The position numbers and the translations under genes are program-made. Shown here piece after piece: positions 1 through 64,000 of a stretch of 64,000 nucleotides of DNA. The stretch is from Macrostomum hystrix. Its lineage: Eukaryota > Animalia > Platyhelminthes. The notes under the pieces were generated by a model. It searched no databases and had not been told where the DNA came from. It saw nothing but the letters and a program-made list of their open reading frames with translations. Where the stretch lies: assembly GCA_950097015.1 (NCBI GenBank), contig CATNEN010000011.1:3658001-3722000 (forward strand). Direction: 5' to 3'. The number at the start of each line of letters is the position of its first letter. Position 1 is the first letter of the stretch.

Positions 1-176
1 TGGTGTCCTTGATCCGTTTCTGCAGGTTATTGTATCGATCCTCAAGATCTTTGAGCACATCCGGCTGATTGGCGCACACCTGACTCACCGGGTCGCCTTT
101 GTGCGCTTCAAACCTGAACGGCTTGGGCTCAGTGAATGCCGTCTGGGAGGTGTGCAGAAAGTGCAGCTTGTCCTGT
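1..176 (-). CDS. SRGAP: srGAP-like F-BAR/RhoGAP gene, coding exon 4 (continues beyond window)
   Basis: Manual translation KQDKLHFLHTSQTAFTEPKPFRFEAHKGDPVSQVCANQPDVLKDLEDRYNNLQKRIKDT resembles the srGAP post-F-BAR segment (F-x-F-x-x-H-x-GD). CAG acceptor at 179-177; phase 2 matches the upstream exon. Confidence 0.85.
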
Positions 177-264
177 CTGGGGGGAGATCACGGTTTTATG
201 GGATCAACTTTCTGTGGGGTAATGTACTTACTGGCTGGCGTGTGTTTGAATCTGTACTTGTCAA

Positions 265-1900
265 CTCAGGATGAAATTAGGGATGAGGATTGAAATGGGA
301 TTCGGGATGAGGACTGAATTGGGATTTATGATGAGGATTGAAATGAGATTTAGTATAGGGATTGAAATGGGATTTATGATGAGGATTGAAATGGGATTTA
401 TGATGAGGGTTGAAATTGGATAAGGGATGAGGATTGAATTGGGATTCGGGATGAGGACTGAATTGGGATTTATGATGAGGATTGAAATGAGATTTAGTAT
501 AGGGATTGAAATGGGATTTATGATGAGGATTGAAATGGGATTTATGATGAGGATTGAAATGGGATTTATGATGAGGGTTGAAATTGGATAAGGGATGAGG
601 ATTGAATTGGGATTCGGGATGAGGACTGAATTGAGATAAGGGATGAGGATTGAAATGGAATTAGGGATGAGGATTGAATTAGGATAAGGGATGAGGATTG
701 AAATGGGATTAGGGATGAGGATTGAATTAGGATTAGGGACGAGGATTGAATTGGGATTAGGGATGAGAACTGAATTATGATTAGGGACGAGGATTGAATT
801 ATGATTAGGGATGAGGATTGAATTAGGATTAGGGATGAGAACTGAATTAGGATTAGGGATGAGGATTGAATTAGGATTAGGGATGAGGATTGAATTAGGA
901 TTAGGGATGAGGATTGAATTGGGATTAGGGATGAGGATTGAATTAGGATTAGGGATGAGGACTGAATTAGGATTAGGGATGAGGATTGAATTAGGATTAG
1001 GGATGAGGATTGAATTAGGATTAGGGATGAGGATTGAATTAGGATTAGGGATGAGGATTGAATTAGGATTAGGGATGAGGATTGAATTAGGATTAGGGAT
1101 GAGGATTGAATTGGGATTAGGGATGAGAACTGAATTAGGATTAGGGATGAGGATTGAATTAGGATTAGGGATGAGGATTGAATTGGGATTAGGGATGAGA
1201 ACTGAATTAGGATTAGGGATGAGGATTGAATTAGGATTAGGGATGAGGATTGAATTGGGATTAGGGATGAGAACTGAATTAGGATTAGGGATGAGGATTG
1301 AATTAGGATTAGGGATGAGGATTGAATTAGGATTAGGGATGAGGATTGAATTGGGATTAGGGATGAGAACTGAATTAGGATTAGGGATGAGGATTGAATT
1401 AGGATTAGGGATGAGGATTGAATTAGGATTAGGGATGAGGATTGAATTAGGATTAGGGATGAGGATTGAATTAGGATTAGGGATGAGGATTGAATTAGGA
1501 TTAGGGATGAGGATTGAATTGGGATTAGGGATGAGAACTGAATTAGGATTAGGGATGAGGATTGAATTAGGATTAGGGATGAGGATTGAATTGGGATTAG
1601 GGATGAGAACTGAATTAGGATTAGGGACGAGGATTGAATTATGATTAGGGGTGATGACTGAATTGAGATAAGGGATGAGGATTGAAATGGGATTATGGAT
1701 TGGGATTGAAATGGGATTAGGGATAAGGATTAAAATGGAATTGATAATGATTGAAATGGGATTAGAAATGAGGATTAAAATAGGATTGACGACGAGGACT
1801 GAAATGGAATCAGTGGTGAGGATTGAACTGGGATTAATGATGAGAATTGAAATCGGATTGGATATAAGAAAGGGATCTGATCCTAGGGATCTGAAGACAC
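265..1900. repeat. 24-bp minisatellite (GGGATGAGGATTGAATTAGGATTA)n, intronic
   Basis: Visible tandem period of 24; homogeneous core about 790-1645, degenerate flanks. Confidence 0.95.
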
Positions 1901-1960
1901 TGCTGAATCCTTAGAAGTAAAATAGGTTTCTAAAATGAAACTACAGGACTAAAAACTCAC

Positions 1961-2244
1961 TTAGCATCCAGCTGGGTCATATTGTCCATGAACAGTCGGA
2001 CAAAGCTTTCCTGTCGCTGCTTGAGTGTGTCCTCGGTGTTCAAATGCATCATGGCGGCTCTAGCCAGAGAGTTGTGAAATCCGCATGCCATGCAGTCGAG
2101 AATGTCTGGCATATCGTCTGAGAAATATTTTCTCACACAAGCGTTGGCACTCTCCAACTGTAACAGATATTCGTTGCGCTCTTTGAGGGCCTTCTGCTTG
2201 GCGAACTCGTACTTCTCTCGTCGCTTCTCCAGGGTCTTGTCAAT
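1961..2244 (-). CDS. SRGAP: srGAP-like gene, coding exon 3
   Basis: IDKTLEKRREKYEFAKQKALKERNEYLLQLESANACVRKYFSDDMPDILDCMACGFHNSL matches the srGAP F-BAR C-terminal part (RNEYLL..EA.NA, D..D..D.GFH). CAG acceptor at 2247-2245, GTGAG donor at 1960; 284 nt, phase 0 in and phase 2 out. Confidence 0.88.
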
Positions 2245-2419
2245 CTGATGGGCGCGATTTATTTCTTGAGTACAGATTGAGTTGTCAGGTTAATGCTTCG
2301 TAAATATCACGATGACAAAAACTGACTAGGATAGATATCAAAATAATAGGACTTAAGTATGGGATTAGAAAGAATGGGACAGACTAGAATTCCAGGATCG
2401 GACAAGCATTGTATTTGTT

Positions 2420-5400
2420 AGGGATGAGATCAGAGTAGGATAAGATCAGAGTAGGATAAGATCAGAGTAGGATGGGATCAGAGTAGGATGGGATCAGACT
2501 AGAATAGGATCAGAGTTGGATGGTATCAAACTTGGGTGGGATCACACTAGATTGGGATTAGACCAGGATGGAAACCGGGATCAAACTATATTGGGATCAG
2601 ACTAGGGTGGGATCAAAGTAGATTAGAATAAAATCTGATTGGGATGAGACTGAAATAAGATTAGAGAAGGAGTGGATTAGAGTAGAATGGGATCAGACTA
2701 GGATGGGATTAGAGTAGGATGGGATCAGAGTAGGATGGGATCTGATTAGAATGGGATCAGAGTATGATGGGATTAGAGTAGGATGGGATCAGAGTAGGAT
2801 GGGATCAGATTAGAATGGGATCATAGTAGGATGGGATCAGATTAGAATGGGATCAGAGTTATGATGGGATCAGAGTAGGATGGGATCAGAGTAGGATGGG
2901 ATCAGATTAGAATGGGATCAAAATAGGATGGGATCAGATTAGAATGGGATCAGAGTATGATGGGATTAGAGTAGGATGGGATCAGAGTAGGATGGGATCA
3001 GATTAGAATGGGATCAGAGTAGGATGGGATTAGAGTAGGATGGGATCAAAGTATGATGGGATCAGAGTAGGGTCGGATCAGACTAGGATGGGATCAGAGT
3101 AGGATGGGATCAGATTAGAATGGGATCAGATTAGAATGGGATCAGAGTAGGATGGGATCAGATTAGAATGGGATCAGAGTATGATGGGATCAGAGTAGGA
3201 TCGGGTCAGACTAGAATGGGATGAGAGTAGGATGGGATCAGAGTATGATGGGAGCAGATTAGAATGGGATCAGAGTATGATGGGAGCAGATTAGAACGGG
3301 ATCAGAGTATGATGGGATCAGAGTAGGATCGGGTCAGACTAGAATGGGATGAGAGTAGGATGGGATCAGAGTATGATGGGATCAGAGTATGATGGGAGCA
3401 GATTAGAATGGGATCAGAGTATGATGGGATCAGAGTAGGATCGGGTCAGACTAGAATGGGATGAGAGTAGGATGGGATCAAAGTATGATGGGATCAGAGT
3501 AGGATCGGGTCAGACTAGAATGGGATGAGAGTAGGATGGGATCAGAGTATGATGGGATCAGATTAGGATGGGATTAGAGTAGGATGGGATCAGAGTAGGA
3601 TGGGATCTGATTAGAATGGGATCAGAGTATGATGGGATTAGAGTAGGATGGGATCAGAGTAGGATGGGATCAGATTAGAATGGGATCATAGTAGGATGGG
3701 ATCAGATTAGAATGGGATCAGAGTTATGATGGGATCAGAGTAGGATGGGATCAGAGTAGGATGGGATCAGATTAGAATGGGATCAAAATAGGATGGGATC
3801 AGATTAGAATGGGATCAGAGTATGATGGGATTAGAGTAGGATGGGATCAGAGTAGGATGGGATCAGATTAGAATGGGATCAGAGTATGATGGGATTAGAG
3901 TAGGATGGGATCAGAGTAGGATGGGATCAGATTAGAATGGGATCAAAATAGGATGGGATCAGATTAGAATGGGATCAGAGTATGATGGGATTAGAGTAGG
4001 ATGGGATCAGAGTAGGATGGGATCAGATTAGAATGGGATCAGAGTAGGATGGGATTAGAGTAGGATGGGATCAAAGTATGATGGGATCAGAGTAGGGTCG
4101 GATCAGACTAGGATGGGATCAGAGTAGGATGGGATCAGATTAGAATGGGATCAGATTAGAATGGGATCAGAGTAGGATGGGATCAGATTAGAATGGGATC
4201 AGAGTATGATGGGATCAGAGTAGGATCGGGTCAGACTAGAATGGGATGAGAGTAGGATGGGATCAGAGTATGATGGGAGCAGATTAGAATGGGATCAGAG
4301 TATGATGGGAGCAGATTAGAACGGGATCAGAGTATGATGGGATCAGAGTAGGATCGGGTCAGACTAGAATGGGATGAGAGTAGGATGGGATCAGAGTATG
4401 ATGGGATCAGAGTATGATGGGAGCAGATTAGAATGGGATCAGAGTATGATGGGATCAGAGTAGGATCGGGTCAGACTAGAATGGGATGAGAGTAGGATGG
4501 GATCAAAGTATGATGGGATCAGAGTAGGATCGGGTCAGACTAGAATGGGATGAGAGTAGGATGGGATCAGAGTATGATGGGATCAGATTAGAATGGGATC
4601 AGAGTATGATGGGAGCAGATTAGAACGGGATCAGAGTATGATGGGATCAGAGTAGGATCGGGTCAGACTAGAATGGGATGAGAGTAGGATGGGATCAGAG
4701 TATGATGGGATCAGAGTATGATGGGAGCAGATTAGAATGGGATCAGAGTAGGATGGGATCAGAGTATGATGGGATCAGAGTAGGATGGGATCAGATTAGA
4801 ATGGGATCAGATTAGAATGGGATCAGAGTAGGATCGGATCAGACTAGGATGGGATCAGAGTAGGATGGGATCAGATTAGAATGGGATCAGAGTAGGATGG
4901 GATCACATTAGAATGGGATCAGAGTATGATGGGATTAGAGTAGGATGGGATCAGATTAGAATGGGATCAGAGTAGGATGGGATCAGATTAGAATGGGATC
5001 AGAGTAGGATGGGATTAGAGTAGGATGGGATCAAAGTATGATGGGATCAGAGTAGGGTCGGATCAGACTAGGATGGGATCAGAGTAGGATGGGATCAGAT
5101 TAGAATGGGATCAGATTAGAATGGGATCAGAGTAGGATGGGATCAGATTAGAATGGGATCAGAGTATGATGGGATCAGAGTAGGATCGGGTCAGACTAGA
5201 ATGGGATGAGAGTAGGATGGGATCAGAGTATGATGGGAGCAGATTAGAATGGGATCAGAGTATGATGGGAGCAGATTAGAACGGGATCAGAGTATGATGG
5301 GATCAGAGTAGGATCGGGTCAGACTAGAATGGGATGAGAGTAGGATGGGATCAGAGTATGATGGGATCAGAGTATGATGGGAGCAGATTAGAATGGGATC

Positions 5401-6275
5401 AGAGTATGATGGGATCAGAGTAGGATCGGGTCAGACTAGAATGGGATGAGAGTAGGATGGGATCAAAGTATGATGGGATCAGAGTAGGATCGGGTCAGAC
5501 TAGAATGGGATGAGAGTAGGATGGGATCAGAGTATGATGGGATCAGATTAGAATGGGATCAGAGTATGATGGGAGCAGATTAGAACGGGATCAGAGTATG
5601 ATGGGATCAGAGTAGGATCGGGTCAGACTAGAATGGGATGAGAGTAGGATGGGATCAGAGTATGATGGGATCAGAGTATGATGGGAGCAGATTAGAATGG
5701 GATCAGAGTAGGATGGGATCAGAGTATGATGGGATCAGAGTAGGATGGGATCAGATTAGAATGGGATCAGATTAGAATGGGATCAGAGTAGGATCGGATC
5801 AGACTAGGATGGGATCAGAGTAGGATGGGATCAGATTAGAATGGGATCAGAGTAGGATGGGATCACATTAGAATGGGATCAGAGTATGATGGGATTAGAG
5901 TAGGATGGGATCAGATTAGAATGGGATCAGAGTAGGATGGGATCAGATTAGAATGGGATCAGACTAGCATGGGATCAGAGTAGGATGGGATCAGAGTATG
6001 ATGGGATCAGAGTAGGATGGGATCAGATTAGAATGGGATCAGAGTTATGATGGGATCAGATTAGAATGGGATCAGAGTAGGATCGGATCAGACTAGGATG
6101 GGATCAGAGTAGGATGGGATCAGATTAGAATGGGATCAGAGTAGGATGGGATCACATTAGAATGGGATCAGAGTATGATGGGAGCAGATTAGAATGGGAT
6201 CAGAGTATGATGGGAGCAGATTAGAATGGGATCAGAGTATGATGGGATCAGAGTAGGATCGGGTCAGACTAGGAT
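2420..6275. repeat. 16-bp minisatellite (ATGGGATCAGAGTAGG)n with higher-order structure
   Basis: Period 16 measured; lines 4021-4980 are repeated at 4981-5940. Confidence 0.95.
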
Positions 6276-6844
6276 CAGATCAGTGAAAAACAAGGTGTAG
6301 ATATATTTTAAGCATCAACAGCCTGCCGCAACCAATGATACAAGAAAGAGAATATAAAATATTTCCTTCGCGTAGATAAAATTATATACTGAGAAATGAG
6401 AGCTCGTTAAAATGGGTCTTGTGCTATTTTTAGTAACTCACGGCGACACTAGAACTTATTTCGTAGAGTAACTTTATCCATCTACGCTTGTACAGTGTGT
6501 GTGCAAGCGTGTTCACAATGAGTCACAATCAGAAACATGATAAACAGCCCAAATAGAACTGTTTATTGTTTTTAAAATATATAATATTGAAATAGTTATT
6601 TTAAGAACATTAACGAAGGCGAGTTAATATAAGCAAAGAATGTATGATAATAAAGCAAAACCAAGAATATATAGATTACAAACGAATAATTATAAAACAT
6701 GATTCATGTTATAAACCTTTCGCAATGCAGTCTATTAACTATTCCGATTATAGAATATTAACCCATTCATCCTATTTCTATGATGTATGATGAAATATTT
6801 CTAATTTCTTTCATGACTAATAAATAATTTATTTCTAGCCTATA

Positions 6845-7862
6845 TTCACTATAAACCTACCGATTCTTAGTCTATAAACCCACCAATTACCTGACTATAA
6901 ACCCACCGATTACCTGACTATAAACCTACCGATTCTTAGTCTATAAACCCACCAATTACCTGACTATAAACCCACCGATTACCTGACTATAAACCTACCG
7001 ATTCTTAGTCTATAAACCCACCAATTACCTGACTATAAACCCACCAATTACCTGACTATAAACCCACCAATTACCTGACTATAAACCCACCAATTCCCAG
7101 ACTATAAACCCACCAATTACCTGACTATAAACCCACCAATTACCTGACTATAAACCCACCAATTACCTGACTATAAACCCAACAATTACCTGACTATAAA
7201 CCCACCAATTACCTAACTATAAACCCACCAATTACCTGTCTATAAACCCACCAATTACCTGACTATAAACCCACCAATTACCTGACTATAAACCCACCAA
7301 TTCCCAGACTATAACCCACCAATTCCCAGACTATAATCCACCAATTCCCAGACTATAAACCCACCGATTACCTTACTATAAACCCACCAATTACCTGACT
7401 ATAAAACCACCAATTACCTGACTATAAACCCACCGATTCTTAGTCTATAAACCCACCAATTCCCAGTCTATAATCCACCAATTCCCAGACTATAACCCAC
7501 TAATTCCCAGACTATAATCCACCAATTCCCAGACTATAATCCACCAATTCCCAGACTATAAACCCACCAATTCCCAGACTATAATCCACCAATTCCCAGA
7601 CTATAAACCCACCAATTCCCAGACTATAAACCCACCAATTACCTGACTATAAACCCACCAATTCCCAGACTATAAACCCACCAATTCCCAGACTATAAAC
7701 CCACCAATTACCTGACTATAAACCCACCAATTCCCAGACTATAAACCCACCAATTCCCAGACTATAAACCCACCAATTACCTGACTATAAACCCACCAAT
7801 TCCCAGACTATAAACCCACCAATTACCTGACTATAAACCCACCAATTACCAGACTATAAACC
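6845..7862. repeat. 23-bp minisatellite (GACTATAAACCCACCAATTACCT)n
   Basis: Period 23 measured (7261 to 7284); ends about 20 bp from the exon 2 donor. Confidence 0.95.
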
Positions 7863-7884
7863 CACAGAAAAGCACTGTACAAAC

Positions 7885-8444
7885 CTGTTTGAGCCGCTTC
7901 TCAGCCGTACTGGCACTGCCAGACTGCCCGGCCTCCTCAAGTCGGTGTCTCTCCTCCTTAGCGGCCACGAGTTTAGTCTCGGCCTGAGCAGCCTGACCAT
8001 GAGCCAGCTGATAGGTTCTCAGAGTTTGGCCAACTTGTTTCACATTGTCCATGACGTCCTCCTGACCCGCTAGGCACATATCGCGACAGCGTTGAAACAA
8101 TTTGTTGGAATTCTCCCTGATGTCAGTAAACCTGGGAGCCATTTTGGTGCCAAATATTTTAGCCACAACGCCATGATTGACAGCTTGACTGTGAGTTATG
8201 CCGAGAATGGTTTTGTAGAATTTGAACAACGAGTAACTGCTGGCCCCGGCTACAGAACGATTCCGTTCCAATTGACGCAGTCTATCAACTCGCGAGTTGA
8301 ACAATTTTTTCAAATCCTTCGAATATTGTTCCTCAATTTCGGCTCGACGCCTATAGAACTCGGTCAGGTCGAGCAGTACGGCGCTCTCCCAGTCCAGCCG
8401 AGTCTCCATGAGGCGAAGCTGCTCCGTGAGCTGAACTCGCAGCT
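7885..8444 (-). CDS. SRGAP: srGAP-like gene, coding exon 2 (FCH/F-BAR domain)
   Basis: ELRVQLTEQLRLMETRLDWESAVLLDLTEFYRRRAEIEEQYSKDLKKL is a typical FCH domain. CAG acceptor at 8447-8445, GT donor at 7884; 560 nt, phase 1 in and phase 0 out. Confidence 0.9.
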
Positions 8445-9804
8445 CTGATGAGGTTTAGATTAAACATTTTAATTTAATGTGACCTCACTGTGGAATTGAG
8501 CTCATGGACATTGGTGCAAGAGGCAAATGTGTTAACTGTTGTTCTACTCACCCCCTAAATGTTTGATGAGAGCTTCAACATACTGACTAGAAGTGAGGCT
8601 CTCCAGTCCATGGACTGAATACTACAACCCTACACAAATTTCTGCCTTAGCAACTGATGCTAACAAATTTCTTTCATTGCTAAATGACTGAAATGCCCTA
8701 TTGGAGCCAATAGGGGTTTTTGCGGACAGTGTCCGGTGCGCTTGTGAAAAATTGCCTGCGCGCCTGCGCAGAAAGAAATTCCTGTCCGCGCAGCCATGCG
8801 TTGTGTGTGTAAAGTTGTAGAATTATAGAAATTATAGAAATACACTACGGAGATCAAAAAAGGTCATTTGGTATATGCGTACGTATTTTTGCAAAATCAC
8901 CATGTACCTGTTCTATTTTTAGAAATACACTACGGAGATCAAAAAAGGTCTTTCAACATTTTTTCGTGAAATCAATTACTACATTGAGTCAGACTGAAGA
9001 TATATAGCAATTGCGGATTTGCGCTCTTTTTCTTGAAACCAACTGCACGCCTAGCAGGAGTGTCCGCAGCTTTTTTAAATTCGCTCCATTGGGGAAACAA
9101 TGCCAAACTAAGCAATTTTATTATACTAATAGCAACATTTCCCCATTAGGTTGCACTTGCAATATGCACTCCTCACTTTCAGTTTTTATAACAATTTATA
9201 ACCAAAAATAAAATGAGTTATTTATTACCCAATTTTACATAATCATAAACATCATTACAATCACCAATCTTTAATTATTTTAGTTGACATATAAACAGAA
9301 CCCATGATAATCAGCATTAAAACCAAGTTTAAATTAAAAAAAATCGAAATAGACCTATTTTTCTATAACTACTTTGTTAAATAGAGTCATGGGTTCAAAA
9401 TTAATGCTTCTAATTTACTATATCATTGTTATCATTCTAACCTTAAAATTTGACTTATCAAATATATGTTTTAAATTGTATTTTAAACATATAAGTTATA
9501 TATTTAACTAAAACAATGTCCAGTATAGATTCTAAAGTATCAGTTCTATTAATTATAATTATGAGCAACTGGCTTGTATAAATTAATGTACAAAAAACCG
9601 CTTAATAAGGCATAAAAATAAATTATTAATTGCAGAATAAATAACAATAAAAAACATAAACTGGCCATCAAGTTAAGTATTGCTGCTGTGGCAGTATGTG
9701 ACAGCTGTGTCAATTGTCTATTAAACACAAGGATTATATTTTAACCATTAAAGACAGAATATTTATTCAAGATCATAGCTCTAGATATCATATAGCCGAC
9801 TTAC

Positions 9805-9877
9805 CTTTTGTTTTGGTGTCAAACTCATTGAGAGCATCCTTCTTATTTTTAAAGCTTCTATTTAATTGAGGATTCAT
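9805..9877 (-). CDS. SRGAP: srGAP-like gene, first coding exon (too short for the ORF track)
   Basis: ATG at 9877 gives MNPQLNRSFKNKKDALNEFDTKTK + G|GTAAG donor, paralleling the srGAP N-terminus (KFKKDKEIIAEYDTQVKEIRAQLTEQ). Phase 1 joins exon 2. Confidence 0.8.
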
Positions 9878-11929
9878 TGGAAACTAAATAAGACAGTAAC
9901 TACTTATGAATTACTTTAAACTGACCTTTATGAGTGTGTTAGGAGTTCAACTCTAAAACTCTGAATCAATTGTAAAATTTCAAGCAACTGTATATGTAAC
10001 CTAGTAAGGCCTAGCAATTCGAATTTTTAATTTCTAGTCAAGATAAGCTAAACTTGAATTTAAGTCAATACATGCATTGAGTCTAAAACCTCAAAATTTT
10101 GAACTTTGTGAATGGCTTAGGGGCCTATTATTTTGGCTAAAAGGAAATCTGATAAGTGATAATGAATGTAGGTCTACTAAAAATAATAGCAAAGTCACAG
10201 CTTGATCCTGTGTGCTACATGATATGTGCTTGCTAAATTAAATAAAATGGCAGCCACAAAATAATTAAATTTTCTTTTTACTGCACTTGATACTTTTACT
10301 TTAAAGCCAAGCCAATCGATTAAGGTTTAGTTAGGGACTAGGGGTAGTGGCCAAAACAAATACCAAAGTAAAACTATTTTAAAAGTTTCACTATTCGTTG
10401 CTTCTACAAACTAAACTGTTGTGCCAATTAACACGATCAATCAATTAACGAGGCCTATTGTACATTGTGCTTTTCTAGCGTAAGATTCATTGATAGGAAG
10501 TGCATGGTTCTCTAATAAATGTTTTTAGACTCGGTTTTCTTAGAACTGAAAAATATCGATTCTTAGAAATGCCCTTTCTAACAATAAGTTTCGACAGACG
10601 CGAAAATGTATGCTAAAAAATGGTGAGAACAGAAAAAAATCTTTTTTTACACGTATCCATCTGTTTTACTTTGATATCTACTTTTGGGATGATTACTTAT
10701 TGATTGACGAGCTTTTTCACAAAAAATCTGGCTTTGAGCCTTGTAAAAAACGAAATTTATTTTTTTTTCTATGACAGCAAGAGAGACAATTAGAAAAAAT
10801 AATATGAGGCTTTGTGACATAGGAGGTCATATTTTACATTGTAAAACTTTTTGCTTCTGCATGCATGCATTTGATCTGGAATTCCAGATCTATAGATCAA
10901 GCACAAGAAAAATGCTTCAAAACAAAGCAATGTTGTAACAGCCTTATTACTTCAGTCCAATGCTGAATCACCTGGTTTTGGTAGGGCAGGATATAATTCG
11001 AAACCTGAAGATTCATGATTCATGATCAGACGCTGTAATAAAAATGTCCCAAATATTTTTTAAAGTGGATCAGAAAATAAGCCAACTCCATAGAATCCAA
11101 AATATATTACTTACACGAGTATATTAAGTTTTTTTCTTGCACAAACTGTTTATAAATTGTCTCTGTCTTATTTAGCTGTAAACTATAATTAATAGCAAGT
11201 ACTTCAGTGCACTCAAACAAAAATGGAACTTCAGCTTTGGTTATTGCTTGTCACGTGAGTAAATCTTTGTACATTTATCTGATGCAGAGCATTCTGTAGT
11301 ACTTCTCAGCTTCTTTTATTTTCGATATTTTTTCTATCACCCTTATTCTCGCACATTTTATAAGACACCTGTTAAAGTATTTTATAAACTAGACTAAGCT
11401 AGGTCTTTTCTAGGTAGGATAGAGAGGACGTTGAGAGGCCGGCGAGTAGCAGATGAACACACCGGTGTGAGTGTGCCTGGATACGTATGTGCGTGTGTGC
11501 TCAGGAGTCTGCGAAGTGAGGAGAATTAACTCTAGCTGGCTGCAATTCTGACGTCAACCATGCACAGCTTACAGTTGCCCACAGAGAATATTATTGGCCG
11601 GAGGTTACTGATTATTGTTGTTATAAGTGGGCAGTGAAACACGGTTATAATTGATATATTGCTGTACATTTTTGTGTCGTGAACGCACAGTTATTTTAGG
11701 ATATTTCAGTACTGTATAGTACCATTTTTTATGCAGATTGGTAAAGAAGGGCTATACTAAGCGCTTTTTGAGTATAAACCAATGGTAGCTGTAGAAGTCA
11801 TATGCTAGATGTAAAAAAGAACATATTTAAAAGCTGTCGTATGAGAACTGCCAGATCTAATCTAGATAATAAGAGCTATACAAAATTAATAGTCAAGTGC
11901 AAAAATAAAAAAGCCGAATATTTTGAGAA

Positions 11930-13256
11930 ATGTTTTCCCTATTTGTGTTTCTGCAAGCCATTTTAGCTTACTTTCTTCCCATGAAAAAAGGCTGTTTGTG
12001 CGATACGGATGATCTACTGGTTTCCGCGGTTGAAAGGGATGACGCTTCTGAGCTAGAGAAGAGAATTTCAAGTGACGCGTTCCATGATCGTTTTATACGA
12101 TATTCTGAGCACAGTTTTACACCACTAATGCTGGCGTCCTTCTTGGGTAAAATTCACACTGTGCAAATACTGTTAAAATATGTCATAGATATAGACAAGC
12201 AAAATGAAAATGGAAAAACAGCGCTCTATATGGCTTCTGAGGAAGGTCATCAGGAAACTGTCGATTTGCTTATCGAAGCAGGAGCCGATGCGAATGTTCA
12301 AACTGCGACAGGCAACTCAGCTCTGTATATCGCTTCAAAAAACGGTCATCAGCACATTGTCGATTCGCTTATAAGATCGAAAGCCGACGTCGATCTACTA
12401 GAACACTCTGGCTGGTCACCTCTATACATTGCATCACTGAATGGACATCATCTCGTTGTCGATTCATTGATTAAAGCTGGAGCATATATCGATATTAAGT
12501 TATACGACTATTCTTCTCCATTGCATATTGCTGCTAGCTGTGGTTTTTATCGAGTGTTAAAATTATTAATCGAAGCTGGTGCAGACTTGGATCTTCAAGA
12601 CAGCTCAGGCGAATCGCCCGTCTACAAGGCAGCAAAATTGGGCCGTTATAAAGTGACAACTTTGCTGAATGAAGCCGGTGCTGGTATCGATCGGGCAAAT
12701 ACATCCGGATTAACACCTCTCTACATAGCGGCGCATTTTCAGCATGATTTGACTGTAGAATTACTGATAAGAGAGTTAACAAAGTTACCTGACCGACTCG
12801 CGTCCATTGAGTCCACGAGGAAGCTTGCATTAAAATTCAACAACGACCATGTAGTAAAAGCAATCGACCATGCTCAGTCGTCGTCGTCGCCATCGCACAG
12901 AGCCGAAACTGATGAGGAGCTGAGCTCGCTGCTGCACTCTAAACTCTCTGAGTCGGGTTTTGTGGACTCCAGAGCCGCCTTACAGAGCGCATCGGCTGAT
13001 GTGCTGCAAGAAATTGTCAGAAAACGAAAGCGACTAAACAGTACTAATGATGGTTTTTTCATTGTCGGCAGCTTCTCAGAAGGCTGGTGTAACAGCCTGG
13101 TGACTCTAGATGGCAGAACTGATGCCGACTCCGACATCGACGTATTGACTATTAAAGATCCAAGAATACGCGAATTTCATTTAGAAGGTCACTGCAAGTG
13201 CGATGTGCCCTCAAAAGTGCGCTACACCAATGGGCACATCGAGGCGACTGGATATG
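11930..13256 (+). CDS. Ankyrin-repeat + Mab-21/cGAS-like nucleotidyltransferase (cGLR), exon 1
   Basis: About 7 ankyrin repeats (TPLMLAS, TALYMAS, SALYIAS, SPLYIAS, SPLHIAA, SPVYKAA, TPLYIAA), then the NTase signature VGSFSEG...DSDID. G|GTGAGA donor after 13256 (phase 1). The true start may be the ATG at 11981. Confidence 0.85.
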
Positions 13257-13403
13257 GTGAGAGAGTGAGAGCACAAGTATTATGATAAAATCCGCACTAC
13301 GAGCCTTTTATATATCTGCTCTGCATTATTTTATTGCCTAAGTAATGCGTCATGATTATTGCGTAACGCTCATAGTTAACTTCAAAGATTAGCCGTAGAG
13401 TCC

Positions 13404-13470
13404 CAGGGTGGGAAAAGTACGGCCCGCGGACCAGATACGCCCCTCGAAGCTTCCAAATCCGGCCCGTTAC
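13404..13470 (+). mobile_element. Degenerate hAT/Charlie-type terminal sequence
   Basis: CAGGGTGGGAAAAGTACGGCCCGCGGACCAGATACGCCC resembles the CAGGGGT...AACTACGGCCCGCGGGCC end of animal hAT/MITE families. The partner end was not found. Confidence 0.45.
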
Positions 13471-13589
13471 CCCTTCCGACTCCTACAGTATCCTCTTTGC
13501 CCTGTCTCATCTCTCCTCGGCCTCGTCTCTTCCGTGTCTCATCTTTCCCCAGTCTCGCCTCTCCTGCGTCTCATATCTCGCGTGTCTCA

Positions 13590-14140
13590 TCTCTCCTGTT
13601 TCTAATCCATCTTGTGTCTCATCTCTCCTGTTTCTAATCCATCTTGTGTCTCATCTCTCCTGTTTCTAATCCATCTTGTGTCTCATCTCTCCTGTTTCTA
13701 ATCCATCTTGTGTCTCATCTCTCCTGTTTCTAATCCATCTTGTGTCTCATCTCTCCTGTTTCTAATCCATCTTGTGTCTCATCTCTCCTGTTTCTAATCC
13801 ATCTTGTGTCTCATCTCTCCTGTTTCTAATCCATCTTGTGTCTCATCTCTCCTGTTTCTAATCCATCTTGTGTCTCATCTCTCCTGTTTCTAATCCATCT
13901 TGTGTCTCATCTCTCCTGTTTCTAATCCATCTTGTGTCTCATCTCTCCTGTTTCTAATCCATCTTGTGTCTCATCTCTCCTGTTTCTAATCCATCTTGTG
14001 TCTCATCTCTCCTGTTTCTAATCCATCTTGTGTCTCATCTCTCCTGTTTCTAATCCATCTTGTGTCTCATCTCTCCTGTTTCTAATCCATCTTGTGTCTC
14101 ATCTCTCCTGTTTCTCATCCATCTTGTGTCTCATCTCCCT
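13590..14140. repeat. 32-bp minisatellite (CTCATCTCTCCTGTTTCTAATCCATCTTGTGT)n in cGLR intron
   Basis: Period 32 measured; about 16 near-identical copies. Confidence 0.95.
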
Positions 14141-14666
14141 TTTTCATCTCTTCTCTGTCTCATATCTCTAAGAGAGATGTGATTTCGGAACTCGTTTGGG
14201 CCATAGAATAATGCGCATAAGACGTAATGTGTATTATGTCTTTGGCGGCGATCACTTTCAAGGCTTCGGCATACTACACAATCAACTATTGTGTCACAGA
14301 CATGGAAATAATTAGTATTTTACGTTTAGCATACAAATATAATATAATGCATACAAATACATTCTCGCAAAATAATGTATGAACGAGTTAGCAAATAATA
14401 AAACTACATGCCAAAAAACTATATTTATCTAATTTTAATAGCATACATACGTAGTTTAACTACTGGTAACGCAAAAGCTACAAGCTATATTTACGACTGC
14501 ATTCGGCCAACTACGCTTGCACAAGTATATGACGTACAAGTATTATTTTATTGAGTCGTGTGTTGGGTTAGAACTAGTTCGTAATTAAAATACGAACGCA
14601 AGGGGAAAAACTTCCCGTGAATCGATTTACATAACAACATTCGCCTAATCATTTCCATTAACGAAG

Positions 14667-16105
14667 CATCGACGCCTGGAGAAAAAGTACCTGGTTTCAA
14701 ACTGAGGCCGACGGTAGAGCATGTCCAGTCCATCCGTGTGTGCAGCTACCCTCCCATGGCGCCACTGCAGCCTGACCGTATCTCCAGATCGAAAATCGCC
14801 AAGTCTATGCAGTCGTTGAAAGAGATAGAACCTGCTTCATCGCCTTGTCACGTTGTGCAAGCAGCACCTCCTGGAAAGGAGGGGAAGCAGCTCAGAGTGA
14901 GCACCAGTTTCCTTGAGAAGCGACTGTTGCGGAGTCTCAGCACTCTGCAGGGCCAGCTGTTCGTCACACTCAAGTGGCTACTCAAGAAAGCAGTCCGCCA
15001 CAACGGATTCCGGTCATATCACGCGAAGACCATCATTTTCCGGATGCTAGAAGAGACACCGGCAGAACAGTGGAAGCCGGAGAATCTCGTGAGTCTAACG
15101 AGACGCTCGCTGAAGATGCTGCTTGATGGAATTGAGAGCGGCTACAAATCAGACAAACCTGATGGTCGGATTCTGGATCACTACTTCCTAAGCGACGCCG
15201 CTGTTTATCTCAGAGGATTGGACATGGGTTCGGATGAGAGTGTGATTGAAGGCATGAATCAAGCAGCCAAAGCTATTCGATATGTCATTGAAAAGCTGCC
15301 TGAGCTCCTGGTGCAATTCAAGGACAGCCTGCGACCAGTCACCAACTCGGGTCGGTTCCACTTCCATCCTTTCCTCATTTTACCATTTCTGCATCACGTT
15401 TCGATATCAAGCTTAGAGAAAGTTGAATACATTGAAATCTACGACGTTGTAAGAGAGTCGGTTCTTCGTCTCTCTGACGAAAACTGCAACCGCGAGTCAA
15501 TGATGACTTTCTTGAAGCAAATAATTGAGAAGCTGCCAGACTGTGCCCGGTCAGCGCGAGAGTCTCTGAAAGCGTTGACATACCTGAAGTTCGGTGACCG
15601 AGCGAAAGCGGAGGAAATCATAGACAACTGCATGGATTTCAGCGTGAGCAGAGGCATCAAGTGGAGTCCGGAAAAGTCAACGGATGACGCGACCTCAGAC
15701 TATGTTTGGAAATACCTGGAAAACAAAAAAGACTCCACATGGAAGTTCAGCTTTCAATTTTCGCATCCTCCAAAGCTTCCCTTCGAAAATGAGCTTAAAA
15801 ACATCTTACCCTTAAAATTCGAAGAATACATGGACGGTTATTATCTAAACATCGAAGCTCTCCTTCATGCTCTCCGCTATGAGATGTTAAAATCGACAGA
15901 GAAGTCAACTCAAGACTGGATCCGGCATGTGGTCCACAGTGAGGAAGCGGACGAACAGGAGCTTGCGGTGGCTGCGGTGAGCAGTACAGACGTGGAGCTG
16001 CTGCTACGTCTGCAGAAGAAGTTTATTAAAATTCGCGGCTGCTCTCCTGATTGGCTTGAGGAAAAGATCGATCAGATCAATCAGGCCGGCAGATTTGCAC
16101 CGTAA
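14667..16105 (+). CDS. ANK-cGLR exon 2 (Mab-21 core and C-terminal helical extension)
   Basis: Frame is open from 14621. An AAG|CA acceptor before 14667, with a CTAAT branch-like motif ~20 nt upstream, gives a phase-1 join (..TGYASTPG..RPTVEHVQS). Mab-21 motifs LRVSTSFLEKRLL, LKWLLK, SYHAKTIIF..LE, QW..ENL, LDHYFL. Spliced product about 920 aa. Confidence 0.85.
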
Positions 16106-16658
16106 ATGCCTTCAAACCTGCTTTTATTTTCTCGGTTTAAAAGTTCTCAACATTTTACACCCCGTCAAATGTAACCACTCATGCGATTCAGCGCCATTCT
16201 ATTAATCTAATCGTATTTATTCACGTGTATTAATGCATGAAAAACAAACGCCATATATTTACGTTGTAAAAAAGTTTTCAAATTCCGATTATCTCTATCT
16301 GACCCCCAAAAGTTACCACATACAAAGGTGACTCTATGTTCTTGGCTCTCGCCTGTGCGCTTTCTAATCTTCCATTGAATTTTGCATAAATTCATGTTAT
16401 TGACCACTTCAATAAGAAGGGTGGGAAAATACTCGTATGTCTTAAAAGACCGGAAGTTTTACAGTTTATATTTTAAAAAGTTGATTGTAAAATTTAGTAG
16501 AGCATTGCTTATTGTATTTTGGAAGTAGATATAACGCTCTGCTTTTGATATAACATACCTAACATGTTTTTTGTTGACTCAACATGCTGCCCTAAGGAGT
16601 TTCTCAAAGTTTCTTACAAAGAACCAATATCTCCCCGAAGGGGGGCAAAACTTGCTAG

Positions 16659-16860
16659 TTAATTTAACTAAGAGTTCTAGTTAAACTACACTTTTTGAAT
16701 TTTTGAATTATTAATCTTAATTTTGAATTATATTTTTTTACTTTTTCATTTTTTCTATTTTTTCAATTTAAGGACCGGCCGAAAGGTATGCTTTAATTCC
16801 AATTAATCATGTTTATTTATGGACGGTTCAAATTGACCCGAACATGCTTAGTTGCAGCAA
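16659..16860 (+). repeat. ~200-bp direct repeat, copy 1 (copy 2 at 18101-18300)
   Basis: Shared TTAATTTAACTAAGAGTTCTAGTTAAAC...GACCGGCCGAAAGGTATGC...GACGGTTCAAATTGACCC...GTTGCAGCAA. Confidence 0.85.
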
Positions 16861-16886
16861 CCTGCGAAAAACAAAACACACGAACC

Positions 16887-18038
16887 TGTGATTTCCAGCC
16901 CTCTATCTACATGTGCCACTCAGTCTCGGATTCTGTGATTTCCAGCCCTCTGTCTACATGTGCCACTCAGTCTCGGATTCTGTGATTTCCAGCTCTCTGT
17001 CTACATGTGCCACTCAGTCTCGGATTCTGTGATTTCCAGCCCTCTGTCTACATGTGCCACTCAGTCTCGGATTCTGTGATTTCCAGCCCTCTGTCTACAT
17101 GTGCCACTCAGTCTCGGATTCTGTGATTTCCAGCCCTCTATCTACATGTGCCACTCAGTCTCGGATTCTGTGATTTCCAGCTCTCTATCTACATGTGCCA
17201 ATCAGTCTCGGATTCTGTGATTTCCAGCCCTCTATCTACATGTGCCACTCAGTCTCGGATTCTGTGATTTCCAGCTCTCTGTCTACATGTGCCACTCAGT
17301 CTCGGATTCTGTGATTTCCAGCCCTCTGTCTACATGTGCCACTCAGTCTCGGATTCTGTGATTTCCAGCCCTCTATCTACATGTGCCACTCAGTCTCGGA
17401 TTCTGTGATTTCCAGCCCTCTATCTACATGTGCCACTCAGTCTCGGATTCTGTGATTTCCAGCTCTCTGTCTACATGTGCCACTCAGTCTCGGATTCTGT
17501 GATTTCCAGCCCTCTGTCTACATGTGCCACTCAGTCTCGGATTCTGTGATTTCCAGCCCTCTGTCTACATGTGCCACTCAGTCTCGGATTCTGTGATTTC
17601 CAGCCCTCTGTCTACATGTGCCACTCAGTCTCGGATTCTGTGATTTCCAGCTCTCTATCTACATGTGCCAATCAGTCTCGGATTCTGTGATTTCCAGCCC
17701 TCTATCTACATGTGCCACTCAGTCTCGGATTCTGTGATTTCCAGCTCTCTGTCTACATGTGCCACTCAGTCTCGGATTCTGTGATTTCCAGCCCTCTGTC
17801 TACATGTGCCACTCAGTCTCGGATTCTGTGATTTCCAGCCCTCTGTCTACATGTGCCACTCAGTCTCGGATTCTGTGATTTCCAGCCCTCTATCTACATG
17901 TGCCACTCAGTCTCGGATTCTGTGATTTCCAGCTCTCTATCTACATGTGCCACTCAGTCTCGGATTCTGTGATTTCCAGCCCTCTATCTACATGTGCCAC
18001 TCAGTCTCGGATTCTGTGACTTCCAGCCCTCTATCTAC
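16887..18038. repeat. 47-bp minisatellite, ~24.5 copies
   Basis: Unit TGTGATTTCCAGCCCTCTGTCTACATGTGCCACTCAGTCTCGGATTC; period 47 measured. Confidence 0.95.
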
Positions 18039-18100
18039 GGGCTCGTACTTCTTTCAAAAACTTGAATTTTGAATTTCTAATTCTGAGCTGTACTCAAACA

Positions 18101-18300
18101 TTAATTTAACTAAGAGTTCTAGTTAAACAACACTTTAAATTAATGAATTATGAACCTTAAATTTGAATTTGATTTTTTGACTTTTTTATTTTTTCAATTC
18201 TTTCAATTTAAAGACCGGCCGAAAGGTATGCTTTAATTCAAATTAATCATGTTTATTTATAGACGGTTCAAATTGACCCAAACATGCTTAGTTGCAGCAA
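18101..18300 (+). repeat. ~200-bp direct repeat, copy 2
   Basis: Diverged copy of 16659-16860. Confidence 0.85.
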
Positions 18301-18719
18301 GTTATGACAATTTTCTTACTTACTCGTAATTTTTAGTAATTTTATCGACTCTGACTACAGTCAGTAGTATATGGCTGTCGTCGGTGTCCCAATAGATTTG
18401 AGCACAGTTTATCGAGTCGGATTCGATTGGAAATCAATCTAGAAACAATTTCCTACACGACTGAGTTGGTTTCATTATTACAAATGATTTCTACTCGAAC
18501 TTATTAACCTGGAAAGTCACCTAGAAAATTTGACGAAACATGCGAAAATATTTCAAGTACCTAGCCGATTGCTAGCTACTGCTTCCATACTATTAGGTAC
18601 TGTGTTTTCTAAACTATTTTCGGTTGGGAAATTCATTCTAGGCGGTCCGAGCTCAATATCTTTGGGAGAAAAAAGTTATGACAATTTTCTTAGTAATTTT
18701 ATCGAACTCAGATTACCCA

Positions 18720-19831
18720 AAGTTACTTCACGTTGCGACAGAGTTCGGTAGCGTCTGCCACGACCGCAAGTGCCACGCAGCCTTTGAGTCCGCCATCGAC
18801 AGAACCGAACGCGTTCCCAAGATTCGGCACATTCTGTGGAAATCTGAACGTGTGTCGACCTACTTCGCCAAGCAGCTGAATTCGTGGCTGAAAATTCATC
18901 CCGATTGGACCTATGTTCTGTGGCGCGACCAAGATCTGGTGGGCTTCGTTGCGAAGTACTATCCAGGTGTGCTGCAGAGATTCCGGTCGCTCAAGCATCA
19001 CATCATGCGAGTAGACATGATTCGCTACCTGATACTGCAACACGTGAGTCCCAGAAAATCAGTACTCAATCCACAACGATGAATTTGACTCAGCTGGTTT
19101 GCCAGCTGAAAATAGCAGATACTCCGATACTCAAATAGAGTATCTGAACAAGCAAGTACAGTAACGACCGATTCTCTTTCAGTTCGGAGGAGTGTACGCG
19201 GACCTGGACTATGTCCTGGTGCGCCCCCTGCACTGGTTTCTCAAGTACCCTGCCACCGTGCCAATCACAGCGGAGGCCATCGCGATGTTCTACTTCGGCC
19301 TGAAGTGGCCCCCGGATCGGCTTGCTAACCCGGCGTTCATGATTTCGGAGCCGCAGCACCCCTTCTTCTCCTACTGCATCCTGAAGCTGGCCGACTCAAG
19401 CCGACTCAAGACATTTTTTTGTTCGCTGGTCCACTGGGGCTCACCACAATGGTGAATCAGTACGCGGCAGAGTTTCGTGCCACAACCGATCCGGGCGGAA
19501 TGGTTCTTGTGCCGCCCTCGCGAGCGTTCGACGCCTTCGCAAACAACAGCTTCTGGGGCAGCACGACCTCATACAAAAAATTTTGGATTAACCACCTGAA
19601 TCACTTGTGCAAGCTGCACATTAAGCCTACAATATGCCACTACAAGAGTATTGCAACGATGTGTACAACCTGGACCCAATCACAGATAAAGGAGACATTT
19701 CATAAGCCCTTCACGACGCGAAGAAGACACGAACATCCTATGATCCTAGAGGTTCGCCAGTGTTTTTCGACAAAACTGTGGATATTCGGAGAGCTGTGCC
19801 AAACATTCTTATGGCAAACAATTTTTATTAG
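18720..19831 (+). pseudogene. GT32 (DxD, Gly_transf_sug) glycosyltransferase pseudogene, copy A
   Basis: VPKIRHILWK..W.KIHPDW...RVDMIRYLILQH | FGGVYADLD with intron 19044-19182. Compared with copy B it has a frameshift at ~19400, a frameshift at ~19635, an in-frame TAA at 19703-19705, and lacks the N-terminal TM segment. Confidence 0.85.
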
Positions 19832-20618
19832 CGTGCGTGCGTCATTGCCTAATAAAAACTCTGTTACCACTGATGCCCTCTGCCAAGTGGTCTCTGACTC
19901 CAACATAGACATACACGGCTACACCACCTACATGAAATTCATAGGGGATTTTTTCGTGCCACTAATTACTAGAACCAAGTCCCATCCTTTGAGCCGCATA
20001 TTCAGAAATGGGCAGCCGGGTAGCTAACTAGACAAACATATTAGTTTGATTTGAAAAGCAGGCCAGCTGCTTTAAATAAGGGTTGACAATTTTTCTCGTA
20101 CTTTGCTATTACTACAAGACATTATTATGCGTACACACATAATGGGTGCTGATTTTCAATTGTTTCAGTATCGCTTGTTGTACGAGCCACAGTATTTATA
20201 TTTTTAGATAGGACTCTGCACTCCTAACTACGAGAACAGTGATAACGATTAATGATAACCACTCTGATGATAAACACTCTCTTCTCTGCACAAGGGTTTA
20301 CTAGAAATATTTAGTGCCACTGAATGGCAGGCTTAACTACTGAATTGTCTCGAGGGAAGCTAGGCAGCACAGTGGGCTCTGAAGCGCAGTAGACGCTTCT
20401 GTACAATGAGTAATTATTTCCTTGTTTCTGCTTTCATTAGGAAAATAGCTACTATAGTCTAACTTCTTAATTTGTTGCGACGTAAGCACTCTCAGCTGCG
20501 TATGAATCACCACTAACTGCTAGAATGATTTCTCGCAGTTTCACAGAATGCTTCTCCCCAAATCTCTCTTTTCTGATCGGTACATGCGAGACAGGTACAT
20601 CGCCATAATCATGGGAAG

Positions 20619-20899
20619 TGTCGGGCTATGTCAATTGTTAGTGCAGTCACTGTCGTTGTTGTAATAGTTCAGTTTATTTAAGTGCGCGCGCGCCACCCCC
20701 GCCGCTGTTATTTACTTTGATGTGTCTTATACAACCACCCATCCTCCACCCTATTGTTATCTCGTGTGATTGCTGAATCATGCCTGTCTGGCATAATATA
20801 TATTGATCGAAGGTGCACGGCTAGAGTTTGCGCTTGTGACTGTCCTGCAACCTGCTCAATGCGTTTGCTTCTGTTCTTCAATTAACCCACGACTTCACA
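20619..20899 (+). repeat. 5' LTR (281 bp)
   Basis: TGTCGGG...CTTCACA; 2 mismatches against the 3' LTR by eye. Confidence 0.95.
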
Positions 20900-20900
20900 G

Positions 20901-20915
20901 TGGCGACGAAGATGG
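20901..20915 (+). promoter_or_regulatory. Primer-binding site, tRNA-Ser(GCU)-type, overlapping the gag ATG
   Basis: TGGCGACGAAGATGG matches 14/15 to the complement of the tRNA-Ser(GCU) 3' end as recalled (TGGCGACGAGGATGG). Confidence 0.7.
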
Positions 20916-23900
20916 CTGCGACTATTCCTACACTCTCTGCAAACTCTGATGTTGAGGTTTACATCGAGAGGCTAGATCAGTACCTGGTCTACAAGGAAGT
21001 TAAAGACGAAGCGAAGGTTGCAACCCTGATCACAGTCATTGGAGAAGAGGCATACAAGCTGCTCCGCAACCTGTGCCTGCCAGACGCAGTGTCCTCCAAG
21101 CCCTACGAAACGTTGACACAGCTGCTGAAGGATCACTACGCTCCAAAAACATCAATGCTCTCGGCCAGATTTCGTTTTCAGCAGCGCATCCAGAGACCCG
21201 GCGAGAGCTTCACCGACTTCGTTGCCGGTCTCAAAGCAGCTTCTGAGCACTGCAAGTTCGGCATTTACTCTGACCGAGAGGCTACGCGACCAGCTCATCT
21301 TCGGCATACGCAGTGACGCCCACCGAGCGAAGCTTCTGGAAGTCGAGGATCCGACTTTTGATGCCCTGACTAAGAAGATTGAAACGCTGGAGACGGCAGA
21401 GATGTCCTCATCCGAGATGACACACAGGGCCGAGCCAGTGGCCCACCTGCGCCCGCACAGGAACCCGTCTGGAGCCAAGGGAGTCAAGGACGTCAGCAGG
21501 CAAGCTCCTCGCCGGTCAGCTGCCAGCTTCGCTGACCCAGCTCGGGCAGCGCAGTCGTGCTCGGCCGCAAGTGCGTGTGCAAGCTGCGGCGGCGCCCATA
21601 GTCGGCAGCAGTGTAAGCTGCGCGAGGCCAAATGCTACGGCTGCGGTAAGGTCGGCCACATCCGGAAGGTGTGCAAGTCATCCAGGCTGCACAAAGTAGA
21701 TCCCGAGCCGGCTGAGGCGCAGGAGCCCCTTTTCAGCCTTAGGCAAGGCGGATCAAGCAAGGGACTGGTAGTCAAGTTGCTTGTTCAGGGCAGCCCATGC
21801 TGTTTCGAGGTGGACACCGGGTCCGCCCTCACTGTCATACCCAAGAACCTGCAAGAGGAGGTCCTGCCGGACTTGCGCTTGTCGCCGACCTCCACGGTGC
21901 TGCGTACCTACACTGGAGAAAGCTTTCGGCCAGTCGGGCAGGCGGAGGTCACCGTCCAGCACAACAGCCAGGACCTGCGGCTGCCACTGCTGGTCGTCGA
22001 ACAAGGCGACGTCGCGTTGCTCGGCCGAGACTGGCTGGCGAAGCTGAAACTTGACTGGCCGAGGATCTTCGGGCAAGTCAACTCGGTGACTGGCGAGGCG
22101 GATGGTCTGATCGCGCAGTTTCCCGAGGTCTTCCAAGGCGGCCTGGGCACCTATCGGCACGGCGAGGTGAAGCTGCATATGCCTGCGGAGGCTAAGCCAC
22201 GCTTTTTCAAGGCCAGGCCGGTCCCCTACGCGCTCCGAGAACGCGTTGACGACGAGCTTCGGCGGATGGAGGCGGACGGCATCATCACATCAGTCAAGTA
22301 CTCAGACTGGGCGGCGCCCATCGTGCCCGTGGTTAAGAAGAACGGTGCAGTGCGGATCTGCGGAGACTATAAGCTGACCTACAATGCGGAGGCTACGCCA
22401 GAGCTGTACCCGCTGCCGCGCATCGAAGACTTGTTCGCTAAGTTGGGCGGCGGCTGCAAGTGGTCCAAGCTGGACATGTCGAACGCCTTTCTGCAGCTGC
22501 CCCTGTCTAAGGACAGTAAGATTTTCTTGACCATCAATACGCATCGAGGTCTGTTCCAGCTGAACCGCATGCCATTTGGCATCAACTGCACCAACTGCCG
22601 TGTTCCAGCGCACGCTCGACTCTCTGCTCGGTGACCTGGAGTCGGTGCAAGTCTTCGTTGACGATATCCTGGTGACAGGCAGAACTCTGCAGCATCATCG
22701 CGAGAATCTCACCAAGGTCCTTCAACGCCTCCAGGAGGCGGGTCTACGGTTAAACAAGGACAAGTGCGAGTTCTTCCGCGACTCGGTCGATTACCTGGGC
22801 CATCGGATCGACAGCCAAGGTCTGCGGCCGCTGGCGGAGAAGGTGACGGCAGTGCAGGACGCGCCGGCGCCCACTGATTGCAGTCAGCTTCGAGCCTATC
22901 TCGGCATGCTAACTCACTACGGTAAGTTTCTGCCTCATCTGTCTACCGTGGTCGCTCCGCTCAACCAGTTGCTGACTAAGAACGCCCGCTGGTGCTGGGG
23001 AGAGCCCCAGCAGCTGGCCTTCCAGAGGTCCAAGCGCCTACTGCTCGAGTCTCCGGTGCTTGTTCACTACGACTCGAAGCTGCCGCTGCGATTAGAGTGC
23101 GATGCCAGCCCCTACGGACTCGGCGTGGTGCTGACACATCGCATGGACGGCCAGGACCGAGCGATCGCCTTCGCCAGCCGCAGCCTGACTACGGCTCAGA
23201 AGGGCTACTCGCAGCTGGACAAAGAGGCCCTTGCGATCATGTTCGGCCTCCAGCGTTTCAATCAGTTCCTGCAAGGCCGCAAATTTGTCATCGTGACCGA
23301 CCACAAGCCGCTCCTGGGACTTCTAGGCGAGCACAAAGGCATCCCTGAGCACGCGGCTGCCCGCATGCAGCGCTGGGCGATCCGCTTGGCTGGTTATGAC
23401 TACGCGCTTGAGTTCCGGCCCACCAGCAAACACGCAAACTGCGATTCACTGTCCCGGCTGCCGCTGCCAAGACAGTTCGAGGAGGAGCCGGCCGTAAACG
23501 CCCTGCTGCTCGACGAGGAGACCGGGTCTGCTATCACGGCTCAGGCGGTGGCACGGCACACGCGTTCGGATGCTACCCTCGGCCGGGTGCTTCGCTGCCT
23601 GCAGACTGGCGCCCCGATGGCGTCGTCGGACTTGACAGACTTCACGAGGCGGCAAGACGAGCTGAGCGAGCAGGGCTGCGTGCTGTGGGGTGCCCGAGAG
23701 GTACCGACGGCCCTGCGGCAAGGCGTGCTGGATGAGCTTCACCAGGCGCACCCCGGCATCAACCGCATGCGAGCGCTGGCCCGCAGCTACATCTGGTAGC
23801 CCGGTCTGGACAGGCAGCTCGAGACGACCGTCAAGGCCTGCCGGACCTGCATGCTGAACCAGGCCGATCCGCCCAAGGCGCCGGTGCAGCCGTGGCCGTT

Positions 23901-24833
23901 CCCAGCCGAACCGTGGGCAAGGCTGCACATTGACTTCGCCGGGCCCGTCAACGGCCGCACCTACCTGGTCATTGTGGACGCCTTCAGTAAGTGGCCGGAG
24001 GTTCTGCAGGTGCACAGTGTGACGGCGGCGGCGACCATTGGGCGTCTTCGTGAGGTTGTTCGCGAGACTGGGCATTCCGCGCGTGCTGGTCTCTGACAAC
24101 GGCACGCAGTTTACCTCAGGGGAGTTCAGCGAGTTCACCAGGCGCAACGGCATTCGTCACGTCTTCTCGGCGCCCTTCCACCCGGCCACGAACGGCCAGG
24201 CGGAGAGATTCGCGCAGGTGCTCAAGCGACATCTGCTCAAGAGCGGCCACTCGACAGCCGCACTGCAACAAATGCTAATTTCCTACCGCAACACGCCGCA
24301 CTCAATCACCGGCGCGGCCCCCAGTCAGCTGCTCATCGGTCGCAGACTACGCAGCCGGCTGGACCTACTGATGCATGCAGCAGCGCCAAGAGCAGCAAGT
24401 GGAGCAGCAGCCGCGAGCACGCGAGTTCCATGCCGGCGACCCAGTGCTGCTGCGCGACTTCAGCTCGGATGCCAGGACCGGCGGCGGCCGCTGGACAGAG
24501 GGCACTGTCGTTTCCGCCGGGTCCCGCAACTGCGCCGTCGATGTTCGCGGAACTATCCACCGGCGGCACACAAACCAGCTGCTGTCGGCCGCCCTCCCAC
24601 CGCCGACAACTCCCGTGACCCCGCTAGTAGTCACAGCCGAGGCACCGTCGACCTTGGCGGAGCCTGGCGGTCAGGAAATCGAGGCGCCAACAGTCGGGGC
24701 AGCCGCCGACGCCACCGACGCCGCCGACGCCACCGACGCCGCCGACGCTAGCGATGCAACGTCCCCGACAGACACACCAGCTCGTCGCTACCCGCTACGG
24801 CAAAGGCAACCACCCGAGCGGTTGCAATCGTGA
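20912..24833 (+). pseudogene. gag-pol polyprotein of the LTR element, interrupted
   Basis: Gag with twin CCHC knuckles (CASCGGAHSRQQC, CYGCGKVGHIRKVC), protease VDTGS, RT (WAAPIVPV, FVDD), RNase H (CDASPYGLG), integrase HHCC plus core (HIDFAGP, SDNGTQF, NGQAER). Frameshifts at ~21265, ~22590, ~24055, ~24375 and a TAG at 23797-23799. Confidence 0.92.
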
Positions 24834-24891
24834 TTAGGGACTCGAATGGACTATGCGGATCGACTGGGATGTTTCTAGCCTAGGGGGGAGA

Positions 24892-25172
24892 TGTCGGGCT
24901 ATGTCAATTGTTAGTGCAGTCACTGTCGTTGTTGTAATAGTACAGTTTATTTAAGTGCGCGCGCGCCACCCCCGCCGCTGTTATTTACTTTGATGTGTCT
25001 TATACAACCACCCATCCTCCACCCTATTGTTATCTCGTGTGATTGCTGAATCATGCCTGTCTGGCACAATATATATTGATCGAAGGTGCACGGCTAGAGT
25101 TTGCGCTTGTGACTGTCCTGCAACCTGCTCAATGCGTTTGCTTCTGTTCTTCAATTAACCCACGACTTCACA
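24892..25172 (+). repeat. 3' LTR (281 bp)
   Basis: Follows the polypurine tract and is followed by TSD GGAAG. Confidence 0.95.
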
Positions 25173-25828
25173 GGAAGCTCTGTTGGTTAAAAAGGAACTA
25201 ATTTTATAAGTAACTCTTTTCATAGGCCTAAAATAAACTACAGTTTAAGCAACCAGGGCCATGGCTTCTTTAGGTTTTAGTTAATGGAGTCTAGAACCGC
25301 AACACAGGCTAAGATCGTACAATGCGGATATGGCACTTCGAAAGGATAGACGTTCACGAAAGCAGCGTTTACCATTCGGGACGCAGGGTGTAGACGCGGG
25401 TAGCTGCTTTGACGAATATTTGATTTCGTTTTACATGCAATAATTTGATTCTTCGCATTAAGAGACCTTCTAAACAAAAGACACGACCGAAGCTCAGCAG
25501 CGACGAGATGTGCCCTGGCACGGGGCAGATGATGCTAAAATATTCAGGGCAGCTACCTGGTCGAGCGGGGTAGACAGGGGAGCGATACGCAAAAAACTAA
25601 GGTCAAGCCACCAGCGCGCAGAGAGGGCAAAGTCACGCAGAACTGATTGGCAGGAGCGGCAAAGCCACGCAGGGCTTTGTGTTGGGCTGATAGACGACGC
25701 CTGCGCCCAACCAATCAGGTAGCGGCGCGGGGAAGACAGTGCGGGGGTGGGGGGACGCTTACAAACAGGCTACTTTTACTTAATATGTATTTAATGTGTG
25801 TGGTAAGGTCGCAACATATCAAATATCG

Positions 25829-26476
25829 CTACGGCAGTTTGTCTGCCATAATAACTGTTGGTAACGCGGTAGTGATATTCACCGGCTTATCTGTGAAATA
25901 CGTAGAGCCTTTTGGATCATAGGACGTGCGGTGCTTTATAGTATCATGGACCGCAAAAGGGATATCAGTTTTGTTTGTGATTGGATCCATATTGTAGACG
26001 TCCTTGCAGTACTCCCGCAACTGAACAGCGGATGTTGCTCCGATTTTTTTGCACAGACTAGTAAGAACACCGATCCAGGTGCCCTTGTGAATGGTCGTGC
26101 TGCTCTTGAAGCTGTTATTTGCGAATCCATCGAAAGTGCGTGACGGCGGCACAAGCAAAATGCCGGTCGGGTCGGTCATGATCGGGAAATCGGTGGCGTA
26201 CTGCTTCACCATTGTTGATAGGCCGAGTGGGCCAGCAAAAGGGAATATTTCCTGAGTCGGATTGGCGGCCAGCTTCAGGATGCAGTAGGAGAAGAAGGGG
26301 TGCTGCGGCTCCGAAATCATGAACGCCGGGTTTCCAAGCCGATCTGGAGGCCACTTCATGCCGAAATAGATCATCGCGATGGCCTCAGCTGTTATCGGCA
26401 CGGTGGCTGGGTATTTTAGAAAGCTGTCTAACGGCTTCACCAGGGTATAGTCTAGGTCCGCATAGACGCCACCGAA
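25829..26476 (-). CDS. GT32 glycosyltransferase copy B, exon 2
   Basis: CTGCAG acceptor, then FGGVYADLDY...NPAFMISEPQHPFF...FAGPLGLS; open to TAG at 25829; phase 0. Confidence 0.9.
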   Translation of the reverse strand, partial: FGGVYADLDYTLVKPLDSFLKYPATVPITAEAIAMIYFGMKWPPDRLGNPAFMISEPQHPFFSYCILKLAANPTQEIFPFAGPLGLSTMVKQYATDFPIMTDPTGILLVPPSRTFDGFANNSFKSSTTIHKGTWIGVLTSLCKKIGATSAVQLREYCKDVYNMDPITNKTDIPFAVHDTIKHRTSYDPKGSTYFTDKPVNITTALPTVIMADKLP

Positions 26477-27004
26477 CTGCAGGAAAACGGTTCACAATTT
26501 TGAATTACAAGTTTTCCGCCTAGTCTCGGAAGGATTTAATAACTAGAATATTATTAGCACATTTTTACATTTACATTTTTAAGATAAATGTGCCAAGAAA
26601 GATGATACTTTTTTGTAAAAATTCTCACATGTCAACATAATCTACACAATACGTTGGCGTTCACTGATATAGTATTTGAACTCAGTTTTAATTCTGAACA
26701 TTATTCGATGGGCAACATTTAAATTAGGCCGAGGTGGAGGCCGAGGGCTGTACAACAAACAGTACAAGCCCAAAGCCCTCTAGCTCTAGCAAGGCTTTGC
26801 CCTACCCTAACTTTAGTACATGTAGAAGCCAACGAAGCCGCACTGTGGGGAGGGGGGAGGGAGGGAAGGGTGAATGGCTGTGCAAGCCATATGTACGCAC
26901 TATGCGTCTTGTGAACCAATCTCAATATAAGCGTAGAGTTCCTCTTTATTGTTTTAAGAGTATTTGACCAAGCCCAATTTCTTGTCCTTCCTTTGTCCTG
27001 GGCC

Positions 27005-27310
27005 ATGGCGACGCAAAATTTTACATTCAGCTCAAAAAGTTGTTGTGCAGCCACCTGCACAAATACAGCTCACGCATACACTGGCGATACCAGAACTCCA
27101 GTGCGAATGCACAGATTCCCAGCAGATGACGCGGTGGCTACTCGATGAAAAGGAATTCTGGAGCTGGATTTAGAGCTTACAGTGAAGTGATTCGACAGCG
27201 CGAGTTGAAAGTCTGCAGTGCACATTTCGACGATTCGGCTTCAGCTGCCTCGCATCGCGTCATGAGGCATCTACTTGCTTGCTATGGAATGCAGTACCAG
27301 ACAAGTTGCT
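27005..27310 (+). pseudogene. THAP-domain relic, probably from a DNA transposon
   Basis: Manual translation from ATG 27005: SCCAATCTN...MHRFPADD...R*(W)..., then shifted frames LKVCSAHF and NAVP. These are the C2CH THAP motifs, with stops and frameshifts. Confidence 0.75.
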
Positions 27311-28285
27311 AGTACGCCCCGGCTAGGGCCTGAAAGCGAGCTGGAGGTAACAAGGACTGATGCCGAGGCTGACGAACTATATCCGCCTGTACTAACAAGG
27401 TGGGATGCTGAGGACACTGCAGCTGCTCCAAATACTTCGAAGCGGGCACCTGATGTGGCAGCTGCATGCATCAACAAGGATGGAGCGCTGCGACAGCGTT
27501 TTTTTATGCATGCAATATACTCGTATATGTATAAATTAATATGAACTTGTCATATGAACTTTTAGCTCGAGTGCCCGAGTCATATGAACTTGTAGCCTTT
27601 TGAATGTAATGTTGTTATGTAATTGTCTCGTAAACTTTGCTATGTAAATTTGCTATAATTGCATTTTTTGTTAACTGTACTGCTAATTTTGATCTTGTTT
27701 TGCGTAAAAACATGAGAACATGCTACAATAATACAATATACAATAATGTCAGAAATAAAATGAATAGTGTGCTTATGCATGTCAAGTTTCTTGCTATCAA
27801 AATACTATTTTATAAATGTGCAAACTTGGTTTTTTTTTTGGAAATTTTTGCTACTGATGGCTGATCCTAAGAGTAGTGTGAGAGAAAATTAACTGAGTGA
27901 CCAATCTAGTTATATATTATCTGTTGTTCTAATGTTCTAAGGCTAATGTTGTTCCTGAGCTTTAGATATGGACGTGTTCGCCAAAAATAGATAACAGATT
28001 TTAATTAAAATCGAAAATTAATCGAGAACGAGACCGAGGTCATCTTTTTATCCAAAGATTTTCTCTACAATAAATTTCTATCTGAAAATCTCAGTAAAAT
28101 ATATGCAAAAGATAATCTTGCAAGAAAACTTCCGTTTTTATTCATTAAAACACTAAAAACTCTTGCTTTCTTGCAATAAAAAAGTTTCTCTTTATTTTCT
28201 CAGTATTCAACTGTATTAACCAAGAGACTTAACTTTTGCTGTGATGTTTACTTAACACCCAATGATCTATCTATCTATCTATTTG

Positions 28286-28990
28286 CAGGGGGCCCGGGGC
28301 ACTTGTCGCACAAGCGACGGAGCGGCACGCCCCCAGACCGGCGAACTAGGCGCTATGAGTAGTCTGGTTTTTGTACGGCATTGGCTGGTTCCAGATGGTA
28401 GTTCCTCTGGATAAAAGCGCTTACCGCGCCCATTGGCTTTCCAGCTGCCTTAATCGTTTCAGGTGATCTTGTGTGCGTGCATTCAGCGTGATTGGCTGCG
28501 GCAAGCAAGCTCGAAAGAGCTCGCTTCGCTCGCTCTTTCTCGCTTTCTATATCTATTGCCAGGACCTGCACCGGAGCGGTTACGAAAATTAGGCTTCTCG
28601 GTAGTGGCAAGCATTCATTTGCACTAGTGCTACTACAGTTACTACTACTACTACTACTACAGCACTACTACTACTGCTACTAGCTACTACTGCTACTACA
28701 CCAGACTACTGCTTGAGTAAGTCTGGTTTTTGTACGGCATTGGCTGGTTCCAGATGGTAGTTCCTCTGGATAAAAGCGCTTACCGCGCACATTGGCTTTC
28801 CAGCTGCCTTAATCGTTTCCGGTGATCTTGTGTGCGTGCATTCAGCGTGATTGGCTGCGGCAAGCAAGCTCGAAAGAGCTCGCTTCGCTCGCTCTTTCTC
28901 GCTTTCTATATCTATTTACAGGGGGCCGGGGGCACTTGTCGCACAAGCGACGGAGCGGCACGCCCCCAGACCGGCGAACTAGGCGCTATG
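28286..28990 (+). repeat. Permuted direct repeat A-B-spacer-B'-A'
   Basis: A 28286-28357 = A' 28919-28990; B 28357-28557 = B' 28715-28916; the spacer contains (CTA)n. Confidence 0.9.
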
Positions 28991-30067
28991 CGCTAGGCGC
29001 AATAGGCAGCAGTGCCCCCCACCCCAGCCCCACACGCACATAGCAGACCAAGCCGGGGCGGAAGGCTGATAAGAAATCAGTCCTCAGGGGGGGCCGGGCG
29101 ATGAGTGTACACTTATCCAATCGCGCTGACGGAAGTCCAGAAAGCGCGCGGCGGTGTACACCCGCCCTCCAGCCACCCCCCGCAAAGTCTCACGCCCCAG
29201 CGCCAACGCACACAACTCACGCAACGCAGAACAGGCACACAGAAGGTAGGAGCGAAGCTATTATTTCAAGCTTTGATTGCACGAAATATGGTGCACCTCC
29301 GCCGGTCGCTACTGTCCAAACCCTCCAACAAGCCCCGAAATGAATCGTGACTTGAAGGGTAAATCGAACCATAGCGTCCTTTGGAGTGCGAGGCAGCGAC
29401 GACGCTGACCCACTCGCCCCTTAACACCCAATGATAGTTGCACTTTCTTTTCCCCATGGTTTGTCTCCTCTTTCCTGCTTTTCGTGGCTCTATGGCTAAA
29501 TGTACTATTAGACAGCAGTGGTTTTTTTGAGCGACATCTGTGTCATTCGTGTGTGTGAAAAACAACAGTATGTCAAATTGCAGTACTCGTATATACACTG
29601 CGCACGCTTTTGTCTCGATTCTTATTACCTCTAATCTAGCCTCTAGCGCCTTTTTATATTACTTGTACAATGGCAGTGCATTTTGAGATTTGCATTTCGT
29701 CCACTCGCACCGCATTCAACGTCAACAGACTGGCACATTCGATAAATATGTACTTCATTCATTTTTTTAAAATGCTTGCATGTGCACAGTCTGAAAGAAT
29801 GAAACAGCTGAATCAAAATAAAGAAAAGAAAAGAAAGAAAACTGATCGGGCAGTGTGTCGGAGAGTAAAGCCCACAACTAATGCTAAGCAAAAAGGTTTC
29901 GTTTTTTTTACTGTCATGAAGCAATACCATTGTGCCATTGAATTGAAAGAAATGACTTGCTCCATACTTAAATACAGCGAAGGCATATGATAAATTCCTA
30001 TGAGTGCATGTGTATTGAAAACGTCAACTGGAATGGAATAAGAACATTTGTGGAATAGAAATTCGAA

Positions 30068-30839
30068 AATCAACATGAAGTATTCGATTTAATTAGATTA
30101 ATGACGCGCTTCGCACAACATTATGCATCTTCATCATTATTTATGTTTATTAAACATTTATTTATTTATGTTTATTTATTAATATATATTTTGTTAGTCC
30201 GTAAATCGAGAGGCAAAGTTCAGGGACGAGCAATTAGGGTTGCAGCCGACTGAACAGAATGTACCGGCCAGTACCCCTCCCTAGCAACACACGGAGAACA
30301 TGGCCCGCGCCACTGTATAGTGTTGGAGTTGAGTGTTGAGGTTGAGGGCATGAGCTTCAATGTACAAGGCTTCAAGAATCTGCTATTTGGAGTCAAGGGC
30401 GCATTGGTCAATGACTTTGAAGCGTTCTTGTGGTTTGCAGTTGGAGCAACTATTACATTCTAAGAGATGGTTTTGGATAGCCGATGGTTTCAGCCAGGGC
30501 TCCCTGATTCTAGTGTACAGGTGCCTTTTAGTCTTCCCCACGTAGAAGGCGCTCTGATCCTCAGAGCAGTTAAAGTGATAAATGACACCAGCACGAAGAC
30601 CGAAGGGAACACGTGACTTCAACCGACCGACGAAATTGCCAACTTCAGCAGAACGAAAAACAACGCGAATGTTGCATGCGATTAATCGAGTTTAGCATTT
30701 AACAGATTTTGTTTTTCAAGAATTCGGAAGGATAACCGACGAAAGGGAGGTAATTAGGTAATTAACCTGAAGATGAAGATGCACTCTGTTGTGCGAAACG
30801 CGTCGTTAATCTTGTTAAATCGAATACGGCATGTTGATT
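30068..30839 (-). mobile_element. 5'-truncated Penelope-like element (GIY-YIG end) bracketed by 68-bp inverted repeats
   Basis: Minus strand CNIRVVFRS...KSRVP..GVIYHFNC..FYVGKTKRHLYTRIRE..SAIQNHL...*QILEALYI..LNTQ (about 30720-30300). Inverted repeat 30068-30135 / 30772-30839 with 59/68 identity. Confidence 0.85.
30761..30810 (+). ncRNA. Minimal type I hammerhead ribozyme motif
   Basis: ATTAAC-CTGAAGA-(TGAAGA)T-GCAC-TCTGTT-GTGC-GAAAC-GC-GTC-GTTAAT: stem I 6 bp, stem II 4 bp, palindromic ACGCGT stem III, GUC cleavage triplet. Confidence 0.7.
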
Positions 30840-31540
30840 ATTGCATTTCTCTTCATCTTACTTACAAAGATGCAACTTTACCTGACTTTGGAATAAGTAT
30901 GGCTAAAGGAAAATTAATTTGAAAGTTAAGAACTGAGTTTCTAAAAACTGATTGGAATTTTGCAGTTATGTAATTATTAAACCAGTGGGTCGAAGTCAGG
31001 CGGTTGGCATGGAGGGCCCAAGTTCGAACCTGGCCCTTAAGAATCGAGCATTATCAATGCTAACTCAAAATTATTTTATGAGCGAGACGAAAGCAATTTA
31101 AAAAATAGAAACGGTTGTCAAAGTGGAGTAAATGCAGAAACATTGATGACGCAAAAAATCAATAAGCTACTTGGAGAGACGCTGCACAGCGTGCTACACT
31201 AAATAGAGCAGGGCTGGGCCGTCCTGTGGGGCGGGGGCGGCCTCACGACCAGGCATGCTCATGCATCCCCGCACCACCCCGCGACCCCCGGTTTAACCTC
31301 CAACCAAGCTACGCTGAGTCGGACCAACCGAAACGTTTTTCATTAGATTTTTATTACTCGTAGCTTTTAGTTAGAGGGCAACGATATTTTTTGTACGAGT
31401 AAAAACCAAGTATCAGATTAAAGAAAATATTAAAAAGCAGTCTGAAAGCACCCTCTGTGTGCCTGGGAGGGGCGATTTCATTGCTGGTTACTTACTATTC
31501 GGCTTTTTCTAATTGGTTTACGTTGCAGAAAAGGACTTAC

Positions 31541-32038
31541 GTGGTGCAGAATGAGGTAGCGAATCATGTCTACTCGCATGATGTGATGCCTCAGCCCTCG
31601 GAACTGGGCCAGCACACCTGCGTAGTGCCTGGCAACGAAGACTTCGAGGTCTTTGTCCCGCCAAAGAATGTAGGTCCAATCCGGATGAATTTTCATCCAA
31701 GTACTCAACTGGCTCGAAAAGTAGGCTGACACATGCTCATTCTTCCACAGGATGTGCCGAATCTTGGGTACTCGATTCGCAGTTGTCTCTACAGCGGACT
31801 TCAGGGCTGCGTGGCACTTCCGATCATAGCAGATGCTGCCAAACGCCTTCACGACGGCGATAAGCCTTGTCATTTCCTTCCCTGTGGTCGTTCTTAAGCA
31901 GCGAGCTTCGACGTTGGTTCGATTTTGCGCAATTTGAGCCGATTTCCGCATAATTAGCATCTCTATTAGCAGCAATGCGATTGTTAGTGATAGCAAAAGC
32001 GAAAAGCCGGCTTTTGGAGTTATTAGTTTTCTATTCAT
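31541..32038 (-). CDS. GT32 glycosyltransferase copy B, exon 1 (type II membrane anchor)
   Basis: MNRK..GFSLLLSLTIALLLIEML (TM), VPKIRHILWK, KIHPDWTYILW, RVDMIRYLILHH|GTAAGT donor. The intron position is identical to copy A; the joined product is 381 aa. Confidence 0.9.
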
Positions 32039-33409
32039 TTTCTCTGCTCACTAGCTCCAGATCGAGCTAACCCTTTTTTTGGCCCAAGCCAGGCATTTAA
32101 AGACCTCTCGAACCCGCACAATTATGCGGGTCCAAATTATGCACAATTGGTGACAGAATTGCACTTTATAAACGGACTGGCTAGTAGCAGTTAGTTGTGC
32201 TCTAGCTGTGTTTGAATGCACTATACTCTGAGAATTCAAGCCACCAATTTAGAAGCACGCCGATGAATAGACATACTCATTAATTATTTTAGACAAAAAC
32301 TGTTGGTGTACATTGCACCATTATACTTTTGATTACAAACGAGAAAAATTATGTAAATATTAAATTGACTTATTTTTTGTACACGTAAAAAGGACAAAAA
32401 AGCTACTTCTTAAAAAATCCTTGCAGTTTTTTACTGCTAAAATGGTAAAAAAAATCACACTCATTAATTTATATATTTTTATAACGAAAATTTATAAACG
32501 CATTTGTTAAGCTGTTATCACTTTCTGTTAGTAAATTTAAATTTTACCCGTTACTTTTTACTGAAATGTATCTATTCTATAGTCCTGACTTGCGTATTTT
32601 TATTTTCTTATTAAAACGGTGATATATCATGTTTTTGCGTTAGTCTAAAAATGATATTTTCCTACATCATCGATTTTAAATTCTTAATAATCATGGCAGT
32701 AATAGGTAACGTAGTTTTTTTTCTGTTCGCTTAAATAATTATTTAAGTAATTTTTTATTCTTGTATTATTTATGGTCATTCTTATTTTATGAAACCAATT
32801 CGGATTCGCCAATGAGGTTTAAACTAAGCAGTGTTAATTGTACTTCGATGATGCTGAATAGGGTAGCTTTGAAAGTTAGTTGATCGAAAAAGGCAGAAAA
32901 TTTTGATCCGAAATGGTGCACTTTTACGAAAATTGGTCATTTGGTTTTGGAGCTGTATTCGTCAAGTAGGCATTGGGTGTTTAAAATAACTCTATATTTC
33001 ATTTGCTTTATGACGATTCACTTAAGATAAGAAATGTTTAACTGTTTTAATGTTCTGGAATATTTTAAGTTTAATTGCAAAAAATCCCATTCAGATTTAA
33101 CATTAGCGCAAGAGGAAAAAATCGAAGTTGAAGAGCCACGACTGACTGGGGAAGCAAGACGAGCCAATCATGCGAGACAGGGCTCTAGCAAGCATCAAGC
33201 ACATGTACACTACTCTAACAGCTATCATGTGCCTCCAGAACTGCTCAAACGAAAAGGGTAAATCCACATATGTAATCAATTGATCTAAAATATATGAGAA
33301 TTAACATTAGATAGAGCTATAGGTTAATATTAAAATATTTATATGCATTATGCAAAGCAAGTTAAGACATCCGAAAGCGCTCGATAAGTTTAAATCTCTT
33401 AAAGAGAGA

Positions 33410-33760
33410 GGTAGTAGAGAGCCTTCGGAGATAAGTGGGGAGCTTTCGGGGGTAGTAGAGAGCCTTCGGAGATAAGTGGGGAGCTTTCGGGGGTAGTAGA
33501 GAGCCTTCGGAGATAAGTGGGGAGCCTTCGGGGGTAGTAGAGAGCCTTCGGAGATAAGTGGGGAGCTTTCGGGGGTAGTAGAGAGCCTTCGGAGATAAGT
33601 GGGGAGCCTTCGGGGGTAGTAGAGAGCCTTCGGAGATAAGTGGGGAGCCTTCGGGGGTAGTAGAGAGCCTTCGGAGATAAGTGGGGAGCCTTCGGGGGTA
33701 GTAGAGAGCCTTCGGAGATAAGTGGGGAGCTTTCGGGGGTAGTAGAGAGCCTTCGGAGGT
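33410..33760. repeat. 41-bp minisatellite
   Basis: Unit GCCTTCGGAGATAAGTGGGGAGCTTTCGGGGGTAGTAGAGA; period 41 measured. Confidence 0.93.
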
Positions 33761-33919
33761 AGTGGATACCTTCGGAGGTATTGGAAGGCTTCCAGAGGTA
33801 TAGCAAAGAGCTTCCGTGATAATGAAGAACCCCCAGATGAAGTGGAGAGCCTGTATAGGTATTTTATACACTTCAGAGTTGTGAAGAGCCTGTTTCCAGT
33901 GAGAGTAGCTATAGAAAAA

Positions 33920-34561
33920 ATGCTCTTTAAAATGTTCAGCCTGAATTTTTTAATTATCCTTCAACCTGTTTTCAGTGGACTCGATTCAACCACTAAACGG
34001 CGCCTTATATTATCGGAAAAAGTTCTAATCGGTCGTCCACTGCGTCACCTGATTGTACTGGCCGAATCTGCCCGACCAAATCCAAATCTGGACTACACCA
34101 GTCTGGCCGTCTGTGAAGGCTCAGCGTTTGGTTTAGGCTTGGCTTCTAACCTGACCCGGGCATTCAACTACTTCGCCTGTCCACTGCAAGCTCATGGCGT
34201 CTGGCTGAATTTCGTTGACAACGAGGAGCCAGACGAGGCTGGCTATTGCTGCGGTCTAGCCCCCAATCAGACCTGCTGTACAAAGGACACCTTCTACTTT
34301 CTCTATGGGCGTCCTATCGCTCCTTCCATTGTCGTCATTTCCATGTCAGCAGCCTCCGGGCTGGCATTGCTTCTACTGCTGGCTGCTGTGTTGGTGTTTG
34401 CGAAATTACAATGCGATCGAAAATCGGCCTTTGATTCACGGTCTCCTAAAGCAGACGATCCAGTTTTGAGACCGCTCATTATTAATAGTGCCTCGTCAGG
34501 CAGTGTGGCATCCGTGTGCGAGGTGAATGTACAGACTGATGAGCGCAGTCTTGCTCGGTAA
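33920..34561 (+). CDS. Shisa-like single-pass membrane protein (single coding exon)
   Basis: Signal-peptide-like MLFKMFSLNFLIILQPVFSG, Cys module C...FACP...GYCCG....TCC, long hydrophobic TM, short tail; AATAAA immediately after the stop. The ORF track extends upstream to 33842. Confidence 0.7.
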   Translation: MLFKMFSLNFLIILQPVFSGLDSTTKRRLILSEKVLIGRPLRHLIVLAESARPNPNLDYTSLAVCEGSAFGLGLASNLTRAFNYFACPLQAHGVWLNFVDNEEPDEAGYCCGLAPNQTCCTKDTFYFLYGRPIAPSIVVISMSAASGLALLLLLAAVLVFAKLQCDRKSAFDSRSPKADDPVLRPLIINSASSGSVASVCEVNVQTDERSLAR

Positions 34562-35779
34562 CAATAAAAATATAAATAATTCTTCCGGCTAGAGTCTTTA
34601 TACAAAGAGTGACATATACAAATTAATAAATGAAATTGATCACCAATCAGAGAAGGGAGAAAACAAAAAGCTTGCGTGCGAGAGGTTTTGTCGTTTCAGT
34701 AAAACTACCAATGGGGCTTTTTCCTGCACCCGAACGGAGCAATGCAAGCACACAAAACTCTAGAACACGTGCCAACTTTTTGTTGCGCATCTTCTGAAAC
34801 AAGAATCAAGTCGCCAGCGCTTCCGACCGTCGAGATATTCAATGGTTCGGGCCGAAGAAATGATATTTCCCATAAGCGCTAGTGTATTTCATACAGCCCT
34901 ATACACGAATTAGCACTGCGCCTCAGTGCGGCCTTGCCAGGCCTTCAAACTTTATCGCACGTCATCCGAATGTGCCTGCATCATCTACGTCTTCGGTGGT
35001 CACCTACCTATATCTAGACGGACTGCTGGACCTTCAAGGGCTACAACAGGTGGAAATAGGCCACTATGGACACCCTGACGCGAATTTCTCCAATTTCACT
35101 GCTTAAACGTTAATGCCCTCGTAGTAGGCGCAGCTCAACCACAGGACGCCATCGCCTAGTCTGTTACCCAATCAGTCACCACCCAACGCTGGTAGCATTC
35201 GAGCGCTAGCAAAAATTTTCAGGACGGGCGGCAAAAAGGCTTGATAGTCCTACTGTTAAATGCATTTTTTAGGGCACAGAAGAGGGTATGTACAGAAAAG
35301 GAAAAATGTGAATGTGAAATCGATGTTTTTCACAAGTAACTCTTCTCAGTAATCTATATACAAAAAGACACCTAACGAGATGTCTAAAAATGGACCTCAA
35401 GGTTACGTATTTGAAACTGTAACTATTAAGCTGAAAAAACAGTTCATACATTATCTCACAACGAAGGCTAACTATATTAGATTGCCTTGAACGCAAAGCT
35501 GACACTTAATTATCTGTGCACTATCTCTGTAAATGCTTTATCAATCTTTATCGCCAAGTGGACAGAATTCTTCATGCCTACCAGCTTGTGCTAATAGGCG
35601 ACCAGAAACTTGCAGTAAACTCAGTTAATCCCTGTACTCTCTAGCTCTTCGTGTGCAATGCTGTTGTCTCCAATTTAGGACTAAACTTAAGCGCGCGAAA
35701 TTCTTTCAAATATATTGATTCAAAACATATAGTCGATATAGCTATTTACCAGCGTTTAACCTCTTCTGCTTCACCACTC

Positions 35780-36750
35780 TTCTCTTACCCTCTCCAGTCT
35801 CACCCTCTCCAATCTCACCTCTCCAGTCTCACCCTCTCCAATCTCACCCTCTCCAATCTCACCCTCTGCAATCTCAACCTCTCCAGTTTCACCCTCTCCA
35901 ATCTCACCCTCTCCAGTCTCACCCTCTCCAGTCTCACCCTCTCCAGTCTCACCCTCTCCAGTCTCACCCTCTCCAATCTCACCCTCTCCAGTCTCACCCT
36001 CTCCAGTCTCACCCTCTCCAATCTCACCTCTCCAATCTCATCCTCTGCAATCTCACCCTCTCCAGTCTCACCCTCTCCAATCTCACCCTCTCCAGTCTCA
36101 CCCTCTCCAATCTCACCCTCTCCAGTCTCACCCTTTCCAGTCTCACTCTCTGCAATCTCACCCTCTCCAATCTCACCCTCTCCAGTCTCACCCTCAGCAA
36201 TCTAACCCTCTCCAATCTAACCCTCTCCAATCTCACCCTCTCCAGTCTCACCCTCTCCAGTCTCACCCTCAGCAATCTAACCCTCTCCAATCTAACCCTC
36301 TTCAGTCTCACCCTCTCCAGTCTCACTCTCTGCAATCTAACCCTCTCCAATCTCACCCTCTCCAGTCTCACCCTCAGCAATCTAACCCTCTCCAATCTCA
36401 CCCTCTCCAGTCTCACCCTCTCCAGTCTCACTCTCTGCAATCTAACCCTCTCCAATCTCACCCTCTCCAGTCTCACCCTCTCCAGTCTCACCCTCAGCAA
36501 TCTAACCCTCTCCAATCTCACCCTCTCCAGTCTCACCCTTTCCAGTCTCACTCTCTGCAATCTAACCCTCTCCAATCTCACCCTCTCCAGTCTCACCCTC
36601 TCCAGTCTCACCCTCAGAAATCTAACCCTCTCCAATCTAACCCTCTTCAGTCTCACCCTCTCCAGTCTCACTCTCTGCAATCTCACCCTCTCCAGTCTCA
36701 CCCTCTCCAGTCTCACCCTCTCCAGTCTCACCCTCTGCAGTCTCACCCTC
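35780..36750. repeat. 15-bp minisatellite (CTCCAGTCTCACCCT)n
   Basis: Visible period of 15, interrupted by variants. Confidence 0.93.
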
Positions 36751-37319
36751 TCTACCAAACGTCTTAAGAAATTTACACTCTTTAGTCTCTTAATCTGGAA
36801 CTTTCGAGTAAAGAACAGCATGTTTAACTTTTCATGCACCTTACACACTACTCACTCGGATAGCGTACTAGATAAAAAAGTAGTACGCGAAGAGGCAGTG
36901 GCGCAGATTGTGATTGATTAGAAAGAAAATTGCAACAATATATAGTTTTGACACATTATAGCAAAAATCCATCACCAAGGTCAGAATGTTATTCCTGTCA
37001 AAGCTATTCATAGAAAATGCAGTTTGGCCCGTTCCGTCTCACGTAGCGGTCTGCGCATTGACATTTGTAATGATTGCTAATTCAATTTCGGCCCCTTAAT
37101 CTGTTTGTGTGTGTGTTCTCACTGGAAAACTATCAGGCTTGACCACTCAGAGCTCTGTGCAGCATTGCCAAAACTGGGAAAATGCATAGATTTTTCTGGC
37201 TAAAAAAAGAAATTCCGCTTACATTCTAGCATCTAAAGCTAAACATTGCCGATTTCTGTGAATGAGTTTCACTGCTTCACTGGCAGCCGGTTCTACGCAG
37301 GAGTGAATGAGAAAGTTGG

Positions 37320-38805
37320 TGAAATAGAGTGGGTGAGAAAGTGGGTGAAACAGTGTGGGTGAGAGTGGGTGAGACAGTGTGGGTGAGAGTGGGTGAGAAA
37401 GTGGGTGAGAGAGTGTGGGTGAGAGTGGGTGAGACAGTGTGGGTGAGAGTGGGTGAGAGAGTGTGGGTGAGAGTGGGTGAGACAGTGTGGGTGAAAGAGT
37501 GTGGGTGAGAGAGTGTGGGTGAGAGAGTGTGGGTGAGAGAGTGTGGGTGAGAGAGTGTGGGTGAGAGAGTGGGTGAGAGAGTGTGGGTGAGAGAGTGGGT
37601 GAGAGAGTGTGGGTAAGAGAGTGGGTGAGAGTGAGTGAGAGAGTGTGGGTGAGAGAGTGTGGGTGAGAGAGTATGGGTGAAAGAGTGTGGGTGAGAGAGT
37701 GTGGGTGAGAGAGTGTGGGTGAGAGTGGGTGAGAAAGTGGGTGAGAGAGTGTGGGTGAGAGTGGGTGAGACAGTGTGGGTGAGAGTGGGTGAGAGAGTGT
37801 GGGTGAGAGTGGGTGAGACAGTGTGGGTGAAAGAGTGTGGGTGAGAGAGTGTGGGTGAGAGAGTGTGGGTGAGAGAGTGTGGGTGAGAGAGTGTGGGTGA
37901 GAGAGTGGGTGAGAGAGTGTGGGTGAGAGAGTGGGTGAGAGAGTGTGGGTAAGAGAGTGGGTGAGAGTGAGTGAGAGAGTGTGGGTGAGAGAGTGTGGGT
38001 GAGAGAGTATGGGTGAAAGAGTGTGGGTGAGAGAGTGTGGGTGAGAGAGTGTGGGTGAGAGAGTGTGGGTGAGAGAGTGTAGGTGAGAGAGTGGGTGAGA
38101 GAGTGTGGGTGAGAGAGTGAGTGAGAGAGTGTGGGTGAGAGAGTGGGTGAGAGTGGGTGAGAGAGTGTGGGTGAGAGAGTGTGGGTGAAAGAGTGTGGGT
38201 GAGAGAGTGTGGGTGAGAGAGTGTGGGTGAGAGAGTGTGGGTGAGAGAGTGTGGGTGAGAGAGTGGGTGAGAGTGGGTGAGAGAGTGTGGGTGAGAGAGT
38301 GTGGGTAAAAGAGTGTGGGTGAGAGAGTGTGGGTGAGAGTGGGTGAGAGAGTGTGGGTTAGAGAGTGTGGGTGAAAGAGTGTGGGTGAGAGAGTGTGGGT
38401 GAGAGAGTGTGGGTGAGAGAGTGTGGGTGAGAGAGTGTGGGTGAGAGAGTGTGGGTGAGAGAGTGTGGGTGAGAGAGTGTGGGTGAGAGAGTGTGGGTGA
38501 GAGAGTGTGGGTGAGAGTGTGGGTGAAAGAGTGTGGGTGAGAGTGTGTAGTTGAGAGAGTGTGGGTGAGACAGTGTAGGTGAGAGAGTGTGGGTGAGAGA
38601 GTGTGGGTGAGAGAGTGTGGGTGAGAGAGTGTGGGTGAGAGTGTGGGTGAGAGAGTGGGTGAGAGAGCGGGTGAGAGTGGGTGAGAGAGTGTGGGTGAGA
38701 GAGTGTGGGTGAGAGAGTGTGGGTGAGAGAGTGTGGGTGAGAGAGTGTGGGTGAGAGTGTGGGTGAGAGAGTGGGTGAGAGAGCGGGTGAGAGAGTGTGT
38801 GAGAT
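37320..38805. repeat. G-rich 12-14-bp satellite (GAGAGAGTGTGGGT)n
   Basis: Tandem array with internal higher-order repeats. Confidence 0.95.
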
Positions 38806-39031
38806 AAAAGTGAAGCATTATAGGTTGAGTGACTTAGATTTAGTGCGAATGGACACAGAGAAGCAGCCCAGCCCAGCTTTGCAAAGCCAACTCAAGCCAA
38901 CTCGCTATCTCTGATTGGCCAGCCAATAGTTCTCAACTCAAACTCTCTTAGTTTGCAAAAGGTCTCGCATTTTATGTACGAAAATCATAAAAGCCTTTAG
39001 TGTTGGATGTTCATCCATTTCTTGGATCGCG

Positions 39032-39329
39032 ATGGCAAATTCGTCTGCAAATGTGAAGTTAACTGACTGCAAAATGCAATTAAACAAATCTAACAGCAAT
39101 GCCTCAACTCAAGCATCAGTTGAAGCTGAGGGTCTCAACTGGGCCTACCTCGGTCTCTACATCATCCCAGTGCTGACAGTGTGGGGCAATGTACTTGTCT
39201 GCGTCAGCGTCTTTGTTGAAGCTCGACTGAAGAGTCGCTTCAACTCCTTCTTGGTTTCCCTGGCAATTAGCGACCTACTGTGCGCAGTACTCGTGATGCC
39301 TGTGTCCGCCTTCAAGATGATCAGCGGAG
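39032..39329 (+). CDS. Aminergic (5-HT2-like) GPCR, first coding exon, copy 1 (N-term, TM1-TM2)
   Basis: N-glycosylation sequons, LTVWGNVLVCVSV (TM1), FLVSLAISDLLCAVLVMP (TM2); G|GTGAGC donor, phase 1. Confidence 0.85.
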
Positions 39330-39414
39330 GTGAGCCCATTGTTAGCAGACTGAGCACCACGTACTCTGGAATGGCTGGTGTTTGAATATGTGCGACAGAT
39401 TCCATCAAATTCAC

Positions 39415-40150
39415 CTTACTCTCTCTTATCTCACTCTCTCCACTCACTCTCTCACCTCCCCCTGTCTCCTCTTATCCTCTCTCATCTCACCCTCTCTCAC
39501 CTCCCCCTGTCTCCTCTTATCCTCTGTCATCTTACCCTCTCTCCTCTTATCCTCTCTCATCTCACCCTCTCTCACCTCCCCCTGTCTCCTCTTATCCTCT
39601 CTCATCTCACCCTCTCTCACCCCCCTGCCTCCTCTTATCCTCTCTCATCTCACCCTCTCTCACCTCCCCCTGTCTCCTCTTATCCTCTCTAATCTCACCC
39701 TTTCTCATCTCACCCTCGCTCATCTCACTCTCGCTCATCTCACTCTCGCTCATCTCACCCTCTCTCATCTCACCCTCGCTCATCTTACCCTCTCTCATCT
39801 CACCCTCTCTTATCTCATCCTTTCTCATCTTACCCTCTCTAATTTCACCCTCTCTCATCTTACACTCTCTCATCTCACCCTCTCTCATCTCACCCTCTCA
39901 TCTCTTACACACCCTCATTTCACTCTCTCCTCTTACCCTCTCATCTCACCCTCTCACAACTTCCCTTCTCTTTTCTCACCCCTTCTCCTCTCTCCTCTCA
40001 CCCTCTCTCCTCTCACCTCTCACCCTCTCTCCTCTCACCCTCTCTCCTCTCACCTCTCGTCCTCTCTCCTCTCACCTCTCACCCTCTCCTCTCACCCTCT
40101 CTCCTCTCACCCTCTCTCATCTCATCCTTTCTCATCTTACACCATCTCCT
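39415..40150. repeat. Pyrimidine-rich compound repeat (duplicated at ~45243-45980)
   Basis: CTCTCATCTCACCCT-type units. Confidence 0.9.
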
Positions 40151-40904
40151 CTCCCCTTTATTCTCTAGTCGCCTTCTTGCATGATGAAATTTATCCATTT
40201 TACTTTCTTGATCATTTCCTCATCCACTCTAAACTTTTCTTATCTTTTCTCTCGCTTATATCTTATCATACATTTTCACTATATTTCATTATCACATGAT
40301 TAACAATCGATTATTGGTTAAAAGATTATTCTAATAAAAGTCCTGATAAAATTAATCTTCACAGAAATTCTGATCAGTGTACATTGAAAATTGATATGCA
40401 ACACTTCTAGCCAAAGTGGCGGTTGTTACACCGTTTTTTTATCATGCTGTGGTTAAAAATGTGATTTGAGATGACGTGAGCTGATTCTGACACAATTTCA
40501 GGATGCTAGCACGTCATATGGGTTTGGCACATCTTTGAGTAGATTAATAACTAGTGAGTATATATAAAAGGGTCCAGCGTTTTTTGTATCGAAAACTCCT
40601 CTAATTAAATTAGAGTTTTTCTAATACTTTGAATTGCCACAAAAGCTGCCATGGGTAAATACTAAGCCTTTATAACAGTATCCGTGTCCCACTGATCGGA
40701 TAGACATACATGTCAATTAGTGCGTTTTTGTTTCATACAACTCTCATAGGATTTTGAAAAGCGATCTAGGAAATTAATCCGGATAAAGCTTGGCTGGTTT
40801 CTTCAAGCAAAGATTTCGTGTCTAATTACGACACGGAAATAGAGCATGTTGTTGTACTCAATGAATCACCTGTTAGTAGAAAGATACAATGGGCATATTA
40901 GGAT

Positions 40905-41395
40905 ATCATGAGCAGATCGGGATTAGTGATGAGCAGATTGATATTAGTGATGAGCAGATTGAGATTAGTGATGAGAAGATTAAGATTAGTGATGAGCAGA
41001 TTGAGATTAGTGATGAGCAGATTGAGATTAGTGATGAGCAGATTGAGATTAGTGATGAGCAGATTGAGATTAGTGATGAGAAAATTAAGATTAGTGATGA
41101 GCAGATTGAAATTAGTGATGAGAAGATTAAGATTAGCGATGAGCAGATTAAGATTAACGATGAGCAGATTAAGATTAGCGATGAGCAGATTGAGATTAGT
41201 GATGAGAAGATTAAGATTAGCGATGAGCAGATTGAGATTAGTGATGAGCAGATTGAGATTAGTGATGAGCGGATTGAGATTAGTGATGAGCAGATTGAGA
41301 TTAGTTTTGAGCATATTAATATTAGTGATGAGCATATTGAGATTAGTGATGAGCAGATTGGGATAAATTATGAGCAGATTGGGATAAATCATTGA
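40905..41395. repeat. 21-bp minisatellite (GATGAGCAGATTGAGATTAGT)n, copy 1
   Basis: Period 21, about 23 units. Confidence 0.93.
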
Positions 41396-41954
41396 GCGAA
41401 TCGGGATAAATGAAAAGCAGAGTGGGATAAATAACAGATATTTAATCGCGATGAGCTGGTACGATAACTTAATTTTCAATTCTATTTGACTCGCAGCCTA
41501 ATCACTGCTCAATAGAAAATTTGTACAGTTTTGTTATATTTCTTTGGGGAATTCAAGGGGTTTGACGCACAAGCTTGCTCACAGTCGGTGTCTGTGTGCC
41601 GTGTGCTGCTAAAAAATAATGCAATTTCTTAGTCCCAACCACGCAAGCCAGAGTGAGACACTGATAAGAGTCTGAGGACGAAAATTCAATCAATCTTTTT
41701 GCAAATTGGAACTCAAACCTTTAGTTGCTTTTTCTTACATCGCGTCTCCTTTGTTTCTTCATTTTGGTTCATCTAACCCTGGCCAATGCGCCTGGGTTTT
41801 CTTAAGTCCAGACTTTGAATTCCAATTACGGCTAGGCGAGACTCTACCAGTGCAGGCTAACAGATAGTAGCTACCCTTTACCACTCTTTCATACTCTCTA
41901 TCCCATCGGTTGATTAATTTTCTTGCGGCCTCTTAAAAAAGTTCCCGAATTTAT

Positions 41955-42450
<496 letters not shown>

Positions 42451-42489
42451 AGCAATGCAAATTAAAGTTGATTGCTAAAGGAAACAAAG

Positions 42490-42569
42490 TTTCCTAGTGG
42501 AGTCCAGAAACGAACCACCGACCTTAAAGTCCTGAGTGCGACACTTTTACCGGTAGGCTAAAACCCGCC
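42490..42569 (-). mobile_element. tRNA-derived SINE head (duplicate at ~48853-48932)
   Basis: Minus strand GGCGGGTTTTAGCCTACCGGT (A-box-like)...GGTTCGTTTC (B-box-like), followed by a short body and the (GATA)n tract. Confidence 0.5.
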
Positions 42570-43317
42570 ATATACTAAAATAAAGACACAATTACCTCAG
42601 ATGCACAAGAAATTAGTTCACGAAAAATTCTTACAAATATGCCAGATAGCAAAAATAATAGTTTCTGTTTGTTTTGATCCATCCAGTTGTCATGGTAAGG
42701 GCATGAAATATAAAAAATTCCTATTTTGTAAACATAATATTTAATCTCGTTCGCAAAGATGTTCGATGCGCCGACAAAACTGCGCCACACCCAAAATAAA
42801 ACAAAAAAATGTTCAATTCCGCTTGTCCTGTCTATATTTATACAGTCAATTGCGTCAGAGAAATCTCCAAAAACTGGCTCAAAAACTCCAACGATGAATT
42901 TAGTTTCATTATACGACTATAACAAAACATCATTACCGATCGACAATAGCTGATAACAAAACTCGCAATTTCCTGCAAATTTCCTGTAAGATGAGATACG
43001 CCTGTATTGTGGCAGGCATATTATAGAAAAACAATATATAATGGAATATTTCTCTCATTCATTGATGATTGAATATTTCCATTATTCCTCAGTGAGTTAT
43101 TTCCCCTGTATTATCTTTAACTCATTGTAGACACAGGGATCTAGACTATATTTAGACTAACCCTACCTCAAAATCGTAGTGTAGGAGGTTCTACGAGTAG
43201 GCCAGGTTAGACTTGACTTAAACAGTTGCACACAAGCATCTAGGAGTATGTTTATCCAACCTGCTTATTTATACACTGAATATATTTTGTAATAATGGCT
43301 GAAATATTAAACATGTG

Positions 43318-44630
43318 GGTGTGGGTGAGAGAGTGTGGGTGAGAGAGTGGGTGAGACAGTGTGGGTGAGAGAGTGTGGGTGAGAGAGTGTGGGTGAGAGA
43401 GTGTGGGTGAGACAGTGTGGGTGAGAGAGTGTGAGTGAGAGAGTGTGGGTGAGAGAGTGTGGGTGAGAGAGTATGGGTGAAAGAGTGTGGGTGAGAGAGT
43501 GTGGGTGAGAGAGTGTGGGTGAGAGAGTGTGGGTGAGAGAGTGTAGGTGAGAGAGTGGGTGAAAGAGTGTGGGTGAGAGAGTGAGTGAGAGAGTGTGGGT
43601 GAGAGAGTGGGTGAGAGTGGGTGAGAGAGTGTGGGTGAGAGAGTGTGGGTGAAAGAGTGTGGGTGAGAGAGTGTGGGTGAGAGAGTGTGGGTGAGAGAGT
43701 GTGGGTGAGAGAGTGTGGGTGAGAGAGTGGGTGAGAGTGGGTGAGAGAGTGTGGGTGAGACAGTGTGGGTGAGAGAGTGTGGGTGAGAGAGTGGGTGAGA
43801 CAGTGTGGGTGAGAGAGTGTGGGTGAGAGAGTGTGGGTGAGAGAGTGTGGGTGAGACAGTGTGGGTGAGAGAGTGTGAGTGAGAGAGTGTGGGTGAGAGA
43901 GTGTGGGTGAGAGAGTATGGGTGAAAGAGTGTGGGTGAGAGAGTGTGGGTGAGAGAGTGTGGGTGAGAGAGTGTGGGTGAGAGAGTGTAGGTGAGAGAGT
44001 GGGTGAAAGAGTGTGGGTGAGAGAGTGAGTGAGAGAGTGTGGGTGAGAGAGTGGGTGAGAGTGGGTGAGAGAGTGTGGGTGAGAGAGTGTGGGTGAAAGA
44101 GTGTGGGTGAGAGAGTGTGGGTGAGAGAGTGTGGGTGAGAGAGTGTGGGTGAGAGAGTGTGGGTGAGAGAGTGGGTGAGAGTGGGTGAGAGAGTGTGGGT
44201 GAGAGAGTGTGGGTGAAAGAGTGTGGGTGAGAGAGTGTGGGTGAGAGTGGGTGAGAGAGTGTGGGTTAGAGAGTGTGGGTGAAAGAGTGTGGGTGAGAGA
44301 GTGTGGGTGAGAGAGTGTGGGTGAGAGAGTGTGGGTGAGAGAGTGTGGGTGAGAGAGTGTGGGTGAGAAAGTGGGTGAGAGTGGGTGAGAGAGTGTGGGT
44401 GAGAGAGTGTGGGTAAAAGAGTGTGGGTGAGAGAGTGTGGGTGAGAAAGTGTGGGTGAGAGTGTGGGTGAAAGAGTGTGGGTGAGAGTGTGTAGTTGAGA
44501 GAGTGTGGGTGAGACAGTGTAGGTGAGAGAGTGTGGGTGAGAGAGTGTGGGTGAGAGAGTGTGGGTGAGAGAGTGTGGGTGAGAGTGTGGGTGAGAGAGT
44601 GGGTGAGAGAGCGGGTGAGAGAGTGTGTGA
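43318..44630. repeat. Second (GAGAGAGTGTGGGT)n array
   Basis: Begins abruptly at the duplication junction. Confidence 0.95.
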
Positions 44631-44859
44631 GATAAAAGTGAAGCATTATTGGTTGAGTGACTTAGATTTAGTGCGAATGGACACAGAGAAGCAGCCCAGC
44701 CCAGCTTTGCAAAGCCAACTCAAGCCAACTCGCTATCTCTGATTGGCCAGCCAATAGTTCTCAACTCAAACTCTCTTAGTTTGCAAAAGGTCTCGCATTT
44801 TATGTACGAAAATCATAAAAGCCTTTAGTGTTGGATGTTCATCCATTTCTTGGATCGCG

Positions 44860-45157
44860 ATGGCAAATTCGTCTGCAAATGTGAAGTTAACTGACTGCAA
44901 AATGCAATTAAACAAATCTAACAGCAATGCCTCAACTCAAGCATCAGTTGAAGCTGAGGGTCTCAACTGGGCCTACCTCGGTCTCTACATCATCCCAGTG
45001 CTGACAGTGTGGGGCAATGTACTTGTCTGCGTCAGCGTCTTTGTTGAAGCTCGACTGAAGAGTCGCTTCAACTCCTTCTTGGTTTCCCTGGCAATTAGCG
45101 ACCTACTGTGCGCAGTACTCGTGATGCCTGTGTCCGCCTTCAAGATGATCAGCGGAG
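44860..45157 (+). CDS. Aminergic GPCR first coding exon, copy 2
   Basis: Translation identical to 39032-39329; same donor. Confidence 0.85.
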
Positions 45158-46734
45158 GTGAGCCCATTGTTAGCAGACTGAGCACCACGTACTCTGGAAT
45201 GGCTGGTGTTTGAATATGTGCGACAGATTCCATCAAATTCACCTTACTCTCTCTTATCTCACTCTCTCCACTCACTCTCTCACCTCCCCCTGTCTCCTCT
45301 TATCCTCTCTCATCTCACCCTCTCTCACCTCCCCCTGTCTCCTCTTATCCTCTGTCATCTTACCCTCTCTCCTCTTATCCTCTCTCATCTCACCCTCTCT
45401 CACCTCCCCCCGTCTCCTCTTATCCTCTCTCATCTCACCCTCTCTCACCCCCCTGCCTCCTCTTATCCTCTCTCATCTCACCCTCTCTCACCTCCCCCTG
45501 TCTCCTCTTATCCTCTCTAATCTCACCCTTTCTCATCTCACCCTCGCTCATCTCACTCTCGCTCATCTCACTCTCGCTCATCTCACCCTCTCTCATCTCA
45601 CCCTCGCTCATCTTACCCTCTCTCATCTCACCCTCTCTTATCTCATCCTTTCTCATCTTACCCTCTCTAATTTCACCCTCTCTCATCTTACACTCTCTCA
45701 TCTCACTCTCTCTCATCTCACCCTCTCATCTCTTACACACCCTCATTTCACTCTCTCCTCTTACCCTCTCATCTCACCCTCTCACAACTTCCCTTCTCTT
45801 TTCTCACCCCTTCTCCTCTCTCCTCTCACCCTCTCTCCTCTCACCTCTCACCCTCTCTCCTCTCACCCTCTCTCCTCTCACCTCTCGTCCTCTCTCCTCT
45901 CACCTCTCACCCTCTCCTCTCACCCTCTCTCCTCTCACCCTCTCTCATCTCATCCTTTCTCATCTTACACCATCTCCTCTCACCCTATATTCTCTAGTCG
46001 CCTTCTTGCATGATGAAATTTATCCATTTTACTTTCTTGATCATTTCCTCATCCACTCTAAACTTTTCTTATCTTTCCTCTCGCTTATATCTTATCATAC
46101 ATTTTCACTATATTTCATTATCACATGATTAACAATCGATTATTGGTTAAAAGATTATTCTAATAAAAGTCCTGATAAAATTAATCTTCACAGAAATTCA
46201 GATCAGTGTACATTGAAAATTGATATGCAACACTTCTAGCCAAAGTGGCGGTTGTTACACAGTTTTTTTTATCATGCTGTGGTTAAAAATGTGATTTGAG
46301 ATGACGTGAGCTGATTCTGACACAATTTCAGGATGCTAGCACGTCATATGGGTTTGGCACATCTTTGAGTAGATTAACAACTAGTGAGTATATATAAAAA
46401 GGTCCAGCGTTTTTTGTATCGAAAACTCCTCTAATTAAATTAGAGTTTTTCTAATACTTTGAATTGCCACAAAAGCTGCCATGGGTAAATACTAAGCCTT
46501 TATAACAGTATCCGTGTCCCACTGATCGGATAGACATACATGTCAATTAGTGCGTTTTTGTTTCATACAACTCTCATAGGATTTTGAAAAGCGATCTAGG
46601 AAATTAATCCGGATAAAGCTTGGCTGGTTTCTTCAAGCAAAGATTTCGTGTCTAATTACGACACGGAAATAGAGCATGTTGTTGTACTCAATGAATCACC
46701 TGTTAGTAGAAAGATACAATGGGCATATTAGGAT

Positions 46735-47750
46735 ATCATGAGCAGATCGGGATTAGTGATGAGCAGATTGATATTAGTGATGAGCAGATTGAGATTAGTG
46801 ATGAGAAGATTAAGATTAGTGATGAGCAGATTGAGATTAGTGATGAGCAGATTGAGATTAGTGATGAGCAGATTGAGATTAGTGATGAGCAGATTGAGAT
46901 TAGTGATGAGAAAATTAAGATTAGTGATGAGCAGATTGAGATTAGTGATGAGAAGATTGAGATTAGTGATGAGCAGATTGAGATTAGTGATGAGCAGATT
47001 GAGATTAGTGATGAGCAGATTGAGATTAGTGATGATCAGATTGAGATTAGCGATGAGCAGATTGAGATTAGTGATGAGAAAATTAAGATTAGTGATGAGC
47101 AGATTGAGATTAGTGATGAGAAGATTGAGATTAGTGATGAGCAGATTGAGATTAGTGATGAGCAGATTGAGATTAGTGATGAGCAGATTGAGATTAGTGA
47201 TGATCAGATTGAGATTAGCGATGAGCAGATTAAGATTAACGATGAGCAGGTTAAGATTAGCGATGAGCAGATTGAGATTAGTGATGAGAAGATTAAGATT
47301 AGCGATGAGCAGATTGAGATTAGTGATGAGCAGATTGAGATTAGCGATGAGCAGATTGAGATTAGTGATGATCAGATTGAGATTAGCGATGAGCAGATTA
47401 AGATTAACGATGAGCAGGTTAAGATTAGCGATGAGCAGATTGAGATTAGTGATGAGAAGATTAAGATTAGCGATGAGCAGATTGAGATTAGTGATGAGCA
47501 GATTGAGATTAGCGATGAGCAGATTGAGATTAGTGATGAGCAGATTAAGATTAACGATGAGCAGGTTAAGATTAGCGATGAGCAGATTGAGATTAGTGAT
47601 GAGAAGATTAAGATTAGCGATGAGCAGATTGAGATTAGTGATGAGCAGATTGAGATTAGTTTTGAGCATATTAATATTAGTGATGAGCATATTGAGATTA
47701 GTGATGAGCAGATTGGGATAAATTATGAGCAGATTGGGATAAATCATTGA
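46735..47750. repeat. 21-bp minisatellite, copy 2 (about twice as long)
   Basis: About 48 units against about 23 in copy 1. Confidence 0.93.
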
Positions 47751-48309
47751 GCGAATCGGGATAAATGAAAAGCAGAGTGGGATAAATAACAGATATTTAA
47801 TCGCGATGAGCAGGTACGATAACTTAATTTTCAATTCTATTTGACTCGCAGCCTAATCACTGCTCAATAGAAAGTTTGTACAGTTTTGTTATATTTCTTT
47901 GGGGAATTCAAGGGGTTTGACGCACAAGCTTGCTCACAGTCGGTGTCTGTGTGCCATGTGCTGCTAAAAAATAATGCAATTTCTTAGTCCCAACTACGCA
48001 AGCCAGAGTGAGACACTGATAAGAGTCTGAGGACGAAAATTCAATCAATCTTTTTGCAAATTGGAACTCAAACCTTTAGCTGCTTTTTCTTACATCGCGT
48101 CTCCTTTGTTTCTTCATTTTGGTTCATCTAACCCTGGCCAATGCGCCTGGGTTTTCTTAAGTCCAGACTTTGAATTCCAATTACGGCTAGGCGAGACTCT
48201 ACCAGTGCAGGCTAACAGATAGTAGCTACCCTTTACCACTCTTTCGTACTCTCTATCCCATCGGTTGATTAATTTTCTTGCGGCCTCTTAAAAAAGTTCC
48301 CGAATTTAT

Positions 48310-48815
<506 letters not shown>

Positions 48816-49804
48816 AGCAATGCAAATTAAAGTTGATTGCTAAAGGAAACAAAGTTTCCTAGTGGAGTCCAGAAACGAACCACCGACCTTAAAGTCCTGA
48901 GTGCGACACTTTTACCGGTAGGCTAAAAGCCGCCATATACTAAAATAAAGACACAATTACCTCAGATGCACAAGAAATTAGTTCACGAAAAATTCTTACA
49001 AATATGCCAGATAGCAAAAATAATAGTTTCTGTTTGTTTTGATCCATCCAGTTGTCATGGTAAGGGCATGAAATATAAAAAATTCCTATTTTGTAAACAT
49101 AATATTTAATCTCGTTCGCAAAGATGTTCGATGCGCCGACAAAACTGCGCCACACCCAAAATAAAACAAAAAAATGTTCAATTCCGCTTGTCCTGTCTAT
49201 ATTTATACAGTCAATTGCGTCAGAGAAATCTCCAAAAACTGGCTCAAAAACTCCAACGATGAATTTAGTTTCATTATACGACTATAACAAAACATCATTA
49301 CCGATCGACAATAGCTGATAACAAAACTCGCAATTTCCTGCAAATTTCCTGTAAGATGAGATACGCCTGTATTGTGGCAGGCATATTATAGAAAAACAAT
49401 ATATAATGGAATATTTCTCTCATTCATTGATGATTGAATATTTCCATTATTCCTCAGTGAGTTATTTCCCCTGTATTATCTTTAACTCATTGTAGACACA
49501 GGGATCTAGACTATATTTAGACTAACCCTACCTCAAAATCGTAGTGTAGGAGGTTCTACGAGTAGGCCAGGTTAGACTTGACTTAAACAGTTGCACACAA
49601 GCATCTAGGAGTATGTTTATCCAACCTGCTTATTTATACACTGAATATATTTTGTAATAATGGCTGAAATATTAAACATGTGTGCATTTAATGACGCATT
49701 ACCGATTCTACCGTGCAGCCAACGAATAACGTTTTCTACAGCTTTATATTGTGAACTAAACTCGTAGTGCAAACTTGGAATGAAATGCGTCACGCGTTCT
49801 TGCA

Positions 49805-50810
49805 GTGGAGAGAGGTCTAGTAGAGATGGAGACAGTGGAGAAAGGGAGTGTAGTAAAGGGGAGAGTAGAGAAGGGGAGAGTAGAGAGTGGGAGAGTAGAG
49901 AGTGGGAGAGTAGAGAGTGGGAGAGTAGATAGTGAGAGAGTAGAGAGTGGGAGAGTAGAGAGTGGGAGAGTAGAGAGTGGGAGAGTAGATAGTGAGAGAG
50001 TAGAGAGTGGGAGAGTAGAGAGTGGGAGAGTAGAGAGTGGGAGAGTAGAGAGTGGGAGAGTAGAGAGTGGGAGAGTAGAGAAGGGTAGAGTAGAGAGGGG
50101 GAGAGAATAGAAGGGGAGAGAGTAGAGAGGGCGAGAGTAGAGAAGGGTAGAGTAGAGAAGGGTAGAGTAGAGAGGGGGAGAGTATAGAAGGGGAGAGAGT
50201 AGAGAGGGCGAGAGTAGAGAAGGGTAGAGTAGAGAGGGGGGGAGTAGAGAGGGGGAGTAAAGAGGGGGAGAGTATAGAAGGGGAGAGAGTAGAGAGGGGG
50301 AGAGTATAGAAGGGGAGAGAGTAGAGAGGGGGAGAGTATAGAAGGGGAGAGAGTAGAGATGGGGGAGAGTATAGAAGGGGAGAGAGTAGAGAGGGGGAGA
50401 GTATAGAAGGGGAGAGAGTAGAGATGGGGGAGAGTATAGAAGGGGAGAGAGTAGAGAGGGGGAGAGTATAGAAGGGGAGAGAGTAGAGAGGGGGAGAGTA
50501 TTGAAGGGGAGAGAGTAGAGAGGGGGAGAGTAAAGAGGGGGAGAGTATAGAAGGGGAGAGAGTAGAGAGGGGGAGAGTAAAGAGGGGGAGAGTATAGAAG
50601 GGGAGAGAGTAGAGAGGGGGAGAGTATAGAAGGGGAGAGAGTAGAGAGGGGAGAGTAAAGAGGGGGAGAGTATAGAAGGGGAGAGAGTAGAGAGGGGGAG
50701 AGTAGAAAGGGGAGAGTATAGAAGGGGAGAGAGTAGAGAGGGGGAGAGTAAAGAGGGGGAGAGAGTAGAGAGGGGGGAGAGTAGAAAGGGGAGAGTAGAG
50801 AATGCTTGAG
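49805..50810. repeat. Purine-rich compound minisatellite (GAGAGTAGAGAGTGG and GGGAGAGTATAGAAGGGGAGAGAGTAGAGAG units)
   Basis: Direct reading. Confidence 0.92.
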
Positions 50811-51424
50811 TAGGAGAGGAGAGAGAGGAAATGAGTAAGGCTACGAGCTAGCTAGTGAATGACTGTATGGGCAGAGAATGCGAATAACGAATGCAAGTGT
50901 ACAGATGGTTTAAGCAAGTGTTTGTATCACGCCGACTTCCTACCATCTGAGTCTCTATTTATTCCAATCTTTCAAGCAAATTATTTTTCGGACCAAACTT
51001 CCCGTCCGTCAGTGGAGAGTCGGCACTTCACAAAGCAAGAAAGCAAATTTCTACCAATACAGGAAGTTGGCCAGCAAATGCCCATGCAAAGCTGTTGTTG
51101 TGTTGGCTATTTTGAAAATACCTGCATCGTTCAATTCAGGTTTCTAAACTATTCTAAACTTGTTTTGCATGCAAGGTTAAAAAATGGTCGAAAAAATTTC
51201 TAGCCTTTGATTTATTTGACAAGTTACTGTACTTATCGGGTAAGCTTATCGAGTTTGCTGTTCTGACTGGCGACACACCTTGACTTTTTATCCTTTTGAT
51301 CCGGTGGCGACATGTCAAGTTTTGATTGACGCGAGTTGAGAAAGTAATAAAAGCTTAGATTAAGAATAAGAGCGCTGACACACTCCCTCCATAGTCTCAC
51401 CTCCTCATCACCCAATAACCCTTT

Positions 51425-52555
51425 CCCCTCACCTTCTCTCCTCTCCTCTCATTTGTCTCTCCTCTCATTTGTCTCTCCTCTCATTTGTCTCTCCTCTCAT
51501 TATCTCTCCTCTAATTATCTCTCCTCTCACCCTCTCATCTCATTATCTCTCCTCTCACCCTCTCCTACCCTCTCGTTATCTCTCCTCTCCTCTCACCCTT
51601 GCCTCTCATCTCCCCCTCCCCTCTCCTCTCATTATCTCTCCTCTCACCCTCGTCTCCCCTCTCATTATCTATTCTCTCACCATCGTCTCTCATCTCATTA
51701 TCTCTCCTCTCACTTACTCTCTCCTCTCCTCTCACCCTCTCCTCCCTGTCATTATCTATTCTCTCACCCTCGTCTCCCCTCTCATTATCTATTCTCTCAC
51801 CATCGTCTCTCATCTCATTATCTCTCCTCTCACTTACTCTCTCCTCTCCTCTCACCCTCTCCTCCCTGTCATTATCTATTCTCTCACCCTCGTCTCCCCT
51901 CTCATTATCTATTCTCTCACCATCGTCTCCCCTCTCATTATCTATTCTCTCACCATCGTCTCTCATCTCATTATCTCTCCTCTCACTTACTCTCTCCTCT
52001 CCTCTCACCCTCTCCTCCCTGTCATTATCTATTCTCTCACCCTCGTCTCCCCTCTCATTATCTATTCTCTCACCATCGTCTCCCCTCTCATTATCTATTC
52101 TCTCACCATCGTCTCTCATCTCATTATCTCTCCTCTCACTTACTCTCTCCTCTCCTCTCACCCTCTCCTCCCTGTCATTATCTATTCTCTCACCCTCGTC
52201 TCCCCTCTCATTATCTATTCTCTCACCATCGTCTCCCCTCTCATTATCTATTCTCTCACCATCGTCTCTCATCTCATTATCTCTCCTCTCACTTACTCTC
52301 TCCTCTCCTCTCACCCTCTCCTCCCTGTCATTATCTATTCTCTCACCCTCGTCTCCCCTCTCATTATCTATTCTCTCACCATCGTCTCCCCTCTCATTAT
52401 CTATTCTCTCACCATCGTCTCTCATCTCATTATCTCTCCTCTCACTTACTCTCTCCTCTCCTCTCACCCTCTCCTCCCTGTCATTATCTCTCCTTTCACC
52501 CCCTTCTATCCTCTCACTCTCCACAGTCATCCTCTTCTCACCCTTATCTCCTCCC
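51425..52555. repeat. Pyrimidine-rich higher-order minisatellite
   Basis: Repeating CTCTCATTATCTATTCTCTCACCATCGT blocks. Confidence 0.92.
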
Positions 52556-53235
52556 ATTTTTGTCTAAGGTGAGAAGGAAGGTAAAGTGGAATTGCTAATA
52601 AGGCGTATGCCACGCGCATTACTAGAGACAGACAGAGACAGTCAGACAGTCACACTATATTCACCCCAGCTGCTAATGACGCTGCTAGAAAAGCCAAATT
52701 TCGTTAGCAAACAAACTCACCGACACTCCACTAAACAGAGAGAGAAATTGTCCCGTTCAGGCAGTTGCTAAAGTTCTAAATTTAGAATCCCTAGGTCTAT
52801 AAGATATTGCTATCAGTCAGTTTTAGAATTTCTCTATATAACTATACTATTATATATAATGCATGGGGTATGATTTCACCTCTGATTTCTGATCCGACGC
52901 ACCGGGAGTTATTTTCACCTCCCATTTCGTCCTGTCCTTCTCCCATTCTGAAAGCCAAGTTTCATTATCCCACCACTTCGTGGCACTGTCAATTTATCAT
53001 TTTGACAGCATTTTCATAGAACCTAGAGGAGAAACAGCCAGACTGGAAGTTTATCCCCTTATATCCCTTTGGTTATATGCCCTTATACTAGTTCTCACAT
53101 TGTGAACGTTTCTCCTAATTTTATTGATATAAAATGAACTAAAACTGTTATATTGATCCAGTTTTTTAGATTTTTTAGTGCGAAAAAAAAATTTTATTGT
53201 GTGTAAAACGCAGTAAAGTTTAACACGTTGGACCG

Positions 53236-53625
53236 TACCCTGAGCTCGATTCCGCGGCGAGGTAATATTCAATTGGGGCGCAGCAGCGGAGAGAAGGTTT
53301 GAAGGGTTTGTTGCAAGGGCAGATGTACACACCTTTGTGAGTGTGTGCCTTCATAGTGTCTGTGTGCGCGTGTGCCCAGGAATGACGCAAGGAGGTTTGT
53401 ACACCTGCCCTGACTTTCTCATCTTCAGGTAGTGTAACCATAGCTATCACTGTGCCTTGGAGGTTGGCCCTCAGTTATGGCGTATAATTTCCACGACAAG
53501 CCGCCAAGCCTTCTCTACGCGGCTGCGCCCCACCCCAAATGAATGTGGCCTCGTCGCGGAATCGAGCTCGGGGACCTCGATAGTGGGATAGTGCGATTTG
53601 TTAGACCGCTCCGCCACTGACCCCC
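53236..53625. mobile_element. Inverted pair of tRNA-derived SINE fragments (+ at ~53236-53320, - at ~53490-53625)
   Basis: The minus copy has an A-box (TGGCGGAGCGG) and a B-box-like GCTCGATTCC; both share GAGCTCGATTCCGCG.CGAGG...GGGGCGCAGC.GCG.AGAGAAGG. Confidence 0.6.
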
Positions 53626-55139
53626 TTGTGGTACAGACTATGCTGGTTATAGAATAGCTTTAATGGAAGCAGCTAATCAGTCCTTTTGGCCCAGAATACT
53701 TTCGCTCTGATAATCAAAGCGAACACGGCACGGCATTCCGGACTAACCAATTAAGCTAGATAATTGTCTAAAACCGTCTCATCGCTCTGAGTTTGTCTAG
53801 CGTTTCTGAAAATCTGTTTTGTTGGCTAATTGAAAAAGCAAAAAAGCAAATTAATTCTCAAAAGAATACATGCTTGACGTATCAACCAATTTGCAGAATC
53901 AATTAAGGCAGATGTTGTCGGCAAACATGACTAGCTAGAAGAAAATGAAAGCATTTGACTGGTTTTAATTTGTATAAAATCTGCTTTCCAATATAATTTT
54001 CAATTTTCAAGTGCAACTTTCGCACAGATTTGTGTAGTTGATTTAGTCAGAAATGCGAGGAGTATCGACAAAATCTTAGTTGCACTTGTTTCTGTAACAC
54101 GAGACGAAAATGTTGCAAAGGTGTTTCGATCATTAAATCTATGATTTGTTTGAAAAAAGCCCACGTTAAAGTCCAGAACAAGCTTGGAGCTAAAGTACAA
54201 TGAAACAAACGTCTAATTATGTCTCTATTACCTTGCTGGGTAGATCATAAACTAGATTTCCTCGAGTTAGATCATTTTAAGCAGGTTCATTCATAAGCAC
54301 CCTTTGTTTGTGAAATTTCCATTTTATTAATAAAATGTTGTGTTCTCAAGTGGTAGTGCTACTCAAGGACACTAGGAGTAGAATGACTGGAGACTAAGTT
54401 TCTTAGAAAAGGTTTAGGAAGCTGCTTTTTGCCTAAATACAAAGACCAAAAGATGAGCCTTTGATCCCTATCAGATCAGAAACAGTCACCAAGTCTTTGT
54501 ACTGTTTGTGCACAAGTCTGGTACCAAGTGGTACTTGTGTGGTACCGAGTCTGTGCACTCTGTGACCTCCCACGCCATTTTATCGACAACCTCAAAATGA
54601 TTTCTAACTGTCTCTCGAAAGCAAACTTTCTGGTGACATTTATTCTGAAACATTTAATCTCTTCTCAGGACGTGTCGCTAAATTTATCCTATTTCTTGGA
54701 AAAAAGAGGATTTCAAAGGTCTGAAATTGAGTAAGCATAATGCCGCTGACACAAAGGTGCACCCAGCAACAGCTGCCGATACCCAAAATCGATTCTTTCC
54801 CAGATCCCCAAAAACGCCGAAGCCGCTTACCCACAGAAAACCGGATGAGGTGTTGGAGGCGGAGTTACTCAGACACTCAACCAGACAGGGTGGGATAAGA
54901 GATCAATGTTTGAACGCTGCAGTGAAAGTGGAGACTTGCTAGCTGAAAGCTGGCACAGCTGATCGATCAGCATGCTGTAGCCATCACTGTGTTTCAATAT
55001 GCACAGCTAGTATGCATGCTGATGTGGATGCGAACTTTTCACTGCTCACTCGACCTCACGACTAACTCGATTTGTGAGAATAGTTCTCCAATCTTTAAAG
55101 ATTTCGAGTGCTTGTTCGAGTACGTTTTATGAGAATGTC

Positions 55140-55430
55140 TCATGTCTTGTACCTTCTATCTCCTGTCTTTTGTCTCTCGTTCATCTCATCCTGTCTCATG
55201 CTGTCTCCCAGTCTCTCATAGCCTATCTCATCCTGTCTCCTCCTGTCTCACATCCTGTCTCACATCCTGTCTCCTCCTGTCTCACATCCTGTCTCAATTC
55301 ATCGCATACTATCTCACAGCTTGTCTCATCCTGTCTCACAGCCTGTCTCACAGCCTGTCTCACAGCCTGTCTCATCCTGACTCACAGTCTGTCTCATCCT
55401 GTCTCACAGCCTGTCTCATTCTGTCTCCCT
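55140..55430. repeat. Degenerate CCTGTCTCACAG/CATC minisatellite
   Basis: Direct reading. Confidence 0.85.
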
Positions 55431-58168
55431 GAACCCTGAACTCATGCAGTCCAATACCTATCGCACTTTCCTCATCAGGCATCGCTGTGCAGCCAAGCAG
55501 AAAAGACAATCAGTTCCAAGCAGGAAAAAACTAACACCAAAGAGAAATTTTAACTCAAGCCGAGCTAGAAGCGAGTCAACGACCTTAAAGACCGGCCTAA
55601 TAGAGAACAGCCTAACTAAATAACAGACTTAACGGTGCAACTAAAGGAAGTGGAAAATTGCTCAATGGCTAGTTGAGAGGTTCTCATCACTGCACCCCAT
55701 TTGAGACTTTTCGATTGAATAGGTCTAGCGAATTAACAAAAGAGGAGCTAGCACCAGCCGATCTCTCGATCAAGAATCGTAGTATTAAAGTGTAAAATAA
55801 AAGAGAAAAGAAGGAAACGACTATCGAGATGGTGGGAGAATTCCAAACGACGCATTTGAGTGGTAGAAGTCACGCAAATATGATGGGTCCTTTTAATTAT
55901 TTCGAGCATCAGTTCGCGCATTCATTCAATTCGAGTCTTGGAAGTCAAGGCTCAATGATTTTTAGTTCGCTTCATTCTAGGATGAAATGAGCTATTGTCA
56001 CGAACGGGAGCCATACGGTGATCTTGCCTCTGCTTCGTGAAGCCTTTCAATAAATCTAGCTGCGTCTCTTGGACTTATTGCGTTGAAGGCATCCGTGACA
56101 GAATGGTCTCATGAAGGTCGAGCAACGTCCAATAAAGAAAGGCTTAGAATTCAGTTTTATTGCAGGGTGAGTGACAGCGCTCAAAGCAACTCTGTTACTC
56201 CCACTAATATCTCTGAGCAGTGAAGAAGCACATTCATTTTTGGCTTGTGCAATTCAAATCAATGTACTCTGCCCGACAAAAAATACACTGTAGATGCACA
56301 CGTAGAATGGTGTAAAAATGCAATAAAAGCTAAGATAAAAACAGTTCGGCTCAAAGTTGAAAGGCTAAAAGTAAAATTGGACACATTCCATCACCATACC
56401 CGGCCACACATTAACCAGTTGTTTTTCTGCCTTAAAAAGGTAGAGAAATTACTTCGATAGTTCTCCTAAATTATAGGTGCGCTCGTCATATTAGAAAATT
56501 GACCAGAAAATGTTCACAGTGGGGAGATGACAACGAGTGTATTTCAAATGCTCACTGTCTGCTTCACAATAGCTCCCAAACCGAATGACCAATTTTCGCA
56601 AAAGTGCGTTAAAGGGTTAATTTAAGAAGCCTTTGCCTTTTACAATGAAGCAACTTTCACAGCCATCCGACGTCAGCATCGTCGAGATATATCAAGCGAT
56701 TCTTGTCGAAGACACTGGTGACAAGGACAACAACGACGTCCCGACGAGAATCGTTGAATATCTCGACCATACCGACATTTTGTGATTCTGGAAGTTGTTT
56801 CATCAAATAGAGCGGAAAAATTGAGCCCCTGTTCTGCATTTTAATGGCCATTGAATATGTTGGGCGATACAGACAAGAAGAATTTTGGTATTTGAAATAT
56901 CCCTATGTTCTTCTTACTGTTAAGTGACTCTGGTGTCGAACGATTGAGATTAGTTCTGAATAATCAATTCCAAAGTGTCTCTTTCCAATCATTTCTAGAA
57001 GCTCCAATGAGCAATGGTTTGCCGCAATTAGCAATAGTCGATCACAATGCCCTCCACTGGACCCAATCCAGGTTGCTAGCAGTTCACCCACTTAACTAGC
57101 GAGCCAGGCGATTGATTGCCATGCAGCGAGACCAGGGGAAAATCGAGTAGTTTATTAAAGCAAAGGTGTGCAGGGATTGGAAGGCTGCGCCCAACCAGCC
57201 AGTTACAAATCCAGTTTTAACTGGAAGTCATGGCCACAGTGATGCACTGGTCAGTCTAGACCTGTCACCGCGTATATTGTGAAGGGGATGTTGGTATTGA
57301 AATCACGCCAAAATCTGATCCTAGTCTCAATTTCCTGGCTGAAGCATCCGTAACTACCGGATCAGGTTTTCCACTGCCGCTTAGTGAAAATCTAGAGTGA
57401 TACTGCATGGAGATTGAGTTATGCGTTGAGCATGTATATGGCCTTCAGAGTCACACGAGGCAGAACTCTGGCCAGATCTATTGGAGTAAGGATCTACTGC
57501 TCAGTTTTGCTATCTAATCGTAGTGTGTCGCCCAATTAATTGTAATTTAGTAGCTTTCGACTTGGTACAGTGAAGAAGACGGATCTTGTTTAGCCCTAAT
57601 GATCGAGTCAGGTAAATCTGCTGGAATGTGTAAAACAAGTTGTGAGAAGTATATTCTCAGGTCTATTAATTTGTCAGGATAATAAACAGGAAGACTTGGT
57701 TGTAAATGCTGAAAGCCAGGCCACGCTGCCAATTAGTGTAATTTTGCAATTACGCACTTAGTCATGGTCCCAGGGACAAGTATGTCTTCCCAATGCATTC
57801 GAGCGTGGCTTAGTTCGAGCACGGGCGGCCAGCACTCAAAGTCTTAGCCGCGTAATGAGAGCCAACCGAAAATATCGTTGTGTTCTGCTTGTCATTACCC
57901 CCTTGTCTCTATGCCCTGGCGAACCGGCCCACAACCACATTCGCTCCGTGACGCCCTAATGAGGTGTCTGGGCGATCTGGAGTAGCCATGAGGAGGCGGC
58001 AAGGCGGAAGTGCCCAAGAAGCGGAGTCTCTGAGACTAAGTCCGCCCGGAGGACGGGGCAGTTAGGACCGAGTGAAGCAGATCCTCAAGCCGGGTGCTCG
58101 AATGGAAAGCTTGTCAAAGCCTCTGTGTTTCTGTCTATCTCATTCTATATTTATTCCTTGAAGTTCAG

Positions 58169-58169
<1 letters not shown>

Positions 58170-58208
<39 letters not shown>
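58170..58208. repeat. (AGC)13 trinucleotide repeat in GPCR intron
   Basis: Direct reading. Confidence 0.95.
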
Positions 58209-58210
<2 letters not shown>

Positions 58211-58647
58211 CAGGCGAATTTCAGTTGGACTGACGACAAACTCGAATAAGATATAAGCACACTTGGAGGCTATTGAGTTGACAATACTCTGTCTCTTGTC
58301 TTGCTTTTTCTCATCCCGAACCATCACTGCTCGGACACCCGAGGAGTCACTCCAACTGCCCGAGCCCCAGGGCCTCCAACCAGTTGCCAGACTGCAGCCA
58401 TAAATATTTTCATACGCGCGGCTGTCCTTTTGTCCCAGCAGCTATTCAATTATCTCAGATTCAATGAGTAGATTTCCGAGCGTTTGATCAGGCGCGGCCA
58501 AGTTCATTAGTCATCAGCCAACGAAAAGTGCTCAATGCTCAAACACTGCGATTGTAAACAACAGGCACAATGTACGAGCTACTAATAAAATGCAGTTTCT
58601 TTATAAAAGAAGCCAAATAATTCACTCCAAAAACCACAATCCTGCAG

Positions 58648-60074
58648 GTAACATCGCCACATTGCCAAGAAGCGCTTGCCTGGTGTGGTACAGTCTAGAC
58701 GTGTTCTTCACAGCGTCCACAATCATTCACCTGTGCACAATCTCCATTGATCGCTACTTTGCGCTCAACAATCCGCTGAAGTATCACAGGCAGAAACGCA
58801 AATCAGCGCTGGTAGTGAAAATAGTTTGCACCTGGCTGATACCGTTCTCTATTGCCGGACCGCTGTTCGCATTCGCCCTGTGGCTGGACACGGCCGACGA
58901 AGACTCGTTCAAAGGCTGCGGACCGCACAATGCGTATTTCATCATCACAGCCACTGTGGTGACCTTCTTTCTGCCACTGATGATCATGACGGTCACCTAT
59001 GTGCTCACGGTGAGCACAATCGTGCGTCAGACAAAGGATGCGCGTGACCTGAACGCCTCGCTGCTGCCGCTGGTGCTTCGACCAAGCGCACAGGCGTTCG
59101 GCCTCAAGCGCGGCGCCGCCCGCGCCGCCGGCGGTCGCAAGAGCACCGGCCTACTCAACAGCCCATTCTTCAGCAGGCAGTCGTCGAGTTTTAGTAATCT
59201 GTTGCGCTCAAACAGTCATCAGCAACAGCAGCAGGAATCAATGTCTGCATCTTCGCCGTCATCGCCAAGGGCTTCTTCGACGTCGGCATCTGTCACGAGT
59301 CCAAGCAGACAGCGCCTGCTTCCGCCGGCCTCACCGGCCACCGCGTCAGTCAGGCATCGTCGATCTCATTCCCCGTCGCAGCTGTTGGAACCTCCACCAG
59401 CCATGTCGTCGTCACGTTCGCCAACCCGACAGGCTTCAGTAGGTGCAAACGAAAACGGCGATGCCAGCGGTGGTGGCAGCGGTGGGATGGTACGCCTCCT
59501 CCGAGTTCCTAGTCGAGTGTCGGTCTCTTCCGTCTACTCTGACGACGGCATGCTCATCCCGTCGTCCTCAACGGGACGTCGACGCGCTGATAGTATTTCC
59601 AGCGGCTGCGACTGCGCGGCCGAAGCCATCGAAACCACTGGAGGTGATGGAGCTGGTGGCTCAGCGGAAAAAAAGTTGAGCTTCTCACTGGTCACGCAGA
59701 ACGCTAAACGGACGTACAAGCCGACAACCAGCAGTGAGCAGAAGAAACGCATGGACTACATCCACCGCGGCTCCAAAGCTGTGCAAGTGTTGGGCATCCT
59801 ATTTGGCCTGTTCGTGGCGTGCTATCTACCGTTCTTCATAGCCTACCTGATTGACTATTTCTGTGTCGCCTGCCGCTTTGTGACGTCAACCATGGTGCCC
59901 ATTCTTGAGTGGGTGGCGTACAGCGCCTCAATGCTGAACCCGATCGTTTATCACTTCTTTAATCCGACATTTCGCAAGACCTTCCACAGGCTGATGCGCT
60001 GTCAGTGCCAGCGTTACGGCTCCGTGAAGCGGCCCAACTATGTTTTCACCTATAAGATCGGACGGCCGGCTTGA
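58648..60074 (+). CDS. Aminergic (5-HT2-like) GPCR, second coding exon (TM3-TM7, C-term)
   Basis: CTGCAG|GT acceptor, phase 1 matching exon 1. CLVWYSLDVFF..IHLCTISIDRY, FFLPL.IM.VTY, KAVQVLGI.F..F..CYLPFF, NPIVY..FN..FR. Joined product 574 aa with a long Ser-rich ICL3. Confidence 0.92.
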
Positions 60075-62204
60075 AGTTAAGAGACAAAAAATGTAAAAAA
60101 ATTTTAACGGTCAAAATATGGCTACCAAGTGTGCATGTATTTGGCTGAATTGTTTAACTGTGTAAAAAATATTTTTGTCTGCTATTTCTTTCTGAACTGT
60201 CTAGTATAACTGAACCATTGCTGTGCGTAAAAAATTTGAAACCGATTAACGTGCAGAAAATTTATCTTGTCGCATTTTCGCCCCGTCATATGGCAGTAAT
60301 TTAGTTCATTAAAAATAATTAAAAATGTGTTTACACGTTACTAAAAGAAGATTAGCAGATAAAGAAATCTTATTCACAAAGTGTATATATTCCTAATTAC
60401 TTAATTACATAAAAATTACCTCAAGTGATGACCTGACCTTACATGACATTACAATTAGATATTTTTGTTAATTTCTTTGTTAACTATTAATTAATTAATT
60501 TAATTTATTTTTAATAAAAAAAGAAAATCAATTTTGTTTAAAAAAACAGCGATAACTTAATTTTTATTTGACGGTCCTTTTAATTTTCGTTTTATTTAAA
60601 AACCTGAATAAATTCAGCTGAAAAATTATTTTTAATGAATAAATAAATATATTTTTAATAAATAAATAAATATACTTTTAATTTATTTATTCAATTTAAT
60701 TTAATTTATTAATTTAATTATCAATGAATTTGTTAATTAATTTGGTAATTAATAAAACTACAATATTTTCCGTATTTTACCTATTTTCACAGATGCAAAA
60801 GAAATTTATTTTCTTACTGGAAATGAAGCTATATTGTTTGTTTAAAAGCTTGTTTATCTTGTCCCATTATACTCTATTTCAAATCACGGTACGTTGTATT
60901 TTTGCCTGTCGATTACACAGGATTAGTTTTCTAAGGGGCTGCACTTAACTTAGTGATAAACTTGTCTATTGAAACAATATATATTAGCCCACACAAACAA
61001 TTTTTTCATATTTTTTGACGGATTCCAAACAATGCTTCACTGAACAAGTAAATAACGCGAAAGAGATTATTTGTCGCAGTTTTTCTAAGCTTTTTTTTTT
61101 AATTCGTTAAGCGAAGAATAACAAGTTGGTAAAAAGCACTTAGAGACAATTTTTAAGTTTTTTAGCACCAAAACTCACACAATGCCTTCGAGGAGGCAGG
61201 TGGGTAGGCAAGCTTTATAATTAAAGTACACTTCAATATATAAATGCCAGCCAATAGCTACAGATGGAATCGTTTCACGAAATAGGAAAAAAATGGACAC
61301 TAAAAATTCAATCACTTACCAGTAGAAATACCACGGCATTTAAAATACCTAGTGCCAGTTCCTAAACATGATGAAAAATTTTTAAGCAGAAAAATTAATA
61401 AAACTATTGGTAGTTTTCGCCACCAGACAACCCGACGAGAATTGTTGAATATCTCGACGATGTCGATGTTTCGCAATTCTGGAAGTTGTTTCACCGGATA
61501 GAGCGGAAAATGTTAGTCAATTCTCAGAGTTTTCATGCTGACTGGTTGAATATGTTGGCATTTGTAATAGCCCCGTGATCTTACTACTAGTAATAATCAA
61601 GACAATTCTGCCACTATAACATACCGGAAGTCTTAGACATAAAAATGTAAAAAGCATGTAATTGTCAACTGGCTACGTCTTTAAAAAATGTAATTTTACA
61701 ACGTTAAAATACAGAAGTACAAAATACAATCGTTTAATAGGCTTATTTTAACAATATAATCGAATCGTATTAAGTAACAAATTTACAGTAGTCCCAGCGA
61801 ATCATGCTACTAAACATTTTTAACTGAAATGTACGGTAGTCCTGGCTTTCTGATTATGCAAAAACAAATTATAAAAACTGACGATAAAAATGGTAGTCGC
61901 ACAATGTTACAAAGATGACAAAAATCAAAACAAAAATAAAATGTTCAATATCCTTACAGTAAACAGGTATCAATATTCTAACACAACAACGATTGGGTCT
62001 CTAGGGTTCCGTTTTGAGAAAAAATGCACACACAAAAAATCTAACAAGGGAGAACATCACTTAGTTCTTTCGCCACATCCGGTAGAACATCCAGTTGACA
62101 GTCACGGACCAGTTGCCCGCTTTGGCTTCCTCAAATTTCTTGCGAAAATGTCTCTCAGCTGCCTCCGGACTGGAATTGGACTGCAGACTCTCCTAGACAT
62201 TTGA

Positions 62205-64000
62205 TGAGGGATGAGACAGGGAGAGATGATACAGGGGAGAGATGAGATAGGGGAGAGATGAGACAGCGGAGTCATGAGACAAGGGAGAGATGAGACAGGG
62301 GAGAGATGAGACAGCGGAGTCATGAGAAAAGGGAGAGATGAGACAGGGGAGAGATGAGATAAGGGAGAGATGAGACAGCGGAGTCATGAGACAAGGGAGA
62401 GATGAGATAGGGGAGAGATGAGACAGCGGAGTCATGAGACAAGGGAGAGATGAGACAGGGGAGAGATGAGATAGGGGAGATATGAGATAAGGGAGAGATG
62501 AGACAGCGGAGTCATGAGACAAGGGAGAGATGAGACAGGGGAGAGATGAGACAGCGGAGTCATGAGACAAGGGAGAGATGAGACAGGGGAGAGATGAGAT
62601 AAGGGAGAGATGAGACAGCGGAGTCATGAGACAAGGGAGAGATGAGATAGGGGAGAGATGAGACAGCGGAGTCATGAGACAAGGGAGAGATGAGACAGGG
62701 GAGAGATGAGATAGGGGAGATATGAGATAAGGGAGAGATGAGACAGCGGAGTCATGAGACAAGGGAGAGATGAGACAGGGGAGAGATGAGACAGCGGAGT
62801 CATGAGACAAGGGAGAGATGAGACAGGGGAGAGATGAGATAGGGGAGTCATGAGAAAAGGGAGAGATGAGACAGGGGAGAGATGAGATAAGGGAGAGATG
62901 AGACAGCGGAGTCATGAGACAAGGGAGAGATGAGATAGGGGAGAGATGAGACAGCGGAGTCATGAGACAAGGGAGAGATGAGACAGGGGAGAGATGAGAT
63001 AGGGGAGATATGAGATAAGGGAGAGATGAGACAGCGGAGTCATGAGACAAGGGAGAGATGAGACAGGGGAGAGATGAGACAGCGGAGTCATGAGACAAGG
63101 GAGAGATGAGACAGGGGAGAGATGAGATAAGGGAGAGATGAGACAGCGGAGTCATGAGACAAGGGAGAGATGAGATAGGGGAGAGATGAGACAGCGGAGT
63201 CATGATACAAGGGAGAGATGAGACAGGGGAGAGATGAGATAGGGGAGATATGAGATAGGGGAGAGATGAGACAGCGGAGTCATGAGACAAGGGAGAGATG
63301 AGACAGCGGAGTCATGAGACAAGGGAGAGATGAGACAGGGGAGAGATGAGATAGGGGAGATATGAGATAGGGGAGAGATGAGACAGCGGAGTCATGAGAC
63401 AAGGGAGAGATGAGACAGCGGAGTCATGAGACAAGGGAGAGATGATACAGGGGAGAAATGAGATAGGGGAGATATGAGATAGGGGAGAGATGACATTAGG
63501 GAGAGATAAGACAGGGGAGAGATGAGATAAGGGAGAGATGAGACGGGGGAGAGATGAGATAAGGGAGAGATGAGACAGGGGAGAGATGAGACAGGGGAGA
63601 GATGAGATAGGGGAGATATGAGATAAGGGAGAGATGAGACAGCGGAGTCATGAGACAAGGGAGAGATGAGACAGGGGAGAGATGAGACAGCGGAGTCATG
63701 AGACAAGGGAGAGATGAGACAGGGGAGAGATGAGATAAGGGAGAGATGAGACAGCGGAGTCATGAGACAAGGGAGAGATGAGATAGGGGAGAGATGAGAC
63801 AGCGGAGTCATGAGACAAGGGAGAGATGAGACAGGGGAGAGATGAGATAGGGGAGATATGAGATAGGGGAGAGATGAGACAGCGGAGTCATGAGACAAGG
63901 GAGAGATGAGACAGCGGAGTCATGAGACAAGGGAGAGATGAGACAGGGGAGAGATGAGATAGGGGAGATATGAGATAGGGGAGAGATGAGACAGCGGAGT
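62205..64000. repeat. Composite 16-bp-unit minisatellite (GGGAGAGATGAGACAG / CGGAGTCATGAGACAA)
   Basis: Direct reading; runs off the window edge. Confidence 0.95.

Follow-up and report, generated by a model that had tools for sequence, protein, structure and literature searches.

cGAS-like receptors (cGLRs) are a major family of animal pattern-recognition proteins, most of which are still orphans. The cores of cGAS and of Drosophila cGLR1 themselves sense dsDNA or dsRNA. Flatworms are, to our knowledge, usually said to be devoid of cGLR-STING immunity. The catalogue of Li et al. 2023 (PMC9980059) lists ANK- and TPR-fused cGLRs among its architectures, proposes protein-protein or ligand contacts for the ANK fusions and already includes members of the ANK-fused family from Macrostomum lignano. 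Five of these were cloned for a screen with dsDNA and poly I:C; one of them, construct no. 89, begins after the ANK repeats. The 15 active enzymes come from insects, anemones, molluscs, hydras and corals, no flatworm being named, and the cGLR activators known so far are all double-stranded nucleic acids (PMC9980059). A preliminary description of the DNA studied here had stated, in agreement with this catalogue, that some invertebrate cGLRs carry ANK or TPR add-ons. It had also proposed the locus as the best candidate for an undescribed system in this DNA, which is not supported: ANK-fused cGLRs, including members of the M. lignano family, were catalogued in 2023 (PMC9980059). A literature search on Macrostomum cGLR or STING biology returned nothing beyond that catalogue.

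The locus analyzed here lies in a window of 64,000 nucleotides of the Macrostomum hystrix genome. Judged from its sequence, it is a single intact two-exon predicted gene, coding for a protein of about 904-921 aa (Table 1), and the evidence supports the assignment of this protein to the ANK-fused cGLRs (Mab-21 fold). The best explanation of the whole, i.e. an ANK-cGLR gene together with the second-messenger mechanism proposed below, is given a probability of about 0.8. With this locus, whose two-exon structure is clean, an already catalogued family gains a further divergent member, and existing knowledge is left unchanged.

Table 1. Coordinates of the predicted ANK-cGLR gene and of its motifs in the window
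Feature	Coordinates	Strand	Remarks
Exon 1	11930..13256	+	Encodes ANK repeats, linker and N-terminal half of the NTase core
Seven ankyrin repeats	12113..12790	+	Pfam Ank/Ank_2 and repeat cores; limits approximate
Linker	12791..12919	+	Ser-rich SSSSPS at 12878-12895; limits approximate
cGAS-like core, N-terminal half	12920..13256	+	Alignments A1 and A5; spine helix LS..L...GF..SRAALQ
GSFSEGW	13067..13087	+	GS itself at 13067-13072
DSDID	13127..13141	+	D-I-D at 13133-13141 (D402 and D404)
H-x4-C-x-C-x11-H	13178..13237	+	Family-specific motif
Intron, phase-1 GT-AG, 1410 nt	13257..14666	+	Position and phase conserved among paralogues
Exon 2	14667..16105	+	Third acidic Glu, remaining NTase sheet, Mab-21 C-terminal helical lobe, tail; TAA stop at 16103-16105
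RPTVEHV	14705..14725	+	Third acidic residue, Glu codon 14717-14719
SYHAKT	15014..15031	+	C-lobe motif
LDHYFL	15173..15190	+	C-lobe motif
Tail domain, family-specific, 262 aa	15317..16102	+	AF2 on the window's own tail sequence

The gene model joins two ORFs (11930-13285 and 14738-16105), both found where the preliminary description had placed them, and every motif that it quoted was located in them. It had joined them through a GT-AG intron into a protein of ~920 aa, and both proposals agree with our results. The intron has the donor ATG/GTGAGA after 13256 and the acceptor ..ACGAAG/CA before 14667, with the split codon G/CA (Ala), and the joined frame runs over ~904 codons without a stop. That two frames should both exceed 450 codons in DNA of ~45% GC is far beyond what chance would produce. 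The spliced reading ..TGY-A-STPGEK.. agrees with ..PGYASKP.. or ..GFASTP.. in M. lignano proteins that are contiguous across the site, and at the identical codon 7 of the 9 paralogues sampled in this genome are interrupted by a GT..AG intron of phase 1 (70-1154 nt). A different reading would be that of two separate genes, one ANK-only and the other Mab-21-only, or of an unexpressed, degenerating copy within a large family. The poor pyrimidine tract of the acceptor, together with the stops carried by some paralogues, is in its favour. However, the intron interrupts the NTase core after the DxD strand and before that of the third acid, so that neither ORF by itself encodes a domain; its position is conserved, M. 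lignano proteins read through it, and both frames are entirely open. We regard this reading as very improbable. The intron of the single gene contains a 32-bp minisatellite of 17.7 copies (13582-14145). The earliest in-frame ATG of exon 1 is at 11930; a likelier start codon is the one at 11981 (MKKGC..), which is preceded by a pyrimidine-rich, acceptor-like site (..TTTTAG). Upstream of the gene, the + strand from 8400 to 11930 showed no further ANK-coding frame.

Exon 1 matches Pfam Ank (E 3.5e-42, 140 bits) and Ank_2 (E 7e-41, 139 bits), both above the gathering score, and the repeat cores lie at ORF1 residues 62, 95, 128, 161, 194, 227 and 260, with a regular spacing of 33 aa. The count of seven agrees with the approximate one given previously, as does the Ser-rich nature of the flexible linker that follows. 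The equivalent of this linker is poorly modelled in the homologue used below (pLDDT of 44 and 75 in the first two 10-residue blocks, residues 1-8 below 50).

The closest described proteins are the ANK-cGLRs of M. lignano (PAA86972.1 and PAA45980.1 in PMC9980059; P0005-P0086 in our set), which have the identical order ANK-linker-cGLR core-tail. The window gene is 57-61% identical to the closest of them, and its ANK region 38-40% identical to that of P0008. Common motifs extend over the NTase core (GF..SRA, GSF.EGWGN, DG.TD..SDID, H..C.C..NGH, RPA.D.V) and beyond (LRVSTSFLE, SYHAKT, FHPF, LPDCA, DSAWKF). The window gene differs in several respects: it has only seven ANK repeats compared to up to a dozen or more in relatives, its ANK repeats and core share one exon, and its third acidic residue is Glu. 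Coral ANK-fused cGLRs (Li et al. 2023) likewise join an ANK module to a cGLR core, a likeness that is drawn by description only.

The assignment to the cGLRs was examined at the level of profiles and of predicted structure. A family profile built from alignment A1, in which both window exons are rows, matches cGLR1 (8GJY) with E 3.5e-20 over profile positions 61-347, cGAS with E about 1e-14 to 5e-14, MB21D2 with E 5.6e-9 and Mab21L1 with E 2e-8. The homology spans the NTase core and the C-terminal helix bundle, both of which the cGLR definition of PMC9980059 requires; the Mab-21 helical lobe, previously recognized from SYHAKT and LDHYFL, lies in exon 2. Searches with Pfam models, which the preliminary description had recommended, gave a mixed result: Ank is well above its cut-off, Mab-21_C reaches 21.4 bits on exon 2 against a cut-off of 24.1, and the Mab-21 NTase model (PF03281) has no match in either window ORF, the core being split by the intron and diverged. 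Only distant Mab21+TPR relatives match PF03281. For the fold we relied on a 57%-identical homologue (P0006, residues 500-1117) and on the window tail modelled alone. The homologue model is of high confidence (pLDDT 93, pTM 0.92), its top 50 Foldseek matches are all cGAS (probability 1.0), and it superposes by VIA on human cGAS 162-521 with Z 19.5 and rmsd 3.6 A over 268 residues. Structural homology to cGAS and the CD-NTases is predicted for this homologue, in line with the Pol-beta-type NTase fold proposed at the outset.

The active site was compared with the motif of Li et al. 2023, h[QT]GS-X8-20-[DE]h[DE]h-X50-90-h[DE]h, and with its looser form, G[S/G] plus [E/D]h[E/D]-X50-90-[E/D] (PMC9980059). 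The window sequence, counted per exon plus the split codon, reads IVGS-x20-DIDV-x53-VEH. It fully satisfies the looser form and deviates from the strict one by Val at [QT] and by His after Glu. In the homologue model the GS and DxD residues fall on strand 1 of the NTase sheet, its loop and strand 2. The triad of GS, DxD and third acidic residue is complete, and the earlier proposal of an intact GS and [DE]x[DE] site with a candidate third acid fits the published motif (PMC9980059). All 9 sampled paralogues retain GS, DxD and a third Asp, as do nearly all of the M. lignano members.

These residues also bear on the possibility of a non-enzymatic Mab-21-fold scaffold, comparable to Mab21L1 or crustacean Mab21, which would signal by protein contacts of its ANK repeats and tail. 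That no activity has been reported for the ANK-cGLR family (PMC9980059) would be consistent with a scaffold, as would the absence of a match to the Pfam NTase model and a third acidic residue that is Glu in this copy alone, compared to Asp in the 9 sampled paralogues; moreover, crustacean Mab21 proteins are active outside nucleic-acid sensing, in what a 2026 study (PMC12928593) reports of them. Yet Glu is permitted by the cGLR motif, and GS, DxD and the third acid are kept in nearly all of more than 30 members sharing 25-60% identity, which would be difficult to account for in the absence of selection on catalysis. We consider a scaffold role improbable.

Compared to human and mouse cGAS (PDB 6CT9 and 4K9B), the bilobed Mab-21/Pol-beta NTase fold is predicted throughout the catalytic domain (Z 19.3-19.5), with 17-20% identity in the structural alignment. 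The GS loop, the acidic triad and the C-lobe motifs SYH.KT and ..YF. are common to both. The family adds the ANK repeats and a 260-aa tail, and is devoid of the disordered basic N-terminus and of the zinc thumb at the cGAS position, a different H/C/C/H motif being located elsewhere. The window protein could be a canonical nucleic-acid-activated cGLR, whose core senses dsRNA or dsDNA and whose ANK repeats serve in localisation, oligomerisation or downstream protein contacts. The two lobes, including the N-terminal spine helix, are predicted to be cGAS-like, the window core is mildly basic (net charge about +4 to +5, pI 9.6 for the exon-2 part), and such an activator would be of the only kind known. 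Against this, the core pI ranges from 6.0 to 9.8 across 25 family members and exceeds 8 in just 12 of them, the cGAS zinc thumb is lacking, and no M. lignano construct figures among the enzymes that responded to dsDNA or poly I:C (PMC9980059), a weak negative. We hold the canonical reading to be unlikely, while giving it some weight.

The nearest sequence relatives outside Macrostomum are cGLRs of the bivalve Mab21+TPR type (P0098, P0101, P0103, P0114 and P0104, the last from Sinanodonta woodiana), which match on the C-lobe (E 1e-4 to 1e-8) and whose GS, DxD and third Asp align with the Macrostomum family. Cv-cGLR1 of Crassostrea virginica (PDB 8GJW) is close in structure to the homologue model (Z 18.5). 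The Mab21+TPR proteins carry a C-terminal TPR array and have neither the N-terminal ANK repeats nor the H/C/C/H motif. Human MB21D2, an orphan cGLR of like fold (Z 19.2) with no known activator, is a single-copy vertebrate gene without ANK repeats or tail.

The tail of the window protein had previously been described as ~250 aa of helices with a TPR-like segment. Its length and helical nature are close to our results: AF2 predicts, with pLDDT 87.4 and pTM 0.86, a mainly helical domain with two short strand pairs. The TPR likeness, seen in the segment LKALTYLKFGDRAKAEEI (15566-15619), was rejected, as the tail has no Pfam TPR match and reaches a probability of 0.7% against genuine TPR tails by hhalign, by which no homology is detectable between the Macrostomum and Mab21+TPR tails. 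No recognisable fold relative was found by Foldseek on the PDB (best E 0.13), VIA wide (best Z 7.9) or ESM Atlas (TM at most 0.48). TPR proteins lead these lists, but with scores no better than background (Z at most 7.9, TM at most 0.48).

The preliminary description had suggested looking for a paralogue expansion, and at least 91 family matches were identified in this genome, most of them without stops. A protein search gave 174 representative proteins at E<1e-3, of which 78 at E<1e-10. Ten clusters were looked up: the nine named ones are all M. lignano and the tenth is the Mab21+TPR relative P0098. All 15 members of the ANK clade that were scanned have Ank-type matches, and 13 also match Mab-21_C, several above the cut-off. 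The family is common to M. hystrix and M. lignano, and its diversification predates the split of the two species. The window gene stands on a long private branch (0.58), with no close one-to-one partner among the sampled sequences. In a young pair of paralogues (L004 and L005) the core exons have dN/dS of 0.48-0.63; the ANK regions of this pair are not alignable within the loci compared, which made a comparison of ANK and core dN/dS impossible.

For an ANK-fused cGLR enzyme of this kind, the following mechanism is proposed. The enzyme would be inactive at rest, as in other cGLRs, and on encounter with its ligand would convert NTPs into an oligonucleotide second messenger, either cyclic or linear, which is probably read by the divergent STING-like proteins of this genome. 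More speculatively, the ANK module would most likely either recognise the activating ligand or tether and auto-regulate the enzyme. A bolder and quite doubtful extension is that the Macrostomum ANK-cGLRs form a repertoire triggered through variable ANK arrays by non-nucleic-acid ligands and signalling to STING-like proteins, with the H/C/C/H motif as a zinc site. If so, an NLR-like "bait" logic would operate on a cGAS-like enzyme, with pathogen or modified host proteins as ligands; the STING-like partners would be divergent and possibly soluble, and H/C/C/H would give the NTase core a new zinc site. Like M. lignano, this genome has roughly 100 cGLR genes with ANK fusions, along with a small STING-like gene family, a gene set that may make a regenerating, genetically tractable flatworm a good place to seek a non-nucleic-acid cGLR activator.

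The search for STING homologues in the host, also suggested previously, gave a weak STING-like family. The STING_LBD-like family has 14 genome matches counting the query's own locus, i.e. about 13 others, and its proteins score 25-25.6 bits with PF15009, below the Pfam cut-off of 27. A cluster of STING-like genes lies on contig C2 at 8.97-9.10 Mb. Pfam identified no TIR or second STING domain next to the STING-like frame on contig C2. When a profile of ten STING-like paralogues was run against the PDB, every match was a STING chain (E 1e-3 to 7e-3), the similarity lying mainly in the first helix.

Two independent lines of sequence comparison indicate that ORF1 and ORF2 are one gene, joined by an in-phase GT-AG intron as proposed in the preliminary description. 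The first is provided by Macrostomum lignano proteins, 50-57% identical to that of the window, which span the junction site without interruption (..PGYASKP.. or ..GFASTP.., against ..TGY-A-STP.. from the join in the window). The second is an intron shared with paralogues: in 7 of the 9 fetched from the M. hystrix genome, this very codon is interrupted by a phase-1 intron (GT..AG, 70-1154 nt), with borders typically G/GTGAG ... CAG/CC. In the window, the donor (ATG/GTGAGA after 13256) and the acceptor (..ACGAAG/CA before 14667) are both canonical, and the intron is in phase 1, Ala being encoded by the split codon G/CA. It splits the nucleotidyltransferase core, with the DxD strand on one side and the strand of the third acidic residue on the other, and no domain is encoded by either ORF alone. 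Exons 1 and 2 of the window gene were used separately in every search and fold. The protein start suggested by the sequence is the ATG at 11981 (904 aa) rather than 11930 (921 aa), because ..TTTTAG sits just 5' of the former; no ANK-coding frame was found upstream of ORF1, between 8400 and 11930. The intron also contains a 32-bp minisatellite (13582-14145, 17.7 copies, 99% matches).

Coordinates of the window (C11, contig of the M. hystrix assembly) and of features of the ANK-cGLR gene and its neighbours
Feature	Position	Strand	Remarks
Window	C11:3658001-3722000		eukaryotic DNA from a 220-Mb assembly of 42 contigs
FCH / F-BAR exon	7846-8409	-	E 1.5e-10
ORF1	11930-13285	+	open frame, 451 aa
Ser-rich linker		+	between the ankyrin repeats and GSFSEGW
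GSFSEGW	13067-13087	+	in ORF1
DSDID	13127-13141	+	in ORF1
RPTVEHV	14705-14725	+	at the beginning of ORF2
ORF2	14738-16105	+	frame stays open upstream to 14669
Rhodopsin-family GPCR frame	58590-60074	+	494 aa, E 6e-37

All the motifs quoted in the preliminary description were found at their positions, ORF2 also containing SYHAKT and LDHYFL. Its estimate of about seven ankyrin repeats agrees with the seven cores located at ORF1 residues 62, 95, 128, 161, 194, 227 and 260. With Pfam, ORF1 matched Ank (E 3.5e-42) and Ank_2 (E 7e-41), and the match of ORF2 to Mab-21_C stayed below the cut-off (21.4 versus 24.1 bits).

The assignment of the window gene to the cGLR family, which the preliminary description had proposed, is supported by its relatives. 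Searched exhaustively with HMMER, exon 2 yielded 174 cluster representatives at E<1e-3, 78 of them at E<1e-10. Ten clusters were looked up: nine are named, every one from M. lignano, and the tenth is P0098, a Mab21+TPR relative without a name. Among 15 scanned members of the ANK clade, Ank-type matches were present in all and Mab-21_C in 13, several above the Pfam cut-off. The next-nearest relatives are Mab-21+TPR proteins of about 700 aa, one of them from the mussel Sinanodonta woodiana. Compared with solved structures, the family profile matched cGLR1 (8GJY) with E 3.5e-20, cGAS with about 1e-14, MB21D2 with 5.6e-9 and Mab21L1 with 2e-8. The fold was modelled with AlphaFold2 on residues 500-1117 of P0006, a 57%-identical homologue (71-sequence alignment; pLDDT 93, pTM 0.92). 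The top 50 Foldseek matches of this model are all cGAS, and VIA-align superposed it on human cGAS 162-521 with Z 19.5 (rmsd 3.6 A, 268 residues), on MB21D2 with Z 19.2 and on oyster Cv-cGLR1 with Z 18.5.

By the definition of Li et al. 2023 (PMC9980059), cGLRs carry the motif h[QT]GS-X8-20-[DE]h[DE]h-X50-90-h[DE]h. The corresponding motif in the window, IVGS-x20-DIDV-x53-VEH, fits in spacing and in all acidic residues, with Val instead of Q/T. All 9 sampled paralogues, and M. lignano members almost without exception, keep the G, the S, both Asp and the third Asp. Only the window copy, among those sampled, has Glu at the third acidic position, a conservative change which the cGLR motif permits. 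Since the catalytic residues are conserved among members with a mutual identity of merely 25-60%, the sequences argue for a working enzyme in ANK-cGLRs. The window core has a net charge of about +4, and the pI of family cores covers 6.0 to 9.8, hence charge is uninformative. Between the DxD and third-acid strands there is an H-x4-C-x-C-x11-13-H motif (13178-13237, ORF1 residues 417-436; H105, C110, C112 and H126 of P0006 in the family alignment). It is found in almost all ANK-cGLRs of both Macrostomum species, is missing from the Mab21+TPR relatives, and may be a lineage-specific zinc site, at a position other than that of the cGAS zinc thumb.

The idea of an undescribed system is not supported: Li et al. 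2023 (PMC9980059) already catalogued cGLRs fused to ANK or TPR modules, as minor architectures, and report "most platyhelminthes" to be without cGLRs beyond Mab21-like proteins. Several M. lignano ANK proteins appear in their domain table, and five M. lignano members were cloned for the screen of 140 enzymes. Construct no. 89 (PAA86972.1) starts at the GF..R.A helix, thus without ANK repeats, and its visible part has the motifs of the ANK-cGLR family. The sources given for the 15 active enzymes are insects, anemones, molluscs, hydras and corals; no flatworm enzyme is reported to be active with dsDNA or poly I:C. The window gene is a new, divergent member of this catalogued group.

A paralogue expansion was observed: exon 2 has at least 91 matches in the M. 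hystrix genome, its own locus included, out of 174 first-look candidates. Most are without stops, and several are clustered on contigs C3, C18 and C1. A maximum-likelihood tree built from 35 sequences has M. hystrix and M. lignano copies interleaved (seven label changes needed), and therefore the diversification of the family predates the species split. The window gene occupies a long private branch (0.58) within a fully supported subclade of nine members; its cross-species identity (57-61%) falls within the range of the best values for nine sampled paralogues (43-78%, six of them at 63% to 78%). A young pair of paralogues, L004 (G000:C2:4861620-4868200) and L005 (G000:C18:13157-19700), is 92-95% identical in the core exons, with dN/dS of 0.48-0.63. 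Within 3-4 kb upstream, the two share no ANK region that can be aligned; in L004, an extra intron separates the core from an ANK frame that stays open for more than 1034 aa. These sequences suggest a quicker turnover of ANK arrays than of the enzyme part.

The C-terminal tail (15317-16102, 262 aa) is predicted by AF2, from the window's own sequence, to fold confidently (pLDDT 87.4, pTM 0.86). Structure searches gave no significant relative (Foldseek E >=0.13, VIA wide Z <=7.9, Atlas TM <=0.48); the match lists are headed by TPR and other helical-repeat proteins, at the level any helical domain would give. Against genuine TPR tails, hhalign reached a probability of 0.7%, over one 21-residue hairpin. 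On all these results, the TPR-like label given to the tail is not supported.

The platyhelminth phylum is said to lack STING. A Pfam STING_LBD search of the genome gave a single frame, on contig C2, which at 25-25.6 bits stays below the cut-off of 27. This frame has 13 further genome matches, 7 of which fall in the 8.97-9.08 Mb interval of C2. A profile of ten such frames gave no PDB matches other than STING chains (E 1e-3 to 7e-3); the similarity lies chiefly in the first helix and, more weakly but collinearly, in the ..YATP.. strand. These frames are candidates for the receptors on which the expanded cGLRs would act. Pfam found no further domains beside the C2 locus. About 14 STING_LBD-like open frames, scoring slightly under the Pfam cut-off, were counted, at G000:C2:8967258-9105038 and at loci on C7, C38 and C39 (L001, L002, L013-L022); eight matches lie within 140 kb on C2, two of them being halves of one broken locus.

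The ANK-cGLR gene is present as a single copy within the window, where its neighbours are the F-BAR exon, a Ty3/gypsy-like element and the GPCR gene; the F-BAR and GPCR genes are not immune-related. The retroelement is a GC-rich block (21222-24751, + strand, 55-62% GC) in which frames for aspartyl protease, reverse transcriptase, RNase H and an integrase zinc finger overlap. A 47-bp minisatellite (16886-18000 or beyond, at least 23.7 copies, 97% matches) starts about 800 bp downstream of the ANK-cGLR stop and, like the intronic one, is long and near-perfect.
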